Assembly: GCA_035486275.1 (NCBI GenBank)
Contig: DATHNG010000063.1
Span: 32,616-96,615 of the forward strand
Source of the DNA: Bacteroidia bacterium
GTDB lineage: Bacteria; Bacteroidota; Bacteroidia; JABEUT01
Direction of reading: 5' to 3'
Length of the DNA stretch: 64,000 nt
Below, piece after piece: positions 1-64,000 of the stretch. Below the pieces are notes generated by a model. It did no database searches and was not told the origin of the DNA. It saw nothing but the letters and a program-made list of their open reading frames with translations. The position numbers and the translations under genes were made by a program. Numbering within the stretch: the stretch's first letter is position 1; every line of letters begins with the position of its first letter.

Positions 1-1342
1 TTCTTCCATAACAGGTAGTAAAATGGGCCTTATGAACGGAAACCAGGGACTGGCAGCTATTTATTCTTTGCAACATAACTATGATCGTGCCATTTTTTAT
101 TACCTGCAGGCCTATAATATTTCCGATAGCCTTGGAGTACTTGATGAAAAAATGCTGAATGCAAAATACCTCGGCCATACTTACCTGAAAGCGGGTGAAT
201 ACGAAATGGCCGCTAAATACCTTGATAAAACCTTAACATTAAAAGATTCTCTTTTCAGTGATGAAAAGGAAAAAGCGCTTGGTAAGCTCGAAACCAAATA
301 TGACGATGATAAAAAATTTCTTGAACAGCAAAAGGAAATGGCTGTAGCTGCAGAACAGGATAAACGCCAGAAACTTGCAACTGCAGGTGTTTCAGTAGGG
401 CTTGGCCTGGTACTTATCTTTTTGTTCCTTCTTTTCAGAAGATTTAAAGTTACCAATGAACAGAAGAAGGTTATTGAAGAACAAAAAAAATATGTAGATG
501 CCGCCTACGGCCAGTTGCAGGAAAAAGACAAGGATATAACCGACAGTATAGCCTATGCACGTAAGATACAAAGCGCTATTATTCCGTCTGAAGAATATTT
601 AAAAGATTCACTTGGCGATTATTTTGTGCTTTACAAACCCAGGGATGTTGTAAGCGGTGACTTTTATTGGTGCCATAAAGAAGGTAGTAAGGTAATTTTT
701 GCAGTGGTTGATTGTACAGGTCATGGTGTGCCCGGAGCCTTTATGAGTATGATCGGTAACAGTATGCTGAACCAGGTAATCATTGAAAATAAAGTGTTAA
801 GCAATTCGGGAGAAATATTGAACCAGGTACGTTATAACCTGTTAAGGCAACTAAAACAGAGAGGGCAGGAATCAGTTTCACGCGATGGAATGGATATGGC
901 CATTTGTATATGGGACAGAGATAAGAATATACTGCAATATTCCGGAGCTAATAATTCACTATACCTGGTAAGAAAGGGTATTAATGGTACTCCGGTTCAG
1001 AACCCAAAATTCAGGCCACATGGAAGCGATATGGTGGAAGTGTTGGCAGACAAACAACCAATAGGCTACCAGGAAGGTAAAATGGAAACAGTATTTACCA
1101 CACAAACTATTGAGTTGAAAAAAGGCGATACTATTTATATCTCATCTGACGGTTACCAGGATCAGTTTGGAGGAGAGAAAAATAAAAAATTTACTTCGAG
1201 AGCTTTCCGTGATATGCTTGTCGCCATTTCCAACACTACATGTGCTGAGCAAAAACAAACATTAGATTCTACCATTGAAAAGTGGAAGAATTCCTATGCC
1301 CAAACGGATGATATATGCGTTATGGGAGTAAAAATAGGCTAG
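1..1342 (+). CDS. TPR-repeat / single-TM / PPM (SpoIIE-RsbU-type) serine phosphatase, 5'-partial (frame is open to the window edge)
   Basis: TPR-like motifs at N-term (AIYSLQHNYDRAIFYYLQAYNI...), a hydrophobic TM segment (VGLGLVLIFLFLLF), and a C-terminal PP2C/SpoIIE-like core (VVSGDFYW...VVDCTGHGVPGAFMSM...DGMDMAICIW...GDTIYISSDGYQDQF). No stop codon upstream of the annotated ATG at 23. Confidence 0.6.
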   Translation, partial: SSITGSKMGLMNGNQGLAAIYSLQHNYDRAIFYYLQAYNISDSLGVLDEKMLNAKYLGHTYLKAGEYEMAAKYLDKTLTLKDSLFSDEKEKALGKLETKYDDDKKFLEQQKEMAVAAEQDKRQKLATAGVSVGLGLVLIFLFLLFRRFKVTNEQKKVIEEQKKYVDAAYGQLQEKDKDITDSIAYARKIQSAIIPSEEYLKDSLGDYFVLYKPRDVVSGDFYWCHKEGSKVIFAVVDCTGHGVPGAFMSMIGNSMLNQVIIENKVLSNSGEILNQVRYNLLRQLKQRGQESVSRDGMDMAICIWDRDKNILQYSGANNSLYLVRKGINGTPVQNPKFRPHGSDMVEVLADKQPIGYQEGKMETVFTTQTIELKKGDTIYISSDGYQDQFGGEKNKKFTSRAFRDMLVAISNTTCAEQKQTLDSTIEKWKNSYAQTDDICVMGVKIG

Positions 1343-1343
1343 T

Positions 1344-2546
1344 TTATTTTTTTACAGTTCTAAAAAGGCCCTTATCATAGGCAGTACAGTACAACTTATA
1401 GTAATCAGTAGTAGTTTTTAGTGTTGTATATGCATTATCCATTAGCTCTTTTTTAAGCTTCTCATTCTTATTTGCAAATTCAATCAATTCATCGGCAATT
1501 GCTGAATTATCCCTTCCCGCTCCTCTTAAATTGCTCCATGCACAAATGCTACCCATTTGCTCCAATATCGTTTTCAGCTTTTTAGGATTAGCCGCAAATA
1601 AAGGGTAATGTATTCTATCGGCAACGGGCTGCAATTCTTTCAATACATAGTTTTTCTTATCAATATTTATACTTGCCAGTAATGCAGGTGGGGCCGAAAG
1701 TGTTCTTTTCTGTACTTCAACTATTCTATCGGCTTCGGTTTTCCAATTTGGCTGTTTGGTTTTAATAACTCCGCCAAGGCATGATGGTAATGTCTCCTTC
1801 AGGTCGAGCAAAAAGCGGCCATCATATCCTCCCCTGCCTTCAACCAATACCGCATACCTGTTAAGCCCAAGGCTTGATGTGCCAGCAATACGAAAAGTAA
1901 CGTCAAGCACATTATAAAACTCCGGATCACTGGTTCCCTTAGCCCATTTCTCAATATGCTCGGCTACTTTATTTTTTTCTTTTCCTGGTATTTGTACTGT
2001 ATGTGTGCCATCAATCAAGATCTTTTTTTTACTGGTTTTCTTTTCCAAGAAATCCTTTCTCTTTCTTTTTTGAACCTTTTGCAGAAAGTCTCTCATTATA
2101 CCCGTTGTGGTTTCAGCCTCCAGTTCGCGTATATAGCCCTGCCTTAAACTATTGAAATAAGCATCTGTAAATACTTTACAAAGGGCATCAGCATCACTTA
2201 CATTCAGCTTTAATCCATCTGCTGAGACATAAATACTGGTCAACATTCTTGAAATATCTATAAAAAAGGAGCCTAAAATGCACTCATCAAAATCATTTAC
2301 GCCGAAATAGGTCAGGCGGTTATCTGCCTTATAACTCCCAAGGTTTTCTAGATGAAGGTCGCCACAGAGCCATGCATTTGGTGCATCGAATAAAAATGAT
2401 TTTTTGGGTATATCGCCATATAACACATGAGGAATAGCACGATAGAACCTGTATTTATCCTCTCGCATGGCTTTATACTTCAACGCTAATATTTCCGGAA
2501 TGCGGCCAGCGTTATATGCTTTTATCTGTTCAGCAATATCTTTCAT
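1344..2546 (-). CDS. DUF2252-family protein (kinase-like fold, function unknown)
   Basis: 400 aa; the CGDLHLENLG motif and overall architecture recall DUF2252. Recognised from memory only. Confidence 0.4.
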   Translation of the reverse strand: MKDIAEQIKAYNAGRIPEILALKYKAMREDKYRFYRAIPHVLYGDIPKKSFLFDAPNAWLCGDLHLENLGSYKADNRLTYFGVNDFDECILGSFFIDISRMLTSIYVSADGLKLNVSDADALCKVFTDAYFNSLRQGYIRELEAETTTGIMRDFLQKVQKRKRKDFLEKKTSKKKILIDGTHTVQIPGKEKNKVAEHIEKWAKGTSDPEFYNVLDVTFRIAGTSSLGLNRYAVLVEGRGGYDGRFLLDLKETLPSCLGGVIKTKQPNWKTEADRIVEVQKRTLSAPPALLASINIDKKNYVLKELQPVADRIHYPLFAANPKKLKTILEQMGSICAWSNLRGAGRDNSAIADELIEFANKNEKLKKELMDNAYTTLKTTTDYYKLYCTAYDKGLFRTVKK

Positions 2547-2658
2547 AAGCGGTATTATAATAATAGCATATTCACATACGTTCTATGCCTAATGCGAATT
2601 TAACAAAAAGACGTTGGCAAATGCCTTATTTACCCGCTTGGAGGTGCACAAATTTCAG

Positions 2659-2666
2659 TAACTTTG
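2659..2666 (+). promoter_or_regulatory. Bacteroidota-type -7 box TAACTTTG upstream of wzm, with TTG ~19 bp further upstream at 2638-2640
   Basis: Matches the TAnnTTTG consensus 25 nt before the GTG start of wzm. Confidence 0.35.
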
Positions 2667-2690
2667 AGCAACTAATTCTTATACCAGAAA

Positions 2691-3530
2691 GTGAGCAACC
2701 GCATTGTTATTGAGCCTGGGGCAAAAGCTAAGCATTATTGGAAGGATATATGGAATTACCGGGGACTTTTTTACTTTCTGGCTTGGCGCGATGTTTTGGT
2801 CCGCTATAAACAAACAGCAATTGGCCTGGCCTGGAGTATTATAAAACCACTATTCACCATTCTTGTAATGTGGTTTATCGGCTGGCTATTCAGTTCTCAG
2901 GTGCCAGTTGGTGTACCTCGTATTTTATTAGTGTCGGCAGCGGCATTACCCTGGCAGTTTTTTTCGGGAGCATTCAGTGAAATAAGTAATTCATTGGTCA
3001 CTAATTCAAACCTACTCACTAAAGTATATTTCCCGAGGTTGATTGTGCCTTTAAGCACAATTATTGTGGCGCTAATTGATTTCTGTATTTCACTTGCTTT
3101 GCTGGTAGTTATAATGTGTTTCTATCGCTTTGTGCCTGATTGGAAAATACTTTTTTTACCGCTATTTTTATTATTAGCAATTATTATAGCTATAGGAACA
3201 GGCCTATTTATTGGCGCACTCAATGTAAAGTATCGCGATTTCCGTATTATTGTTCCTTTCATTGTACAAATTGGTTTATATATTTCCCCGGTAGCTTTCA
3301 GTAGCGATTATATATACAATAGTAGTAGAATACCCGAGGCATTAAAGTTTGTTTACTCACTTAACCCAATGGTTAGTGTTATTGATGGTTTCAGGTGGTG
3401 TATTATTGGCAGCAATAGCACTATTTACCTGCCCGGGTTCCTTATTTCAATTGTGGTAAGTTTTTTCTTTTTGATTATTGGAATATGGTATTTCCGTAAA
3501 ACAGAACATTCATTTGCAGATGTTATTTAA
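2691..3530 (+). CDS. wzm: ABC-2 type polysaccharide export permease (Wzm)
   Basis: 279 aa, ~6 TM segments, ABC-2 permease signature region; GTG start; stop overlaps the wzt ATG (TAATG). Confidence 0.7.
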   Translation: MSNRIVIEPGAKAKHYWKDIWNYRGLFYFLAWRDVLVRYKQTAIGLAWSIIKPLFTILVMWFIGWLFSSQVPVGVPRILLVSAAALPWQFFSGAFSEISNSLVTNSNLLTKVYFPRLIVPLSTIIVALIDFCISLALLVVIMCFYRFVPDWKILFLPLFLLLAIIIAIGTGLFIGALNVKYRDFRIIVPFIVQIGLYISPVAFSSDYIYNSSRIPEALKFVYSLNPMVSVIDGFRWCIIGSNSTIYLPGFLISIVVSFFFLIIGIWYFRKTEHSFADVI

Positions 3531-4783
3531 TGGAGCCGGCAATTAAAATAGAAAAACTGAGTAAGAAATACATCCTGCAACACCAGGCGAAAGAAAGCTA
3601 TGTTGCATTACGGGATGTAATGACCAACAACGTAAAAAAGGTTTTCAGTGGTGAGAAAAGTACGCGACCTACTACAGAAGAATTCTGGGCATTGAAAGAT
3701 GTTTCATTTGAGGTTAATGCCGGAGAAAGATTAGGAATAATAGGAAGGAATGGAGCTGGTAAATCAACTATGCTTAAAATTCTCAGCCGTATTACTGACC
3801 CTACTGAGGGGCGTGTAACCATAAACGGAAGAGTAAGTAGTTTACTTGAAGTAGGTACAGGGTTTCATCCTGAACTTACCGGTAGGGAGAATATTTTCCT
3901 GAACGGATCAATACTTGGAATGGGAAAGAGGGAGATACAGGCCAAATTTGATGAGATAGTAGCTTTTGCTGAAATAGAAAAATTTCTTGATACTCCTGTA
4001 AAGCGTTATAGCAGTGGCATGTATGTTCGTTTGGCTTTTGCCGTTGCGGCACACCTTGAGCCCGATATTTTAATTATAGATGAAGTACTGGCTGTTGGCG
4101 ATGCCGCTTTTCAAAAAAAATGCCTTGGTAAAATGGAGGATGTTTCCAAACATGGCAGGACAGTTCTTTTCGTTAGTCATAACATGGCTACAGTAACTGC
4201 GCTTTGCAATAGGGTTGCCATTATGGAAAAAGGCAGGCTGAAAGAAATAGGAGACACTGAAGCAATTATAAATTCTTACTTACACGCCGGCAAAAAAAAT
4301 ACAGGTGGTTATAGAGATGATTCACCGGCTTCAGCCAACGCAAAATTGAAAATAAGGAGTATTCGGATACTCAATAATAATTCACTATCTGTTTCGGAAC
4401 TGAACAATGAAAATAAAGGCTTTGTTGAAATTGAGTTTGAGGTTTTACAGGAAGGCAGAGGGTATGATGCAACTATTCAATTGAATCATTTTCAATATGG
4501 TGTTATTTTCACCAGCTGTATAAAAGACGTAGACCCTGTTGAGAGCAACACTAAAGTATGGCAAAAAGGAACGTATAAATATTTGATAGAGCTGCCTATG
4601 AATATTCTGCGTGGTGGCGACTATTCCGTTACTGCAGCCAGTGCAATTCCTAAAGTAGAAGTTCTGGATGTTTTTGAATATGAAACAACATTCTCTGTTT
4701 TTGATTCTATAAGCCCGGTTGCTAAAACTACAGAAGGAAGAAACGGGGCTATTTTACCGGTAATAGAGTGGAGAAAAGTTTAA
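3530..4783 (+). CDS. wzt: Polysaccharide export ABC ATPase Wzt with a C-terminal extension (putative glycan-terminus-binding domain)
   Basis: Walker A GRNGAGKST, signature YSSGMYVRLAF, Walker B LIIDEVLAVGD, plus ~160 aa of extra C-terminal sequence as in O-antigen Wzt proteins. Confidence 0.75.
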   Translation: MEPAIKIEKLSKKYILQHQAKESYVALRDVMTNNVKKVFSGEKSTRPTTEEFWALKDVSFEVNAGERLGIIGRNGAGKSTMLKILSRITDPTEGRVTINGRVSSLLEVGTGFHPELTGRENIFLNGSILGMGKREIQAKFDEIVAFAEIEKFLDTPVKRYSSGMYVRLAFAVAAHLEPDILIIDEVLAVGDAAFQKKCLGKMEDVSKHGRTVLFVSHNMATVTALCNRVAIMEKGRLKEIGDTEAIINSYLHAGKKNTGGYRDDSPASANAKLKIRSIRILNNNSLSVSELNNENKGFVEIEFEVLQEGRGYDATIQLNHFQYGVIFTSCIKDVDPVESNTKVWQKGTYKYLIELPMNILRGGDYSVTAASAIPKVEVLDVFEYETTFSVFDSISPVAKTTEGRNGAILPVIEWRKV

Positions 4784-4808
4784 TGGTAAAACACACAAGC
4801 ACTCCTGC

Positions 4809-5993
4809 ATGAAATATCTAAAACTCCTTATCAGAAACATACTGGCAGGGCTTGGGTATTCAATATCCAATTCCACACACAAGGCAAAGGTTTTATGCAA
4901 TGTATTCAATACCACCTACAATAGAACCGCCCTGGTTTCATATATACAAAATGTGTTTGAAGATGCAAGAAACCAGGCCGATGAGCGGCACACAAACAGG
5001 TTAACCACAGCTATTATAGCTGAAACCTTGCGTGACCTGGGGTATAATGTAGACGTAATTAATTATTCAGATGATATTGAGGACAGGTTTAATACCTACG
5101 ATATAGTAATTGGTTTAGGTAAATCACTCGATAGCGTTTTAAGCAAACGCAGTAGCTCAAAAAAACCTAAGGTTATTTGGTTCGGTACCGGATGTAATCC
5201 GTTATTCTCAAATACAGCTACCATTAAACGTGTTGATGATTTTTATAAAAAACATGGTAAAATAGTATTAACATCTTCAAGATATATTAAGGAAGATTGG
5301 GTTTTACAGCACGAATTTGCAGACTGGATAATTCTACACGGCAGCACTTTTTCCAGGTCAACATACAGAAAAGAAAATATCAGTTCCATTCATGCGCCTG
5401 TATTTATCAAACACAATATAACCAGGACAGATAATGAATGGGCTACAGCCAAGCAGAATTTTATTTGGTTTGGAAGTAATGGAGCCATACATAAAGGGCT
5501 GGATTTGGTCATAGATGCTTTTACTGAACGTAAAGATTGTACACTGCATATTTGTGGCGACATTGAAAATGAGGTTGATTTTTTTAAGCTTTATAGTCCT
5601 CTTATTAAGTCATCTTCTAATATCAAGTATCATGGGTTTGTAAATGTAGAATCAGATTCTTTTAAAAAGATATTGCAGAGTTGTGCATTTGTAATTTACC
5701 CAAGCGCATCAGAAGGGAACTCACCGGCTGTACTAACATGTATGGCTAACGGAGGGTTAGTGCCCGTTGTTTCTAAAAATGCTGATATAGACCTCAACGG
5801 CTATGGTATTCTTATAGATGAACTGACCATTGAATCAGTAAGTAGTGCAGTACAGAAATCACAAGATTTATCAGTATCTGAATTAAAAGCCCAAAGCAAA
5901 CTCGTCCTGAAAGAAACTACCCGCTTTAACTCTTTTAATTACTTTAAGGAAGACTTTAAATTGAAACTTCAGGAAGCTATTAAAACTATTTGA
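4809..5993 (+). CDS. GT-B glycosyltransferase (GT4/GT1-like)
   Basis: C-terminal half has a GT-B donor-binding pattern (FIWFGS...KGLDLVIDAF...EGNSPAVLTCMANGGLVPVV). Confidence 0.5.
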   Translation: MKYLKLLIRNILAGLGYSISNSTHKAKVLCNVFNTTYNRTALVSYIQNVFEDARNQADERHTNRLTTAIIAETLRDLGYNVDVINYSDDIEDRFNTYDIVIGLGKSLDSVLSKRSSSKKPKVIWFGTGCNPLFSNTATIKRVDDFYKKHGKIVLTSSRYIKEDWVLQHEFADWIILHGSTFSRSTYRKENISSIHAPVFIKHNITRTDNEWATAKQNFIWFGSNGAIHKGLDLVIDAFTERKDCTLHICGDIENEVDFFKLYSPLIKSSSNIKYHGFVNVESDSFKKILQSCAFVIYPSASEGNSPAVLTCMANGGLVPVVSKNADIDLNGYGILIDELTIESVSSAVQKSQDLSVSELKAQSKLVLKETTRFNSFNYFKEDFKLKLQEAIKTI

Positions 5994-5994
5994 A

Positions 5995-6816
5995 ATGAAG
6001 TGTAAAATTTGCAATTCTGAATCTGCACCTTTTTACAAGGGAAAAGTACTAAACAAGTACGATGTGGCTTATTTCAAATGTAACACCTGTGGATTTATTC
6101 AAACGGAAGAACCATATTGGCTGAATGAAGCATATAGTGATGCCATTGCCACACTTGATATTGGCTTAATAGGTCGTAATATTGAATTATCAGCAACTAC
6201 AGAAAAGGTCATATCAGGTTTTTTCGGCAATGCAAAACAATTTCTCGATTACGGTGGTGGGTATGGAATGTTTGTCCGTTTAATGCGCGATAAAGGGTTT
6301 TCATTTTATCGCTACGATACACATTGTAAAAACCTGTTTGCTCAGCACTTTGATCTGTCAGACATTGAAGCAAAAACATTTGACCTTGTTACTGCGTTTG
6401 AAGTTTTCGAACACCTTGTAAACCCAATTGACGAAGTAAAAAAGATGCTTTCATTTGCGCCCTCCATTTTCTTTTCCACACTTCTCGCACCCTCTACCCC
6501 CAATGAATTTGATACATGGTGGTACAGGGCGCCTTTATCGGGTCAACATATAGCATTTTTCACACTTGAATCTTTAAATTTTATTGCAGGACAGTTCAAC
6601 AAAAAACTCTATTCCAATAATCATAATCTGCACCTGATAACTGATCATGAAATAGATAGTAAGTTATTTACAGCCACTATTACTCCGAGAAAGAAATCAA
6701 TTGCTGAAAAGATATCCGGAAGGTTTTTCTCTGAGTCTGCACCTGCTTCGCGTAAATCGCTTATTGAAGAAGATTATGCCTTTATTGAAAATAAGTTTAT
6801 AAAAGAGGGCAAATAA
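5995..6816 (+). CDS. Class I SAM-dependent methyltransferase with N-terminal Cys4 zinc ribbon
   Basis: CKICNS...CNTCGF zinc ribbon followed by a LDYGGGYGMF SAM-binding motif I and a downstream acidic motif (VTAFEVFEHL). Confidence 0.55.
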   Translation: MKCKICNSESAPFYKGKVLNKYDVAYFKCNTCGFIQTEEPYWLNEAYSDAIATLDIGLIGRNIELSATTEKVISGFFGNAKQFLDYGGGYGMFVRLMRDKGFSFYRYDTHCKNLFAQHFDLSDIEAKTFDLVTAFEVFEHLVNPIDEVKKMLSFAPSIFFSTLLAPSTPNEFDTWWYRAPLSGQHIAFFTLESLNFIAGQFNKKLYSNNHNLHLITDHEIDSKLFTATITPRKKSIAEKISGRFFSESAPASRKSLIEEDYAFIENKFIKEGK

Positions 6817-6819
6817 AGT

Positions 6820-7968
6820 ATGGGCACAATTAATGAAATTGTGAATAAAGGCAGGCGAAAGCTTAAATACACGCTCACTGATTCAATAGAAAAGGCATTC
6901 TATTCTAAAAAAGCCAAACAAAATAATACCGACACTATTATTTTAAGACTTGATGGAATAGGTGATTACATCTTATTCAGGAACTTCATTGAAGATGTTT
7001 ATAGAGCAAGAGAAAACTCAGGAAAGATTGTGTTGTGCGGTAACATTTTATGGAAGGACCTGGCAGAGAAACTTGATTGCAGATTCATTTCTGAGTTTAT
7101 TTGGGTAAATGTGCCCTTGCTACATTCCAATGCGTATAGGTTTTCGATTTACAGAAAATTACAGGCAACACAATGTGCTATTTTATTGCACCCTGTTTAT
7201 TCAAGGACTGATGAAAGCGACAAACTAGCATTGCATAGCGGAGCCAGAGAAATTGTAGGTTACAATGGAGACACGGTTAACATTAGTGCAGAAAAAAAAG
7301 AGGAAAATAATAAACGCTATAGTCGGTTAATAGAACCTTCGCAAAAAAACATGTTCGAATTTTACAGGAACAAATATTTCTTTGAAGCCGTTCTGAATAA
7401 AAAACTAAGTGTCACGAAACCTGCAATTAATCTACCAGTTTCAAACAGTGAAAGAGGTGGGTATATTATTATTTTTCCGGGTGCAGGTCATCAAAACAGA
7501 AAATGGCCTGTAAATAATTTCGCAGCCCTCTGCAAAAATATTAGCCAGACCTATAAATTACCCATATTAATATGCGGATCGGAACGTGACAGTGAAGTTG
7601 CCAGGGAAATTATTGCAAATAGCGACGTACCTATTCAAGATAGTACTGGGAAATTTAGTTTGTTTGAAACTACTGAAGCCATGCAGAAAGCATCATTGGT
7701 TATTTCAAGCGATTCTGGGCCAATGCATATTTCAGTAGCTTTAAATATTCCAACCATTTGTATTTCAAATGGAAATAATTACAACCGCTTTTGCCCCTAC
7801 CCTGATGAAATGGGCGTTAAGCTGTTAGTAGTACTGCCTGGTGAATTTGAAAATATGATCAGCAATAAAGAAAGCCGGGAAAATTTATTTGGTAAAGAAT
7901 CTGAATTGAATATGAACTTAATACCGTCTGAAAAAGTTTTTCAGGCAGTAAAAAAGATATTAGCGTAG
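6820..7968 (+). CDS. GT9-family (heptosyltransferase-like) glycosyltransferase
   Basis: ILRLDGIGDYILF..., FPGAGHQNRKWP..., SSDSGPMHISVALNIPTICI - the typical GT9 pattern. Confidence 0.5.
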   Translation: MGTINEIVNKGRRKLKYTLTDSIEKAFYSKKAKQNNTDTIILRLDGIGDYILFRNFIEDVYRARENSGKIVLCGNILWKDLAEKLDCRFISEFIWVNVPLLHSNAYRFSIYRKLQATQCAILLHPVYSRTDESDKLALHSGAREIVGYNGDTVNISAEKKEENNKRYSRLIEPSQKNMFEFYRNKYFFEAVLNKKLSVTKPAINLPVSNSERGGYIIIFPGAGHQNRKWPVNNFAALCKNISQTYKLPILICGSERDSEVAREIIANSDVPIQDSTGKFSLFETTEAMQKASLVISSDSGPMHISVALNIPTICISNGNNYNRFCPYPDEMGVKLLVVLPGEFENMISNKESRENLFGKESELNMNLIPSEKVFQAVKKILA

Positions 7969-7971
7969 CAC

Positions 7972-8724
7972 ATGCCTAAGTTATCAATAATAACGATAAA
8001 CCTGAACAATAAAACTGGTCTGCAAAGGACACTTAAAAGTGTCATAGAACAAACCTATAAGGACTTTGAATATATAGTTATTGACGGTGGATCTGTTGAT
8101 GGAAGTGTAGATGTTATTAAAACCAATGAATCGGCTATTAGATATCATGTATCAGAAAAAGACACCGGTATATACAATGCTATGAATAAAGGCCTAAAGA
8201 AAGCTAATGGAGAATATTGCCTGTTTTTGAATAGCGGAGATTATCTGTTTGCACCGGATGTATTGGAAAATATTTTCAGCCAAAACTTCACTGAAGACAT
8301 TTTATATGGGGATATGATGATAGAAGACGCTTCAGGAAAGCAATATAAAGGGCAAATGCCCGAATCCTTAACATTTGAACACATGATCAATGATACCCTT
8401 TGGCACCCGGTTTCTTTTATAAAACGAAGTTTGTTTAATACCTATGGTTATTACAGGGAAGATATAACTATAATTTCAGATTATGACTTTTTTTTAAAAG
8501 CCATATTAGTCAATAAAGTATCCTACAGGCACATACACATAATTGTTTCAGTATTTTTGTTAAATGGTATAAGTTCTGACCCCAAAAATGATGTATTCTT
8601 AAAAACTGAAAGAAGAAAAGTGCAATTACAATACTTTAGTGAGACTGAGATTGATGCAGTTCCAAAAAAAAAGAGTCACAAAAGAAATCTGTTAAGAAAA
8701 ATAATTGACCGGTTAAAGAAATAA
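7972..8724 (+). CDS. GT2 glycosyltransferase
   Basis: LSIITINLNN...EQTYKDFEYIVIDGGSVDGS - GT2 N-terminal signature with a DxD-like motif. Confidence 0.65.
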   Translation: MPKLSIITINLNNKTGLQRTLKSVIEQTYKDFEYIVIDGGSVDGSVDVIKTNESAIRYHVSEKDTGIYNAMNKGLKKANGEYCLFLNSGDYLFAPDVLENIFSQNFTEDILYGDMMIEDASGKQYKGQMPESLTFEHMINDTLWHPVSFIKRSLFNTYGYYREDITIISDYDFFLKAILVNKVSYRHIHIIVSVFLLNGISSDPKNDVFLKTERRKVQLQYFSETEIDAVPKKKSHKRNLLRKIIDRLKK

Positions 8725-8725
8725 T

Positions 8726-9571
8726 ATGCCCCAGCAAATAGTTGATACGCCTTTAGTTTCGGTAATAGTACCCTGCTATAACTCTGCTCCGTACCTTGCT
8801 GAAGCATTGGATAGTGTATTAGCCCAGACATATGCAAATTGGGAATGTATTATAGCAGATGATGGATCAGCTGACAATTCAAAACAAATTGCAGTTACAT
8901 ATACTCAGAAAGATAAAAGGTTTAAATACATTCACCAGGAGAACAAAGGTGTATCGGCAACGCGAAATAATGCAATAGGCCAAAGCACAGGTAAGTATAT
9001 ATTACCATTAGATGCTGACGATAAAATAGCGCCGGCTTATTTAGCTGAAGCAATTAAAGTTTTTGAAAATGAACCCAACACCAAATTAGTCTACTGCCGG
9101 GCAGCATTATTCGGCAAAAAGCGAGGCAAATGGAACCTTCCGCCGTATTCTTATAAAAACCTTTTAATTGAAAATCTTATTTTTTGTTCAGCGGTGTTTA
9201 AAAAAGCTGACTTTGATAAAACATCCGGCTACGATATTAAAATGGTGGAAGGATTTGAAGATTGGGACTTCTGGCTTTCATTTCTTACCGAAACAGATAG
9301 AGTATTTCAGATTCCACGAGTTCTTTTTTATTATCGCTTAAAGGATACATCGAGAAATACTGACCTGGATGAAGCCAAGCAAAGACGGCTTCGCACAGCC
9401 ATATATATAAAGCATGAAAGTATTTATACAAAATACTTCTCTCAGCCAGATATGTTATTTGAATATTACAAAGAGAATAAAAAGTATGAAGGAATAAACA
9501 GTTCTATGACCTATCGGTTGGGAGTTATTCTTTTATGGCCTTATCGCTTCATCAGAAATATACTTAAATGA
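8726..9571 (+). CDS. GT2 glycosyltransferase
   Basis: VSVIVPCYNSAPYLAEALDSVLAQTYANWECIIADDGSADNS; ATGA overlap with the next gene. Confidence 0.65.
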   Translation: MPQQIVDTPLVSVIVPCYNSAPYLAEALDSVLAQTYANWECIIADDGSADNSKQIAVTYTQKDKRFKYIHQENKGVSATRNNAIGQSTGKYILPLDADDKIAPAYLAEAIKVFENEPNTKLVYCRAALFGKKRGKWNLPPYSYKNLLIENLIFCSAVFKKADFDKTSGYDIKMVEGFEDWDFWLSFLTETDRVFQIPRVLFYYRLKDTSRNTDLDEAKQRRLRTAIYIKHESIYTKYFSQPDMLFEYYKENKKYEGINSSMTYRLGVILLWPYRFIRNILK

Positions 9572-10419
9572 GGTCGGTTTGTTTTTTCAGCAGCTATTTT
9601 ACCGAAGGCAATATTCCGGCCTACGTAAAATTCTATTTAAAAGAATTAAGCAATCATTTTTCCGAAATAGTTTTTGCAACCACTGAGAAAGAAATTCAAA
9701 GTGTTGATAAGGCTTTTCTTTCAGAAAATAAAATACAGTTGCAACTCTTTAGTAATGAAGGGTATGATTTCGGATTGTGGTACAAAGCATTAAAAGAATA
9801 TGATCTATCAGGGTACGATAGAATAGGCCTTGTGAATGACTCTTGTATATTATTTGGAAAGCTTGACCCATTCTTCCAATGGCTTGATAAGGACAGCTCT
9901 GATGTTGCAGGATTTACAGATTCCTATTTATTGAAACACCACCTTCAATCATATTTCCTTGTCATCAATAAAAAAGCCATTCCCCTTGTTCTTGCTTATT
10001 TTACAAAAAATGGAATTATAACCGATAATGCAGGTGTAATTGAAACATATGAAATTGGCCTAAGCCAATACCTTATGAATAATTCTATGGAAATAAAGGC
10101 AATGTATTCTGTGCCCGGTCAATGCCAGTATAACTATGCTTTAATGGATGCAAAAAAACTTATTGAACAAGGATTCCCTTTAATAAAAAAGAAAATAATT
10201 ACACGCGGATATATAAGAGAAAGGTGGTGGAGTATGGTTGTAATGGGATTTGATCCTTTCCCTTCTCATTACATAAAACAGATAAAGAGATTGTATACAA
10301 TACCGGCTGATCTCTTCAACGGGCTGACTGGCAAGAATGATATAGCGAGTGATCTCTGGTTTAATATTGTCAGTCGCCTGGCAATTATTTGGGGTACATT
10401 AAAACATAAAAGAAGTTAA
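9568..10419 (+). CDS. Polysaccharide biosynthesis protein, possibly RgpF (rhamnan synthesis F)-like glycosyltransferase
   Basis: N-terminal VCFFSSYF...YVKFYLKEL... resembles the RgpF family. Recalled similarity only, weak. Confidence 0.3.
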   Translation: MRSVCFFSSYFTEGNIPAYVKFYLKELSNHFSEIVFATTEKEIQSVDKAFLSENKIQLQLFSNEGYDFGLWYKALKEYDLSGYDRIGLVNDSCILFGKLDPFFQWLDKDSSDVAGFTDSYLLKHHLQSYFLVINKKAIPLVLAYFTKNGIITDNAGVIETYEIGLSQYLMNNSMEIKAMYSVPGQCQYNYALMDAKKLIEQGFPLIKKKIITRGYIRERWWSMVVMGFDPFPSHYIKQIKRLYTIPADLFNGLTGKNDIASDLWFNIVSRLAIIWGTLKHKRS

Positions 10420-10429
10420 TATAATATGT

Positions 10430-11449
10430 ATGAATAACCCACTGGTAAGCATTTGTATACCTACATATAATGGTTCGGCATATTTAGCTCAATGTATTGA
10501 GTCGGCTATTCAACAAACATATGCCAACATTGAAATATTGATAGTTGACGATAAATCAACTGATAATACCTGCAAGTTAATTGAGAAATATGCTGCATCA
10601 GATAGTCGCATAAAACTAATTCGGAACGAGAAAAACCTTGGCCTGGTAGGGAACTGGAACAGGTGCATGGATCTTGCCAAAGGAGAGTGGATAAAATTTC
10701 TTTTCCAGGACGATTATTTTGATTCAGATTGTATCAGCGCAATGGTTGAAAGTATTTCTGACGGAGACAAAATTATAACCTCCGGCAGAAGGCTTGTTTT
10801 TGAAGAATCAATTGATGAAGCTTCAAAAAATTACTCATTGAATGAAACCCTGACATTCTCTAAATTGGGTATACATGAAGAAAAACCAATTGCCCTGACG
10901 CCGGAGCAAATAACAAAATTCACAGTAGATCACATTTGCATGAATTTTATCGGAGAGCCCACCACTGTTATGTTCAGGAAAGAAATGGCTGGAGAATTAG
11001 GGTATTTTAACCCTGACCTGGTTCAAATATGCGACCTGGAATATTTTCTTCGAATTGCCACCAGGTACGGTATGAAATACATTCCTCAAGCCCTAACCTA
11101 TTTCAGGGCTGGTGCGCATAGTGGGTCTGCTTCAAGTGCCAATATCTCTAAAAGGCAGTTTTCCATGCTACATATCGACCCCATTATTACTACTCACCTG
11201 CTATTATATAATGCTCATTTTGCCTCATTCAGAAAAGCGCTTTCCGGCCGGCAAAAAATGAAACTAAACCTTTTCTTCAGGGTACGCACATACGAGGCAT
11301 ATAAAAGTGCAATGAATTCAAATAAAGAAAATTCAGGAAGATTTGAAGCGGCATGCAATAAATACCCTGAAATAAACAAGCATAAACATGGTAATGTATT
11401 TATTAAACTTGTTTTGCTATTTATAAAACAAAAGCGGGCATTTGCTTAG
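10430..11449 (+). CDS. GT2 glycosyltransferase
   Basis: VSICIPTYNGSAYLAQCIESAIQQTYANIEILIVDDKSTDNT. Confidence 0.65.
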   Translation: MNNPLVSICIPTYNGSAYLAQCIESAIQQTYANIEILIVDDKSTDNTCKLIEKYAASDSRIKLIRNEKNLGLVGNWNRCMDLAKGEWIKFLFQDDYFDSDCISAMVESISDGDKIITSGRRLVFEESIDEASKNYSLNETLTFSKLGIHEEKPIALTPEQITKFTVDHICMNFIGEPTTVMFRKEMAGELGYFNPDLVQICDLEYFLRIATRYGMKYIPQALTYFRAGAHSGSASSANISKRQFSMLHIDPIITTHLLLYNAHFASFRKALSGRQKMKLNLFFRVRTYEAYKSAMNSNKENSGRFEAACNKYPEINKHKHGNVFIKLVLLFIKQKRAFA

Positions 11450-11490
11450 AAAGTATAATTTTACACTATACGCGTTATAATTCAACTGAA

Positions 11491-12366
11491 ATGGTTTTCG
11501 ATTGCTTTACCTTTTTTAATGAACTTGATATACTCGAAATTCGATTAAACACATTGAATGATGTAGTCGATAAATTTGTGCTTGTTGAGGCTACCAAAAC
11601 CCATCAGGGTAATGATAAGCCTCTTTTTTACAATGAAAATAAATCAAGGTACGCTGCTTTTGCTGATAAAATAATCCACGTAATCATAGACACCTTTCCA
11701 GCTATTGATGCCAGCTCGGCATGGACACTTGAACGGTACCAACGTGAAATGATAGCTGAAGGATTGAAAACAGCCAAGCCCGGAGACACCATTCTTATTT
11801 CAGACGTTGATGAAATACCTGACCCTGAAAAAATAAAGGCTTTTAAAAATAAAAGCGGGATTAAAATATTTTGCCAGCGATCATTCTATTATTTTATCAA
11901 TTGTATAAATACCAGCAATAGCGGAAACTATGCATGGTGCGGAACCATAATGGCATCATATAACAGTAAAATATCTCCGCAAACACTCCGGTATATAAGC
12001 ATTCAGTTCCTGGGGCTTTATTCAGACAGGTTGATAGTAAGGATGTATTCCAGGTTAAAAATACTTCAGTGGAAGATTAAACTCATGCAAAACATTTATA
12101 CCGTTGAAAATGGTGGATGGCATTTCAGTTTTCTTGGCGGGGTAGAAAAGATCATCAAAAAACTTGAGGCTTTTGCTCATTCAGAATACAATACAGCAGA
12201 GTATAAAGACCCCAAGAAGATTGAACAAGCCCTGGACGAAGGAAGAGATATTTTTGGAAGAGACTTTACTTACAAATTTGTTCCGCTTGATGACACCTTC
12301 CCCACATACATTGTCAAGAACCGGGAGAAGTACAAGAACCTGATAAGGGAAAATAAGTCTGCCTGA
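11491..12366 (+). CDS. GT17-like glycosyltransferase (beta-1,4-GlcNAc-transferase-III-like family)
   Basis: N-terminal DCFTFFNELDILEIRLN...FVLVEA is the hallmark start of bacterial Glyco_transf_17 homologues. Confidence 0.45.
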   Translation: MVFDCFTFFNELDILEIRLNTLNDVVDKFVLVEATKTHQGNDKPLFYNENKSRYAAFADKIIHVIIDTFPAIDASSAWTLERYQREMIAEGLKTAKPGDTILISDVDEIPDPEKIKAFKNKSGIKIFCQRSFYYFINCINTSNSGNYAWCGTIMASYNSKISPQTLRYISIQFLGLYSDRLIVRMYSRLKILQWKIKLMQNIYTVENGGWHFSFLGGVEKIIKKLEAFAHSEYNTAEYKDPKKIEQALDEGRDIFGRDFTYKFVPLDDTFPTYIVKNREKYKNLIRENKSA

Positions 12367-12376
12367 CAATAATTTT

Positions 12377-13300
12377 ATGCATCAGAAACTTGAAATAAGC
12401 ATAGTTATAGTTAGTTATAACGTTTGGGATTACCTTGATAAATGTATACGATCCATATTGTTGCAACAAGCCGTAGTATTTGAAATAATTGTTGTAGATA
12501 ATAATTCTACTGATGGAACTATTGAAAAGCTTAGGACAATATATCCTTCAGTCAGAATTATTTCCAATAAGAATAATGCAGGTTTTTCAGCAGCCAACAA
12601 CCAGGGAATAAAAGAAGCCAATGGCGATGCTATTCTTTTATTAAATCCTGATACTGAAATAACAGGCAATGATGCATTGCGTAATATGGCAGATTACCTC
12701 TCAGCTAATACCGATATCGGAATCTTAGCCCCGGGCCTTTCAAATACCGATGGTTCTTTTCAATCTTCTGCCTGGAACTTTCCACGTGTAACAAATATAT
12801 TACTCGAACTGTTCTATCTTCATTCGACTAAACATAAAAAAGTATATGCAGCTCCTGAAAAAATTCAGGCGGCATCGGGTGCAGCATTATGTTTAAAGAA
12901 AACACTTGCTGATAAATTAGGAGGGTTGGATGAACATTTATTCTGGATGGAGGATGTTGACCTGTGCTACAGGGCTTTCAAAGCCGGAAAGAAAATAGTT
13001 TACTACCCGGGCATTAAAATTATCCATCATGGCGGTAAAAGCTCTGTGAATAAGCAGCTTATAACTATTCCCAACCAAATAATAAGTAAAATAAAATATT
13101 TTCAAAAAAATGGCTCCTGGTGGCAATTCATCTTAAGTGATATATTGAGTTTTCTCTTTATTCTAAGTCGTTTAATAGTATTTACAGTTTTTTCCATAAG
13201 TGGTAATTCGGTATATATACTTAAGCGCAGGGCATATTTAAGGGCTTTTACCAGCTTTATACGCTTTAATTTTGCCCGGGACAAGAAAATAATCAGCTAA
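12377..13300 (+). CDS. GT2 glycosyltransferase
   Basis: ISIVIVSYNVWDYLDKCIRS...IIVVDNNSTDGT. Confidence 0.6.
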   Translation: MHQKLEISIVIVSYNVWDYLDKCIRSILLQQAVVFEIIVVDNNSTDGTIEKLRTIYPSVRIISNKNNAGFSAANNQGIKEANGDAILLLNPDTEITGNDALRNMADYLSANTDIGILAPGLSNTDGSFQSSAWNFPRVTNILLELFYLHSTKHKKVYAAPEKIQAASGAALCLKKTLADKLGGLDEHLFWMEDVDLCYRAFKAGKKIVYYPGIKIIHHGGKSSVNKQLITIPNQIISKIKYFQKNGSWWQFILSDILSFLFILSRLIVFTVFSISGNSVYILKRRAYLRAFTSFIRFNFARDKKIIS

Positions 13301-13375
13301 GCCCAATATTGACAGGCCATTGCAGAATATTTTAATACATTTCAATTAAATCTATCTATGTAATTGCTATTTCTT

Positions 13376-13383
13376 TATCTTTG
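13376..13383 (+). promoter_or_regulatory. -7 box TATCTTTG upstream of the tRNA-Pro/tRNA-Arg pair
   Basis: TAnnTTTG match 30 nt before tRNA-Pro. Confidence 0.35.
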
Positions 13384-13412
13384 CGCCCTTTATTAAAAGT
13401 TCTATAAAAAAT

Positions 13413-13487
13413 CGGGGTGTAGCGTAGTCTGGTTATCGCGCCTGCTTTGGGAGCAGGAGGTCGTCAGTTCGAATCTGGCCACCCCGA
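13413..13487 (+). tRNA. tRNA-Pro(TGG): tRNA-Pro (anticodon TGG)
   Basis: Cloverleaf read by eye: acceptor CGGGGTG/CACCCCG, anticodon stem CCTGC/GCAGG, loop TTTGGGA, T-loop GTTCGAATC; no encoded CCA. Confidence 0.85.
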
Positions 13488-13509
13488 CTGGGACTATAGG
13501 AAACAATCT

Positions 13510-13583
13510 GATCCCGTAGCTCAGCTGGATAGAGCAACAGATTTCTAATCTGTCGGTCGTGGGTTCGAATCTCGCCGGGATCA
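13510..13583 (+). tRNA. tRNA-Arg(TCT): tRNA-Arg (anticodon TCT)
   Basis: Acceptor GATCCCG/CGGGATC, D-arm AGCTCAGCTGGATAGAGC, anticodon stem ACAGA/TCTGT, loop TTTCTAA, T-loop GTTCGAATC. Confidence 0.85.
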
Positions 13584-13684
13584 CTCCTCGGAGTAAAGCT
13601 GAAATACCGTTTAAATTTGTCTTTTCTTCTTTTTTCTCTATATTTACTTAAGATTTTTAGTAACCTGGTATATATAAGTCAAGT

Positions 13685-15091
13685 ATGAAGAAAATCACCC
13701 TGCTTTTTTTAGCTTTTACGAGTATAAGTATTTTCACTGATGCGCAAATACAACTATGGGGAATGACTACCCGTGGCGGTGCATCGAGTGATGGTAATAT
13801 ATTTAAATGCATCCCTTCAACAAAATCATATTCCAGTGTAACGGAATTTAATAGTTCAACCGGGGCAGCTCCATTCGGTAGCCTTATACAAGGGTCTGAC
13901 GGTAATATGTATGGAATGACACGCGATGGTGGCCACGCAGATTACGGAACTATTTTTAAATGCACTGCATCAGGCTCACTCACTACAATTGCATACTTTA
14001 ATGATTCCAATGGTGCTACACCTTATGGAGACCTGATAATGGGATCTGATGGCAACCTATACGGTATGACAACGTATGGTGGTGGATATGGATACGGTAC
14101 TATCTTCCAATGTACTCCTTCAGGAACAATTAATAACCTGGTTGTTTTTTATGGCCCAAATGGTATGTACCCTAACGGTAATCTTATTCAGGGCAAAGAT
14201 GGGAACCTGTATGGCATGGCAAGTTATGGTGGAGATAGCGGAGACTCAGGTGTTATTTTTAAATGCACCACATCAGGCATATATACGGTTTTAGATACGT
14301 TCAAAAGCACTAATGGCGGCAACCCCAATGGCAGCCTGATACAGGGTATCGACGGTAACTTGTACGGCATGACCATGTATGGTGGAACTGCTGATTCAGG
14401 TACAATATTTAAATGCACCACTGAAGGTGTATTAACCACAATATATAATTTTAATACTGCCAGTGGATGCTTCCCTTACGGAAGCCTGGTGCAAGGGTAT
14501 GATGGCAACCTGTATGGGTTGACAGAAACAGGCGGGGCATCAAATTATGGCACCGTTTTTAAATGTACTACTTCAGGCATACTTACCACTCTCGTTACTT
14601 TTGACGGTACAAATGGAGAGAACCCATTGGGAAGTATAATGCTCGCTTCAGATAGCAATTTGTATGGAATGACCTCGGAAGGTGGACCTGGCGGCGCTGG
14701 AACAATTTTTCAATGCACTACATCAGGAACTCTTACGACAATAGGTAACCTTGTTGGTGTAGTTTATGCTTGTGACCCGGTGAGGCAATATGGGACTTTA
14801 ACCGAAATTAATCCTGTTTTGGGTATTAACAATATTGAAAGCAGTAGCAAAATAAACATGTATCCTAATCCCGCACATGATATATTGAATCTTTCATTTG
14901 ATACGCAAGGTGCATCAAACACTGCTATTACAATAACCGATATTACAGGTAAGGAGATCATCAATACAAATGAGGTTATCAGTAATGATCAAACTGTTTC
15001 AATAAATATCAGTGCACTTAGCTATGGAATGTATTTTGCAAAAGTTACCACTGATAAAAACACTCAGGTATTCAAGTTCATTAAGAATTAG
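13685..15091 (+). CDS. Secreted GloVer-type tandem-repeat protein (choice-of-anchor family) with T9SS C-terminal sorting domain
   Basis: Signal peptide; at least seven ~47-aa repeats (GTIFKCT.SG.LTT...F....G..P.G.L.QG.DGNLYGMT..GG); C-terminal MYPNPAHDILNLSF...FAKVTTDKNTQVFKFIKN is a T9SS type-A CTD. Confidence 0.6.
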   Translation: MKKITLLFLAFTSISIFTDAQIQLWGMTTRGGASSDGNIFKCIPSTKSYSSVTEFNSSTGAAPFGSLIQGSDGNMYGMTRDGGHADYGTIFKCTASGSLTTIAYFNDSNGATPYGDLIMGSDGNLYGMTTYGGGYGYGTIFQCTPSGTINNLVVFYGPNGMYPNGNLIQGKDGNLYGMASYGGDSGDSGVIFKCTTSGIYTVLDTFKSTNGGNPNGSLIQGIDGNLYGMTMYGGTADSGTIFKCTTEGVLTTIYNFNTASGCFPYGSLVQGYDGNLYGLTETGGASNYGTVFKCTTSGILTTLVTFDGTNGENPLGSIMLASDSNLYGMTSEGGPGGAGTIFQCTTSGTLTTIGNLVGVVYACDPVRQYGTLTEINPVLGINNIESSSKINMYPNPAHDILNLSFDTQGASNTAITITDITGKEIINTNEVISNDQTVSINISALSYGMYFAKVTTDKNTQVFKFIKN

Positions 15092-15109
15092 GGAAGTATC
15101 TTTGCCTTA

Positions 15110-15706
15110 ATGGAATCATTCAAACAAGTTTTTGGAATTATAGCCATTTGTTTTGGTACGCTGGCTTATGTAATTTATATATCTAAAATACTCCGGAACA
15201 AAATAAAGCCACACGCATTCTCATGGCTTTTATGGACACTTACTACAGCCATAGTATACAGTGCGCAGTTGATGAAAGGTGGCGGGGCCGGTTCTTGGTC
15301 TACCGGTTACACTTGCATAATTTGTCTGGCTATTGGTATCATTTCATTATTTAAATACGATAAGGCATACACCCTTTCCGATATTTTATTTATCAGCATC
15401 GCACTACTTGCATTAATCCCCTGGTTCCTTACCAAAGACCCAACGGTATCGGTTGTAATTATAGCAAGTATCGATGCAATTGGTTACGGCCCCACATATC
15501 GTAAAAGCTATTACTATCCCAATGAAGAGAATGCGTCTTCATTCGGTTTAAATTCAATTAAACATTGTTTCTCTTTTATGGCATTAGGGCATTATATGAC
15601 TGCTACCTGGCTATATCCTGTTTCACAAATCTTCATGAATGGTTCAGTTGTTCTATTACTCTGGATCAGAAGAAAAAAACTGGCAAACTCTACTTCAAAG
15701 AGTTGA
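15110..15706 (+). CDS. Polytopic membrane protein, function unknown
   Basis: 198 aa, about six hydrophobic helices; no recognisable catalytic motif. Confidence 0.35.
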   Translation: MESFKQVFGIIAICFGTLAYVIYISKILRNKIKPHAFSWLLWTLTTAIVYSAQLMKGGGAGSWSTGYTCIICLAIGIISLFKYDKAYTLSDILFISIALLALIPWFLTKDPTVSVVIIASIDAIGYGPTYRKSYYYPNEENASSFGLNSIKHCFSFMALGHYMTATWLYPVSQIFMNGSVVLLLWIRRKKLANSTSKS

Positions 15707-15916
15707 TTTACTTTTATTGGTAATTTTTCCGGTTTAGTTAATAATCCACATTTTATCCATCAAACTCAATAGAAAACAAACCTAAATCAGTTCAGGTTGT
15801 CATTTTCGGGCAATTCTCTTTCATCTGTATGCTGAAATAATACATGGGCGAAAAGTAGTCAACTAAAATCCCTCCGTTTTATGCAAACACTACTTGGATA
15901 ACAAAGTATTCTTGAA

Positions 15917-15924
15917 TATATTTG
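15917..15924 (+). promoter_or_regulatory. -7 box TATATTTG (with TTG at 15894-15896) upstream of the GH25 gene
   Basis: TAnnTTTG match with appropriate spacing to an upstream TTG. Confidence 0.3.
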
Positions 15925-15985
15925 ATTTAATAATCTCATTTAATCAAGTTTATAATTTTAACCCTGGTTTTCTAAATTATTACTC

Positions 15986-17566
15986 ATGAAAAAATATTTA
16001 CTCTTTCTTACTGTATTTCTTCTGTCATGTTTAAATATACATGCCCAAACTATCATTGGCATTGATCTTTATCATGGTGATGATCCTGTTACATGGTCAT
16101 CAGTAAAATCAGGTGGCTATGGTTATGCATGGCATAAAGCCACACAGGGCACAACGTATACCGATCCTGACTTTGCTACCGATATGGTGAATGGTGAAGC
16201 TGCAGGAGTATATATGGGTGCGTATGATTTTGCTGATCCTGAAAACAATACTGCAGCAGCAGAAGCCGATTATTTTTTAAGTGTTGCAAAATCATATATT
16301 AAATCGTGTGAAATGCCCCCTGTTCTTGACCTTGAAGACCCAAGTAGCGGGGCCGCTCTTTCAAGCGCATTTACAAGCGCCCAATTAACTGCATGGGTTC
16401 AGGAATGGTTTGATACCGTTCAGAAAATGACCGGTATCACTCCTGTATTATATACTGATGGAACCTATGCAAAATACCTCAACAGCTCTTTGAATAAATA
16501 CCCGCTTTGGATCGCAACCGTTTCTGGCAGCCCTTCAAGCCCTCCTCCTCCAGCCGACCTGGGCTCATGGACCACCTGGACCTTTAATCAATATTCATGG
16601 ACACTTACAGTTCCCGGAATTGCTGTTAGTGGTGGCGAAGATGGTGATGTTTTCAACGGAGATTCTACTGCATTCAAAAAATTCTTAGGCTGTATTGCCG
16701 GCCCTCCACCACCTCCACCTGTGTGCGATACAATTTATGCTTCATTACCATACTCTACTTCATTTGAAAGCACATGGGCATACGATAGCTGCGCTGGGGT
16801 GGCACAACGCCTGCCTGACTTTTACTGGAAAAGTAGTATTGCCGGTACCACACCTGATGGAGATGATTATTGGCACAGAGATGATTATACGGGTAGTGAT
16901 TGGTCGAGCCCAACAAGCGGTGCATATACACCCGCTGCCTCAAATGGAACATACAGCGCAAGATTCCATAACGATCCACCTCCTGCAGGCTCTATTGGTA
17001 ATTTAGATCTTTATATTGATCTTTCCGGTGCCGGAACAAAGACAATAAGTTTTGATTATATACACAATGAACTATCTCCTTCTCCATTTGCATTTGATGT
17101 TGAGCTTTCTACAGATGGTGGTAAGACTTTCTCCGCCCCGCTGTTATCGATCCCTGCACAGGTATCATCATGGACCAATGAATCATTTACCACTAGTGCT
17201 ACTTCGGCCAAGAGCGTTCTGCGTTTTACTGTAACAGATAAAGGCACCAACGATGTGGGAATAGATAACCTGAGTGTTGTTACCGGCCCAACCGGAATAA
17301 GCGCTATTACTGCTAATTCTGATTTTACAATTTATCCTAATCCGAATAATGGTTCATTCACCATTGCAACCGCCGGCTCAATAAATGAAAAAACGGAGAT
17401 TGATATATACAATGCGCTTGGTCAACAAGTGTATAGCGGTGATGTTTACCCTGGTAAAACAGAGATAAACATGAACGCTAAGGAAAGTGGCATATACTTT
17501 TACCGCATAATGAGCGAAAGCGGAGACAGGCTGATCTCAGAAGGAAAGATAATTGTACAGCGCTAA
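15986..17566 (+). CDS. Secreted GH25-family muramidase (lysozyme) with Pro-rich linker, uncharacterised middle domain and T9SS C-terminal sorting domain
   Basis: Signal peptide; GH25-like GIDLYHGDDPVTWSSVKSGGYGYAWHKATQGTTYTDPDF...GVYMGAYDFADPE; PPPPPP linkers; C-terminal TIYPNPNNGSFTIAT...GIYFYRIMSESGDRLISEGKIIVQR (T9SS CTD). Confidence 0.65.
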   Translation: MKKYLLFLTVFLLSCLNIHAQTIIGIDLYHGDDPVTWSSVKSGGYGYAWHKATQGTTYTDPDFATDMVNGEAAGVYMGAYDFADPENNTAAAEADYFLSVAKSYIKSCEMPPVLDLEDPSSGAALSSAFTSAQLTAWVQEWFDTVQKMTGITPVLYTDGTYAKYLNSSLNKYPLWIATVSGSPSSPPPPADLGSWTTWTFNQYSWTLTVPGIAVSGGEDGDVFNGDSTAFKKFLGCIAGPPPPPPVCDTIYASLPYSTSFESTWAYDSCAGVAQRLPDFYWKSSIAGTTPDGDDYWHRDDYTGSDWSSPTSGAYTPAASNGTYSARFHNDPPPAGSIGNLDLYIDLSGAGTKTISFDYIHNELSPSPFAFDVELSTDGGKTFSAPLLSIPAQVSSWTNESFTTSATSAKSVLRFTVTDKGTNDVGIDNLSVVTGPTGISAITANSDFTIYPNPNNGSFTIATAGSINEKTEIDIYNALGQQVYSGDVYPGKTEINMNAKESGIYFYRIMSESGDRLISEGKIIVQR

Positions 17567-17573
17567 AACCTAT

Positions 17574-19175
17574 CTATTGCACAACCCATTTACCATGGGC
17601 AATGGTTTCGGCGTCTTCGGTAAGTGACCATATATAGGTACCTGCAGAAAGTGATGGCAGATCGAGTATATACATACCACTACCCGGAATTTTTATTTCA
17701 GCTTCTTTTCTGCCATCAATAGAATAGATAGTCAGTATACCCTCCTTTAATGTAGGTTGTGCATTAATTACAATATTGGTTTTATTGTGAGACGGATTGG
17801 GGAATAGTTCTGCACTAAAACGGGAATTATCTCCTATAGTTACAACAGCCGACGGAGATTTACCTATTGAAGTAGAATTAAAGAATGTATTTTCTTTACC
17901 TGTACGCATGTCACTCCATAATGCATACACATTTGAATCGGTTACTGCACATCCCAAAAAATCATCGCCACGCTCAATGTAAACAGGTGGTGAAATAGTA
18001 TCGCTTACAAGGAAATTTTTGCCGTAACTGTTACCCCCATCGGTAGATGTTGTGCCATATATCTGGAAAGAAGCGCTATCACCTTTACTTGTATTGCGTC
18101 TGTCGCGCCAAACAGCACCAAATGTTCCGTTTTTTGCAAACCCACCCCAATTTAAATCGTGGCATGTATCATAGGCACCTTTTGTATCATCATTCAAGCG
18201 TATAGGTCCGTTCCATGTTTTACCGGCATCGTTCGAGTTGAATGAAACAACATCCGGCTCTCCGAATATTTCAGAAGGGCTTAGCAGAATAAGATTACTG
18301 GTATCGGTAGGATTAGAAGAAACACATAAGCCACTTTTCAATAAAGAATCAGCAGTTGGAATAACATCGGCAGCCGTAAAATTAAGTGCGGCATGTGTTG
18401 TAAATGAGGTTCCACCATTAAATGACTTCACCATAATAAGCCGAGCATAGGGGCTATATGCAGTGTAATATGAGTAATAAAAACCATACAGTGTTCCATT
18501 GGCAGCTACAGTAGTAAATGCAGTAGCATCGGTTATAGCTCCAGTAGGTATACTATCATCCAACTGTTTGATGGGTGCCCACGTTGCACCACTATCAGCT
18601 GAATAAGTAAACCACGGGTGATGCGGTTGCGGTGCGAAATATGCATTTTGCGTTGTAAGGTAAACTCTTCCTGCATAAGGGCCATTGGTTCCATCGGCTG
18701 CTATCCAGGGGCGGTCAATAGGCAGGTTAGGTTGCGCTTTATAGTAAATTGCTTTAACCGGGGCTTTCCATGTAATGCCTCCATTTGTTGAACGGACAAC
18801 CATTATGTATCCTGAATCGCTGGCTTTCAAACCGGAAAGATCAATATAGGCCAGGTATACACAACTATCTTTACCAAAGTACATGGTAGGGTCTGCGCTA
18901 TTGAAACTAGAATATATATGCGGCAGTATTTGTAGCGGGGTCCATGTTTTGCCTCCATCAAATGAACTGCGGGTGGCAATGGCATCTTTTAAATTGCTTA
19001 GTGAAAAATATATCCATGCGGAAACAAGATGTTTGGGATTAAGCGGATTAACAACCAAATTACACTCCCCATCAAAATACTGTGAATTAGAAAGGTTTAT
19101 GTTTTGCGAGAATGAACTATAAGAGGCAAAAACGAATAAGAATGTAAAGTAGATTAGTAATGCTTTCTTTTTCAT
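17574..19175 (-). CDS. Secreted BNR-repeat (sialidase/glycosidase-like beta-propeller) protein with T9SS C-terminal sorting domain
   Basis: Signal peptide; about six BNR motifs (SFDGGKTWTP, STNGGITW, SADSGATWAP, SFNGGTSF, SNDAGKTWNG, STDGGNSYG); C-terminal ELFPNPSHNKTNIVINA...GTYIWSL...KWVVQ CTD. Confidence 0.55.
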   Translation of the reverse strand: MKKKALLIYFTFLFVFASYSSFSQNINLSNSQYFDGECNLVVNPLNPKHLVSAWIYFSLSNLKDAIATRSSFDGGKTWTPLQILPHIYSSFNSADPTMYFGKDSCVYLAYIDLSGLKASDSGYIMVVRSTNGGITWKAPVKAIYYKAQPNLPIDRPWIAADGTNGPYAGRVYLTTQNAYFAPQPHHPWFTYSADSGATWAPIKQLDDSIPTGAITDATAFTTVAANGTLYGFYYSYYTAYSPYARLIMVKSFNGGTSFTTHAALNFTAADVIPTADSLLKSGLCVSSNPTDTSNLILLSPSEIFGEPDVVSFNSNDAGKTWNGPIRLNDDTKGAYDTCHDLNWGGFAKNGTFGAVWRDRRNTSKGDSASFQIYGTTSTDGGNSYGKNFLVSDTISPPVYIERGDDFLGCAVTDSNVYALWSDMRTGKENTFFNSTSIGKSPSAVVTIGDNSRFSAELFPNPSHNKTNIVINAQPTLKEGILTIYSIDGRKEAEIKIPGSGMYILDLPSLSAGTYIWSLTEDAETIAHGKWVVQ

Positions 19176-19221
19176 TTTATTTATTTAATGTTTTGACAAA
19201 GCTCAATTTGCAAAGTTTAAT

Positions 19222-19249
19222 CTCTATTTCGCAAAGTTATGAAATAGAG
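19222..19249. promoter_or_regulatory. 9-bp inverted repeat CTCTATTTC-N10-GAAATAGAG, with a palindrome TTTGCAAA (19207-19214) and half-site repeat TTCGCAAAG, in a divergent intergenic region
   Basis: Read directly from the sequence; candidate operator between the BNR gene and the FMN-reductase gene. Confidence 0.3.
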
Positions 19250-19275
19250 CCATAAATCATTTTGTTAATTCTTCT

Positions 19276-19283
19276 TACATTTG
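19276..19283 (+). promoter_or_regulatory. -7 box TACATTTG upstream of the FMN-reductase gene
   Basis: TAnnTTTG match 16 nt before the ATG. Confidence 0.35.
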
Positions 19284-19299
19284 TTTCAAACTCATTTAT

Positions 19300-19872
19300 A
19301 TGCCCGATACTAAGCCCCATATAGCCATTATTTCTGCAAGTGTCCGCGAAGGAAGGAAAAGCCATAGAGTGGCTTTATATTTTAAGAAATTTATTGAAGA
19401 GAAGAACCTTGCAACCTGTGAAATAGTGGACCTGAATGGATACCAGTTCCCCATATTCAATGAGCGCCTTTGGCTTCTAAAGAATCCTGGTGAAAAGGTA
19501 TTGGATTTTGCCCAAAGAATCAAAAATGCAAGTGGCGTACTTATCGTTACACCCGAGTACAATGGTGGTTACCCGCCTGCGTTGAAAAATGTAATTGACC
19601 TTTTGTATGAAGAGTGGCATCATAAACCCATTGCAATCTCGACAGTATCAAACGGATCGTTTGGTGGTTCACAGGTAATAACTTCACTGCAATTCTCGCT
19701 ATGGAAAATTCGTTCAATAGTTGTTCCTGCTATGTTCCCGAACCCGACTGCCGACAAAAACTTTTCCGAAGATGGAACGCCGGTCGATAAAGAGGGGACA
19801 GACAAACGAGCAACCACTTTTATAAATGAACTGTTGTGGTTTATTGAATCGGAAAAGAGAATGAAGAGCTGA
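19300..19872 (+). CDS. NAD(P)H-dependent FMN reductase-family oxidoreductase
   Basis: HIAIISASVREGRKSHRV...VTPEYNGGYPPALKNVIDLL is the flavodoxin-like FMN_red pattern. Confidence 0.6.
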   Translation: MPDTKPHIAIISASVREGRKSHRVALYFKKFIEEKNLATCEIVDLNGYQFPIFNERLWLLKNPGEKVLDFAQRIKNASGVLIVTPEYNGGYPPALKNVIDLLYEEWHHKPIAISTVSNGSFGGSQVITSLQFSLWKIRSIVVPAMFPNPTADKNFSEDGTPVDKEGTDKRATTFINELLWFIESEKRMKS

Positions 19873-19876
19873 GCTA

Positions 19877-20863
19877 TTATTTCAATAGCATATCTATGAT
19901 CTCGGTCATAGTCCTGTCATTGGTCTTTACAAAACCTTCGCCTGCATTATAAAGCGCTTGCACATTCTGTTCTGTAATGTTATCCATTTCCTTATTCATA
20001 CCGTGCAGTGATGGCTGCAAACGGGTATAGGTTGATAGTGGCTTATTCTTGAATATATCCTCCAACTGGTAATTTACCATATCGCTATGTGCGTCAAACG
20101 CAATATTGGCAAGCATACGTGCCCAGTTCTTATCACTTGTATCATCGGTTTGCGATTCCGTGTATGCAGTAGTTGCCAAACCGGTTCCCAATGAGAGCAA
20201 AAAGAAACTATCCGCCTCAGGGTACACTAGCTTAGCCTGCATAAACGCAAATAAAGCAGGGTTATATGCAAAAATACTTCCGTCAATAAATGTGTATGGC
20301 CTTTCTGCCATGCAGCTGGCTTTTGCCGGAGGAAATACTCCCGGTAACGCTGAAGTAGAACGAATCACAGAGCGAATAAAGAAATCAGAGCGGGGATCGC
20401 CAACAGCTTTATGCGAGAGGAATAAATAGGGCTCAGTATGTATAAGGTCGTACGCAGTAACACAACAAGGCTTTATAAGCTGGCTGAGTTTAAGGTCTTT
20501 AAAAAAATACCTCAGTTGCGCTTCGAAACCTTCGGGAGAATATTTATGAAAGCCACCTCCTTCTTGTGGAGTAAATGAATGCGCGCCGTATGCAAAATAA
20601 AATTCCAACGCCTGGCGTGCTGTAAAACGAGGACGGTGCGCATCGCCTTCATCGGGTGTAAGGTAAATGCAGGTAAGTAACCCTCCGGTGCTGGTGCCGG
20701 TTATAAAATCGAAGAAATCGGAGAGGCGAACATTGGGATCATTTTTTGCCTGTTGCAAGCGAGTCTCCAATGCCGACAAAAAAGTTGCGGGAAGTATTCC
20801 GCGAATACCACCACCGTCGATCGATAATATGTTAATTGTTTTTCCCATGGGCCCTTTCTGCAC
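19877..20863 (-). CDS. Patatin-like phospholipase
   Basis: ILSIDGGGIRGILPATFL (oxyanion GGGxRG), GTSTGG (GxSxG nucleophile), DGSIFAYNP (catalytic Asp region). Confidence 0.7.
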   Translation of the reverse strand: MQKGPMGKTINILSIDGGGIRGILPATFLSALETRLQQAKNDPNVRLSDFFDFITGTSTGGLLTCIYLTPDEGDAHRPRFTARQALEFYFAYGAHSFTPQEGGGFHKYSPEGFEAQLRYFFKDLKLSQLIKPCCVTAYDLIHTEPYLFLSHKAVGDPRSDFFIRSVIRSTSALPGVFPPAKASCMAERPYTFIDGSIFAYNPALFAFMQAKLVYPEADSFFLLSLGTGLATTAYTESQTDDTSDKNWARMLANIAFDAHSDMVNYQLEDIFKNKPLSTYTRLQPSLHGMNKEMDNITEQNVQALYNAGEGFVKTNDRTMTEIIDMLLK

Positions 20864-22298
20864 TTGTGGCAGATATCAAAAGCCCTGTAAATGTAATCAA
20901 AGCATTCAAAATAAGCAATTCGAAGCCGAATTGGTACCCCTTGAACCACTCTTTGGAATGGGTATCAAGCATATAGCAAATAACCGGCGATAACAGGCAG
21001 ACAAAAGGAATCCAGCTATCATTAGTCTTTATTTTAGTAAGTAAACCAAATGCATAGAGCCCTAGTAAAGGCCCATAAGTATAACCTGCCACTTTAAATA
21101 CATCTTGAATTATAGCCTGGTTATTGATAAGGCGATATATAACTATTACAATGATTAACACAATTGCCATAAGAATGTGAATGTTCTTACGTGTTCTTTC
21201 CTGCGTTTCTTTTTCCTTTTCTTTTATATCCAGTATATCTACACAAAAAGATGTAGTGAGTGCCGTCAGTGCAGAATCGGCACTTGCAAACGAAGCGGCT
21301 GTTATACCCATTACGAAAAGGAAAGCGACTATGGTTCCGAAATAGCCCTGAGTCGCCAGCATGGGGTAAAGATCGTCTGACTTTGCCGGTACTGTAACGT
21401 GATTAGCTTCTACATATGCATACAACAATGAACCTAATGCAAGAAACATAAATACTACTATAGCCTGAACAATACTAAACCAGAAAATATTCTTTTGCGA
21501 TTCGCCTATTGTTTTACAGGTAAGATTCTTTTGCATCATATCCTGATCGAGACCAGTCATGGCAATAGCAATAAACACTCCCGCGAAGAACTGTTTAAAG
21601 AAAAACAGTTTACTGTTATAATCCCAGTAAAACATTTTTGAATAAGGCGAAGCAGCAACAGTGCTTGCCAGATCTGAAATATGTAAATGCAATGATTGTG
21701 TTATCAGGAATATACTGCCGACAAGTGCGGCAAGCAAAAAGAAAGTTTGTAAGGCATCGGTCCATATAATAGTTTTCATACCGCCACTTCGCGTATAAAG
21801 CCATATCAGTGCCACTATAATTGAAGCAGTTACCACAAAGGGAACATCCCACTGATTAAAAATGCAACCTTGCAATACATCCACCGCTACATATATGCGG
21901 AATGATGCACCAATAATACGAGAGAGTAAAAAATAAGAGGCACCTGTTTTATATCCATATCGCCCAAACCGTTCTTTTAAATAAGTATAAATAGAGGTCA
22001 GCTGCATGCGGTAGAACACCGGCATTAATACCCATGCAATTATCCAGTACCCCAGAATGTACCCCAGTACAACTTCATAATATGAAAAACCAATTGATTT
22101 TACTGCACCCGGCACAGAAATAAATGTCACCCCTGAAATTGAAGAGCCAATCATGCCAAATGCAATAAGGTACCAGGGTGATTTGCGGTTAGCCAAAAAG
22201 AAACCTTCATTGGTGCTATTGCGTCCTGTGATATAGGAAACAGCCATAAGGACTGCAAAATAAGACATAAGGCAAATTAGTATGGCCGATGCTGACAC
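20832..22298 (-). CDS. Sodium:solute symporter (SSF) family transporter
   Basis: 488 aa, ~13 TM; N-terminus typical of SSF (FFLANRKSPWYLIAFGMIGSSISGVTFISVPG). The 3' end overlaps the patatin gene start by 17-32 bp. Confidence 0.6.
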   Translation of the reverse strand: MSASAILICLMSYFAVLMAVSYITGRNSTNEGFFLANRKSPWYLIAFGMIGSSISGVTFISVPGAVKSIGFSYYEVVLGYILGYWIIAWVLMPVFYRMQLTSIYTYLKERFGRYGYKTGASYFLLSRIIGASFRIYVAVDVLQGCIFNQWDVPFVVTASIIVALIWLYTRSGGMKTIIWTDALQTFFLLAALVGSIFLITQSLHLHISDLASTVAASPYSKMFYWDYNSKLFFFKQFFAGVFIAIAMTGLDQDMMQKNLTCKTIGESQKNIFWFSIVQAIVVFMFLALGSLLYAYVEANHVTVPAKSDDLYPMLATQGYFGTIVAFLFVMGITAASFASADSALTALTTSFCVDILDIKEKEKETQERTRKNIHILMAIVLIIVIVIYRLINNQAIIQDVFKVAGYTYGPLLGLYAFGLLTKIKTNDSWIPFVCLLSPVICYMLDTHSKEWFKGYQFGFELLILNALITFTGLLISATSAERAHGKNN

Positions 22299-22678
22299 TA
22301 CTCTATCTTTTTGGCGGAATACATTTTCCGGGTAATTACCTTCAACACAATCCGTTTAACTATCAATTCACCCAGGCAGCGATAATAAATATCTGTAGGA
22401 AGCTCTTTAAATGCATTTACTTGCTGTTCCGATACATCAATTCTATACAATACTTCTGATAATTCAGGAGTAATTGATGGAAGATATTTCATTAAGGCAT
22501 TAACTACCAGTTCTGCCGCACGCTCTCCTTTCAGGTCAGAGTGTGGTATGTTTATAGCAAACTCCTTATTTAAGTCCTTGTTTAACTGCAATATAACATC
22601 ATTCCAAAATTCTTCTTTTGAAATGAAATCGGCATACTGTTGAAGGTATGTAAAGTCGTTGAGTGCTATATCGCTCAT
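22298..22678 (-). CDS. Hypothetical protein (start taken at MSDIALNDF...)
   Basis: ORF with a -7 box TAAATTTG on the minus strand (plus coordinates 22696-22703) just upstream of the internal ATG; the longer ORF reaching 22735 is probably an over-extension. Confidence 0.35.
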   Translation of the reverse strand: MSDIALNDFTYLQQYADFISKEEFWNDVILQLNKDLNKEFAINIPHSDLKGERAAELVVNALMKYLPSITPELSEVLYRIDVSEQQVNAFKELPTDIYYRCLGELIVKRIVLKVITRKMYSAKKIE

Positions 22679-22732
22679 AGGTGTTATCTGCTTTCCAAAT
22701 TTACTCAGATTATCAATACAACGGCAAAGTCT

Positions 22733-22833
22733 CACTACTACTTTTAGGGCGTTCCCCTTCGGGTCGGGCTATCCGTTACAACTCCGCGCTGCGCTTGCGG
22801 GGTTTTCACTACTATCCCTAACGCGAAATACAT
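22733..22833. repeat. Left copy of a ~90-100-nt structured repeat: outer 31-nt box GGGCGTTCCCCTTCGGGTCGGGCTATCCGTT (22747-22777), GC hairpin, inner 27-nt box CACTACTATCCCTAACGCGAAATACAT (22807-22833)
   Basis: Both boxes recur as reverse complements at 23290-23320 (30/31 identical) and 23224-23250 (27/27 identical). Confidence 0.7.
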
Positions 22834-22860
22834 TTGGTAAATAGGTACATTTAAAAAATC

Positions 22861-22868
22861 TAAATTTG
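22861..22868 (+). promoter_or_regulatory. -7 box TAAATTTG for the ATL gene, located inside the inverted-repeat-bounded segment
   Basis: TAnnTTTG match 17 nt before the ATG at 22886. Confidence 0.35.
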
Positions 22869-22885
22869 TACAACAAGTTTATGAC

Positions 22886-23215
22886 ATGAGTGAATTTTAC
22901 GAAATGATTTATGAAGTGGTGCGCCACGTGCCTAAGGGCAGGGTTACCAGTTACGGGGCTATTGCCAAATACTTGGGTGCAGCACAGTCATCGCGCATGG
23001 TGGGCTGGGCCATGAACCAGGCACATGGTAAAAAACCACCCGTACCTGCTCACAGGGTTGTAAATCGTACCGGTATGTTATCGGGTAAACATCATTTCGG
23101 GCATCCTAAACTTATGGAGCAGATGCTTGCTAAAGAGGGGATTAAGGTAAAAAAAGACCAGGTGCAAAACTTCAAGAAGGTATTCTGGGATCCAGCTATA
23201 GAACTTGCACTATAG
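22886..23215 (+). CDS. Alkyltransferase-like (ATL) protein of the MGMT/Ogt DNA-binding-domain family, non-catalytic (Cys->Ala)
   Basis: 109 aa; VPKGRVTSYGAIAKYLG....R.VGWAM......PAHRVVN.TG. The PCHRV active site is replaced by PAHRV. Confidence 0.7.
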   Translation: MSEFYEMIYEVVRHVPKGRVTSYGAIAKYLGAAQSSRMVGWAMNQAHGKKPPVPAHRVVNRTGMLSGKHHFGHPKLMEQMLAKEGIKVKKDQVQNFKKVFWDPAIELAL

Positions 23216-23223
23216 TTACGTCC

Positions 23224-23320
23224 ATGTATTTCGCGTTAGGGATAGTAGTGGAAAGCCCAAAGCCCCGGGTATTCGGGGCGAGGACTTGGAACGGATAGCC
23301 CGACCCGGAGGGGAACGCCC
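23224..23320. repeat. Right copy of the structured repeat, in inverted orientation: inner box 23224-23250, GCCCCG-loop-CGGGGC hairpin, outer box 23290-23320
   Basis: Reverse complement of the left copy; 58 of ~90 nt conserved with divergent central hairpins. Confidence 0.7.
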
Positions 23321-23376
23321 AGAAAATTACAGAACAAGGCTTAAAAATTCATAGCTTTACGTAAAATTTCCCGTAT

Positions 23377-24468
23377 ATGATAACTAAAGAACAAGTATTA
23401 GAAGCGCTTAAAAATGTAATAGACCCCGACTTCGATAAAGATATAGTAACACTTGGCATGGTGCAAGATGTTGTAGTAGATGGTAAAAAAGTAAGTTTTA
23501 CGGTTGTACTTACAACCCCCGCATGCCCAATGAAAGAAATGATACACAAGGCGAGTGTAAATGCTATAATATATTATGTAGATAAAGAAGCAGAAGTAAA
23601 TGTAACCATGAGCGCAAAAGTGACCTCAAAGAGGACAACAAAAAGTGCAGCACTCCCACAGGTAAAAAATATTATTGCTGTGGCATCAGGCAAAGGTGGT
23701 GTAGGAAAATCTACTGTTGCGGCTAACCTCGCAGTAGCATTGGCTATGCAAGGGGCAAAGGTTGGCTTGCTCGATGCTGATATTTATGGTCCATCGGTAC
23801 CTATGATGTTCGACGTACAAGATGAAAAGCCATTGTTAGAAGATATTGGTGGCAAAACATATATGGTTCCGGTTGAACATTACGGGGTGAAATTACTTTC
23901 AATCGGTTTCTTTGTTACCAATGCACAGGCAGTGGTGTGGAGAGGACCAATGGCATCAAAGGCTTTTCAGCAATTGGTGAATGATGCAGCCTGGGGCGAA
24001 TTAGATTATTTATTTATTGACCTTCCTCCGGGAACAGGTGATATTCAACTCTCATTGGTTTCTACAGCATCGGTTACAGGAGCTGTGATAGTTAGCACTC
24101 CGCAAAACATTGCTTTGCTAGACGTGCGTAAAGCAGTTACCATGTTTGCACATAAAGATATTAATGTGCCGGTACTTGGTGTAGTTGAGAATATGGCATA
24201 TTTTACTCCTGCTGAGTTGCCAAACAACAAATACTACATCTTCGGGAAAGATGGCGCAAAGACATTAGCTGATGAACTAAAAGTTCCTTTCCTAGGCCAG
24301 GTGCCATTAGTGCAAAGCATTTGCGAAGCAGGTGATGCAGGCCGCCCGGCAGTATTACAGCAAGATACTCCGCAGGCAATTGCATTTATGGAAGTGGCAC
24401 GCAATGTAGCACAACAAGTAGCTATAGCTAATAACAAGAAGGAAGAAAAGCAGTTAGAGCACGCGTAA
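23377..24468 (+). CDS. apbC: Mrp/NBP35-family Fe-S cluster carrier ATPase (ApbC) with N-terminal DUF59 domain
   Basis: DUF59-like N-term (VLEALKNVIDPDFDKDIV), P-loop ASGKGGVGKSTVAANLA, Mrp signature. Confidence 0.8.
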   Translation: MITKEQVLEALKNVIDPDFDKDIVTLGMVQDVVVDGKKVSFTVVLTTPACPMKEMIHKASVNAIIYYVDKEAEVNVTMSAKVTSKRTTKSAALPQVKNIIAVASGKGGVGKSTVAANLAVALAMQGAKVGLLDADIYGPSVPMMFDVQDEKPLLEDIGGKTYMVPVEHYGVKLLSIGFFVTNAQAVVWRGPMASKAFQQLVNDAAWGELDYLFIDLPPGTGDIQLSLVSTASVTGAVIVSTPQNIALLDVRKAVTMFAHKDINVPVLGVVENMAYFTPAELPNNKYYIFGKDGAKTLADELKVPFLGQVPLVQSICEAGDAGRPAVLQQDTPQAIAFMEVARNVAQQVAIANNKKEEKQLEHA

Positions 24469-24804
24469 TTAGCTCTTAAACTTTATCTTCCCTGTAAGCA
24501 GTTCGAAGAACATGCGAAGATCAGATGCAAAGCTATAAAACGGGTTTTTGAATGTAGCTGGCCTGTTATGTTCAAAAAAGAAATGCCCGGCGAAACCAAA
24601 GCCGTAGCCAAATAAAGGAGATGCAAATGCCCACCACTTATTATCGAAGGTTGCAAGTACCCAAACAAGAAATATTAATCCCAGGAAAGTGCCAATAAAA
24701 TGCAAAGTACGGCAAACAACCTCTGAATGCTCACTCAAATAAAAAGGGTAAAACTCTTCAAATGATTTGAAGCCATCTTTAGGATATTCTACTTTATTAT
24801 TCAT
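24469..24804 (-). CDS. DUF962 (Mpo1-like) membrane protein
   Basis: FEEFYPFYLSEH...CRTLHF.GT...GYGFGFAGHFFFEHNRPATFKNP matches the remembered DUF962 consensus. Start moved to the internal MNNKV so as not to overlap sucB. Confidence 0.5.
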   Translation of the reverse strand: MNNKVEYPKDGFKSFEEFYPFYLSEHSEVVCRTLHFIGTFLGLIFLVWVLATFDNKWWAFASPLFGYGFGFAGHFFFEHNRPATFKNPFYSFASDLRMFFELLTGKIKFKS

Positions 24805-24811
24805 GGTGAAT

Positions 24812-26053
24812 TTATAAGCCCAATAATATTTCTGAAGGATCCTTGCTACCAAACAACAAACGTGTTGGGTCTTCAAGACCTTGTTTCACTTTCACTAAAA
24901 AGCTAACCGACTCTCTGCCGTCAATTATACGGTGATCGTATGAAAGTGCAATGTACATCATCGGGTGTATCTCAACCTTACCGTGAACCGCAACAGGACG
25001 CTCAACCACATTATGCATACCAAGTATAGCGCTTTGCGGAGGGTTAATGATTGGTGTTGACATTAACGAGCCAAATACACCGCCATTCGTAATGGTAAAT
25101 GTACCACCACTCATTTCTTCGAGTGATAATTTGTTGTCACGTGCTTTCAGTGCCAGTTCCTTTATCTTACCCTCAATTTGTGCAAGGCTCATCATTTCGG
25201 CATTACGCAATACCGGTACAACAAGTCCCTTAGGCGCACTTACTGCAACCCCAACATCAGCATAATTATGATACACTATTTCTTCTCCGTCTATCATTGC
25301 ATTTACAGCAGGGAATGCTGCCAATGCTTCTGTTACAGCCTTGGTGAAGAATGACATGAACCCTAAACGGAAGCCATATTTCTCTTCAAATTTCTTTCCA
25401 TATTTTTCACGTAGTGCAAGTATTGCACTCATATCTACTTCGTTAAAAGTAGTGAGCATGGCGGTAGTATTTTTTACTGCCACCAAACGCTGAGAAAGCT
25501 TTTTGCGAAGTGCAGACATTTTCTGCCTGTCATCATCACGAGTGCCCTGGAAGGGTGAATTATTCTCAACTGTAAAGCCTTTTGCTAATGCATTTGCAAC
25601 ATCTGACTTTGTTACTCTTCCCCCTTTACCGGTGCCATTCACAGCAGGGATATTACTTTCTGCCATCATTTTTTTAGCAGCAGGAGACGGAGTACCCGAA
25701 GCGTATGAAGTTTGTTCCTGTGCAACTTTTACCGGAGCAGCAGCTTTTGCAGTTACTGGAGCTGTTTCTTTCGCTTTTCCATTTGTTGCAGGTTTTTCAA
25801 TCACTGCTGGTGCCTTTGCTTCGGTATCTATTTTTGCAACCACGCTACCCACCTTAACAGTGTCGCCATCCTTTGCCAATATCTTTATCTGTCCGGCCTG
25901 TTCACTGTTTATTGTAAGTGTCGCCTTATCTGAATCAATCTCACAAACCTCTTCCTCCTTTTGCACATAATCGCCGTCTTTTTTCAACCAACGTGCAATT
26001 TGTACTTCTGTAATTGACTCTCCGGGGCTAGGTACTTTAAGTTCTAATATCAT
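24812..26053 (-). CDS. sucB: Dihydrolipoyllysine-residue succinyltransferase, E2 of 2-oxoglutarate dehydrogenase
   Basis: Lipoyl domain ([15 protein letters not shown]...EIDSDKAT), Ala/Pro linker, catalytic core with DHRIIDGRE. Start could be 26074 or 26053. Confidence 0.85.
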
Positions 26054-26074
26054 ATTTAAACTATTTAAATTCAA

Positions 26075-28807
26075 TTATTTTACCAATACTTTTCCGAATA
26101 TTGTGTTCAGTATAGTATTCTTTTCTTTTTCACTCAGTTTCTTTGAACCTGTTGCAGGGCTTGCGCTTTCAGGTCGCGACACACATTTTAGTTTCACTTC
26201 ATTTACCATGCGTGTCATAAATAACCATGCACCCATATTCTCCGGTTCTTCCTGAACCCATATATATTCTTTAGCCTTTTTATACTTAGCCAGGATAGCT
26301 GCAAACTGTTTACGTGGGAAAGGATATAACTGCTCCATTCGGATCAAAGCAACATCTTCATTACCCTCTTTTTCCTTAGCTTCCAACAGATCGTAATATA
26401 CTTTACCGGTGCAAAACACTAAACGTGTCGCCGAAATATTTCCATCGTCAATTATTTCCTTGAAACCACCTGTAGTGAAATCGCTGATTTTAGATACGCA
26501 TTTAGGGTGACGCAATAAGCTCTTAGGAGTAAATACGATCAGTGGTTTACGGTATGGTGCATGCAGTTGCCTGCGCAATGCATGGAACATATTAGCCGGT
26601 GTGGTCGGATCAATAACGTACATATTGTTCTCTGCACATAACATCAAAAACCTTTCCATACGTGCGCTGGAGTGCTCTGCTCCCTGGCCTTCGTAGCCAT
26701 GCGGCAGTAATAAACAAATACCATTCATACGGCGCCATTTATCTTCCGCACTGCTTAAATACTGGTCAATAATAATTTGTGCACCGTTGGCAAAATCGCC
26801 AAACTGGGCTTCCCAAATAGTTAATGTTTGTGGTGATGACATGGAATAACCATATTCAAACCCTAACACAGCATATTCAGAAAGGTGAGAATTATAAATA
26901 GCAAATTTTGCCTGCTTGTCGCTTAAGTGAGCAAGCGGTGTATACTGCTCTTCAGAATCCGTAAGGGTAAGCACTGCATGGCGGTGTGAGAATGTTCCGC
27001 GCTCTACATCTTGCCCTGTAAACCTCACCGGATGACCTTCCATTACCAATGAACCATACGCAAGCAATTCGCTCATTCCCCAATCAACTGCACCCTCGCC
27101 TTGCAACATAGCTTTGCGATCGGCCTGTAGTTTTACAATTTTAGTAAAGAAGCTTTTGTCCTTTGGCAAGTCTGTTATCTTCTCCCCTATTTCAAGTAGC
27201 GATTTTTTATCTACTGCTGTATCAGGTGATTTATCAAAGTCTTGGTCCTCAGCTATGCGAATACCTTTCCAAACACCTTCAAGGAATGATGTTACTTTGG
27301 TTTTACGGATCTGTTTTGATTCGTCTAACCTTTCCTGTAATGTTTCCTTAAACTCGTCTTCTATCTTTTTCAGGTCAGCATCATTCACCACTCCTTCATT
27401 CTCCAGTTTCGCTAAATATATTTTACGCGGATCTTCGTGAGCAGCAATTGCTTTATATAATAATGGCTGGGTAAAACGTGGCTCATCACCCTCGTTATGG
27501 CCATATTTACGGTAACCAAGCAGGTCAATAAATACATCGCGGTGGAAGGTCTGACGGAATTCAATTGCCAGCATAACAGTTTGAACAACAGCTTCTACAT
27601 CATCAGCATTAACATGGAACACCGGCGACAAAATAACTTTAGCTACGTCGGTACAATAGGTACTGCTACGTGCATCAACATAGTTTGTAGTAAAACCTAT
27701 CTGGTTATTGGCTACCATGTGTATAGTTCCACCTGTACGGTAGGCAGCAAGTTTAGCCATCTGCACGGTTTCGTAAACTACACCCTGACCTGCAATAGCA
27801 GCGTCGCCATGTATAAGTATAGTTACAACCTTATTATAGTCCTGGTTATATTGTTGTTCAAGCTTGGCACGGGTAATCCCTTCTGTAACCGGGTCAACTG
27901 TTTCCAGGTGCGAAGGGTTTGGTGTAAGGCTTAAGTGAACCTTGTTACCGTCGCGGGTTACTACGTTTGCAGAATAGCCTAAGTGATATTTTACATCGCC
28001 GCCAAAAAGCGCATCTGCATCAAATTCCTTTCCTTCAAATTCATTGAAAATATCTTCGTAGGTTTTTTTGAAAATATTGGCAAGCATGTTCAACCTGCCA
28101 CGGTGTGCCATACCTATTACAACTTCCTGTATACCAAGTGCAGCACCTTTTTGGATAACGCCGTTTATAGCTGGTATAAGGGCTTCCACCCCTTCGAGTG
28201 AGAACCTTTTCTCGCCCACAAATTTAGTATGGAGGAAATTTTCAAAAACAACCGCTTTGCTTATATCCTGCAATATTTCACGTTTCTGTTCAGCGGTGAA
28301 GCTTGGTTGGTTACGGGTTGATTCCATTTTATCCTGCAACCATTTTACTACTTTCTGGTTACGGATGTGGGTATATTCCACGCCAATAGACTGACAATAT
28401 GTTTGTTTAAGGAATGTAATAATATCTGAAAGCTTCGAAGCACCTAAGCCGATTTCATGGCCAGCCTGGAAAACAGTATCCATATCAGATTGCGCAAGAC
28501 CGATAATTTCTATCTCATCCAACGAAGGATAATATTTTCTACGCTCACGTACCGGGTTTGTTTTAGTAAACAAATGCCCCGATGAACGATAAAGGTTTAT
28601 CAGGTTTAATACTGCAAATTCCTTACGAACCTGTTCAGGTACCTGTTCTGTTCCTGACAGATCAGAATAATTTTTGCGGGCAAATTCAAACCCTTCAAAA
28701 AACTTTTGCCACGAGGTATCAACCGACGAATTATCCTGTAAATAATTCTTGTAAAGATCATCAATAGTTCCAGGGTCGGAATTACTGAGATATGAATGCT
28801 TATCCAT
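26075..28807 (-). CDS. sucA: 2-oxoglutarate dehydrogenase E1 component
   Basis: 910 aa; ThDP-binding region (GDAAIAGQGVVYE), OGDH E1 architecture; immediately upstream of sucB. Confidence 0.85.
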   Translation of the reverse strand: MDKHSYLSNSDPGTIDDLYKNYLQDNSSVDTSWQKFFEGFEFARKNYSDLSGTEQVPEQVRKEFAVLNLINLYRSSGHLFTKTNPVRERRKYYPSLDEIEIIGLAQSDMDTVFQAGHEIGLGASKLSDIITFLKQTYCQSIGVEYTHIRNQKVVKWLQDKMESTRNQPSFTAEQKREILQDISKAVVFENFLHTKFVGEKRFSLEGVEALIPAINGVIQKGAALGIQEVVIGMAHRGRLNMLANIFKKTYEDIFNEFEGKEFDADALFGGDVKYHLGYSANVVTRDGNKVHLSLTPNPSHLETVDPVTEGITRAKLEQQYNQDYNKVVTILIHGDAAIAGQGVVYETVQMAKLAAYRTGGTIHMVANNQIGFTTNYVDARSSTYCTDVAKVILSPVFHVNADDVEAVVQTVMLAIEFRQTFHRDVFIDLLGYRKYGHNEGDEPRFTQPLLYKAIAAHEDPRKIYLAKLENEGVVNDADLKKIEDEFKETLQERLDESKQIRKTKVTSFLEGVWKGIRIAEDQDFDKSPDTAVDKKSLLEIGEKITDLPKDKSFFTKIVKLQADRKAMLQGEGAVDWGMSELLAYGSLVMEGHPVRFTGQDVERGTFSHRHAVLTLTDSEEQYTPLAHLSDKQAKFAIYNSHLSEYAVLGFEYGYSMSSPQTLTIWEAQFGDFANGAQIIIDQYLSSAEDKWRRMNGICLLLPHGYEGQGAEHSSARMERFLMLCAENNMYVIDPTTPANMFHALRRQLHAPYRKPLIVFTPKSLLRHPKCVSKISDFTTGGFKEIIDDGNISATRLVFCTGKVYYDLLEAKEKEGNEDVALIRMEQLYPFPRKQFAAILAKYKKAKEYIWVQEEPENMGAWLFMTRMVNEVKLKCVSRPESASPATGSKKLSEKEKNTILNTIFGKVLVK

Positions 28808-28860
28808 ACTTTTTTTAATAGGATGGTAAATTTAAGCATTTTACAGCCAACACCAATGGC

Positions 28861-30201
28861 CTACTTTAATGCAATGGAATTCAGTGCCTTAGCAAGGTCG
28901 CCTGTAAGCGATTTTCGTGAATATTTCTCAATATTAGCCCCTTCGCTAAATAAGCCACCCGACTTATACTTACTATAAAAATAGAGGATGCTCTTTTTCA
29001 TTTCAGCTATATCGTCAAAACCGGCAAAAAGTCCTGCCTTGGTATCATCAATAATTTTCTGTGCGTCGCCACCTTCAATTCCTATGCATAGTATTGGCCG
29101 CTTTGCTGCCATATATTCAAAAAACTTGCCTGTGGTTATTCCCATTGCATTAGGTGTTCGGTTTATCAATAACATTAACACCTGCGCCTGCTTTTGAACA
29201 ATTGCAACATCGTGATGAGATAGGTATGCAATTTTATTTACGTAAGGAGCTAAGCCATGTTTTTCGAGATCTTCTTGTACGGCAATATCTACTTTACCGA
29301 CTAATTTTATCTCCAGATCAGATGCAAAGACAGCGTTCTCTTTCGTTAGTTCTGCCAATGCTTTCCAAAGTGTTGGTTGGTTTCTCGATTTATCGAGCGT
29401 GCCAATATGTGCCATGGTGAATTTCTTATCCAGTTGCACTTCACCTACCCCGTCATAATCCTCAGGGTCAAATCCATTTGAGATAAACTTAAACTTGGCA
29501 TGCATAGCATCGGTGTACTTGCCTGACGTTCCCTTCTTCAGAATCGCTTCCAACCCATCTAACCAATTCTGCCCTACACAGCTCACGACATCGGCATTTT
29601 GCAACACACCCAATTCCAATTTTTTATGTTTCCTGTCTGCCATGGGTGTAAGCATCAGCTTCGAATAAAAATCTATTTCAGTCCACGGATCACGAAAATC
29701 GGCCATCCATGGAATATTTATTTTTCTTTTAATAGCCTGTGCTATAAGGTGCATGCTGTGCGGCGGACCAGTAGATACCATTGCATCAACTGGGTTCTTC
29801 TTCAAATATTCCACTAAATACTTAGCAGAAGGCTTTATCCAAAATTTACGCGCATCGGGAATAAAGAAGTTACCACGTATCCACACAGCGGGTTTTTCAA
29901 GCGGTTTTGGTTTCTTTGATTCTGTAAGGAAAGCAGCATTTATTTTTTCATGCTTCTTCTGCCCCATTAACTTTTTGTAAAACAAATAGGGTTCCCATAT
30001 CTCCGTTTTAAGAACGGTCAGGTTTTTCGGCAGATCTTTTTGTAATGAATCATCATTGGTCGGCGATTCAGGATTTGAAGGAGTATATACAATTGGTTCC
30101 CAACCGAACTCGCGCAAATACTTTACAAATTTCAGCCAACGCTGCACCCCTGCACCGCCACTTGGTGGCCAGTAATATGTAATAATAAGAACCTTTTTCA
30201 T
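28861..30201 (-). CDS. GT-B glycosyltransferase (GT4-like)
   Basis: KKVLIITYYWPPSGGAGVQRW... N-terminus typical of GT4 enzymes; start moved to the internal MKKVLII so that it abuts the YfhO stop. Confidence 0.5.
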   Translation of the reverse strand: MKKVLIITYYWPPSGGAGVQRWLKFVKYLREFGWEPIVYTPSNPESPTNDDSLQKDLPKNLTVLKTEIWEPYLFYKKLMGQKKHEKINAAFLTESKKPKPLEKPAVWIRGNFFIPDARKFWIKPSAKYLVEYLKKNPVDAMVSTGPPHSMHLIAQAIKRKINIPWMADFRDPWTEIDFYSKLMLTPMADRKHKKLELGVLQNADVVSCVGQNWLDGLEAILKKGTSGKYTDAMHAKFKFISNGFDPEDYDGVGEVQLDKKFTMAHIGTLDKSRNQPTLWKALAELTKENAVFASDLEIKLVGKVDIAVQEDLEKHGLAPYVNKIAYLSHHDVAIVQKQAQVLMLLINRTPNAMGITTGKFFEYMAAKRPILCIGIEGGDAQKIIDDTKAGLFAGFDDIAEMKKSILYFYSKYKSGGLFSEGANIEKYSRKSLTGDLAKALNSIALK

Positions 30202-30202
30202 T

Positions 30203-32728
30203 TTACTCGGTAGGCTTCTTCCTGAATTCCATAAAAAGAATACCAACGCAACTTAACAATATAATAAGCGAGCTAGCCAATGAAATCTTTTCACCAATTG
30301 CATATGATTTTGGCTCGAATTTAAATTCAATGGTATGGTTTCCTGCAGGAATAATCATTGCACGCAATACATAATTTGCGCGTATGTAATCAGAAGGTTT
30401 TCCATCAATAAATGCATCCCATCCTTCCTTGTAATATACTTCAGAGAATACTGCAAGTTCCTGTACATTTGATTTGGATTCATAAACCAGGTCATTGGGC
30501 TGGTACGATTTCATTTTAATTGATCCTGTTGAATCGTTGGTTGGGGTTATACCTTTCAAATAATCGGTAAAGCGCTTATCAACTAAGGCAGTGTGTTTAG
30601 GATCGAAATGTGAAAGTGATATTATTTCAGAATCGGCATCCTCAACAATTTTCCAGTTATTTACAAACCATGCGTTACCTAATGCATCAGGGTTTTTCTC
30701 TGCTACATTTTCCTTTCCACCAGGGCCCGGTGCTATAATATACTTTGTGTTCAACATATTAAGCACTCCTATATTCTCTCTGCTGATACGAGTACTTAGT
30801 AAACCTGTATACTGAAGCATTTCATCAAACCGTTTCATTTTAACTCCACTATAGCCACCAATTGATTTATGGAAATATGAAGTACGACTATCCTGATCGG
30901 GACGAACAGTGGTGTTATATACTCTGTAATCAAGCGAAGTATCTTTTTGTATGTCAATATCTGCTTGTTCTGGCTGATATGGCACTTGGGCTGCTTTCTT
31001 GGTAGTCCAATGCTCCCTGCTATGATCAAGATATCGCCAATCGACCTGGCTTAGATCCCATAGCACAAAAAAACATAATACCCCTGCAAACCAATTACGG
31101 CTTATCATCTTTTTAGAATATACCCACACAAGGGCCGCTGACAGTACAATAAATATTAGTGTACGTCCCGCATCACCTGTGAATATTTTTTTGCGGGCTT
31201 CGGCTACAGCTGAGAAAACATTTCCCAGGTATTGCTCAGCCTGCGCCTGGCTTGCCTTAGCGCCTTCTACAAATCTTTGCACCCATTCAGTATTCTGAGA
31301 CTGGTTTTGAAAATCTGTGAATGAAGTAGGGGTTATGTAACATAATAACGCAAAACCGCCAACAATACCAAGCGAAATAAATAATATCTTCTTTCCGCTC
31401 ATATTCTTGATGAATTTCACCGGAATGCTTTCATTCAAAAAGTCCTTGGCATTGACGATCCTATCCAATGCTAAGGCTGCCATAATGGGTAGTGTAAGTT
31501 CAGCTAATACCAATATCATTGACACCGCACGGAAGTTGTTAAATGCCGGAAAATGGTCGAAAAAGAAATCGAAAATACTTGTACCGAATATTATAACAGG
31601 ATTATGCCCCCATGATAAGGCAATGGAAAGAGCTGTAGTAACCAATAAAAACCACTTCAATGAACCCTTGATCAGAAACATGCCCATAAGTGCAAAAAAA
31701 CAAATGATAGCACCCACGTATACCGGGCCGGAAGTAAAAGGCTGGTCACCGAAATATTGCGAGTAGTTTTGATATATCTGTGTTTGTTGTTCATCCAGAT
31801 CTCTTGGAGTACCGGCTACAGAACCAATCGGATCTGATGCGCCCCCTTTAAAATCAGGAATGAGTAAAGTAAAACTTTCACCTACTCCATAGCACCATCC
31901 GGTTGCATATTCTTTCGTAAGTCCACTCGATTTATTTTCGTGATTTAAGGTAAGCTCCGATTTACCACGGCTTGAATACTTACTATATTCATAGGTTAAC
32001 CAAAGGCTTGTAAGATTAGTGCCAAAAGCAAGCATTGTTGCCACTGCAAGCATGGCAGCGGTCTTTAAATAACTAACCAATTGTTTTTCTTTAATAGCTG
32101 TAACGAGTCGTGCAACAGCATACACGGCTATTGCCATAAACAGATAATAGGTTATTTGAAGATGGCTCGCAAACAGTTCCATTGCCATGGCAAATGCTGT
32201 AAGAACAGTTCCCGCCAATCGTTTTCCGTTGAACGCCATAATTACACCTGCTAATACGAGGGGCATGAAAGAACATGCATTAGCCTCTGAATTATGTCCT
32301 GCTGTAAGTATAATGAAGAAGAAAGAAGAGAATGCATATCCGAAAGAGCCTATAATAGCAACCCATGAATCTACCTTCATAACCTTCATTAACACATAAA
32401 AGCTAAGGCAAGAAATGAATACTGTACTTATAGGGAAAGGAAGAATAGCCACTATAATCTGAAATATGTACATCATCAGATCAGCTGCATAATAAGCCGA
32501 TATCTGGTAGCTTGGCATACCGCCAAACATTGAGTTTGTCCACAAAGGTTCGTGATGGAACCTGCTACGGAAATCAAATATTTCCTTAGATACACCAAGG
32601 AAATTGGTAATATCGCTCTGCGCCAGAGTTTTGCCTTGCAGGGCTGGCCAGAAATACATAACCGGTATAAGAATGAACAGGCCAAGCGCTATTAAGTGCG
32701 GTTGCCATAACTTAAGTTTGTTTTGCAT
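30203..32728 (-). CDS. YfhO-family polytopic membrane protein (GT-C-like glycosyltransferase)
   Basis: 841 aa; >12 TM helices plus a large C-terminal extracytoplasmic domain; the N-terminus resembles the YfhO family. Confidence 0.55.
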   Translation of the reverse strand: MQNKLKLWQPHLIALGLFILIPVMYFWPALQGKTLAQSDITNFLGVSKEIFDFRSRFHHEPLWTNSMFGGMPSYQISAYYAADLMMYIFQIIVAILPFPISTVFISCLSFYVLMKVMKVDSWVAIIGSFGYAFSSFFFIILTAGHNSEANACSFMPLVLAGVIMAFNGKRLAGTVLTAFAMAMELFASHLQITYYLFMAIAVYAVARLVTAIKEKQLVSYLKTAAMLAVATMLAFGTNLTSLWLTYEYSKYSSRGKSELTLNHENKSSGLTKEYATGWCYGVGESFTLLIPDFKGGASDPIGSVAGTPRDLDEQQTQIYQNYSQYFGDQPFTSGPVYVGAIICFFALMGMFLIKGSLKWFLLVTTALSIALSWGHNPVIIFGTSIFDFFFDHFPAFNNFRAVSMILVLAELTLPIMAALALDRIVNAKDFLNESIPVKFIKNMSGKKILFISLGIVGGFALLCYITPTSFTDFQNQSQNTEWVQRFVEGAKASQAQAEQYLGNVFSAVAEARKKIFTGDAGRTLIFIVLSAALVWVYSKKMISRNWFAGVLCFFVLWDLSQVDWRYLDHSREHWTTKKAAQVPYQPEQADIDIQKDTSLDYRVYNTTVRPDQDSRTSYFHKSIGGYSGVKMKRFDEMLQYTGLLSTRISRENIGVLNMLNTKYIIAPGPGGKENVAEKNPDALGNAWFVNNWKIVEDADSEIISLSHFDPKHTALVDKRFTDYLKGITPTNDSTGSIKMKSYQPNDLVYESKSNVQELAVFSEVYYKEGWDAFIDGKPSDYIRANYVLRAMIIPAGNHTIEFKFEPKSYAIGEKISLASSLIILLSCVGILFMEFRKKPTE

Positions 32729-32760
32729 AGTGTAGTTAAAGTAACAAAGATAAGATACTT

Positions 32761-33591
32761 TTATTTCGGCTGCTCAGCCATTACCTCTAAAGCCCTTGCA
32801 GGGTAATCTGTTATAATTCCGTCAACACCCATTAAAATATGCTGGTGCATATCTTCTTTTTCATTTTCTGTCCATACCAGGGCTTTCATACCCAGTTCGT
32901 GTATGCGATCTATCCATTTGCTGGTTGCGTATTTATAATACAAGCCACAAGTATCAGGAGTAAACTTCAAAGCGCTCATTCGCAGTTTGATAAAGCGGGG
33001 GTTTTTAACCAACATCCCTATTGAACAGCCAGGATTTTTTTGATGCAGTACATTCAGTGACCGCATATCGAACGATTGAATCAATATTCTATTATATATA
33101 TTGAACGGAGCCAATTCTTTCAGCACCAGGTCTACAAATTCATCAGGCGGTGGGTGTAACTCATGGTCGTTAACCCATTTGCTCTTAATTTCAACATTAT
33201 ATACCAAAGGCGGAAGGTTATTACTTTTAATGAATGCCTCAACCTTTCCAATAACTTCAGCCAATAAAGGTTTGTACGCGGGCAACTTAATCTGGTGAGG
33301 GAAATTAACATTACCACGCAAGCCGCAATCGTACCTACGTATTCTATTATAATTCATCCGGTACAAGTTCTTACGTTTAAGAAAATTCACCTTTGAATTA
33401 TCAGGTTTGGTACAGGTTTTAGGGTTCATCCATGGTTCGTGAGAAACCACCACTTTTTTATCTTTCGATATAACTACATCCAGTTCTACCCCGTATAAAC
33501 CCAAGCCGGCTGCATATAAAAAGCCTTCTATGGTATTTTCCGGGTACAATCCTCTTGCACCTCTATGTCCGTAAATAACTGTTTGCATCAC
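32761..33591 (-). CDS. Glycerophosphodiester phosphodiesterase-family protein
   Basis: VIYGHRGARGLYPENTIEGF....G..GVELDVVISKDKKVVVSHEP - GDPD catalytic signature. Confidence 0.7.
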   Translation of the reverse strand: MMQTVIYGHRGARGLYPENTIEGFLYAAGLGLYGVELDVVISKDKKVVVSHEPWMNPKTCTKPDNSKVNFLKRKNLYRMNYNRIRRYDCGLRGNVNFPHQIKLPAYKPLLAEVIGKVEAFIKSNNLPPLVYNVEIKSKWVNDHELHPPPDEFVDLVLKELAPFNIYNRILIQSFDMRSLNVLHQKNPGCSIGMLVKNPRFIKLRMSALKFTPDTCGLYYKYATSKWIDRIHELGMKALVWTENEKEDMHQHILMGVDGIITDYPARALEVMAEQPK

Positions 33592-33674
33592 TCCTAATTA
33601 TTCCAAAGATAATATTTGTAGCTTATTCAAATAAAATGTAAAATTGCAATTATGACGAAATATGGAACACCAGA

Positions 33675-34745
33675 ATGAAGAAGCTATTACTTGCATTACT
33701 TCTTTCTTTTCTTTTCTCTTCAGCATTTGCGTCTAATTCTGATAGTATTAAAAAAGAAAAGGTACATATCGTACCAATTCCCGTACTTTATTATGTACCC
33801 GAAACGCGTTTTGCATTTGGTGCCGGAGCTTCTTTTACATTTAAACTAAGCTATGATAGTGCTACAAATTATTCAGATGTTTTAGGTATTGGTGCATATA
33901 CACAGGATAATCAAATAGTTCTTTACGCTCCAATTGAATTATATTCAAAAGAAAACAAATATTACCTTGAAGGTGAACTTGGTTTTTATAAATACAGTTA
34001 CTATTACTGGGGTATTGGGACTGACAGGGTTAACCAGGAATTATATGAAGTAGTTTACCCCCGCATTATTTTAAATGGATACAGGAAATTGTTTTCAAAT
34101 ATTTACGCAGGGGTCGATTATTATTTCAGGGCCGATAATTTTATAAATTACGCCAGCAACGGAGTACTTGGAACAGGTGAGGTGACCGGGAGCAAAAACT
34201 ATACAGCGTCGGGTGCCGGGTTCGGTCTTTTATATGATTCAAGAGACAGCATATTCTTTCCGACAAAAGGAGTTTTGGTCCGTGTAACATCATACGACTA
34301 TTCTTCATTTTTAGGCTCAACCTTCAACTTTCAAAAAGTATTGACCGATGTTTCGTGGTATAAACGAATAACACCCTCGTTCATACTTGCCATGAACCAG
34401 CACAACGAATTTACTTTTGGTAATGCCCCATTTGATATGATAGGCCTGGTTGGCGGCAGTAAACAAATGCGCGGGTATTATTATGGTTATTACCGCGATA
34501 AATTCCTTATGCTACTTCAGGCCGAAGCAAGAGTGCACATTCATGGCCCTTGGGGATTTGCCATATTTGGCGCTACATCAATGATAGGCCATCCGGGAAG
34601 TTTCCCCGATGCTCCGGGACTAATTTTTGCTGAGGGTGCAGGCTTACGTTATACCGCAAATAAAAAACAGCATATTAATATAAGAGGAGATCTTGGTTAT
34701 GGCAATACTGTTGAGTATTACTTAAGTGTGGAAGAAGCTTTCTAA
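33675..34745 (+). CDS. Putative outer-membrane beta-barrel protein
   Basis: Signal peptide, alternating aromatic/Gly-rich strands, C-terminal ...EEAF typical of OMP terminal strands. Confidence 0.3.
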   Translation: MKKLLLALLLSFLFSSAFASNSDSIKKEKVHIVPIPVLYYVPETRFAFGAGASFTFKLSYDSATNYSDVLGIGAYTQDNQIVLYAPIELYSKENKYYLEGELGFYKYSYYYWGIGTDRVNQELYEVVYPRIILNGYRKLFSNIYAGVDYYFRADNFINYASNGVLGTGEVTGSKNYTASGAGFGLLYDSRDSIFFPTKGVLVRVTSYDYSSFLGSTFNFQKVLTDVSWYKRITPSFILAMNQHNEFTFGNAPFDMIGLVGGSKQMRGYYYGYYRDKFLMLLQAEARVHIHGPWGFAIFGATSMIGHPGSFPDAPGLIFAEGAGLRYTANKKQHINIRGDLGYGNTVEYYLSVEEAF

Positions 34746-34763
34746 CGCACTGTAAATAAAACA

Positions 34764-35252
34764 CTATTTCATTTTCCAGAAAACCAGTGAATCGGCCCCA
34801 CAGGCAAAGTATTTATTCTGGCACTTCAAATCCATCATACTATCGCCTTTTATAACACCTTTATAAAACAGTCTGTCCTGGGCAAAACCAAATGCAACAG
34901 GCCCGCCATAATTACTGTAGTTACTTAAGGTAAATGGCACCCTATATAGTTCGCCTTCAATAAAGTTAAAACTTACGGTATCGCTAACAATTCGCACATT
35001 ATTAACATAGGCGCGAAAGAATAAACCATTTGATGTGGTTTGCATAGTTGGCCCCATAATAACACCCCGTAATGAATCACCTTCACAATAAAACAGGAAA
35101 TAGAACGTCCAATTAGGCCTTTGCGGAACTACCGTATAACGATATGCCTTACCATCAAGTGCGCTCACACATGGTTGTTTACTTTTAGTTTTTTCTCCTC
35201 CTTTAAAGGCGAGCAATGCAAACAACACTAAGCCTATCGCAATCCCTTTCAT
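34764..35252 (-). CDS. Hypothetical secreted protein
   Basis: Signal peptide only. Confidence 0.3.
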   Translation of the reverse strand: MKGIAIGLVLFALLAFKGGEKTKSKQPCVSALDGKAYRYTVVPQRPNWTFYFLFYCEGDSLRGVIMGPTMQTTSNGLFFRAYVNNVRIVSDTVSFNFIEGELYRVPFTLSNYSNYGGPVAFGFAQDRLFYKGVIKGDSMMDLKCQNKYFACGADSLVFWKMK

Positions 35253-35257
35253 GATAA

Positions 35258-35719
35258 TTAGAATTCTTTTGATTTATCCTTATTAGTTATCCATTCATTA
35301 ATATCTCTTACCATAGTACGGCACTCCACAGAGCCTGTTGTATAGCAAGGGCACATTTTTTCTGCAAAAAAATATTTTCCTCTTATAAAGTTCAAACTAT
35401 TCTGCCGTATGTCTTCATTTGAAGTTACAAGGCAGTTTGATGTAGCATAATACATCATAGCCTTTTGCTCCATCTTTGCCGAATCTTCATGTGTAAACTC
35501 AAACACGTAGAATATAACGGGTTGCAACTTCTTCTTATTGCATTCAAACTTCCATTGTGCTATAGCTCTTTTGCCAAACATAGGCACATAGGTAGTGTCT
35601 TTCACTAAGTCGACACTCCATCCTTCCGGTGTTTTAAATGTTTTAGTTATTTTCTTCAGGTCTTGACCAAAACAAGTTATTCCTATTAATATAAAGAATA
35701 ACACAATAAATCTCTTCAT
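35258..35719 (-). CDS. Hypothetical secreted protein
   Basis: Signal peptide only. Confidence 0.3.
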   Translation of the reverse strand: MKRFIVLFFILIGITCFGQDLKKITKTFKTPEGWSVDLVKDTTYVPMFGKRAIAQWKFECNKKKLQPVIFYVFEFTHEDSAKMEQKAMMYYATSNCLVTSNEDIRQNSLNFIRGKYFFAEKMCPCYTTGSVECRTMVRDINEWITNKDKSKEF

Positions 35720-35857
35720 AGTCTACAAGTATATTAAGCAAAGCTACATAAATAGAGAGCAATAAATCTGTTCATTCACATTTTTTATTCACCCATATCA
35801 CCTCGTAATTATTCATTCAGATAAATTTTCTTTCTTTGTATATAATAGAAATTCAAC

Positions 35858-46226: not shown

Positions 46227-47042
46227 TTATACCGGAACATTAAATTCTCTTAATGTTTCATTCAATGAGGTTTTGGTATCTGTACTTTCCTTTCGTTTGC
46301 CAATAATTAATGCGCAGGAAACTGAATACTTGCCGGCCGGAAATTGTTTTTCATACGAACCGGGAATAACCACCGAACGTGGGGGCACGATTCCTTTGTA
46401 CTCTATAGGCTTCTCTCCACTCACATCAATTATTTTGGTTGACTGGGTAAGCACCACATTCGCACCAAGTACAGCTTCTTTCTGCACACGCACACCTTCT
46501 ACTACAATACAGCGTGAACCCACAAAACAATTATCTTCTATAATTACGGGCGCTGCCTGAGGCGGTTCTAACACACCACCAATACCAACCCCCCCACTTA
46601 GGTGTACATTTTTGCCTATTTGCGCACAAGAACCCACTGTAGCCCATGTGTCTATCATTGTTCCGCTATCTACATATGCACCAATATTTACGTACGATGG
46701 CATCATAATAACACCGGGCGCCAGGTATGAAGCATAACGGGCAAGTCCGTGCGGTACCGAGCGTACTCCAATAGCTTCAAAATTCTTTTTCAATGGAATC
46801 TTATCATAAAATTCCAGGTCGCCTGCATGTATGGTCTCCATCTTCTGCGTTTGAAAGAAAAGTAAAATAGCTTTCTTAACCCATTCGTTCACTTTCCATC
46901 CATCACCTATAGGCTCAGCAACACGCAATTTGCCCTTATCGAGCTTTTCCATAGTGCCCTGTACAGCCTTACGTACATCATCATTTTTCACCAACTCGCG
47001 GTTTGCCCAGGCGCTTTCAATTAGTTCAATTTCGTTTCCCAT
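46227..47042 (-). CDS. dapD: 2,3,4,5-tetrahydropyridine-2,6-dicarboxylate N-succinyltransferase
   Basis: Long identity run with E. coli DapD (PSYVNIGAYVD.GTM.DTWATVGSCAQIGKNVHLSGGVGIGGVLEP.QA.P.IIEDNCF.G.RS). Confidence 0.85.
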   Translation of the reverse strand: MGNEIELIESAWANRELVKNDDVRKAVQGTMEKLDKGKLRVAEPIGDGWKVNEWVKKAILLFFQTQKMETIHAGDLEFYDKIPLKKNFEAIGVRSVPHGLARYASYLAPGVIMMPSYVNIGAYVDSGTMIDTWATVGSCAQIGKNVHLSGGVGIGGVLEPPQAAPVIIEDNCFVGSRCIVVEGVRVQKEAVLGANVVLTQSTKIIDVSGEKPIEYKGIVPPRSVVIPGSYEKQFPAGKYSVSCALIIGKRKESTDTKTSLNETLREFNVPV

Positions 47043-47119
47043 AGGTTTCTTTTAATATGCCATGAACAAATATATAAAAACAGCGCCTATGGCTCTTTAA
47101 TTCTTAAATTTGTAAGCAT

Positions 47120-47560
47120 ATGAGAATACTGGCGATAGATTACGGAACCGTACGTACAGGTATAGCTGCAACCGACCCGGAGCAGATAATTGCATCGGGC
47201 CTTACCACGGTACCAACCGCAACCATATTCGATTTTTTGACAGACTACCTAAAAAAAGAGAAGGTAGAAGGCATTGTGGTAGGCGAACCCAAGCACCTTG
47301 ATAATACACCCGCCCAAAGCGCCCAGGCGGTAGATAAGTTCACGACGCAACTACAGGCAAAATTCCCCGGATTAGCTATATATATGGTAGACGAACGCTT
47401 TACCTCGCGCATGGCTTTTCAAAGCATGATAGATGGGGGGGTAAGCAAAAAAGACAGGCGGAATAAAGGAACCATTGATATGGTAAGCGCTGCCCTAATA
47501 CTGCAAACTTTCATGGAAATGAAGAAAGATGGCAGGCTACCGCCTTCAATTTCAGGCTAA
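47120..47560 (+). CDS. ruvX: Holliday-junction resolvase-like RuvX/YqgF
   Basis: MRILAIDYGTVRTGIAATD...VVGEPKHLDN; -7 box TAAATTTG at 47105-47112. Confidence 0.8.
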   Translation: MRILAIDYGTVRTGIAATDPEQIIASGLTTVPTATIFDFLTDYLKKEKVEGIVVGEPKHLDNTPAQSAQAVDKFTTQLQAKFPGLAIYMVDERFTSRMAFQSMIDGGVSKKDRRNKGTIDMVSAALILQTFMEMKKDGRLPPSISG

Positions 47561-47592
47561 ATAGTAATTTTGCACCTCATTGAAATTACTTT

Positions 47593-48171
47593 ATGATTTT
47601 ACCTATAGTAGCATACGGAGATGCAGTGCTGAAAAAGAAAGCACAGGATATTACAAAAGACTATCCTAACCTTGACAAGGTAATTGAAAACATGTTCGAA
47701 ACCATGCACAATGCCAAGGGTGTTGGGCTAGCTGCACCACAGGTTGGTTTATCTATCCGTTTATTTATAATTGATGCTTCACCATTTGCTGAAGATCAGG
47801 AAGATGATGAAGAGAAAAAAAACCTAGATGGTTTTCGTAAAATATTTATTAATGCACAAATAGTAAAAGAAGATGGTACCCCCTGGAAATTTAATGAGGG
47901 CTGCCTTAGTATACCTACCATACGTGAAGATGTGGAAAGAAAATCGAATTTACGTATTAAATACCTTGACGAAAATTTTAAGCCACATGATGAAGAGTAT
48001 GATGGTATTAAGGCAAGGATAATACAGCATGAATATGACCACATTGAAGGAGTATTATTCATTGACAAAATAAATCCGCTACGTAAACGCTTATTAAAAA
48101 GAAAACTTACTGACCTTTCAAAAGGAATTGTAGAGGTTTCGTACAGAATGAAATTTCCATTAAAAAAATAG
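47593..48171 (+). CDS. def: Peptide deformylase
   Basis: GVGLAAPQVG, EGCLSIP, QHEYDHIEG motifs. Confidence 0.85.
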   Translation: MILPIVAYGDAVLKKKAQDITKDYPNLDKVIENMFETMHNAKGVGLAAPQVGLSIRLFIIDASPFAEDQEDDEEKKNLDGFRKIFINAQIVKEDGTPWKFNEGCLSIPTIREDVERKSNLRIKYLDENFKPHDEEYDGIKARIIQHEYDHIEGVLFIDKINPLRKRLLKRKLTDLSKGIVEVSYRMKFPLKK

Positions 48172-48175
48172 CATT

Positions 48176-48778
48176 ATGAGAAAACTAACATTATCAATTG
48201 CGGCATATTGCATTTTTCTTTCTTTAGCAGGCTGTGGCAACAAAACCAAAGATCAGGGCCAGGGCAATAACTCAACCGCTGTTACTAAAGATACCAGCAG
48301 GCAGGCACTGATACAAACTATTAAGGCAGTTGAAACCAGGCTGAAAGCTTCGTCTACTATTGAAACCTATACAGGTAACCTGGCCATTGCAGCGTATTTA
48401 GATTATGCAAAATACTATCCTGCAGATACACTTTCAACTGCGTTTTTATTTAATGCAGGCGGCTTAGCTTCAAGCACCGGGCAATATGCAAAAGCAATAG
48501 ATATATACAACAATGTGGTTACTAAATACCCGCAAAGCAGGCTTGTACCTGAATGTTTACTGGTAGAAGGCTTTATATACGATAACAATTTACAGGACAC
48601 AGCTAAATCACGCCAGAAATATATGGAGCTTGTAACACGCTTCCCTAAAGATAGCCTGGCCACCCAAGCAAGACAAGCCATGAAATTCCTTGGAAAATCG
48701 GCCGATGAAATTGGCAAGGAGTTTGAAGAACAGAACAAGGCTAAGGAAAAGAAAGAGCATAAAAAAACCCAGGCTTAA
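48176..48778 (+). CDS. TPR-like lipoprotein (YbgF-like fold), function unknown
   Basis: Lipobox LSLAGC; TPR-like helices; stop codon lies in the loop of the downstream terminator. Confidence 0.4.
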   Translation: MRKLTLSIAAYCIFLSLAGCGNKTKDQGQGNNSTAVTKDTSRQALIQTIKAVETRLKASSTIETYTGNLAIAAYLDYAKYYPADTLSTAFLFNAGGLASSTGQYAKAIDIYNNVVTKYPQSRLVPECLLVEGFIYDNNLQDTAKSRQKYMELVTRFPKDSLATQARQAMKFLGKSADEIGKEFEEQNKAKEKKEHKKTQA

Positions 48779-48790
48779 GCCTGGGTTTTT
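48767..48790 (+). terminator. Rho-independent terminator ACCCAGGC-TTAA-GCCTGGGT + TTTT
   Basis: 8-bp GC stem followed by a T-run; the stop codon TAA of the upstream gene forms the loop. Confidence 0.6.
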
Positions 48791-48810
48791 CCTTATCTAT
48801 CTATTACAAG

Positions 48811-50625
48811 TTATTTTATTTCTTTCTTTCTGCCTATAATAGCTGAACTATGCGGAGCTGAGCGCTTCATTGCTAATGTACCACCAGCATATTGGAATAG
48901 TGGAAATCTTAAGTCTTCATTCTTTGATACCACTTCGCCTTCATACACTTTATCTTTAACATTAGCAATAACATGGTAAGAGAATTTCACATTAGATGTA
49001 CCACTATGTAATTCTTTTACAGTAAAGCCATCACCTGTTTTATCGGTAACAAATACTCCATTACAGTCACCTTCCAATTGAATATACACACGAAGCGGAT
49101 GCTTTTCATTAACTGCTACATTCTTGGCATAAATAGGGTCTAATTTAATTTGCGCCTCACCATTAACTAATTCACCCTCACCATAGTCTTCAAATAACAT
49201 TTCAGGCGCTTCCGGTGCAAACATAATTACACTCTGGCCATCAAGGTTTGGTACAGAAGTTGAAACTGCACCTCCTGAAGGGCTAAGGATCTTATATGCG
49301 GTACCTCCATTATATGCAGCCACCATACATTGAATTATAGTTCCCGTTTTTACACTATCCTCAAAAAAACCACCCTCTGCATTAATATTCTTTGATGTTG
49401 GAGCGCAATAACCTACAACACCGGCATTTCTACCTGTAAATGAACCACCTGCATAAGAGCCGGCCAAAGTAAGAGCATATCCGCCCGCACCGTGTAGGTC
49501 ATTACCTATAACACCTGAGAAACCTCCTGAGTCAATACCCCAAACACCTGTTGTAAAATTACCTGCCTGTGCATCGTAACCAAAAACACCGGTTCCGCTT
49601 GCAACATCGTTTTGACCTGTAACACCGTTAATATTTGCACTACCCACTTCACCAACTACACCTCCACCGCCTGTAGCAGCTGCATTATTATTATATCCGT
49701 AAACACCAACACCATTACCCACATCTTCACCAAATACACCCACGCCACTATTACTATAACCATTCACAGCACTAGCACCTAATGCAGTTGTAGCACCGGT
49801 AACACCCGTACCATATACCGAAAACACATCACCAGCCAAAGGCGTTGGGTTATTAAATACTCCCTGCCCACCCGCAACTATACGCATACGTTCCACATTG
49901 GTGGTTTTTGTTATAAAATCCGCTCCATTTATAGACCCGATAAAGTTAGTACCTGCAACCGGGTTATTACCCGTAGTTAACCATGCAGCACTTGCTGTGG
50001 TAACAGGCCCACCTGAACCGGCAGTACCGTTAACTGTAACTGTTCCATTTGCATTGAAAGTAGGTGTTGTAAGTGTCCAGCTTGGGCCCGCTGCACCTGT
50101 TGGGCCTGTTGGGCCTGCCACAGAACTTGCTGCACCTGTAGGGCCTGTAGGACCTGTAGGGCCTGGGGTTCCGGAACCGGCACCTGTAGGCCCTGTTGGG
50201 CCTGGAACTGTACTAGCTGCTCCTGTAGGGCCTGTTGCACCTGCTGGCCCGGGAGGGCCAGCCACTGTATCTGCTGGGCCTGTTGCACCAGTTGCACCCG
50301 CAGCACCTGTTGGGCCTGCAGGGCCAGCTGTAAGCGAATGACAAAGCGACTGCCATGCTGCAGTAGAACCATTAAAAAAGCAATAGCAGTTTGAGTCAGT
50401 ATTGTAAATTATTAAACTTGGTGCAGGAGCTGTAATTGAATTCATGCCCGCGGTATTCATTCTTGGAATCAATACACCTTGCGTTGCAGATTGCACTTCA
50501 AGCGCTGAAGAAGGGTCCGGAGTATTTGTCCCGATACCTACGTTGTTCTGTGCAGTTGCGCTAATAGACAACACTGCCAGAAAGGCACCGCCTATTAATT
50601 TTTTTAGTCCGGTAAAATTTGTCAT
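48811..50625 (-). CDS. Secreted collagen-like (G-X-Y triple-helix repeat) protein with N-terminal globular domain and large Gly/Thr/Asn-rich C-terminal domain
   Basis: Signal peptide; about 80 aa of near-continuous G-P/A/T triplets (GPAGPTGAAGATGATGP...GPTGPTGPTGAAGPS); the underlying DNA carries 9-bp tandem repeats (GGGCCTGTT-like). Confidence 0.55.
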   Translation of the reverse strand: MTNFTGLKKLIGGAFLAVLSISATAQNNVGIGTNTPDPSSALEVQSATQGVLIPRMNTAGMNSITAPAPSLIIYNTDSNCYCFFNGSTAAWQSLCHSLTAGPAGPTGAAGATGATGPADTVAGPPGPAGATGPTGAASTVPGPTGPTGAGSGTPGPTGPTGPTGAASSVAGPTGPTGAAGPSWTLTTPTFNANGTVTVNGTAGSGGPVTTASAAWLTTGNNPVAGTNFIGSINGADFITKTTNVERMRIVAGGQGVFNNPTPLAGDVFSVYGTGVTGATTALGASAVNGYSNSGVGVFGEDVGNGVGVYGYNNNAAATGGGGVVGEVGSANINGVTGQNDVASGTGVFGYDAQAGNFTTGVWGIDSGGFSGVIGNDLHGAGGYALTLAGSYAGGSFTGRNAGVVGYCAPTSKNINAEGGFFEDSVKTGTIIQCMVAAYNGGTAYKILSPSGGAVSTSVPNLDGQSVIMFAPEAPEMLFEDYGEGELVNGEAQIKLDPIYAKNVAVNEKHPLRVYIQLEGDCNGVFVTDKTGDGFTVKELHSGTSNVKFSYHVIANVKDKVYEGEVVSKNEDLRFPLFQYAGGTLAMKRSAPHSSAIIGRKKEIK

Positions 50626-50792
50626 AACGTGTTAATTTAGGGGGTAAATTAAGCTGATTACTTAGGTTGATCTATTGAATTATAAAAAAGTTTTCTTACT
50701 TACAATAATTTTAATCTTTATTACTTTATTAAGTTTCTTCTAACCACATACAAATGTAGGAAATAAAATACAAAAATCCAAATAAAAACAAT

Positions 50793-50818
50793 AAAAGCGG
50801 GAAAATCCCGCTTTTATT
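50793..50818 (-). terminator. Rho-independent terminator (AAGCGGGA-AAA-TCCCGCTT with T-rich tail on both strands) downstream of the gene at 50839-51516
   Basis: Perfect stem read from the sequence. Confidence 0.5.
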
Positions 50819-50838
50819 ACAAAACTAACAAAACCGGC

Positions 50839-51516
50839 TTAGTACCCGCCGCTGCTTTGCTTTTGCATATCTTTCATCATTTCCTCGCGTGAGGTATATA
50901 TTTTATATCCTTTGGTAGGAATATTAAACAATGTATCAGAAAGTGGCTTCTTCTCAACTGATTGAGCCGTAATACTAATGTTAGCCTGCCCGAACTTAAC
51001 TCCAAACTGCATTAAGCATCCTTTCAAACCTTTATACTGGCCCATATCTTCACTGTAAGGTAACTGGTCTGTATAGAAAACAGTCACTGAACTCTTTTCT
51101 CCCGTCTTTCCTGTAACGGTAATATTTGCTGCTTTACATGTGTACCCGGCAATAACTTTAGTGCTGTCAAGGTATTTTATTTCAGGCTTATCTTCTGTAC
51201 CTGGCTTCACTTTAGTAGGATCAGGTTTAATTTCATATTTATCGCCGCCAGCAGTAGTTATTAAAGTAATCTCTTCTTTGGTTTTTCTGTCGCCTATTAT
51301 TATTTGTTTAAACATTGAATTATTTACCTCTGTTCTTACCTTATCGCCCTTAACATAAACCAGTCTGCTATTACCTTGTTGCATTGACCCTGCTTGTCCC
51401 GAGGCAAATGACATACTATAGGTTATAACGCCTTCAAAAGCGCCGTCAGGTAAAGTAAATGCAAATAATGCAAGGCCTGTTATTCCGGCTAATGTTACTA
51501 GTGCTAATTTTTTCAT
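50839..51516 (-). CDS. Secreted protein, paralogue A (possibly DUF4412-like)
   Basis: Signal peptide; shares the ...KVIAGY.CK.A... core and overall length with the adjacent gene. Confidence 0.35.
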   Translation of the reverse strand: MKKLALVTLAGITGLALFAFTLPDGAFEGVITYSMSFASGQAGSMQQGNSRLVYVKGDKVRTEVNNSMFKQIIIGDRKTKEEITLITTAGGDKYEIKPDPTKVKPGTEDKPEIKYLDSTKVIAGYTCKAANITVTGKTGEKSSVTVFYTDQLPYSEDMGQYKGLKGCLMQFGVKFGQANISITAQSVEKKPLSDTLFNIPTKGYKIYTSREEMMKDMQKQSSGGY

Positions 51517-51557
51517 AAACTTGGTTTTTGGTTGTTTAATTAAAAAGGGGTATTTAA

Positions 51558-52241
51558 TTATTGAAATCCTTTATAGAGATCATCTATTTGCTGCTTTGAG
51601 ATCATCTTATAATCCGCCGGGAGTTTAAATGTAGAATCATCTATCTTATCCGGTTCTACCTTATCCGCAGTAAATTCCATATAAAAACCGTATTTCGCCA
51701 GGCGATACTGCATTAGCACTCCTTCAATATCTTTAAATGGGGTTGCCCAGTTAGGTTGGTCTAACTTAATATCATTGGTGTAATATAATTCAATATCCGG
51801 GCTCTTGCCATCCTTCGATTTTGCTATAGCTTTTTTGCATTTATAGCCGGCAATAACTTTTGTCTGATCGGTTTCTGTTATGGTAAACTGTACATCGTGA
51901 TCAAGTTCCTTTGTAATAGCCGCAGTATCGGCAATATATGCCCATTTCTTATTCAGCATACGAACCATCTGTGTTATCTTCTTTCCGGGTTCATCATTAA
52001 TGAAAGAGGTTTCAAACAGACCCATTCCGGCAATCAGCTCAGCATATTCCTGGTTGTTCTTAAACTTCATGGTCATTTTATCAGGAGCCATTTTAGCCAT
52101 TGGGTTAGCCGAATCGAGCACAATTATTTTATATTCAATAGTTCCTTCAGAAATACGGCTGTGAAACAAATCGTGATTGCAACCTGTCAGCACATATAAC
52201 AAACAGCAAAAAATAAGGCCTGTAGAGATTATTTTTTTCAA
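51558..52241 (-). CDS. Lipoprotein, paralogue B (possibly DUF4412-like)
   Basis: Lipobox LTGC; ~227 aa; related to paralogue A; minus-strand -7 box TACTTTTG at 52262-52269. Confidence 0.35.
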   Translation of the reverse strand: MKKIISTGLIFCCLLYVLTGCNHDLFHSRISEGTIEYKIIVLDSANPMAKMAPDKMTMKFKNNQEYAELIAGMGLFETSFINDEPGKKITQMVRMLNKKWAYIADTAAITKELDHDVQFTITETDQTKVIAGYKCKKAIAKSKDGKSPDIELYYTNDIKLDQPNWATPFKDIEGVLMQYRLAKYGFYMEFTADKVEPDKIDDSTFKLPADYKMISKQQIDDLYKGFQ

Positions 52242-52329
52242 AAGTTCCGATTTAAGCGGTACAAAAGTAGATTTATATGTGAATTAACCAAATATTTACC
52301 ATTATTTGATTTAACACTTTCAAAGATTC

Positions 52330-53601
52330 CTAATTAATGTATTCGAACCCCGTGTAAGGAACTATTGCCTTGGGCATTCGAATGCCTTTATCGCTTTGGT
52401 TGTTCTCTAAAAGTGCTGCCACTATCCTGGGTAAAGCCAGTGCACTACCATTCAAGGTATGTGCCAGCCTTGGTTTATCCTTGCCTTTTTTAATACGCAG
52501 CTTCATTCTGTTACTCTGGAACGATTCAAAATTCGATACAGAACTGACTTCAAGCCAGCGCTTTTGGGCTGCCGAAAAAACCTCCATATCGTATGTTAGG
52601 GCCGATGCAAAACTCATATCGCCGCCACATAACTTAAGGGTGCGGAATGGTAATTCAAGTGTTTTTAATAAACCTGCCACATGTTCACGCATTTCTTCAA
52701 GTGCCTGGTACGATTTGTCCGGGTGCTGTATCTGCACTATCTCTACTTTATCAAACTGGTGCAACCTGTTCAGCCCCCTTACATCTTTACCGTACGAACC
52801 GGCTTCGCGCCTGAAACATGGAGTATATCCACAGTTTTTAATCGGTAATGAATCTTCCTCTACAATACTGTCTCTGTATATATTGGTAATAGGAACCTCG
52901 GCTGTTGGAATTAAATAAAGATCATCAAGTGTTACATGATACATTTGTCCTTCCTTGTCAGGCAATTGCCCCGTACCGAAACCGCTATCCTTATTAATTA
53001 AAATAGGTGGCTCAATTTCAATATAACCTGCTTCAGCGGCCTTATCTAAAAAGAAGTTAATGAGTGCGCGTTGCAATTTAGCCCCCTTACCTTTATAAAC
53101 AGGAAAACCAGCACCGCTTATTTTAACACCTAATTCAAAATCAATAAGGTCGTATTTTTTTGCAAGCTCCCAATGAGGCAGTGCACTTTCAGGTAATTGC
53201 GGAATATCACCATGGGTAAAAACCACTGCATTGTCTTCAGGTGTTTTACCTTTTGGCACAGTGCTGTTAGGCAGGTTAGGCAATGTAACCAGTTTGTCCT
53301 GCACGGCTTGTTCTGTATTTTTAAGTTCAGCTTCAAGTTCTGTAATTTCTTCTTTCCAGGCTGTTGTTTTACCTTTAAGGTCATCAGCTTCCTGCTTTTT
53401 ACCTGCTTTATAAAGGTCACCTATTTCCTTCGAGGCTTTATTGAGCTGCGCTAATACATCATCAAGCTTAGTCTGTACTGAACGCTTCTTTTCGTCAAGC
53501 GTAAGTATTTCCTTTACGACTGTGCCAGCATCAAAATTCTTTACTGCAAGACGCATAATTACATCTTCTGAATTTTGGCGTATGTAAGCTATTTCGAGCA
53601 T
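52330..53601 (-). CDS. serS: Seryl-tRNA synthetase
   Basis: Coiled-coil N-term; class II motifs (TPCFRREAGSYGKDVRGLNRLHQFDKVEIV; HTLNGSALA.PR). Confidence 0.9.
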   Translation of the reverse strand: MLEIAYIRQNSEDVIMRLAVKNFDAGTVVKEILTLDEKKRSVQTKLDDVLAQLNKASKEIGDLYKAGKKQEADDLKGKTTAWKEEITELEAELKNTEQAVQDKLVTLPNLPNSTVPKGKTPEDNAVVFTHGDIPQLPESALPHWELAKKYDLIDFELGVKISGAGFPVYKGKGAKLQRALINFFLDKAAEAGYIEIEPPILINKDSGFGTGQLPDKEGQMYHVTLDDLYLIPTAEVPITNIYRDSIVEEDSLPIKNCGYTPCFRREAGSYGKDVRGLNRLHQFDKVEIVQIQHPDKSYQALEEMREHVAGLLKTLELPFRTLKLCGGDMSFASALTYDMEVFSAAQKRWLEVSSVSNFESFQSNRMKLRIKKGKDKPRLAHTLNGSALALPRIVAALLENNQSDKGIRMPKAIVPYTGFEYIN

Positions 53602-53641
53602 AGGTTAAATTTTAAACAAATATAAGATCCTGATATTAACT

Positions 53642-53683
53642 GAAAATGAAAAATCCTGCCTATGAGCAAAAGCCACAGGCAGG
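53642..53683 (-). terminator. Putative terminator downstream of rpmA (stem CCTGCCT...AGGCAGG with T-rich tail on the minus strand)
   Basis: 7-bp stem with a 15-nt loop; tail ATTTTTCATTTTC. Confidence 0.4.
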
Positions 53684-53706
53684 ATAATATTGTTTTCCTG
53701 CAGTAA

Positions 53707-53979
53707 TTAAGCGGAAGCCTGAACTTCAGCAGGTATTACAGCAACGTAACGTCTGTCTTGTCTTTTGGTAGTAAATATTACCTCACCATCAACAAGTGCA
53801 AAAATGGTATGGTCTTTACCCATGCCAACACCTTTACCAGGGTGGTATGAAGTACCCCTCTGACGAAGGATAACATTACCTGCTTTTGCAGTTTGACCGC
53901 CAAATATTTTCACACCAAGTCGTTGACCGTGTGATTCTCTACCGTTTCTTGAACTACCAACACCTTTTTTGTGTGCCAT
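53707..53979 (-). CDS. rpmA: 50S ribosomal protein L27
   Basis: [29 protein letters not shown]. Confidence 0.9.
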
Positions 53980-54006
53980 GACTTTATAGCTTTATTGGTT
54001 TGTAAA

Positions 54007-54540
54007 TTATTCTTTAGATTTTTTAGGGCTAGCTTTCTTAGCAGCCGGCTTCTTTTCTTTTGCTTCTGCCTTAGGAGCCACTGCCTTCTTTTTAGGAGCT
54101 GCTTTCTTCTTAGGAGCTGATTCACCTACTTCATCGTTCTCATTTTCCAATACAGGAGCCTGAGCTTTGGTAGGATAGTTCTTAGGAGCTCTTTTAGGAA
54201 CTTCCATATTCTCCTTTAATTTTTCGCCTTTACCAAGTATGCCCTGTATAAAGATCTCGGTAAGAGGTTGCCTGTGACCGTTGAAACGGCGGTATCCTTT
54301 ACGTCTTTTATGTTTAAAGATATGAACCTTATCGTCCTTTACATGCGCTACTACTGTTGCAGCAACGCGTGTGCCTTCAACAAATGGTAAGCCAATGCTT
54401 ACTTCACCTTCGTTATCAACTAACAAAACCTTATCAAATTCAAGGTGTGAACCTTCTTTTGATTCGAGGAGGTTTACATACAGCTTTTGAGCTTTTGTAA
54501 CCTTGTGCTGCTGGCCTCCTATTTCAACAATTGCGTACAT
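54007..54540 (-). CDS. rplU: 50S ribosomal protein L21 with ~75-aa Lys/Ala/Pro-rich C-terminal extension
   Basis: MYAIVEIGGQQHKVTKAQKLYV...GHRQPLTEI core, then KKAAPKKKAVAPKAEAKEKKPAAKK tail. Confidence 0.85.
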   Translation of the reverse strand: MYAIVEIGGQQHKVTKAQKLYVNLLESKEGSHLEFDKVLLVDNEGEVSIGLPFVEGTRVAATVVAHVKDDKVHIFKHKRRKGYRRFNGHRQPLTEIFIQGILGKGEKLKENMEVPKRAPKNYPTKAQAPVLENENDEVGESAPKKKAAPKKKAVAPKAEAKEKKPAAKKASPKKSKE

Positions 54541-54646
54541 GACTATCGATTTATGTATTAAGCTTTTTCTTTAAGGGGTGCAAAGGTAATATATTTTTCA
54601 TATCATAATAGTTCCAATATCGTATTTTTACAAAAAAATATGACCT

Positions 54647-55168
54647 ATGGCTTTAATAAAGGGTGTTAAGGGTATTTACCCTACTGTTGGAAATAACTGC
54701 TACCTGGCTGAAAACGCCACAATAGTGGGTGATGTGAGAATGGGCGACGACTGCAGTATATGGTTCAATGCTGTGGTAAGGGGGGATGTTAATTCTATAC
54801 GAATTGGCAATAAAGTAAATATACAGGACGGGGCCGTTATACATTGTACCTACCAGAAAACCAAGGCGGTAATTGGTAATAATGTGTCAATTGGTCACAA
54901 TGCCATAGTACACGGCTGCACCCTGCACGATAATGTGCTTATCGGAATGGGCGCTATAGTAATGGATAATGCTGTAATTCACAGTAATTGCCTTATAGCG
55001 GCAGGGGCCGTTATTTTGGAGGGTACTGTTGTAGAAGAAGGTACCGTTTGGGCAGGGGTACCAGCTAAAAAAGTAAAAGACATAAACCCTGAACTGCTTA
55101 AGGGTGAAGTACATAGAATAGCTGAAAACTATCTGATGTATTCGGGCTGGTTTAAAGAAGAGGCATAA
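54647..55168 (+). CDS. Gamma-carbonic-anhydrase-like hexapeptide-repeat protein (YrdA/PaaY-like)
   Basis: Left-handed beta-helix hexapeptide repeats with a His-containing metal site (IGHNAIVHGCTLHD). Confidence 0.6.
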   Translation: MALIKGVKGIYPTVGNNCYLAENATIVGDVRMGDDCSIWFNAVVRGDVNSIRIGNKVNIQDGAVIHCTYQKTKAVIGNNVSIGHNAIVHGCTLHDNVLIGMGAIVMDNAVIHSNCLIAAGAVILEGTVVEEGTVWAGVPAKKVKDINPELLKGEVHRIAENYLMYSGWFKEEA

Positions 55169-55174
55169 AAAAAA

Positions 55175-55205
55175 CCCTCCCGAATCCTCGGGAGAGCTTT
55201 TTTAT
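55175..55205. terminator. Bidirectional rho-independent terminator CTCCCGA-ATCC-TCGGGAG with A8 upstream and T6 downstream
   Basis: Perfect 7-bp stem; serves the convergent genes ending at 55168 (+) and 55219 (-). Confidence 0.6.
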
Positions 55206-55218
55206 GATTGAAGCAAAA

Positions 55219-55410
55219 TTACTTAGCTGCCTTATCAGTAGCTGCTTTCTTGCTACCTTTCTTTCCACCTTTCTTTTCGGTCTTGGTAGTCTTTTCGGTC
55301 TTGCTGCTTGAACTCTTTTCGGTCTTGGTTGTTGTTGTTGCTTTGTCTTGTGCGAAAGAAACACCAGCAAAAAGAACCATTGCTGCTAGGATTAAACTGA
55401 TCTTTTTCAT
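55219..55410 (-). CDS. Small secreted Lys/Thr-rich low-complexity peptide (63 aa precursor)
   Basis: Signal peptide MKKISLILAAMVLFAGVSFA; then KT/KS-rich disordered sequence. Confidence 0.4.
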   Translation of the reverse strand: MKKISLILAAMVLFAGVSFAQDKATTTTKTEKSSSSKTEKTTKTEKKGGKKGSKKAATDKAAK

Positions 55411-55510
55411 GACTTGGGTTTATTTAGTTTGTTGTTTGATAATGTAAAAGTATTCCGCCATTATGAAGATAACATGAAGGAATAATCACAATATCAAATG
55501 TTAGTCATTA

Positions 55511-56947
55511 CTAGCTACTTACATTGCTTAAAAAATCAAACAACAGTCGTACACCTGTTCCTGTGCCGCCCTTTGGCTTGTAGTCGTATGGTGCGTTTAT
55601 AAATGCGGGACCAGCAATATCAAAGTGCATCCAAGGGTATGAAGTATATTTTTCAAGGAATTTACCGGCTGTAATAGCACCGGCAACTGGGCCACCAATA
55701 TTCTTCATATCAGCTATTTCAGTCTTCAAAAGATCGGCATACTCATCCCAGAAAGGAAATTCCACTAAACGTTCGAATACATTTTCTCCACTATCTTTTA
55801 ATGCTCTTTTCATTTTTTTATCTGCAGTACCCATTGCTACTATACCGTATTTACCAATGGCAGCAGCTGCTGCACCAGTAAGTGTTGCAAGGTCAATTGC
55901 CAATTCAGGCTCATATTTTTTTGCATAGCTCAAGGCATCAGCAAGTATCAACCTGCCCTCCGCATCGGCGTTCAACATTTCCACTGTCATGCCATTAAAC
56001 ATGGTAAGTATATCACCCGGTACGTATGCGTTCATTCCAGGGCGGTTATCAGTTGCAGGTACAAGTCCAACCACATACACAGGCAAATTTGCTTTTGCAA
56101 TAGCATACATAGTGCAACCTACTGCTGCACCACCTGCCATATCGCATTTCATTTCGTCCATGGAACCGGCAGTTGGTTTTAAGCTCAACCCTCCTGTATC
56201 ATACACTACTCCTTTACCAACTAATACATACGGCTTTTTATTTTTTGCATGCTTCGGCTTCCACTCCATTATAGTAAATGTAGGCGGATCAATGCTACCA
56301 AGGTTCACGCCTAACAAACCACCCATTTTTAGTGCAGTTATTTTTGCCTTGTTAAGTACTTCTACCTTGAAGCCTGCTTCTTTACCCAATTTTTCAAACT
56401 CGTGGGCAAGCTGTACTGCGTTCAAGTGATTAACCGGTTCGTTTACCAGTGAACGTGCTTTATTGGTTGCATCGGTTATTATCTGTAAGCGCTCTACGTG
56501 GTGGTTCTTAATTTTCTTACCGTGAAGATTTATTGTTTTAAGTGAGTTTGCAATTTTTTTGCTGTCTTTTTTATAATGTATGAATTGGTAATTGCTCAAC
56601 ACCATACCCTCTGCAAATGCAAGCGCGTTATCTTCATTTCCTATTGTATCGTTAATAGTTAAACTTTCCAGCTTTGTACCATTTGCCATACCGCAAACTC
56701 TTCCGCCTGCTTTACGATACGCCTCAAGCGTTAAATATTTTTCTTTCTTTTCTTCACCTATATATATCACTACCCTGCGGCTATACTGGTTAATAGCAAT
56801 AATATGTTCATCGGCGGTAATTTGTTTTTTTATAAATGCTAACTCTGCCGGAGTTAATCCGTATTTAGAAAAATCTGTTTTAACCGTTCCTATAAGAACT
56901 ACATTATCCTTAGATGATACTGTTTCAATATGCTTTAGTGCCGTCAT
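55511..56947 (-). CDS. pepA: Leucyl aminopeptidase (M17 family)
   Basis: NADAEGRLILADAL (M17 NTDAEGRL signature), VGKGVVYDTGG. Confidence 0.8.
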   Translation of the reverse strand: MTALKHIETVSSKDNVVLIGTVKTDFSKYGLTPAELAFIKKQITADEHIIAINQYSRRVVIYIGEEKKEKYLTLEAYRKAGGRVCGMANGTKLESLTINDTIGNEDNALAFAEGMVLSNYQFIHYKKDSKKIANSLKTINLHGKKIKNHHVERLQIITDATNKARSLVNEPVNHLNAVQLAHEFEKLGKEAGFKVEVLNKAKITALKMGGLLGVNLGSIDPPTFTIMEWKPKHAKNKKPYVLVGKGVVYDTGGLSLKPTAGSMDEMKCDMAGGAAVGCTMYAIAKANLPVYVVGLVPATDNRPGMNAYVPGDILTMFNGMTVEMLNADAEGRLILADALSYAKKYEPELAIDLATLTGAAAAAIGKYGIVAMGTADKKMKRALKDSGENVFERLVEFPFWDEYADLLKTEIADMKNIGGPVAGAITAGKFLEKYTSYPWMHFDIAGPAFINAPYDYKPKGGTGTGVRLLFDFLSNVSS

Positions 56948-56991
56948 GTTTATTTGTATTTTTGTTGAAACAAATGTAAGTAATTAACAAT

Positions 56992-58293
56992 ATGCCAAAA
57001 GTGCTAAAGAGAGAACAATCGGAAAAGCTGTTTCAGAAAGCTAAATCATATTTCCCTGGCGGAGTAAATTCACCGGTAAGGGCCTTTAGATCAGTTGGCG
57101 GCACACCTTTATTTATAGAGCAGGGAAAAGGTTCAAGAATTTGGGATGCCGATGGCAACGAGTATATTGACTATTGCTGTTCATGGGGTCCGCTTATATT
57201 GGGGCATTGCTATCCCTCGGTTGTAAACAAAGTTAAAAAGACGATCGACAACGGCATGTCATTCGGTGCACCAACCCGGTTGGAAAATGAGTTAGCAGAA
57301 TTAATACTCAGTAATAATTCACACCTTGAAAAAATTCGTTTTGTAAGTTCCGGTACCGAAGCAGTAATGTCTGCCATTCGTTTAGCACGCGGATATACAA
57401 AGAGAAATAAAATAATAAAGTTCGATGGTTGTTATCATGGCCATGCCGATTCACTTTTAGTAAAAGCGGGTTCAGGCCTAGCTACGTTCGGCCTTTCTTC
57501 TTCAGCGGGTATACCTGAAGCATTTGCGAAGGAAACAATAGTGCTTCCGCTGGGTGATGAAAAAGCGGTTAAGCAAGCTTTTGCAGAGTATAAAAATGAA
57601 ATTGCCTGCATTATTATAGAACCTGTGCCTGCTAACAACGGCTTGCTTCTGCAAAAGAGGCCGTTCCTTGAATTCCTGAGTGATATTTGTTCAACAAAAG
57701 GCAGCCTGCTGATTTTCGATGAGGTTATTTCAGGCTTCCGCATTGGTTTTGAAGGGGCTGCTAAATATTACAATATACAGCCCGATATCGTTACTTATGG
57801 CAAAATTATTGGTGGTGGCTTGCCTGTGGGTGCTTATGCAGCGAGCGACAAGATAATGAAACACATTTCACCTGATGGTAATGTGTACCAGGCGGGAACA
57901 TTATCAGGGAATCCTGTTGCCATGGCTGGCGGCATAGCACAATTAACCGAATGTCTTAAACCGGGTTTTTACGAAAAACTGGAAAAGAAAACCAAACGCC
58001 TTGTCAATGGAATTATGGAAGATGTATTAGATGATACGGGATTTAAGATATTCCAAATTGGCTCAATTTTCTGGCCAGCCTTCACACACAGAAAAGAAAT
58101 AACAAAATCATCTGAAATTGATGGTAAGAGTATGGAGAAATTCAAAAAACTTCATGCCGCTTTATTAGAAAGGAGAGTTTACCTGGGTCCATCCGGCTAT
58201 GAGGTAGGCTTTGTATCGGCCACACATACTGATAAAGATATAGACATTACAATAAAAGCATTTAAGGAAGCATTGGATATTGTGCTTAAATAA
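56992..58293 (+). CDS. hemL: Glutamate-1-semialdehyde 2,1-aminomutase
   Basis: FPGGVNSPVRAFRSVGG.P.F...G......D.DGN.YIDY; PLP-lysine region ...TYGKIIGGGLPVGAY. Confidence 0.9.
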   Translation: MPKVLKREQSEKLFQKAKSYFPGGVNSPVRAFRSVGGTPLFIEQGKGSRIWDADGNEYIDYCCSWGPLILGHCYPSVVNKVKKTIDNGMSFGAPTRLENELAELILSNNSHLEKIRFVSSGTEAVMSAIRLARGYTKRNKIIKFDGCYHGHADSLLVKAGSGLATFGLSSSAGIPEAFAKETIVLPLGDEKAVKQAFAEYKNEIACIIIEPVPANNGLLLQKRPFLEFLSDICSTKGSLLIFDEVISGFRIGFEGAAKYYNIQPDIVTYGKIIGGGLPVGAYAASDKIMKHISPDGNVYQAGTLSGNPVAMAGGIAQLTECLKPGFYEKLEKKTKRLVNGIMEDVLDDTGFKIFQIGSIFWPAFTHRKEITKSSEIDGKSMEKFKKLHAALLERRVYLGPSGYEVGFVSATHTDKDIDITIKAFKEALDIVLK

Positions 58294-58297
58294 ACAC

Positions 58298-59191
58298 ATG
58301 AAAAAATATGCTCTCATTGCTGTTTCGGTTTTAGTATTCTCATGTACAACAGAAAAACCAGCCAACAATTTAAGGGCCAATATCAGTACCATTTCACAGG
58401 ACGCAAAAGGTACTGTTGGTATTGCATTACTGAATTTAGAAGACGGAGACACACTCACATATAATGGGTCCTATCATTCACCTATGCAAAGTGTTTTCAA
58501 GTTTCCAATAGCAATGGCCATACTGAATAAGGTAGATAGTGGTATGCTTTCATTAGATCAGCAGATACATATAAGTAAGGAACAAATGACTCCTAAAACA
58601 TGGAGCCCGATACGGGATAAATATCCTGAGGGGAATATTGACATGAGTATACGTGATTTGCTTGGCTATGTGGTTTCGCAAAGCGATAATGTTGCCTGCG
58701 ATGTATTATTGCAAACATTAGGCGGGCCGAAACAAGTTGAGAACTACATGCACAGCATTGGGGTAAAAGACATTGCTATAATAGCTACCGAAGCTGAAAT
58801 GCACGGTGCATGGAATGTGCAATACAATAACTGGTGCACACCGCAGCAGATGATGTATCTGCTGGCTGATTTTTATAAAGGCAAGTATCTTTCACCATCA
58901 AGCACAGCATTACTTATTAAGATAATGACCGAAACAACTACCTCCATGAAAAGAATAAAAGGCCTGCTGCCTGAAGGAACGGTAGTAGCACGCAAATCGG
59001 GATCAGGGCCAACGAATGACAGCGGGCTGACCTCCGCCACAAATGATGTGGGAGTTATAACATTACCAAACGGAAAACATTTGGTATTGGCTGCGTTTGT
59101 TTCTGATTCAAAAGCAAACGATTCAATACGTGATTTGGTAATTGCAAAAATTGCTAAAGCAGCATACGACAATGCCTGCAGCAAAAAATAA
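58298..59191 (+). CDS. Class A beta-lactamase, CfxA/CblA-like (Bacteroidota subclass)
   Basis: Lipoprotein-type signal peptide; SVFK (SxxK), SQSDN (SDN), EAEMHG (omega-loop Glu), KSGSG (KTG). Blocks PKTWSP / RDLL.Y..SQSDN / KSGSG...NDVG...LP align with remembered CfxA sequence. Start moved to the internal MKKYALI. Confidence 0.8.
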   Translation: MKKYALIAVSVLVFSCTTEKPANNLRANISTISQDAKGTVGIALLNLEDGDTLTYNGSYHSPMQSVFKFPIAMAILNKVDSGMLSLDQQIHISKEQMTPKTWSPIRDKYPEGNIDMSIRDLLGYVVSQSDNVACDVLLQTLGGPKQVENYMHSIGVKDIAIIATEAEMHGAWNVQYNNWCTPQQMMYLLADFYKGKYLSPSSTALLIKIMTETTTSMKRIKGLLPEGTVVARKSGSGPTNDSGLTSATNDVGVITLPNGKHLVLAAFVSDSKANDSIRDLVIAKIAKAAYDNACSKK

Positions 59192-59206
59192 ATCAGTAAA
59201 TAATTA

Positions 59207-60493
59207 TTATCGGGCAATTATAAACTTACCCGTACTGGTTTGTTTACCCGCTGAAATAACCTGGTAAAAATATATTCCGTTACTCAGATTCGCCTCATTC
59301 AATCTCATTACACCCTGACTGTTAGTTATTGTATGTGCATCAACAGTATTGCCAAGTATGTCAATGATCTTTAGCTGACTATTCTCCGCAAGGCCTGCGT
59401 ATGATAATTGTATTGTGCCTTTCGATGGATTAGGGTAAAGTGAAATACCCTGAGCATTTTTAATAGCAGCTATGCCCAAAACAGTATCGCTTGGTGTATA
59501 TTCCCAAAAGGTAGAAGTATCTGTAAGTGCAACAGTACCTAAGCCTACATAACCTTTATTACCTATTGCAAATCCGGTTGCAGAGTATCCGCCATTTTGC
59601 GGATAGGTTGCGACCTGTGTCCAGGCATCCTTTAGAGCATCATACTGCCACATTTCATTAAGGTAAGCAGAGCCACTTACACCTTCACACACAAATGCCT
59701 TGTTGCCAATTGTAAATTCAGCCGCCATTCTTCTTGGTGCACCCGGTAAACTTGCCACCTGTTTCCATTTACCGGTAGCAATATTATACTGCCACATATC
59801 ACTCGTTCCACCGTATGTACTATCGCCATCATCTCCTGTGCCTAGGTAAATATTTCCATTAGCATAGAAACCAATCGCATTAGCTCTAGGGCCACCAGGG
59901 AAAGAATCTAATTGTGCCCAGGTTGCAGATGAAACTTTATAAACCCACCAGTCATCTAAATAGTTTACGCCATTATTATTACCTGTTCCATAATATATAG
60001 CAGTATCCTGAGGGTCAGAAACCATCACAGCATAATTTCTTCCGCCGCCGGGGAAACTTAGTATCTGTGTCCAGGTATTAGAATCAGGGCTATATCTCCA
60101 AAAATCATAATAAAAAGTACCACCGCAAACGCCACCATGCGCTGCTTTATGTTCAGCTAAAAAACAATTACTTGGATGTTCGCCACCCGATAAATATCCA
60201 TAGCCACCTAAAGATGTTGCTGCAGAGCCCATACGAACTCCTCCCATAAAAGGGGCTTGCTTCGTCCAGGTATTACTGGTTTGGTTCCATGCCCACAAGT
60301 CACCACAGTCAGTATCAATTTTTAAACCTGTAGCATAATAACCTGTGTTACCAATAACAAATCCGCAGGCACCTTCACGATCACCACCGCCAAAATTGGC
60401 TTCAGGAGTCCATGTATTTTGTGCATTTAAAATAAATGTCAATGCTACAAAAATGGAAGTCACATAAAACTTGAAAGTATTTTTATTTGCCAT
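59207..60493 (-). CDS. Secreted Kelch-like beta-propeller protein with T9SS C-terminal sorting domain
   Basis: Signal peptide; six repeats carrying a conserved Trp (NTWT.QAPF, NTWTQILSFPGGGR, ATWAQLDSFPGGPR, GKWKQVASLPGAPR, DAWTQVATYP); C-terminal ISLYPNPSKGTIQLSY...GIYFYQV...GKFIIAR CTD. Confidence 0.55.
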   Translation of the reverse strand: MANKNTFKFYVTSIFVALTFILNAQNTWTPEANFGGGDREGACGFVIGNTGYYATGLKIDTDCGDLWAWNQTSNTWTKQAPFMGGVRMGSAATSLGGYGYLSGGEHPSNCFLAEHKAAHGGVCGGTFYYDFWRYSPDSNTWTQILSFPGGGRNYAVMVSDPQDTAIYYGTGNNNGVNYLDDWWVYKVSSATWAQLDSFPGGPRANAIGFYANGNIYLGTGDDGDSTYGGTSDMWQYNIATGKWKQVASLPGAPRRMAAEFTIGNKAFVCEGVSGSAYLNEMWQYDALKDAWTQVATYPQNGGYSATGFAIGNKGYVGLGTVALTDTSTFWEYTPSDTVLGIAAIKNAQGISLYPNPSKGTIQLSYAGLAENSQLKIIDILGNTVDAHTITNSQGVMRLNEANLSNGIYFYQVISAGKQTSTGKFIIAR

Positions 60494-60574
60494 GGGCACT
60501 AATTAACTATAACAAATATAGTTTTTCTAAAATCGAAAACCAAATTTTGCAATTATTTCGTATAATTTTGCACC

Positions 60575-61207
60575 ATGAATCAACTTGAAAGGAATAAAAG
60601 TGTTTTGCTTAAATATATACCTGAAACTGCTGTGGATATTATTGCTGGTTGGATCTATAGCTTTGATTTTAAGTTAAAAATCAAAAAGGCCAGGGCATCA
60701 AAATACGGTGACTATATGCCACCGGTTAAAGGCAAAAATCACCAGATAACTATTAACCACGATCTGAATAAATACGCTTTCCTTATTACCCTTATTCATG
60801 AAATTGCCCACTTGAGTGCATGGAAGAAATTCGGTAATAACATAGCTTCTCACGGAAAAGAATGGAAACAAGAATACAGAGTTTTACTTCACCCATTTTT
60901 AAATGAAACAGTATTTCCGGCAGATATTATTGCTTCGCTAAAAGCATATATGATAGACCCGGCTGCATCGGTTTGTAATGACACCAAACTTTTCAGGGTA
61001 CTGAACAAGTATAACACAACACAAACTGACCTTCATTTATTAGAAGACCTGCCGTTAATGTCTGTTTTTGAAACAACAGGAAACGAGAAATTCATTAAAC
61101 AGAAAAAGTACCGTACACGTTATTTATGCACTAAAATAAGTACGAAGGAAGAATATCTCTTTCATGGCCTGGCACAGGTAAAGCCCGTTAAGGAATCACT
61201 TAACTAA
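60575..61207 (+). CDS. SprT-like zinc-metallopeptidase-domain protein
   Basis: LIHEIAHL HExxH motif in a SprT-like context; -7 box TAATTTTG immediately upstream. Confidence 0.4.
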   Translation: MNQLERNKSVLLKYIPETAVDIIAGWIYSFDFKLKIKKARASKYGDYMPPVKGKNHQITINHDLNKYAFLITLIHEIAHLSAWKKFGNNIASHGKEWKQEYRVLLHPFLNETVFPADIIASLKAYMIDPAASVCNDTKLFRVLNKYNTTQTDLHLLEDLPLMSVFETTGNEKFIKQKKYRTRYLCTKISTKEEYLFHGLAQVKPVKESLN

Positions 61208-62608
61208 AATACGCGCTTCCATCATTTCCATGATGGCATAACGAACACCTTCCCTTCCCAATCCTGAATCTTTGACACCACCATAAGGCATATGATCTGC
61301 ACGGAACGTTGGCATATCGTTTAATATAACACCACCCACATTCAGGTTATTAAACGCGTAATCCATTTCAGAAACTGAATTGGTAAATACACCTGCTTGC
61401 AAACCAAACTTTGAATCATTTACTTTATCAACGGCTTCTTCAATAGTCGAAAAAGAATCGATAGTTATTACAGGTCCGAATATTTCCTCGGAACATACTT
61501 TCATTTCATTCTTGGCACCAGCAATAATAGTTGGCAGATAAAAGCCGCCTTCTTTGATACCACCGCACAATACAGTTGCACCCATATCTTTTGCTTCTTC
61601 AACCCATGCCTCTACCCTATCCGCATTATCCTGGTCGATCATAACCGATACATCGGTATCTGCAAATTTCGGGTCACCATATTTTAAATTCTTAGCCCCT
61701 TCAGCAAATGCTTTAGAGAACTCTTCAAAAATATCTTTATGAACAAAGAACCGTTGTGCATGTATGCAAACCTGCCCTGAATAAGAGAATCCACCTACAA
61801 GACTTTTCTTCACCACTTCTTCTATATTTACTCCTTTGGAAATAATAACAGCTGCATTTCCACCTAACTCTAACAGCACTCTTTTTTTGCCGGCATTCTT
61901 TTTCATTTCCCAACCAACAATAGGCGAGCCTGTAAATGAAAGTACGCTAAAACGCTCGTCGGTTACCATTTTATTACCAGTGGCTCTGTCCATTGGCAAT
62001 ACAGAAAATACACCCGCAGGTAAATTTGTCTTTGCAATTATTTTGGCCAGTTCAATAGATGACAAAGGAGTAGATGATGCAGGCTTTAATACTATCGGGC
62101 ATCCTGCCGCAAGGGCAGGGGCCACTTTATGTGCCACCAGGTTAAGCGGGAAATTAAATGGCGTAATGCCTGCTATTACGCCCGATGGAAAATATTTCAC
62201 AAGGCCTTCCTTCTTATTTCCTGATGCGGTCCAGTCAAGCGAAATATATTCTTTAGGTATACGTTTGGCTTCTTCGGCAGCCACTAAAAAAGTTTGTGCC
62301 GCCCTGTCAACTTCCGCTAATGCATAGCGGATAGGCTTGCCTGATTCATAACACAATGTTTCAGATAAAACCTGCCTGTTGGCAGTAATAGAATCTGAAA
62401 TAAAACGTAATGCATTGTATTTTTCATGGGCAGGCAATTCTGCCATTTCTTTTCTGCAGGCAAGTGCAGCGTTCACCGCAACCTCATACTGCTCGTCCGA
62501 TGCCTGGTAAGTACGGGCAAAAGCATATCCTTTAAACGGATTGTACACGTCTAATACCTTAGCGCTTTTTTCAAAATTTCCGGCGATGTAAATGGGATAC
62601 TCTAACAT
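61196..62608 (-). CDS. NAD(P)-dependent aldehyde dehydrogenase-family protein
   Basis: ELGGNAAVII (Glu active-site motif), GQVCIHAQRFFV (Cys active-site motif), 470 aa. Confidence 0.75.
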   Translation of the reverse strand: MLEYPIYIAGNFEKSAKVLDVYNPFKGYAFARTYQASDEQYEVAVNAALACRKEMAELPAHEKYNALRFISDSITANRQVLSETLCYESGKPIRYALAEVDRAAQTFLVAAEEAKRIPKEYISLDWTASGNKKEGLVKYFPSGVIAGITPFNFPLNLVAHKVAPALAAGCPIVLKPASSTPLSSIELAKIIAKTNLPAGVFSVLPMDRATGNKMVTDERFSVLSFTGSPIVGWEMKKNAGKKRVLLELGGNAAVIISKGVNIEEVVKKSLVGGFSYSGQVCIHAQRFFVHKDIFEEFSKAFAEGAKNLKYGDPKFADTDVSVMIDQDNADRVEAWVEEAKDMGATVLCGGIKEGGFYLPTIIAGAKNEMKVCSEEIFGPVITIDSFSTIEEAVDKVNDSKFGLQAGVFTNSVSEMDYAFNNLNVGGVILNDMPTFRADHMPYGGVKDSGLGREGVRYAIMEMMEARILVK

Positions 62609-62639
62609 TGTTTTACAATTTAAATCCCCCTCACGGTTC

Positions 62640-62658
62640 AGAACAGAGCACCTGTTCT
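62640..62658 (-). terminator. Weak hairpin (AGAACAG-AGCAC-CTGTTCT) downstream of secG; no clear U-tract
   Basis: 7-bp stem read from the sequence. Confidence 0.25.
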
Positions 62659-62670
62659 ACTAAAATGTAA

Positions 62671-62958
62671 TTATTTTTTGGTAGGCACGCTCATATCAGC
62701 AGCCTTGTCCTTGGTGCTCGATTGTGCAGCACTTGAACTGGTACCAACGTATGAGCTGGCTAAACTAAGCACCAATAGGGCAATAGCAAGCACCCATGTT
62801 GCCTTTTCCAAAAAGTCTGTTGTTCTGCGAACGCCCAATATCTGGTTCGATCCGCCGAATGATGAAGATAGTCCTCCACCCTTTGAATCTTGTATTAGCA
62901 CTACCAATATAAGGAGTACGCAAGCGATAATTGTCAGTATCTGAAGTATGATTTCCAT
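62671..62958 (-). CDS. secG: Preprotein translocase subunit SecG
   Basis: Two TM helices with the conserved LLILVVLIQDSKGGGLSS.FGG loop. Confidence 0.8.
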   Translation of the reverse strand: MEIILQILTIIACVLLILVVLIQDSKGGGLSSSFGGSNQILGVRRTTDFLEKATWVLAIALLVLSLASSYVGTSSSAAQSSTKDKAADMSVPTKK

Positions 62959-62963
62959 GTTAT

Positions 62964-63905
62964 TTATTTATTCTTTTGTAAATCTATTTTATGCCTTATT
63001 TCTTGAATTCGGGCCGCAAAATAAGTGCTTTTTTCGGGATTTTGCAACAATAAGCTTTCATAGGCCTTTAATGCCTTGTGTAAATTGCCCTGGCCGAGGT
63101 ATATTTTAGCAAGGGTTTCACTCACCAAAGATTCGTCTTCATTTACACTTAATTTAGCCGCCTTGTTCGGTGAGAAAAACTCCGCTTTTGGCTTTGAAAT
63201 CCGGGGCTGGTTTGCCAGAAAATTGTCAATAATATCAAGGGTTTTACTGGCCGAAGTAGTTTTAGGTTTTTGAACAGGTAAATTTCTTAATTCAGGCACA
63301 ATTTTAAGCCAATCCTGGAAGCTGTGCGGGGTAATTAATGTAAGGTCAGTTTCAGGTTCGGCAGGAGGCTCAATATTTTTTATTGGTACCTCAATAATTG
63401 GTAATTCCTCAACATGTTGCTCAGTTTGTACCGCAGCAATGTTACTTAGTATCTCATTTTCGAGGAAAGTCTCCGAAACCGGGGATGTTTCCGGCTCTTT
63501 TTCAACCACTATCTCTTCCTGAACACTTATCGTAAACACCTGGTCTTTAGGCTCTTCTTTAACAACCGGCTCTGCAGATTGGTATACATAATTATATTTC
63601 TCCTCGGTAACAGGTGCCACTACTTCAACTACCACAGGTGCCTTAATTTCCTTTTCCTGAACCTTTTCAGCCTGCCTTTTAAATAAAAGATACATAGCCT
63701 TGCGGTTTGGTGCATAGGCCGATGCCAGTTTTACCCGTGTAGCCACCTCAGTATCATTATCATCGTACATCTGCTTCGCATACAAAACCTGTGCAGCCTG
63801 GAAGTATGGAAAAGAATGGACTATATCCTGCAAAGGAATTTTGCTGCCATCGCCTTGCGGTAATGCGCCTTTTGCCAGGTAGTTTATTATTTTTTCCTTG
63901 TCCAT
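62964..63905 (-). CDS. Hypothetical protein with C-terminal TPR-like motif
   Basis: C-terminal LAKIYLGQGNLHKALKAYESLLLQNPEKSTYF; minus-strand -7 box TATCTTTG at 63959-63966. Confidence 0.35.
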   Translation of the reverse strand: MDKEKIINYLAKGALPQGDGSKIPLQDIVHSFPYFQAAQVLYAKQMYDDNDTEVATRVKLASAYAPNRKAMYLLFKRQAEKVQEKEIKAPVVVEVVAPVTEEKYNYVYQSAEPVVKEEPKDQVFTISVQEEIVVEKEPETSPVSETFLENEILSNIAAVQTEQHVEELPIIEVPIKNIEPPAEPETDLTLITPHSFQDWLKIVPELRNLPVQKPKTTSASKTLDIIDNFLANQPRISKPKAEFFSPNKAAKLSVNEDESLVSETLAKIYLGQGNLHKALKAYESLLLQNPEKSTYFAARIQEIRHKIDLQKNK

Positions 63906-64000
63906 TATGAAAGCTACGCAGTTTTCTTTACTTTTGATTTCTACTTATGCGATACCTGCAAAGATACTTCTTCCTCTCAATTATAAAAGGCCAAAACATT

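What the first reader, a model, noticed from the sequence alone, without database searches (positions are those of the whole stretch)
22733..23325. Complete ATL gene plus its promoter enclosed by a nested, imperfect ~90-nt inverted repeat
Two boxes occur on both sides of a 330-bp ORF, in opposite orientation. The outer box is 31 nt (GGGCGTTCCCCTTCGGGTCGGGCTATCCGTT, 22747-22777, versus 23290-23320, 30/31 identical). The inner box is 27 nt (CACTACTATCCCTAACGCGAAATACAT, 22807-22833, versus 23224-23250, 27/27 identical). Each copy has a different GC hairpin between its boxes. The left copy sits exactly between two divergent promoters: the minus-strand TAAATTTG at 22696-22703 and the plus-strand TAAATTTG at 22861-22868. 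It is therefore probably not part of either mRNA. The right copy starts 9 bp after the ATL stop codon. This geometry fits several alternatives. (a) A small non-autonomous mobile or cassette-like element with structured terminal inverted repeats that carries a promoter and an ATL gene as cargo. (b) Two copies of a dispersed structured repeat or sRNA family that recruited the gene between them. (c) A site-specific inversion module. No recombinase or transposase is present in the window.
Basis: seen in the sequence. Interest (0 to 1): 0.72.

Follow-up and report, generated by a model that had tools for sequence, protein, structure and literature searches.

The report
Two Flavo-1 repeat copies flanking ATL
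The "inverted repeat enclosing a DNA-repair-like gene" is two separately acquired copies of Flavo-1, a known, widespread Bacteroidota structured repeat of unknown function, sitting in the spacers either side of a gene that was already there, so it is not a gene cassette.

Summary
Two ~90-100-nt elements lie in opposite orientation around the 109-aa ATL gene: 22741-22833 on the minus strand and 23224-23326 on the plus strand.

Both match Rfam RF01705 (Flavo-1) just under its gathering score. They carry the same 12+12-nt core as Flavobacterium copies that pass it.
- a closing helix P1;
- a long hairpin P2 with purine-rich internal loops and a variable tip;
- a short hairpin P3;
- a CCAAA tail.

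P1 covaries strongly: 21 pair types among 118 copies.

The same core occurs in at least 120 loci across Bacteroidota and on 78 Bacteroidales plasmid records.

ATL-mrp synteny is kept in relatives that have no copy. The right copy is shared by relatives down to 84% ATL identity. The left copy is missing from one close relative (ATL 97%). So ATL is resident, not cargo, and the two copies differ in age.

I found no target-site duplication, no recombinase among the called genes seen, and no inverted variant. The family's function is still unknown.

One odd point remains: close pairs elsewhere are also mostly outward-facing (4 of 5).

The parts
22741..22833 (-). Left Flavo-1-family element, read on the minus strand. 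5' flank ATGTATTTC 22833-22825. P1 5' strand GCGTT 22824-22820. Junction A 22819. P2 5' core GGGATAGTAGTG 22818-22807. Variable apex 22806-22778. P2 3' core AACGGATAGCCC 22777-22766. GA plus P3 hairpin CCC-GAAG-GGG 22765-22754. P1 3' strand AACGC 22753-22749. Tail CC+TAAAAG 22748-22741.
   Evidence: Rfam RF01705 gives 38.8 bits (gathering score 42), E 1e-6 locally and 1e-4 over the window. My own model R1 gives 86.3 bits, E 3e-21. The minimum-energy fold is a three-way junction, -22.7 kcal/mol.
23224..23326 (+). Right Flavo-1-family element. 5' flank ATGTATTTC 23224-23232. P1 5' GCGTT 23233-23237. A 23238. P2 5' core 23239-23250. Apex 23251-23289. P2 3' core 23290-23301. GA plus P3 CCC-GGAG-GGG 23302-23313. 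P1 3' AACGC 23314-23318. Tail CC+AGAAAA 23319-23326.
   Evidence: Rfam RF01705 gives 37.3 bits. R1 gives 93.9 bits, E 3e-23. The fold is -32.0 kcal/mol. Orthologous copies are present in L149, L134, L152 and L154.
22886..23215 (+). ATL gene (alkyltransferase-like, 109 aa, PAHR in place of PCHR). A resident gene, not part of the repeat.
   Evidence: PF01035. Best solved relatives are Atl1 3GVA and vpAtl 2KIF. Syntenic with mrp in all relatives.
22298..22678 (-). Left neighbour: a 126-aa hypothetical protein, divergent from ATL.
   Evidence: Gene call in L001. No Pfam hit. Conserved to the left of ATL in L003-L006, L134 and L156.
23377..24468 (+). Right neighbour: mrp/apbC Fe-S cluster carrier ATPase.
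   Evidence: PF10609 and PF01883.
22861..22868 (+). TAAATTTG, a Bacteroidota-type -7 box for ATL.
   Evidence: A TAnnTTTG box is conserved at the equivalent position in L134, L152, L154, L006, L003 and L156.
22696..22703 (-). TAAATTTG, a -7-like box for the 126-aa gene.
   Evidence: It has the same 17-nt spacing to the ATG as the ATL box.
23352..23359 (+). TAGCTTTA, a -7-like box upstream of mrp and downstream of the right copy.
   Evidence: A conserved TA(N)CTTTA/G motif sits upstream of mrp in the window, L154, L152, L006, L003, L005 and L007. That it is a promoter is inference.
22829..22836 (+). TACATTTG, a further -7-like match formed at the junction of the left element's flank and the spacer.
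   Evidence: The motif is not enriched in the window overall (72 matches against 87 expected), so this is weak evidence.

Best explanation
The locus holds two independent copies of one element. That element is a ~90-100-nt structured intergenic repeat of the Flavo-1 family (Rfam RF01705), which is spread through Bacteroidota chromosomes and Bacteroidales plasmids.

Each copy folds on one strand into a three-way junction:
- a 5-bp closing helix P1;
- a long hairpin P2 with invariant purine-rich internal loops and a freely varying tip;
- a short hairpin P3;
- a CCAAA tail.

ATL is a resident gene in a conserved hyp126 / ATL / mrp neighbourhood. The right copy entered the ATL-mrp spacer first and is shared by relatives. 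The left copy is present only in this lineage among those seen. So the inverted geometry comes from two insertions into spacers that also collect other repeats in relatives. It is not the ends of one mobile unit.

How it works is inferred, not shown. The family behaves like a non-autonomous repeat whose fold is kept by selection. The right copy lies on the sense strand directly after the ATL stop and upstream of the mrp -7-like box. It would therefore be transcribed as the ATL 3' UTR. There it most likely acts as a stable 3' structure that blocks exonucleases or marks a processing site, as REP elements do. The left copy lies between the two divergent promoters and is probably not transcribed.
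For: - Identity: both copies hit Flavo-1. Copies with the same 12+12-nt core in Flavobacterium and Tenacibaculum score 57-68 bits against a gathering score of 42.
78 Bacteroidales plasmid records also match, including B. thetaiotaomicron p5482.
- Structure: P1 is perfectly Watson-Crick in 109 of 118 copies with 21 pair types, against 20 of 117 for a control 5-mer. On alignment A3, 90.4% of cells are paired, and 0 of 500 shuffles reach the observed covariation. Core pairs covary in diverged copies.
- Not cargo: the ATL-mrp adjacency holds in L003-L009 and L155/L156, none of which has a copy.
- Different ages: L134 (ATL 97%, Mrp 100% over 361 aa) has the right copy and no left copy. L149, L152 and L154 have the right copy.
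- The spacers collect other repeats: L006, L152 and L154 carry an unrelated ~90-nt repeat at the left site, and L003, L006 and L152 carry small GC hairpins.
- Only two copies lie in the 82.5 kb of this contig that I read with this model.
Against: - Both copies fall 3-5 bits below Rfam's gathering score.
- The two copies share nine flanking bases (ATGTATTTC) beyond the family's boundary. That could mean one was copied or converted from the other. However, the same flank occurs at an unrelated locus, L146, and in L016.
- In other genomes, close pairs are outward-facing in 4 of 5 cases, like this one. That hints that pair geometry may not be random.
- The spacer in L134 is too diverged to give a clean empty site, so loss of the left copy there cannot be told apart from gain here.
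- Nothing here shows transcription, and the proposed RNA role is inference. Family copies have no preferred orientation relative to neighbouring genes. A published Flavobacterium psychrophilum transcriptome found hits in sense, in antisense and outside transcribed regions (PMC9723704).
- In L134 the right copy carries an unstructured 48-nt insertion in its core, so it is dispensable at this locus.
Confidence: 0.8

Rival explanations
1. The pair is not independent. Flavo-1 copies tend to generate or retain a second, outward-facing copy a few hundred bases away. This could happen by local inverted duplication, by gene conversion, or by selection against direct pairs that would delete the gene between them. 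On this reading the bracket around ATL is a recurrent product of the family's own biology.
For: In other loci, close pairs less than 1.1 kb apart are (-,+) in L108, L084, L114 and L118, and (-,-) only in L146. That is 4 of 5 against 0.25 expected, P about 0.016. Over all adjacent pairs, 11 are inverted and 3 direct. The window copies share P1, P3 and a 9-nt flank.
Against: The sample is small. The left copy's apex is identical to the copy at another locus (L146-1) and unlike the right copy's apex. The enclosed genes are unrelated: ATL, a 161-aa secreted protein, rplL and HU. About 3% of sampled loci have a close partner, which is roughly what chance gives for about 50 copies per genome.
Confidence: 0.15
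2. The two copies are the ends of a small non-autonomous mobile or cassette-like element that carries the ATL promoter and gene as cargo.
For: The geometry: inverted, near-identical ends enclosing promoter plus ORF.
Against: ATL lies next to mrp, with a conserved -7 box, in relatives that lack both copies. L134 has one end only. The family shows no target-site duplication. P1 covaries rather than being a fixed terminal repeat. No transposase appears among the called genes seen on this contig. The one RAYT-like gene met in any locus (L111) is flanked by a different palindrome.
Confidence: 0.03
3. The pair is a site-specific inversion switch that flips the ATL gene or its promoter.
For: Inverted repeats of about 90 nt lie 390 bp apart and enclose a promoter and a gene.
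Against: The window-type assemblies on record that carry both copies (ENA ERZ27253637, JGI 3300021406 and JGI 3300050821, the last seen only as gene calls) show the same orientation, as do all relatives. No invertase or recombinase appears among the called genes seen. The family occurs mostly as single copies.
Confidence: 0.04
4. The copies are locus-specific cis-regulatory RNA structures of the ATL / mrp genes, for example a 3' UTR or leader element tuned to these genes.
For: The right copy is kept, with its core intact and a re-built hairpin tip, in relatives down to 84% ATL identity. A Flavobacteriales MAG with Mrp at 68% identity also has a copy upstream of mrp in sense orientation (L108).
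Against: Relatives at 76-83% ATL identity lack it. L134 keeps Mrp 100% identical over 361 aa while its copy is interrupted by an unstructured 48-nt insert. The family sits next to unrelated genes in either orientation.
Confidence: 0.1

Closest known systems
Flavo-1 RNA motif (Rfam RF01705; Weinberg et al. 2010, PMC2864571)
   Same: It has the same long hairpin with conserved purine-rich internal loops. Its core GGGAUAGUAGUG / AACGGAUAGCCC is identical to that of Flavobacterium and Tenacibaculum copies that pass the gathering score. It is found in Bacteroidota, in several copies per genome, in intergenic positions, with no known function.
   Different: The window copies score 37-39 bits against a gathering score of 42. 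Their apex is the GC-rich GCCC...GGAC type rather than the AU-rich type the model favours. The Rfam model and the 2010 alignment cover only the hairpin and leave the GCGUUA flank unpaired. Here the element extends to a covarying closing helix P1, a second hairpin P3 and a CCAAA tail.
REP / BIME elements and REPtrons (RAYT / TnpA-REP)
   Same: Both are short, structured, intergenic, multi-copy elements. Both are present or absent between relatives and often occur in inverted pairs. Both can affect mRNA 3' ends when transcribed.
   Different: It is not a simple 20-40-nt palindrome with a 5' GTAG or CGTC foot. It is a ~90-nt three-way junction whose loop nucleotides are conserved across classes. 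No RAYT gene is associated with it. The only RAYT-like gene seen (L111) is flanked by a different palindrome. Bacteroidetes RAYTs of subclass 2.6 are reported to have 'atypical secondary structures' (PMC6006769). Whether any of those is Flavo-1 was not settled.
MITEs and structured repeats such as Correia (NEMIS), ERIC, BOX/RUP and bcr1
   Same: Both are non-autonomous, about 100 nt long, limited to intergenic regions, polymorphic between strains, and folded when transcribed.
   Different: It has no target-site duplication. It has no fixed terminal inverted repeat, since P1 covaries through 21 types. Its core is conserved across a whole phylum.
Integron gene cassettes (attC)
   Same: In both, a structured imperfect palindrome sits next to a small promoter-proximal ORF.
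   Different: attC sites are direct rather than inverted, and there is one per cassette. They have RYYYAAC / GTTRRRY cores, which these ends do not match on inspection. No intI is nearby, and the gene is syntenic rather than cassette-borne.

Membership tests
Rfam RF01705 Flavo-1 | Covariance-model score at or above the curated gathering score (42 bits) | tested here: not met
   The two copies score 38.8 and 37.3 bits, with E 1e-6 and 3e-6 locally and 1e-4 and 2.5e-4 over the window. This is an operating cut-off rather than a biological feature. All GC-apex copies tested score 34-38 bits, while AU-apex Flavobacterium copies with the same core score 57-68.
Rfam RF01705 Flavo-1 | Long hairpin with conserved internal-loop nucleotides (GGGAUAGUAGUG opposite AACGGAUAGCCC) | tested here: met
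   Both copies carry the exact 12+12-nt core and align across the whole model, positions 1-76. The same core is found in at least 120 loci. The helix pairs covary in diverged copies.
Rfam RF01705 Flavo-1 | Bacteroidota host, multi-copy, intergenic | tested here: met
   The contig encodes Por_Secre_tail (T9SS) proteins, and its relatives are Bacteroidia MAGs. The family has several loci per genome. 4 of 122 copies fell inside my ORF calls and the rest lay between ORFs or at locus edges.
REP / REPtron (RAYT-associated) | A RAYT (Y1 HUH) gene flanked by the same repeats, and a 5' GTAG or CGTC foot next to a simple palindrome | tested here: not met
   A motif scan of all loci and the window found one RAYT-like ORF (L111, NHFH...YIHNNP). 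It is flanked by AAACCCCTTCAGAGTT-type palindromes, not Flavo-1. No RAYT was seen near the window copies.
MITE / composite transposon | Target-site duplication and conserved terminal inverted repeats, with cargo moving together with the ends | tested here: not met
   Flanking k-mer matches equal the shuffled expectation for k = 4 to 7. P1 covaries. ATL is syntenic without the ends.
Invertible DNA switch (inverton) | Both orientations present in the population, and a nearby invertase | tested here: inconclusive
   Only one orientation appears in all assemblies seen, and no recombinase appears among the called genes seen. Assemblies collapse minority orientations, and reads were not available.
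Integron cassette / attC | Direct attC sites with R''/R' cores, and intI nearby | tested here: not met
   The copies are inverted. On inspection the ends read GCGTTAGGGA and GGGGAACGCC, which do not fit GTTRRRY / RYYYAAC. No integrase appears among the called genes seen.
Independent sRNA gene | Own conserved promoter upstream and terminator downstream | tested here: not met
   Position-specific counts over 108 copies show no conservation more than 8 nt upstream of the P2 core (2 nt 5' of P1) or beyond CCAAA downstream. There is no TAnnTTTG box and no U-tract. No terminator-like site lies at either window copy.

The most novel reading that the evidence does not exclude
Flavo-1 elements may be strand-specific structured mobile elements that tend to settle, or to survive, as outward-facing inverted pairs bracketing a single short gene. 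Examples here are ATL in the window, rplL in a Saprospiraceae MAG, and a secreted protein next to mrp in a Flavobacteriales MAG. Such a pair would form a gene-bracketing module that could mediate inversion, excision or insulation of the enclosed gene. Spread between lineages could be helped by conjugative Bacteroidales plasmids.
Probability: 0.1. Interest if true: 0.65.

Novelty: new member of a known kind. Interest (0 to 1): 0.3.

Why it matters
For this locus the answer is ordinary. A resident ATL gene happens to sit between two copies of a known repeat, so there is no new cassette or switch.

The wider value is modest but real. Flavo-1 is one of the most abundant "sRNA" families in Rfam (PMC9029176) and has had no function since 2010. 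The data gathered here add four things:
- It is a larger, three-stem element with sharp ends and strong covariation.
- It is gained, lost and interrupted between close relatives, while kept copies retain the fold.
- It has no promoter of its own and no fixed orientation relative to genes.
- It rides on Bacteroides plasmids such as p5482, in an organism where transcriptome maps and genetics exist.

Together these make the question "RNA, single-stranded DNA or selfish repeat?" directly testable.

Tried and rejected
- RAYT/REPtron idea. [quoted passage not shown] The one RAYT-like gene in about 1.2 Mb of fetched loci (L111) is flanked by a different palindrome and lies 1.4 kb from the Flavo-1 copy. 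The idea is not supported. It was not tested genome-wide.
- Target-site duplications: none above shuffled expectation.
- G-U against A-C strand test: G-U counts are similar on both strands (180 against 165). Only the folding energy favours the Rfam strand, in 95 of 107 copies by a mean of -4.2 kcal/mol. This is weak evidence for strand.
- Single-copy folding z-scores of the window copies with loose flanks were unremarkable. The fold became clear only with the correct boundaries.
- tRNA-like reading of 'closing helix plus CCA': noted from the tail statistics (CCAAA in 61 of 109 copies). Nothing else supported it, and I did not pursue it.
- Inserts at the same point of the core (GGGAT|T) in L134 and L150 were tested as possible extra stems. 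Both fold no better than shuffles, so I treat them as disruptions. L141 has an insert at the same point, but I did not fold that insert on its own.
- The third row of alignment A2 (L149) used wrong coordinates and should be ignored. The L149 copy was read correctly.
- Searches failed on input limits.
- I could not see the left site in L149 (658-kb contig). Its proteins differ from the window's by a few residues, so exact look-up was not possible.

Full report
**1. The observation**

The sequence is as described.
- The 31-nt outer box occurs at 22747-22777 (+) and 23290-23320 (-) with one mismatch.
- The 27-nt inner box occurs at 22807-22833 (+) and 23224-23250 (-) with none.
- Neither box occurs elsewhere in the window, and shuffles give zero matches.
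- The repeat finder reports the same arms.
- The two copies align over ~95 nt apart from a central stretch that differs in length and sequence.
- The enclosed ORF, 22886-23215, is a PF01035 domain. Its closest solved relatives are S. pombe Atl1 and V. parahaemolyticus Atl. It reads PAHR where alkyltransferases carry the acceptor cysteine. So it is an ATL.

**2. What the repeat is**

A permissive Rfam scan matches both copies, over the full model, to RF01705 Flavo-1. The left copy matches on the minus strand (22829-22758, 38.8 bits). The right copy matches on the plus strand (23228-23309, 37.3 bits). The gathering score is 42.

I scanned species-representative genomes for the two paired core strands, GGGCTATCCGTT ... 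CACTACTATCCC. Hits fell in Flavobacteriia, Chitinophagia, Cytophagia, Sphingobacteriia and Saprospiria, plus two MAGs labelled Spirochaetales and Bosea. Copies from Flavobacterium and Tenacibaculum with this exact core score 57-68 bits in Rfam. All copies with the GC-rich apex seen here score 34-38. The window copies therefore belong to the family and fall short only because of their apex type.

**3. Anatomy**

Lining up 122 copies shows more than the Rfam hairpin.
- Directly 5' of the core lies GCGUU-A, and 4-82 nt 3' of it lies its complement. In 109 of 118 copies the five pairs are perfectly Watson-Crick, in 21 different combinations. A control 5-mer taken 30 nt further upstream reaches that in 20 of 117.
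- On a 79-sequence alignment, 90.4% of cells are paired under the proposed structure. Every P1 pair shows double changes. None of 500 shuffles reaches the observed covariation, and sliding the partners drops pairing to 27-47%.
- Between the core and the 3' strand of P1 lies a short hairpin of variable length (P3).
- After P1 comes CC, then AAA. Conservation stops sharply 2 nt 5' of P1 and after CCAAA.
- Diverged copies show compensatory changes inside the core as well. An example is GGGAUUGCAGCG / AGCGUAAAGCCC.
- With the right boundaries, both window copies fold as this three-way junction, at -32.0 and -22.7 kcal/mol.

|---|---|
| Outer box | P1 3' strand + P3 + P2 3' strand |
| Inner box | P2 5' strand + P1 5' strand + 9 flanking bases |
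| "Different GC hairpin" | Variable tip of P2 |

**4. Is ATL cargo?**

No. I fetched contigs encoding close ATL homologues. I also found two near relatives through a metagenome scan for the P3 / P1 end. The metagenome scan did not return the window's own JGI contig, so that collection is incomplete for this purpose.

| Locus | ATL identity | Left site (hyp126-ATL spacer) | Right site (ATL-mrp spacer) |
|---|---|---|---|
| Window | 100% | Flavo-1 copy | Flavo-1 copy |
| L134 | 97% (Mrp identical over 361 aa; DNA ~90-93%) | No copy (82-bp spacer) | Copy with an unstructured 48-nt insertion |
| L149 | 100% over the 95 aa seen | Not seen | Copy |
| L152 / L153 | 92% | Unrelated ~90-nt repeat | Copy |
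| L154 | 84% | Unrelated ~90-nt repeat | Copy |
| L006 | 82% | Two tandem copies of the unrelated repeat | Other small hairpins, no Flavo-1 |
| L003-L005 | 82% | Small GC hairpin | No copy; an extra 213/214-aa gene lies between ATL and mrp |
| L155 / L156 | 83% | No copy (65-bp spacer in L156) | No copy; ATL is followed after 39 bp by a 206-aa gene (L155), and mrp was not reached |
| L007-L009 | 76% | No copy | No copy (39-bp spacer) |

ATL sits immediately upstream of mrp/apbC in every relative where the contig reached mrp. In L003-L005 and a third P0004 contig, one extra 213-217-aa gene lies between them.

The kept right copies have an unchanged core and a differently built hairpin tip. The TAnnTTTG box before ATL is conserved in six of seven relatives, whatever lies upstream of it.

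So ATL and its promoter are native, and the right copy is the older of the two. The left copy is specific to this lineage among those seen. Both spacers are places where small repeats accumulate.

**5. How many copies here?**

A covariance model built from the 79-sequence alignment finds only the two copies in the window when run without filters. They score 93.9 and 86.3 bits, and the next best match scores 13.4. It finds none in a further ~19 kb of the same contig.

Three contigs from the JGI sample that also holds this organism (L133, L136, L146) carry related copies. The copy L146-1 has an apex identical to the left copy and the same (C)ATGTATTT flank, but a covarying core. I cannot show that these contigs belong to the same genome.

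**6. Behaviour of the family**

- There are no target-site duplications.
- There is no conserved promoter or terminator.
- There is no orientation rule relative to neighbours. Using crude ORF calls, the classes (-,-), (+,-), (+,+) and (-,+) count 35, 23, 22 and 15. This agrees with the F. psychrophilum transcriptome paper, which found hits in sense, in antisense or outside transcribed regions (PMC9723704).
- The Rfam strand folds better in 95 of 107 copies, but G-U counts do not separate the strands.
- Full-architecture copies also sit on Bacteroides, Phocaeicola and Parabacteroides plasmids, many of them conjugative, including p5482 of B. thetaiotaomicron VPI-5482. One match occurs in a phage-collection record.
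- The original description is a single sentence on taxonomy. Its alignment leaves GCGUUA unpaired.

**7. Mechanism**

The following points are shown:
- the identity of the element;
- its fold, by covariation;
- its dispersal across the phylum;
- that ATL is resident;
- that the two copies differ in age.

The following points are inferred. The right copy lies on the sense strand after the ATL stop, with no terminator before it, and upstream of a conserved -7-like box for mrp (TAGCTTTA, 23352-23359). It would therefore be the first stable structure in the ATL 3' UTR. The most likely effect is the one known for REP-type elements: protection of the 3' end, or processing. The left copy lies between the two divergent -7 boxes and is probably silent. 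Its junction happens to create a further TACATTTG match at 22829-22836, which is weak evidence for anything.

How copies spread is unknown. A RAYT link was tested in the only case available and not supported.

**8. What remains odd**

Where two copies lie within about 1.1 kb in other genomes, four of five pairs are outward-facing like this one (L108, L084, L114, L118; the exception is L146). Each pair encloses an unrelated short gene or stretch. This is a small sample (P about 0.016 against random orientation), and I record it as a lead. In L108 one member again sits upstream of mrp.

**9. Verdict**

The cassette reading is contradicted, and the inversion reading is unsupported. The element is a new member of a known family whose function is still open.

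Noticed in passing
L108:4228-5168, L084:1971-2901, L114:1078-2416, L118:1930-2478 (compare window 22741-23326): Where two Flavo-1 copies lie less than about 1.1 kb apart, 4 of 5 pairs outside the window are outward-facing (minus, then plus), as in the window. In L108 and L084 the enclosed gene was read: a 161-aa secreted protein and rplL. The one direct pair (L146) encloses an HU gene. Over all adjacent pairs, 11 are inverted and 3 direct.
   Followed up: partly
Alignment A3; window 22749-22753 with 22820-22824, and 23233-23237 with 23314-23318: Flavo-1 is larger than the Rfam model. It has a covarying 5-bp closing helix (21 pair types), a second short hairpin, and a conserved CC-AAA tail with sharp ends. 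The 2010 alignment and the Rfam consensus leave these parts unpaired or outside the model.
   Followed up: yes
L146:1720-1809 against window 22741-22830: A copy on another contig of the same JGI sample has an apex identical to the left copy and the same ATGTATTT flank. It differs at six core positions that change in pairs (GGGATTGCAGCG / AGCGTAAAGCCC). One of these is the non-canonical position 8, which changes from U.G to C.U. This looks like two discrete core types on one backbone.
   Followed up: partly
L134:10474-10524; also L141 and L150: Three copies carry an insertion of about 48 nt at the same point of the 5' core arm (GGGAT|T). The L134 and L150 inserts were folded and are unstructured. 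The inserts are not obviously related to each other. The L134 case is the orthologue of the right copy, in a strain whose Mrp is identical over 361 aa.
   Followed up: partly
L006:3810-3990, L152:140-235, L154:20-110: A different ~90-nt repeat (GAACGCTGATGACAC...ACGGATTTTCACTAATTTAATCCG...CCGTGTTCCA) occupies the hyp126-ATL spacer in three relatives. L006 has two tandem copies. Small GC hairpins of the CCCCTAACCCCTCTC... type occupy the spacers in L003, L006 and L152.
   Followed up: no
L161 (NC_004703.1 18640-18725) and 77 other plasmid records: Full three-stem Flavo-1 elements (60-64 bits with R1 in the two records checked) occur on Bacteroides, Phocaeicola and Parabacteroides plasmids, often 2-3 per plasmid. 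One lies next to the tra genes of B. thetaiotaomicron p5482. This is a route for horizontal spread and a tractable experimental system.
   Followed up: partly
L108:3039-4358: In a Flavobacteriales MAG (Kiruna3_bin-3741; Mrp 68% identical) a Flavo-1 copy also lies just upstream of mrp on the same strand. Closer relatives of the window organism lack it.
   Followed up: partly
L111:5022-5705: This is a REPtron-like unit in Epilithonimonas arachidiradicis. A RAYT-like ORF (NHFH ... YIHNNP) is flanked on both sides by a 34-nt perfect palindrome (AAACCCCTTCAGAGTT..AACTCTGAAGGGGTT) that is unrelated to Flavo-1.
   Followed up: partly
window 23352-23359 and the equivalent sites in L154, L152, L006, L003, L005, L007: A conserved TA(N)CTTTA/G motif lies 10-40 nt upstream of the mrp start codon in all relatives. 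It is probably mrp's own -7 box, so ATL and mrp need not form an operon.
   Followed up: partly
L135, L137, L143, L144, L145, L148, L151: One orthologous locus, seen in seven bioreactor and other metagenome contigs, keeps the 3' half of the element (AACGGATAGCCC-P3-P1-CCAAA). Its 5' arm is unlike the canonical core, and R1 still scores the full-length matches at about 67 bits. It may be a divergent or partly replaced copy.
   Followed up: no
window 13413-13487 and 13510-13583: Two adjacent tRNA genes are the only Rfam matches above gathering score in the window.
   Followed up: no
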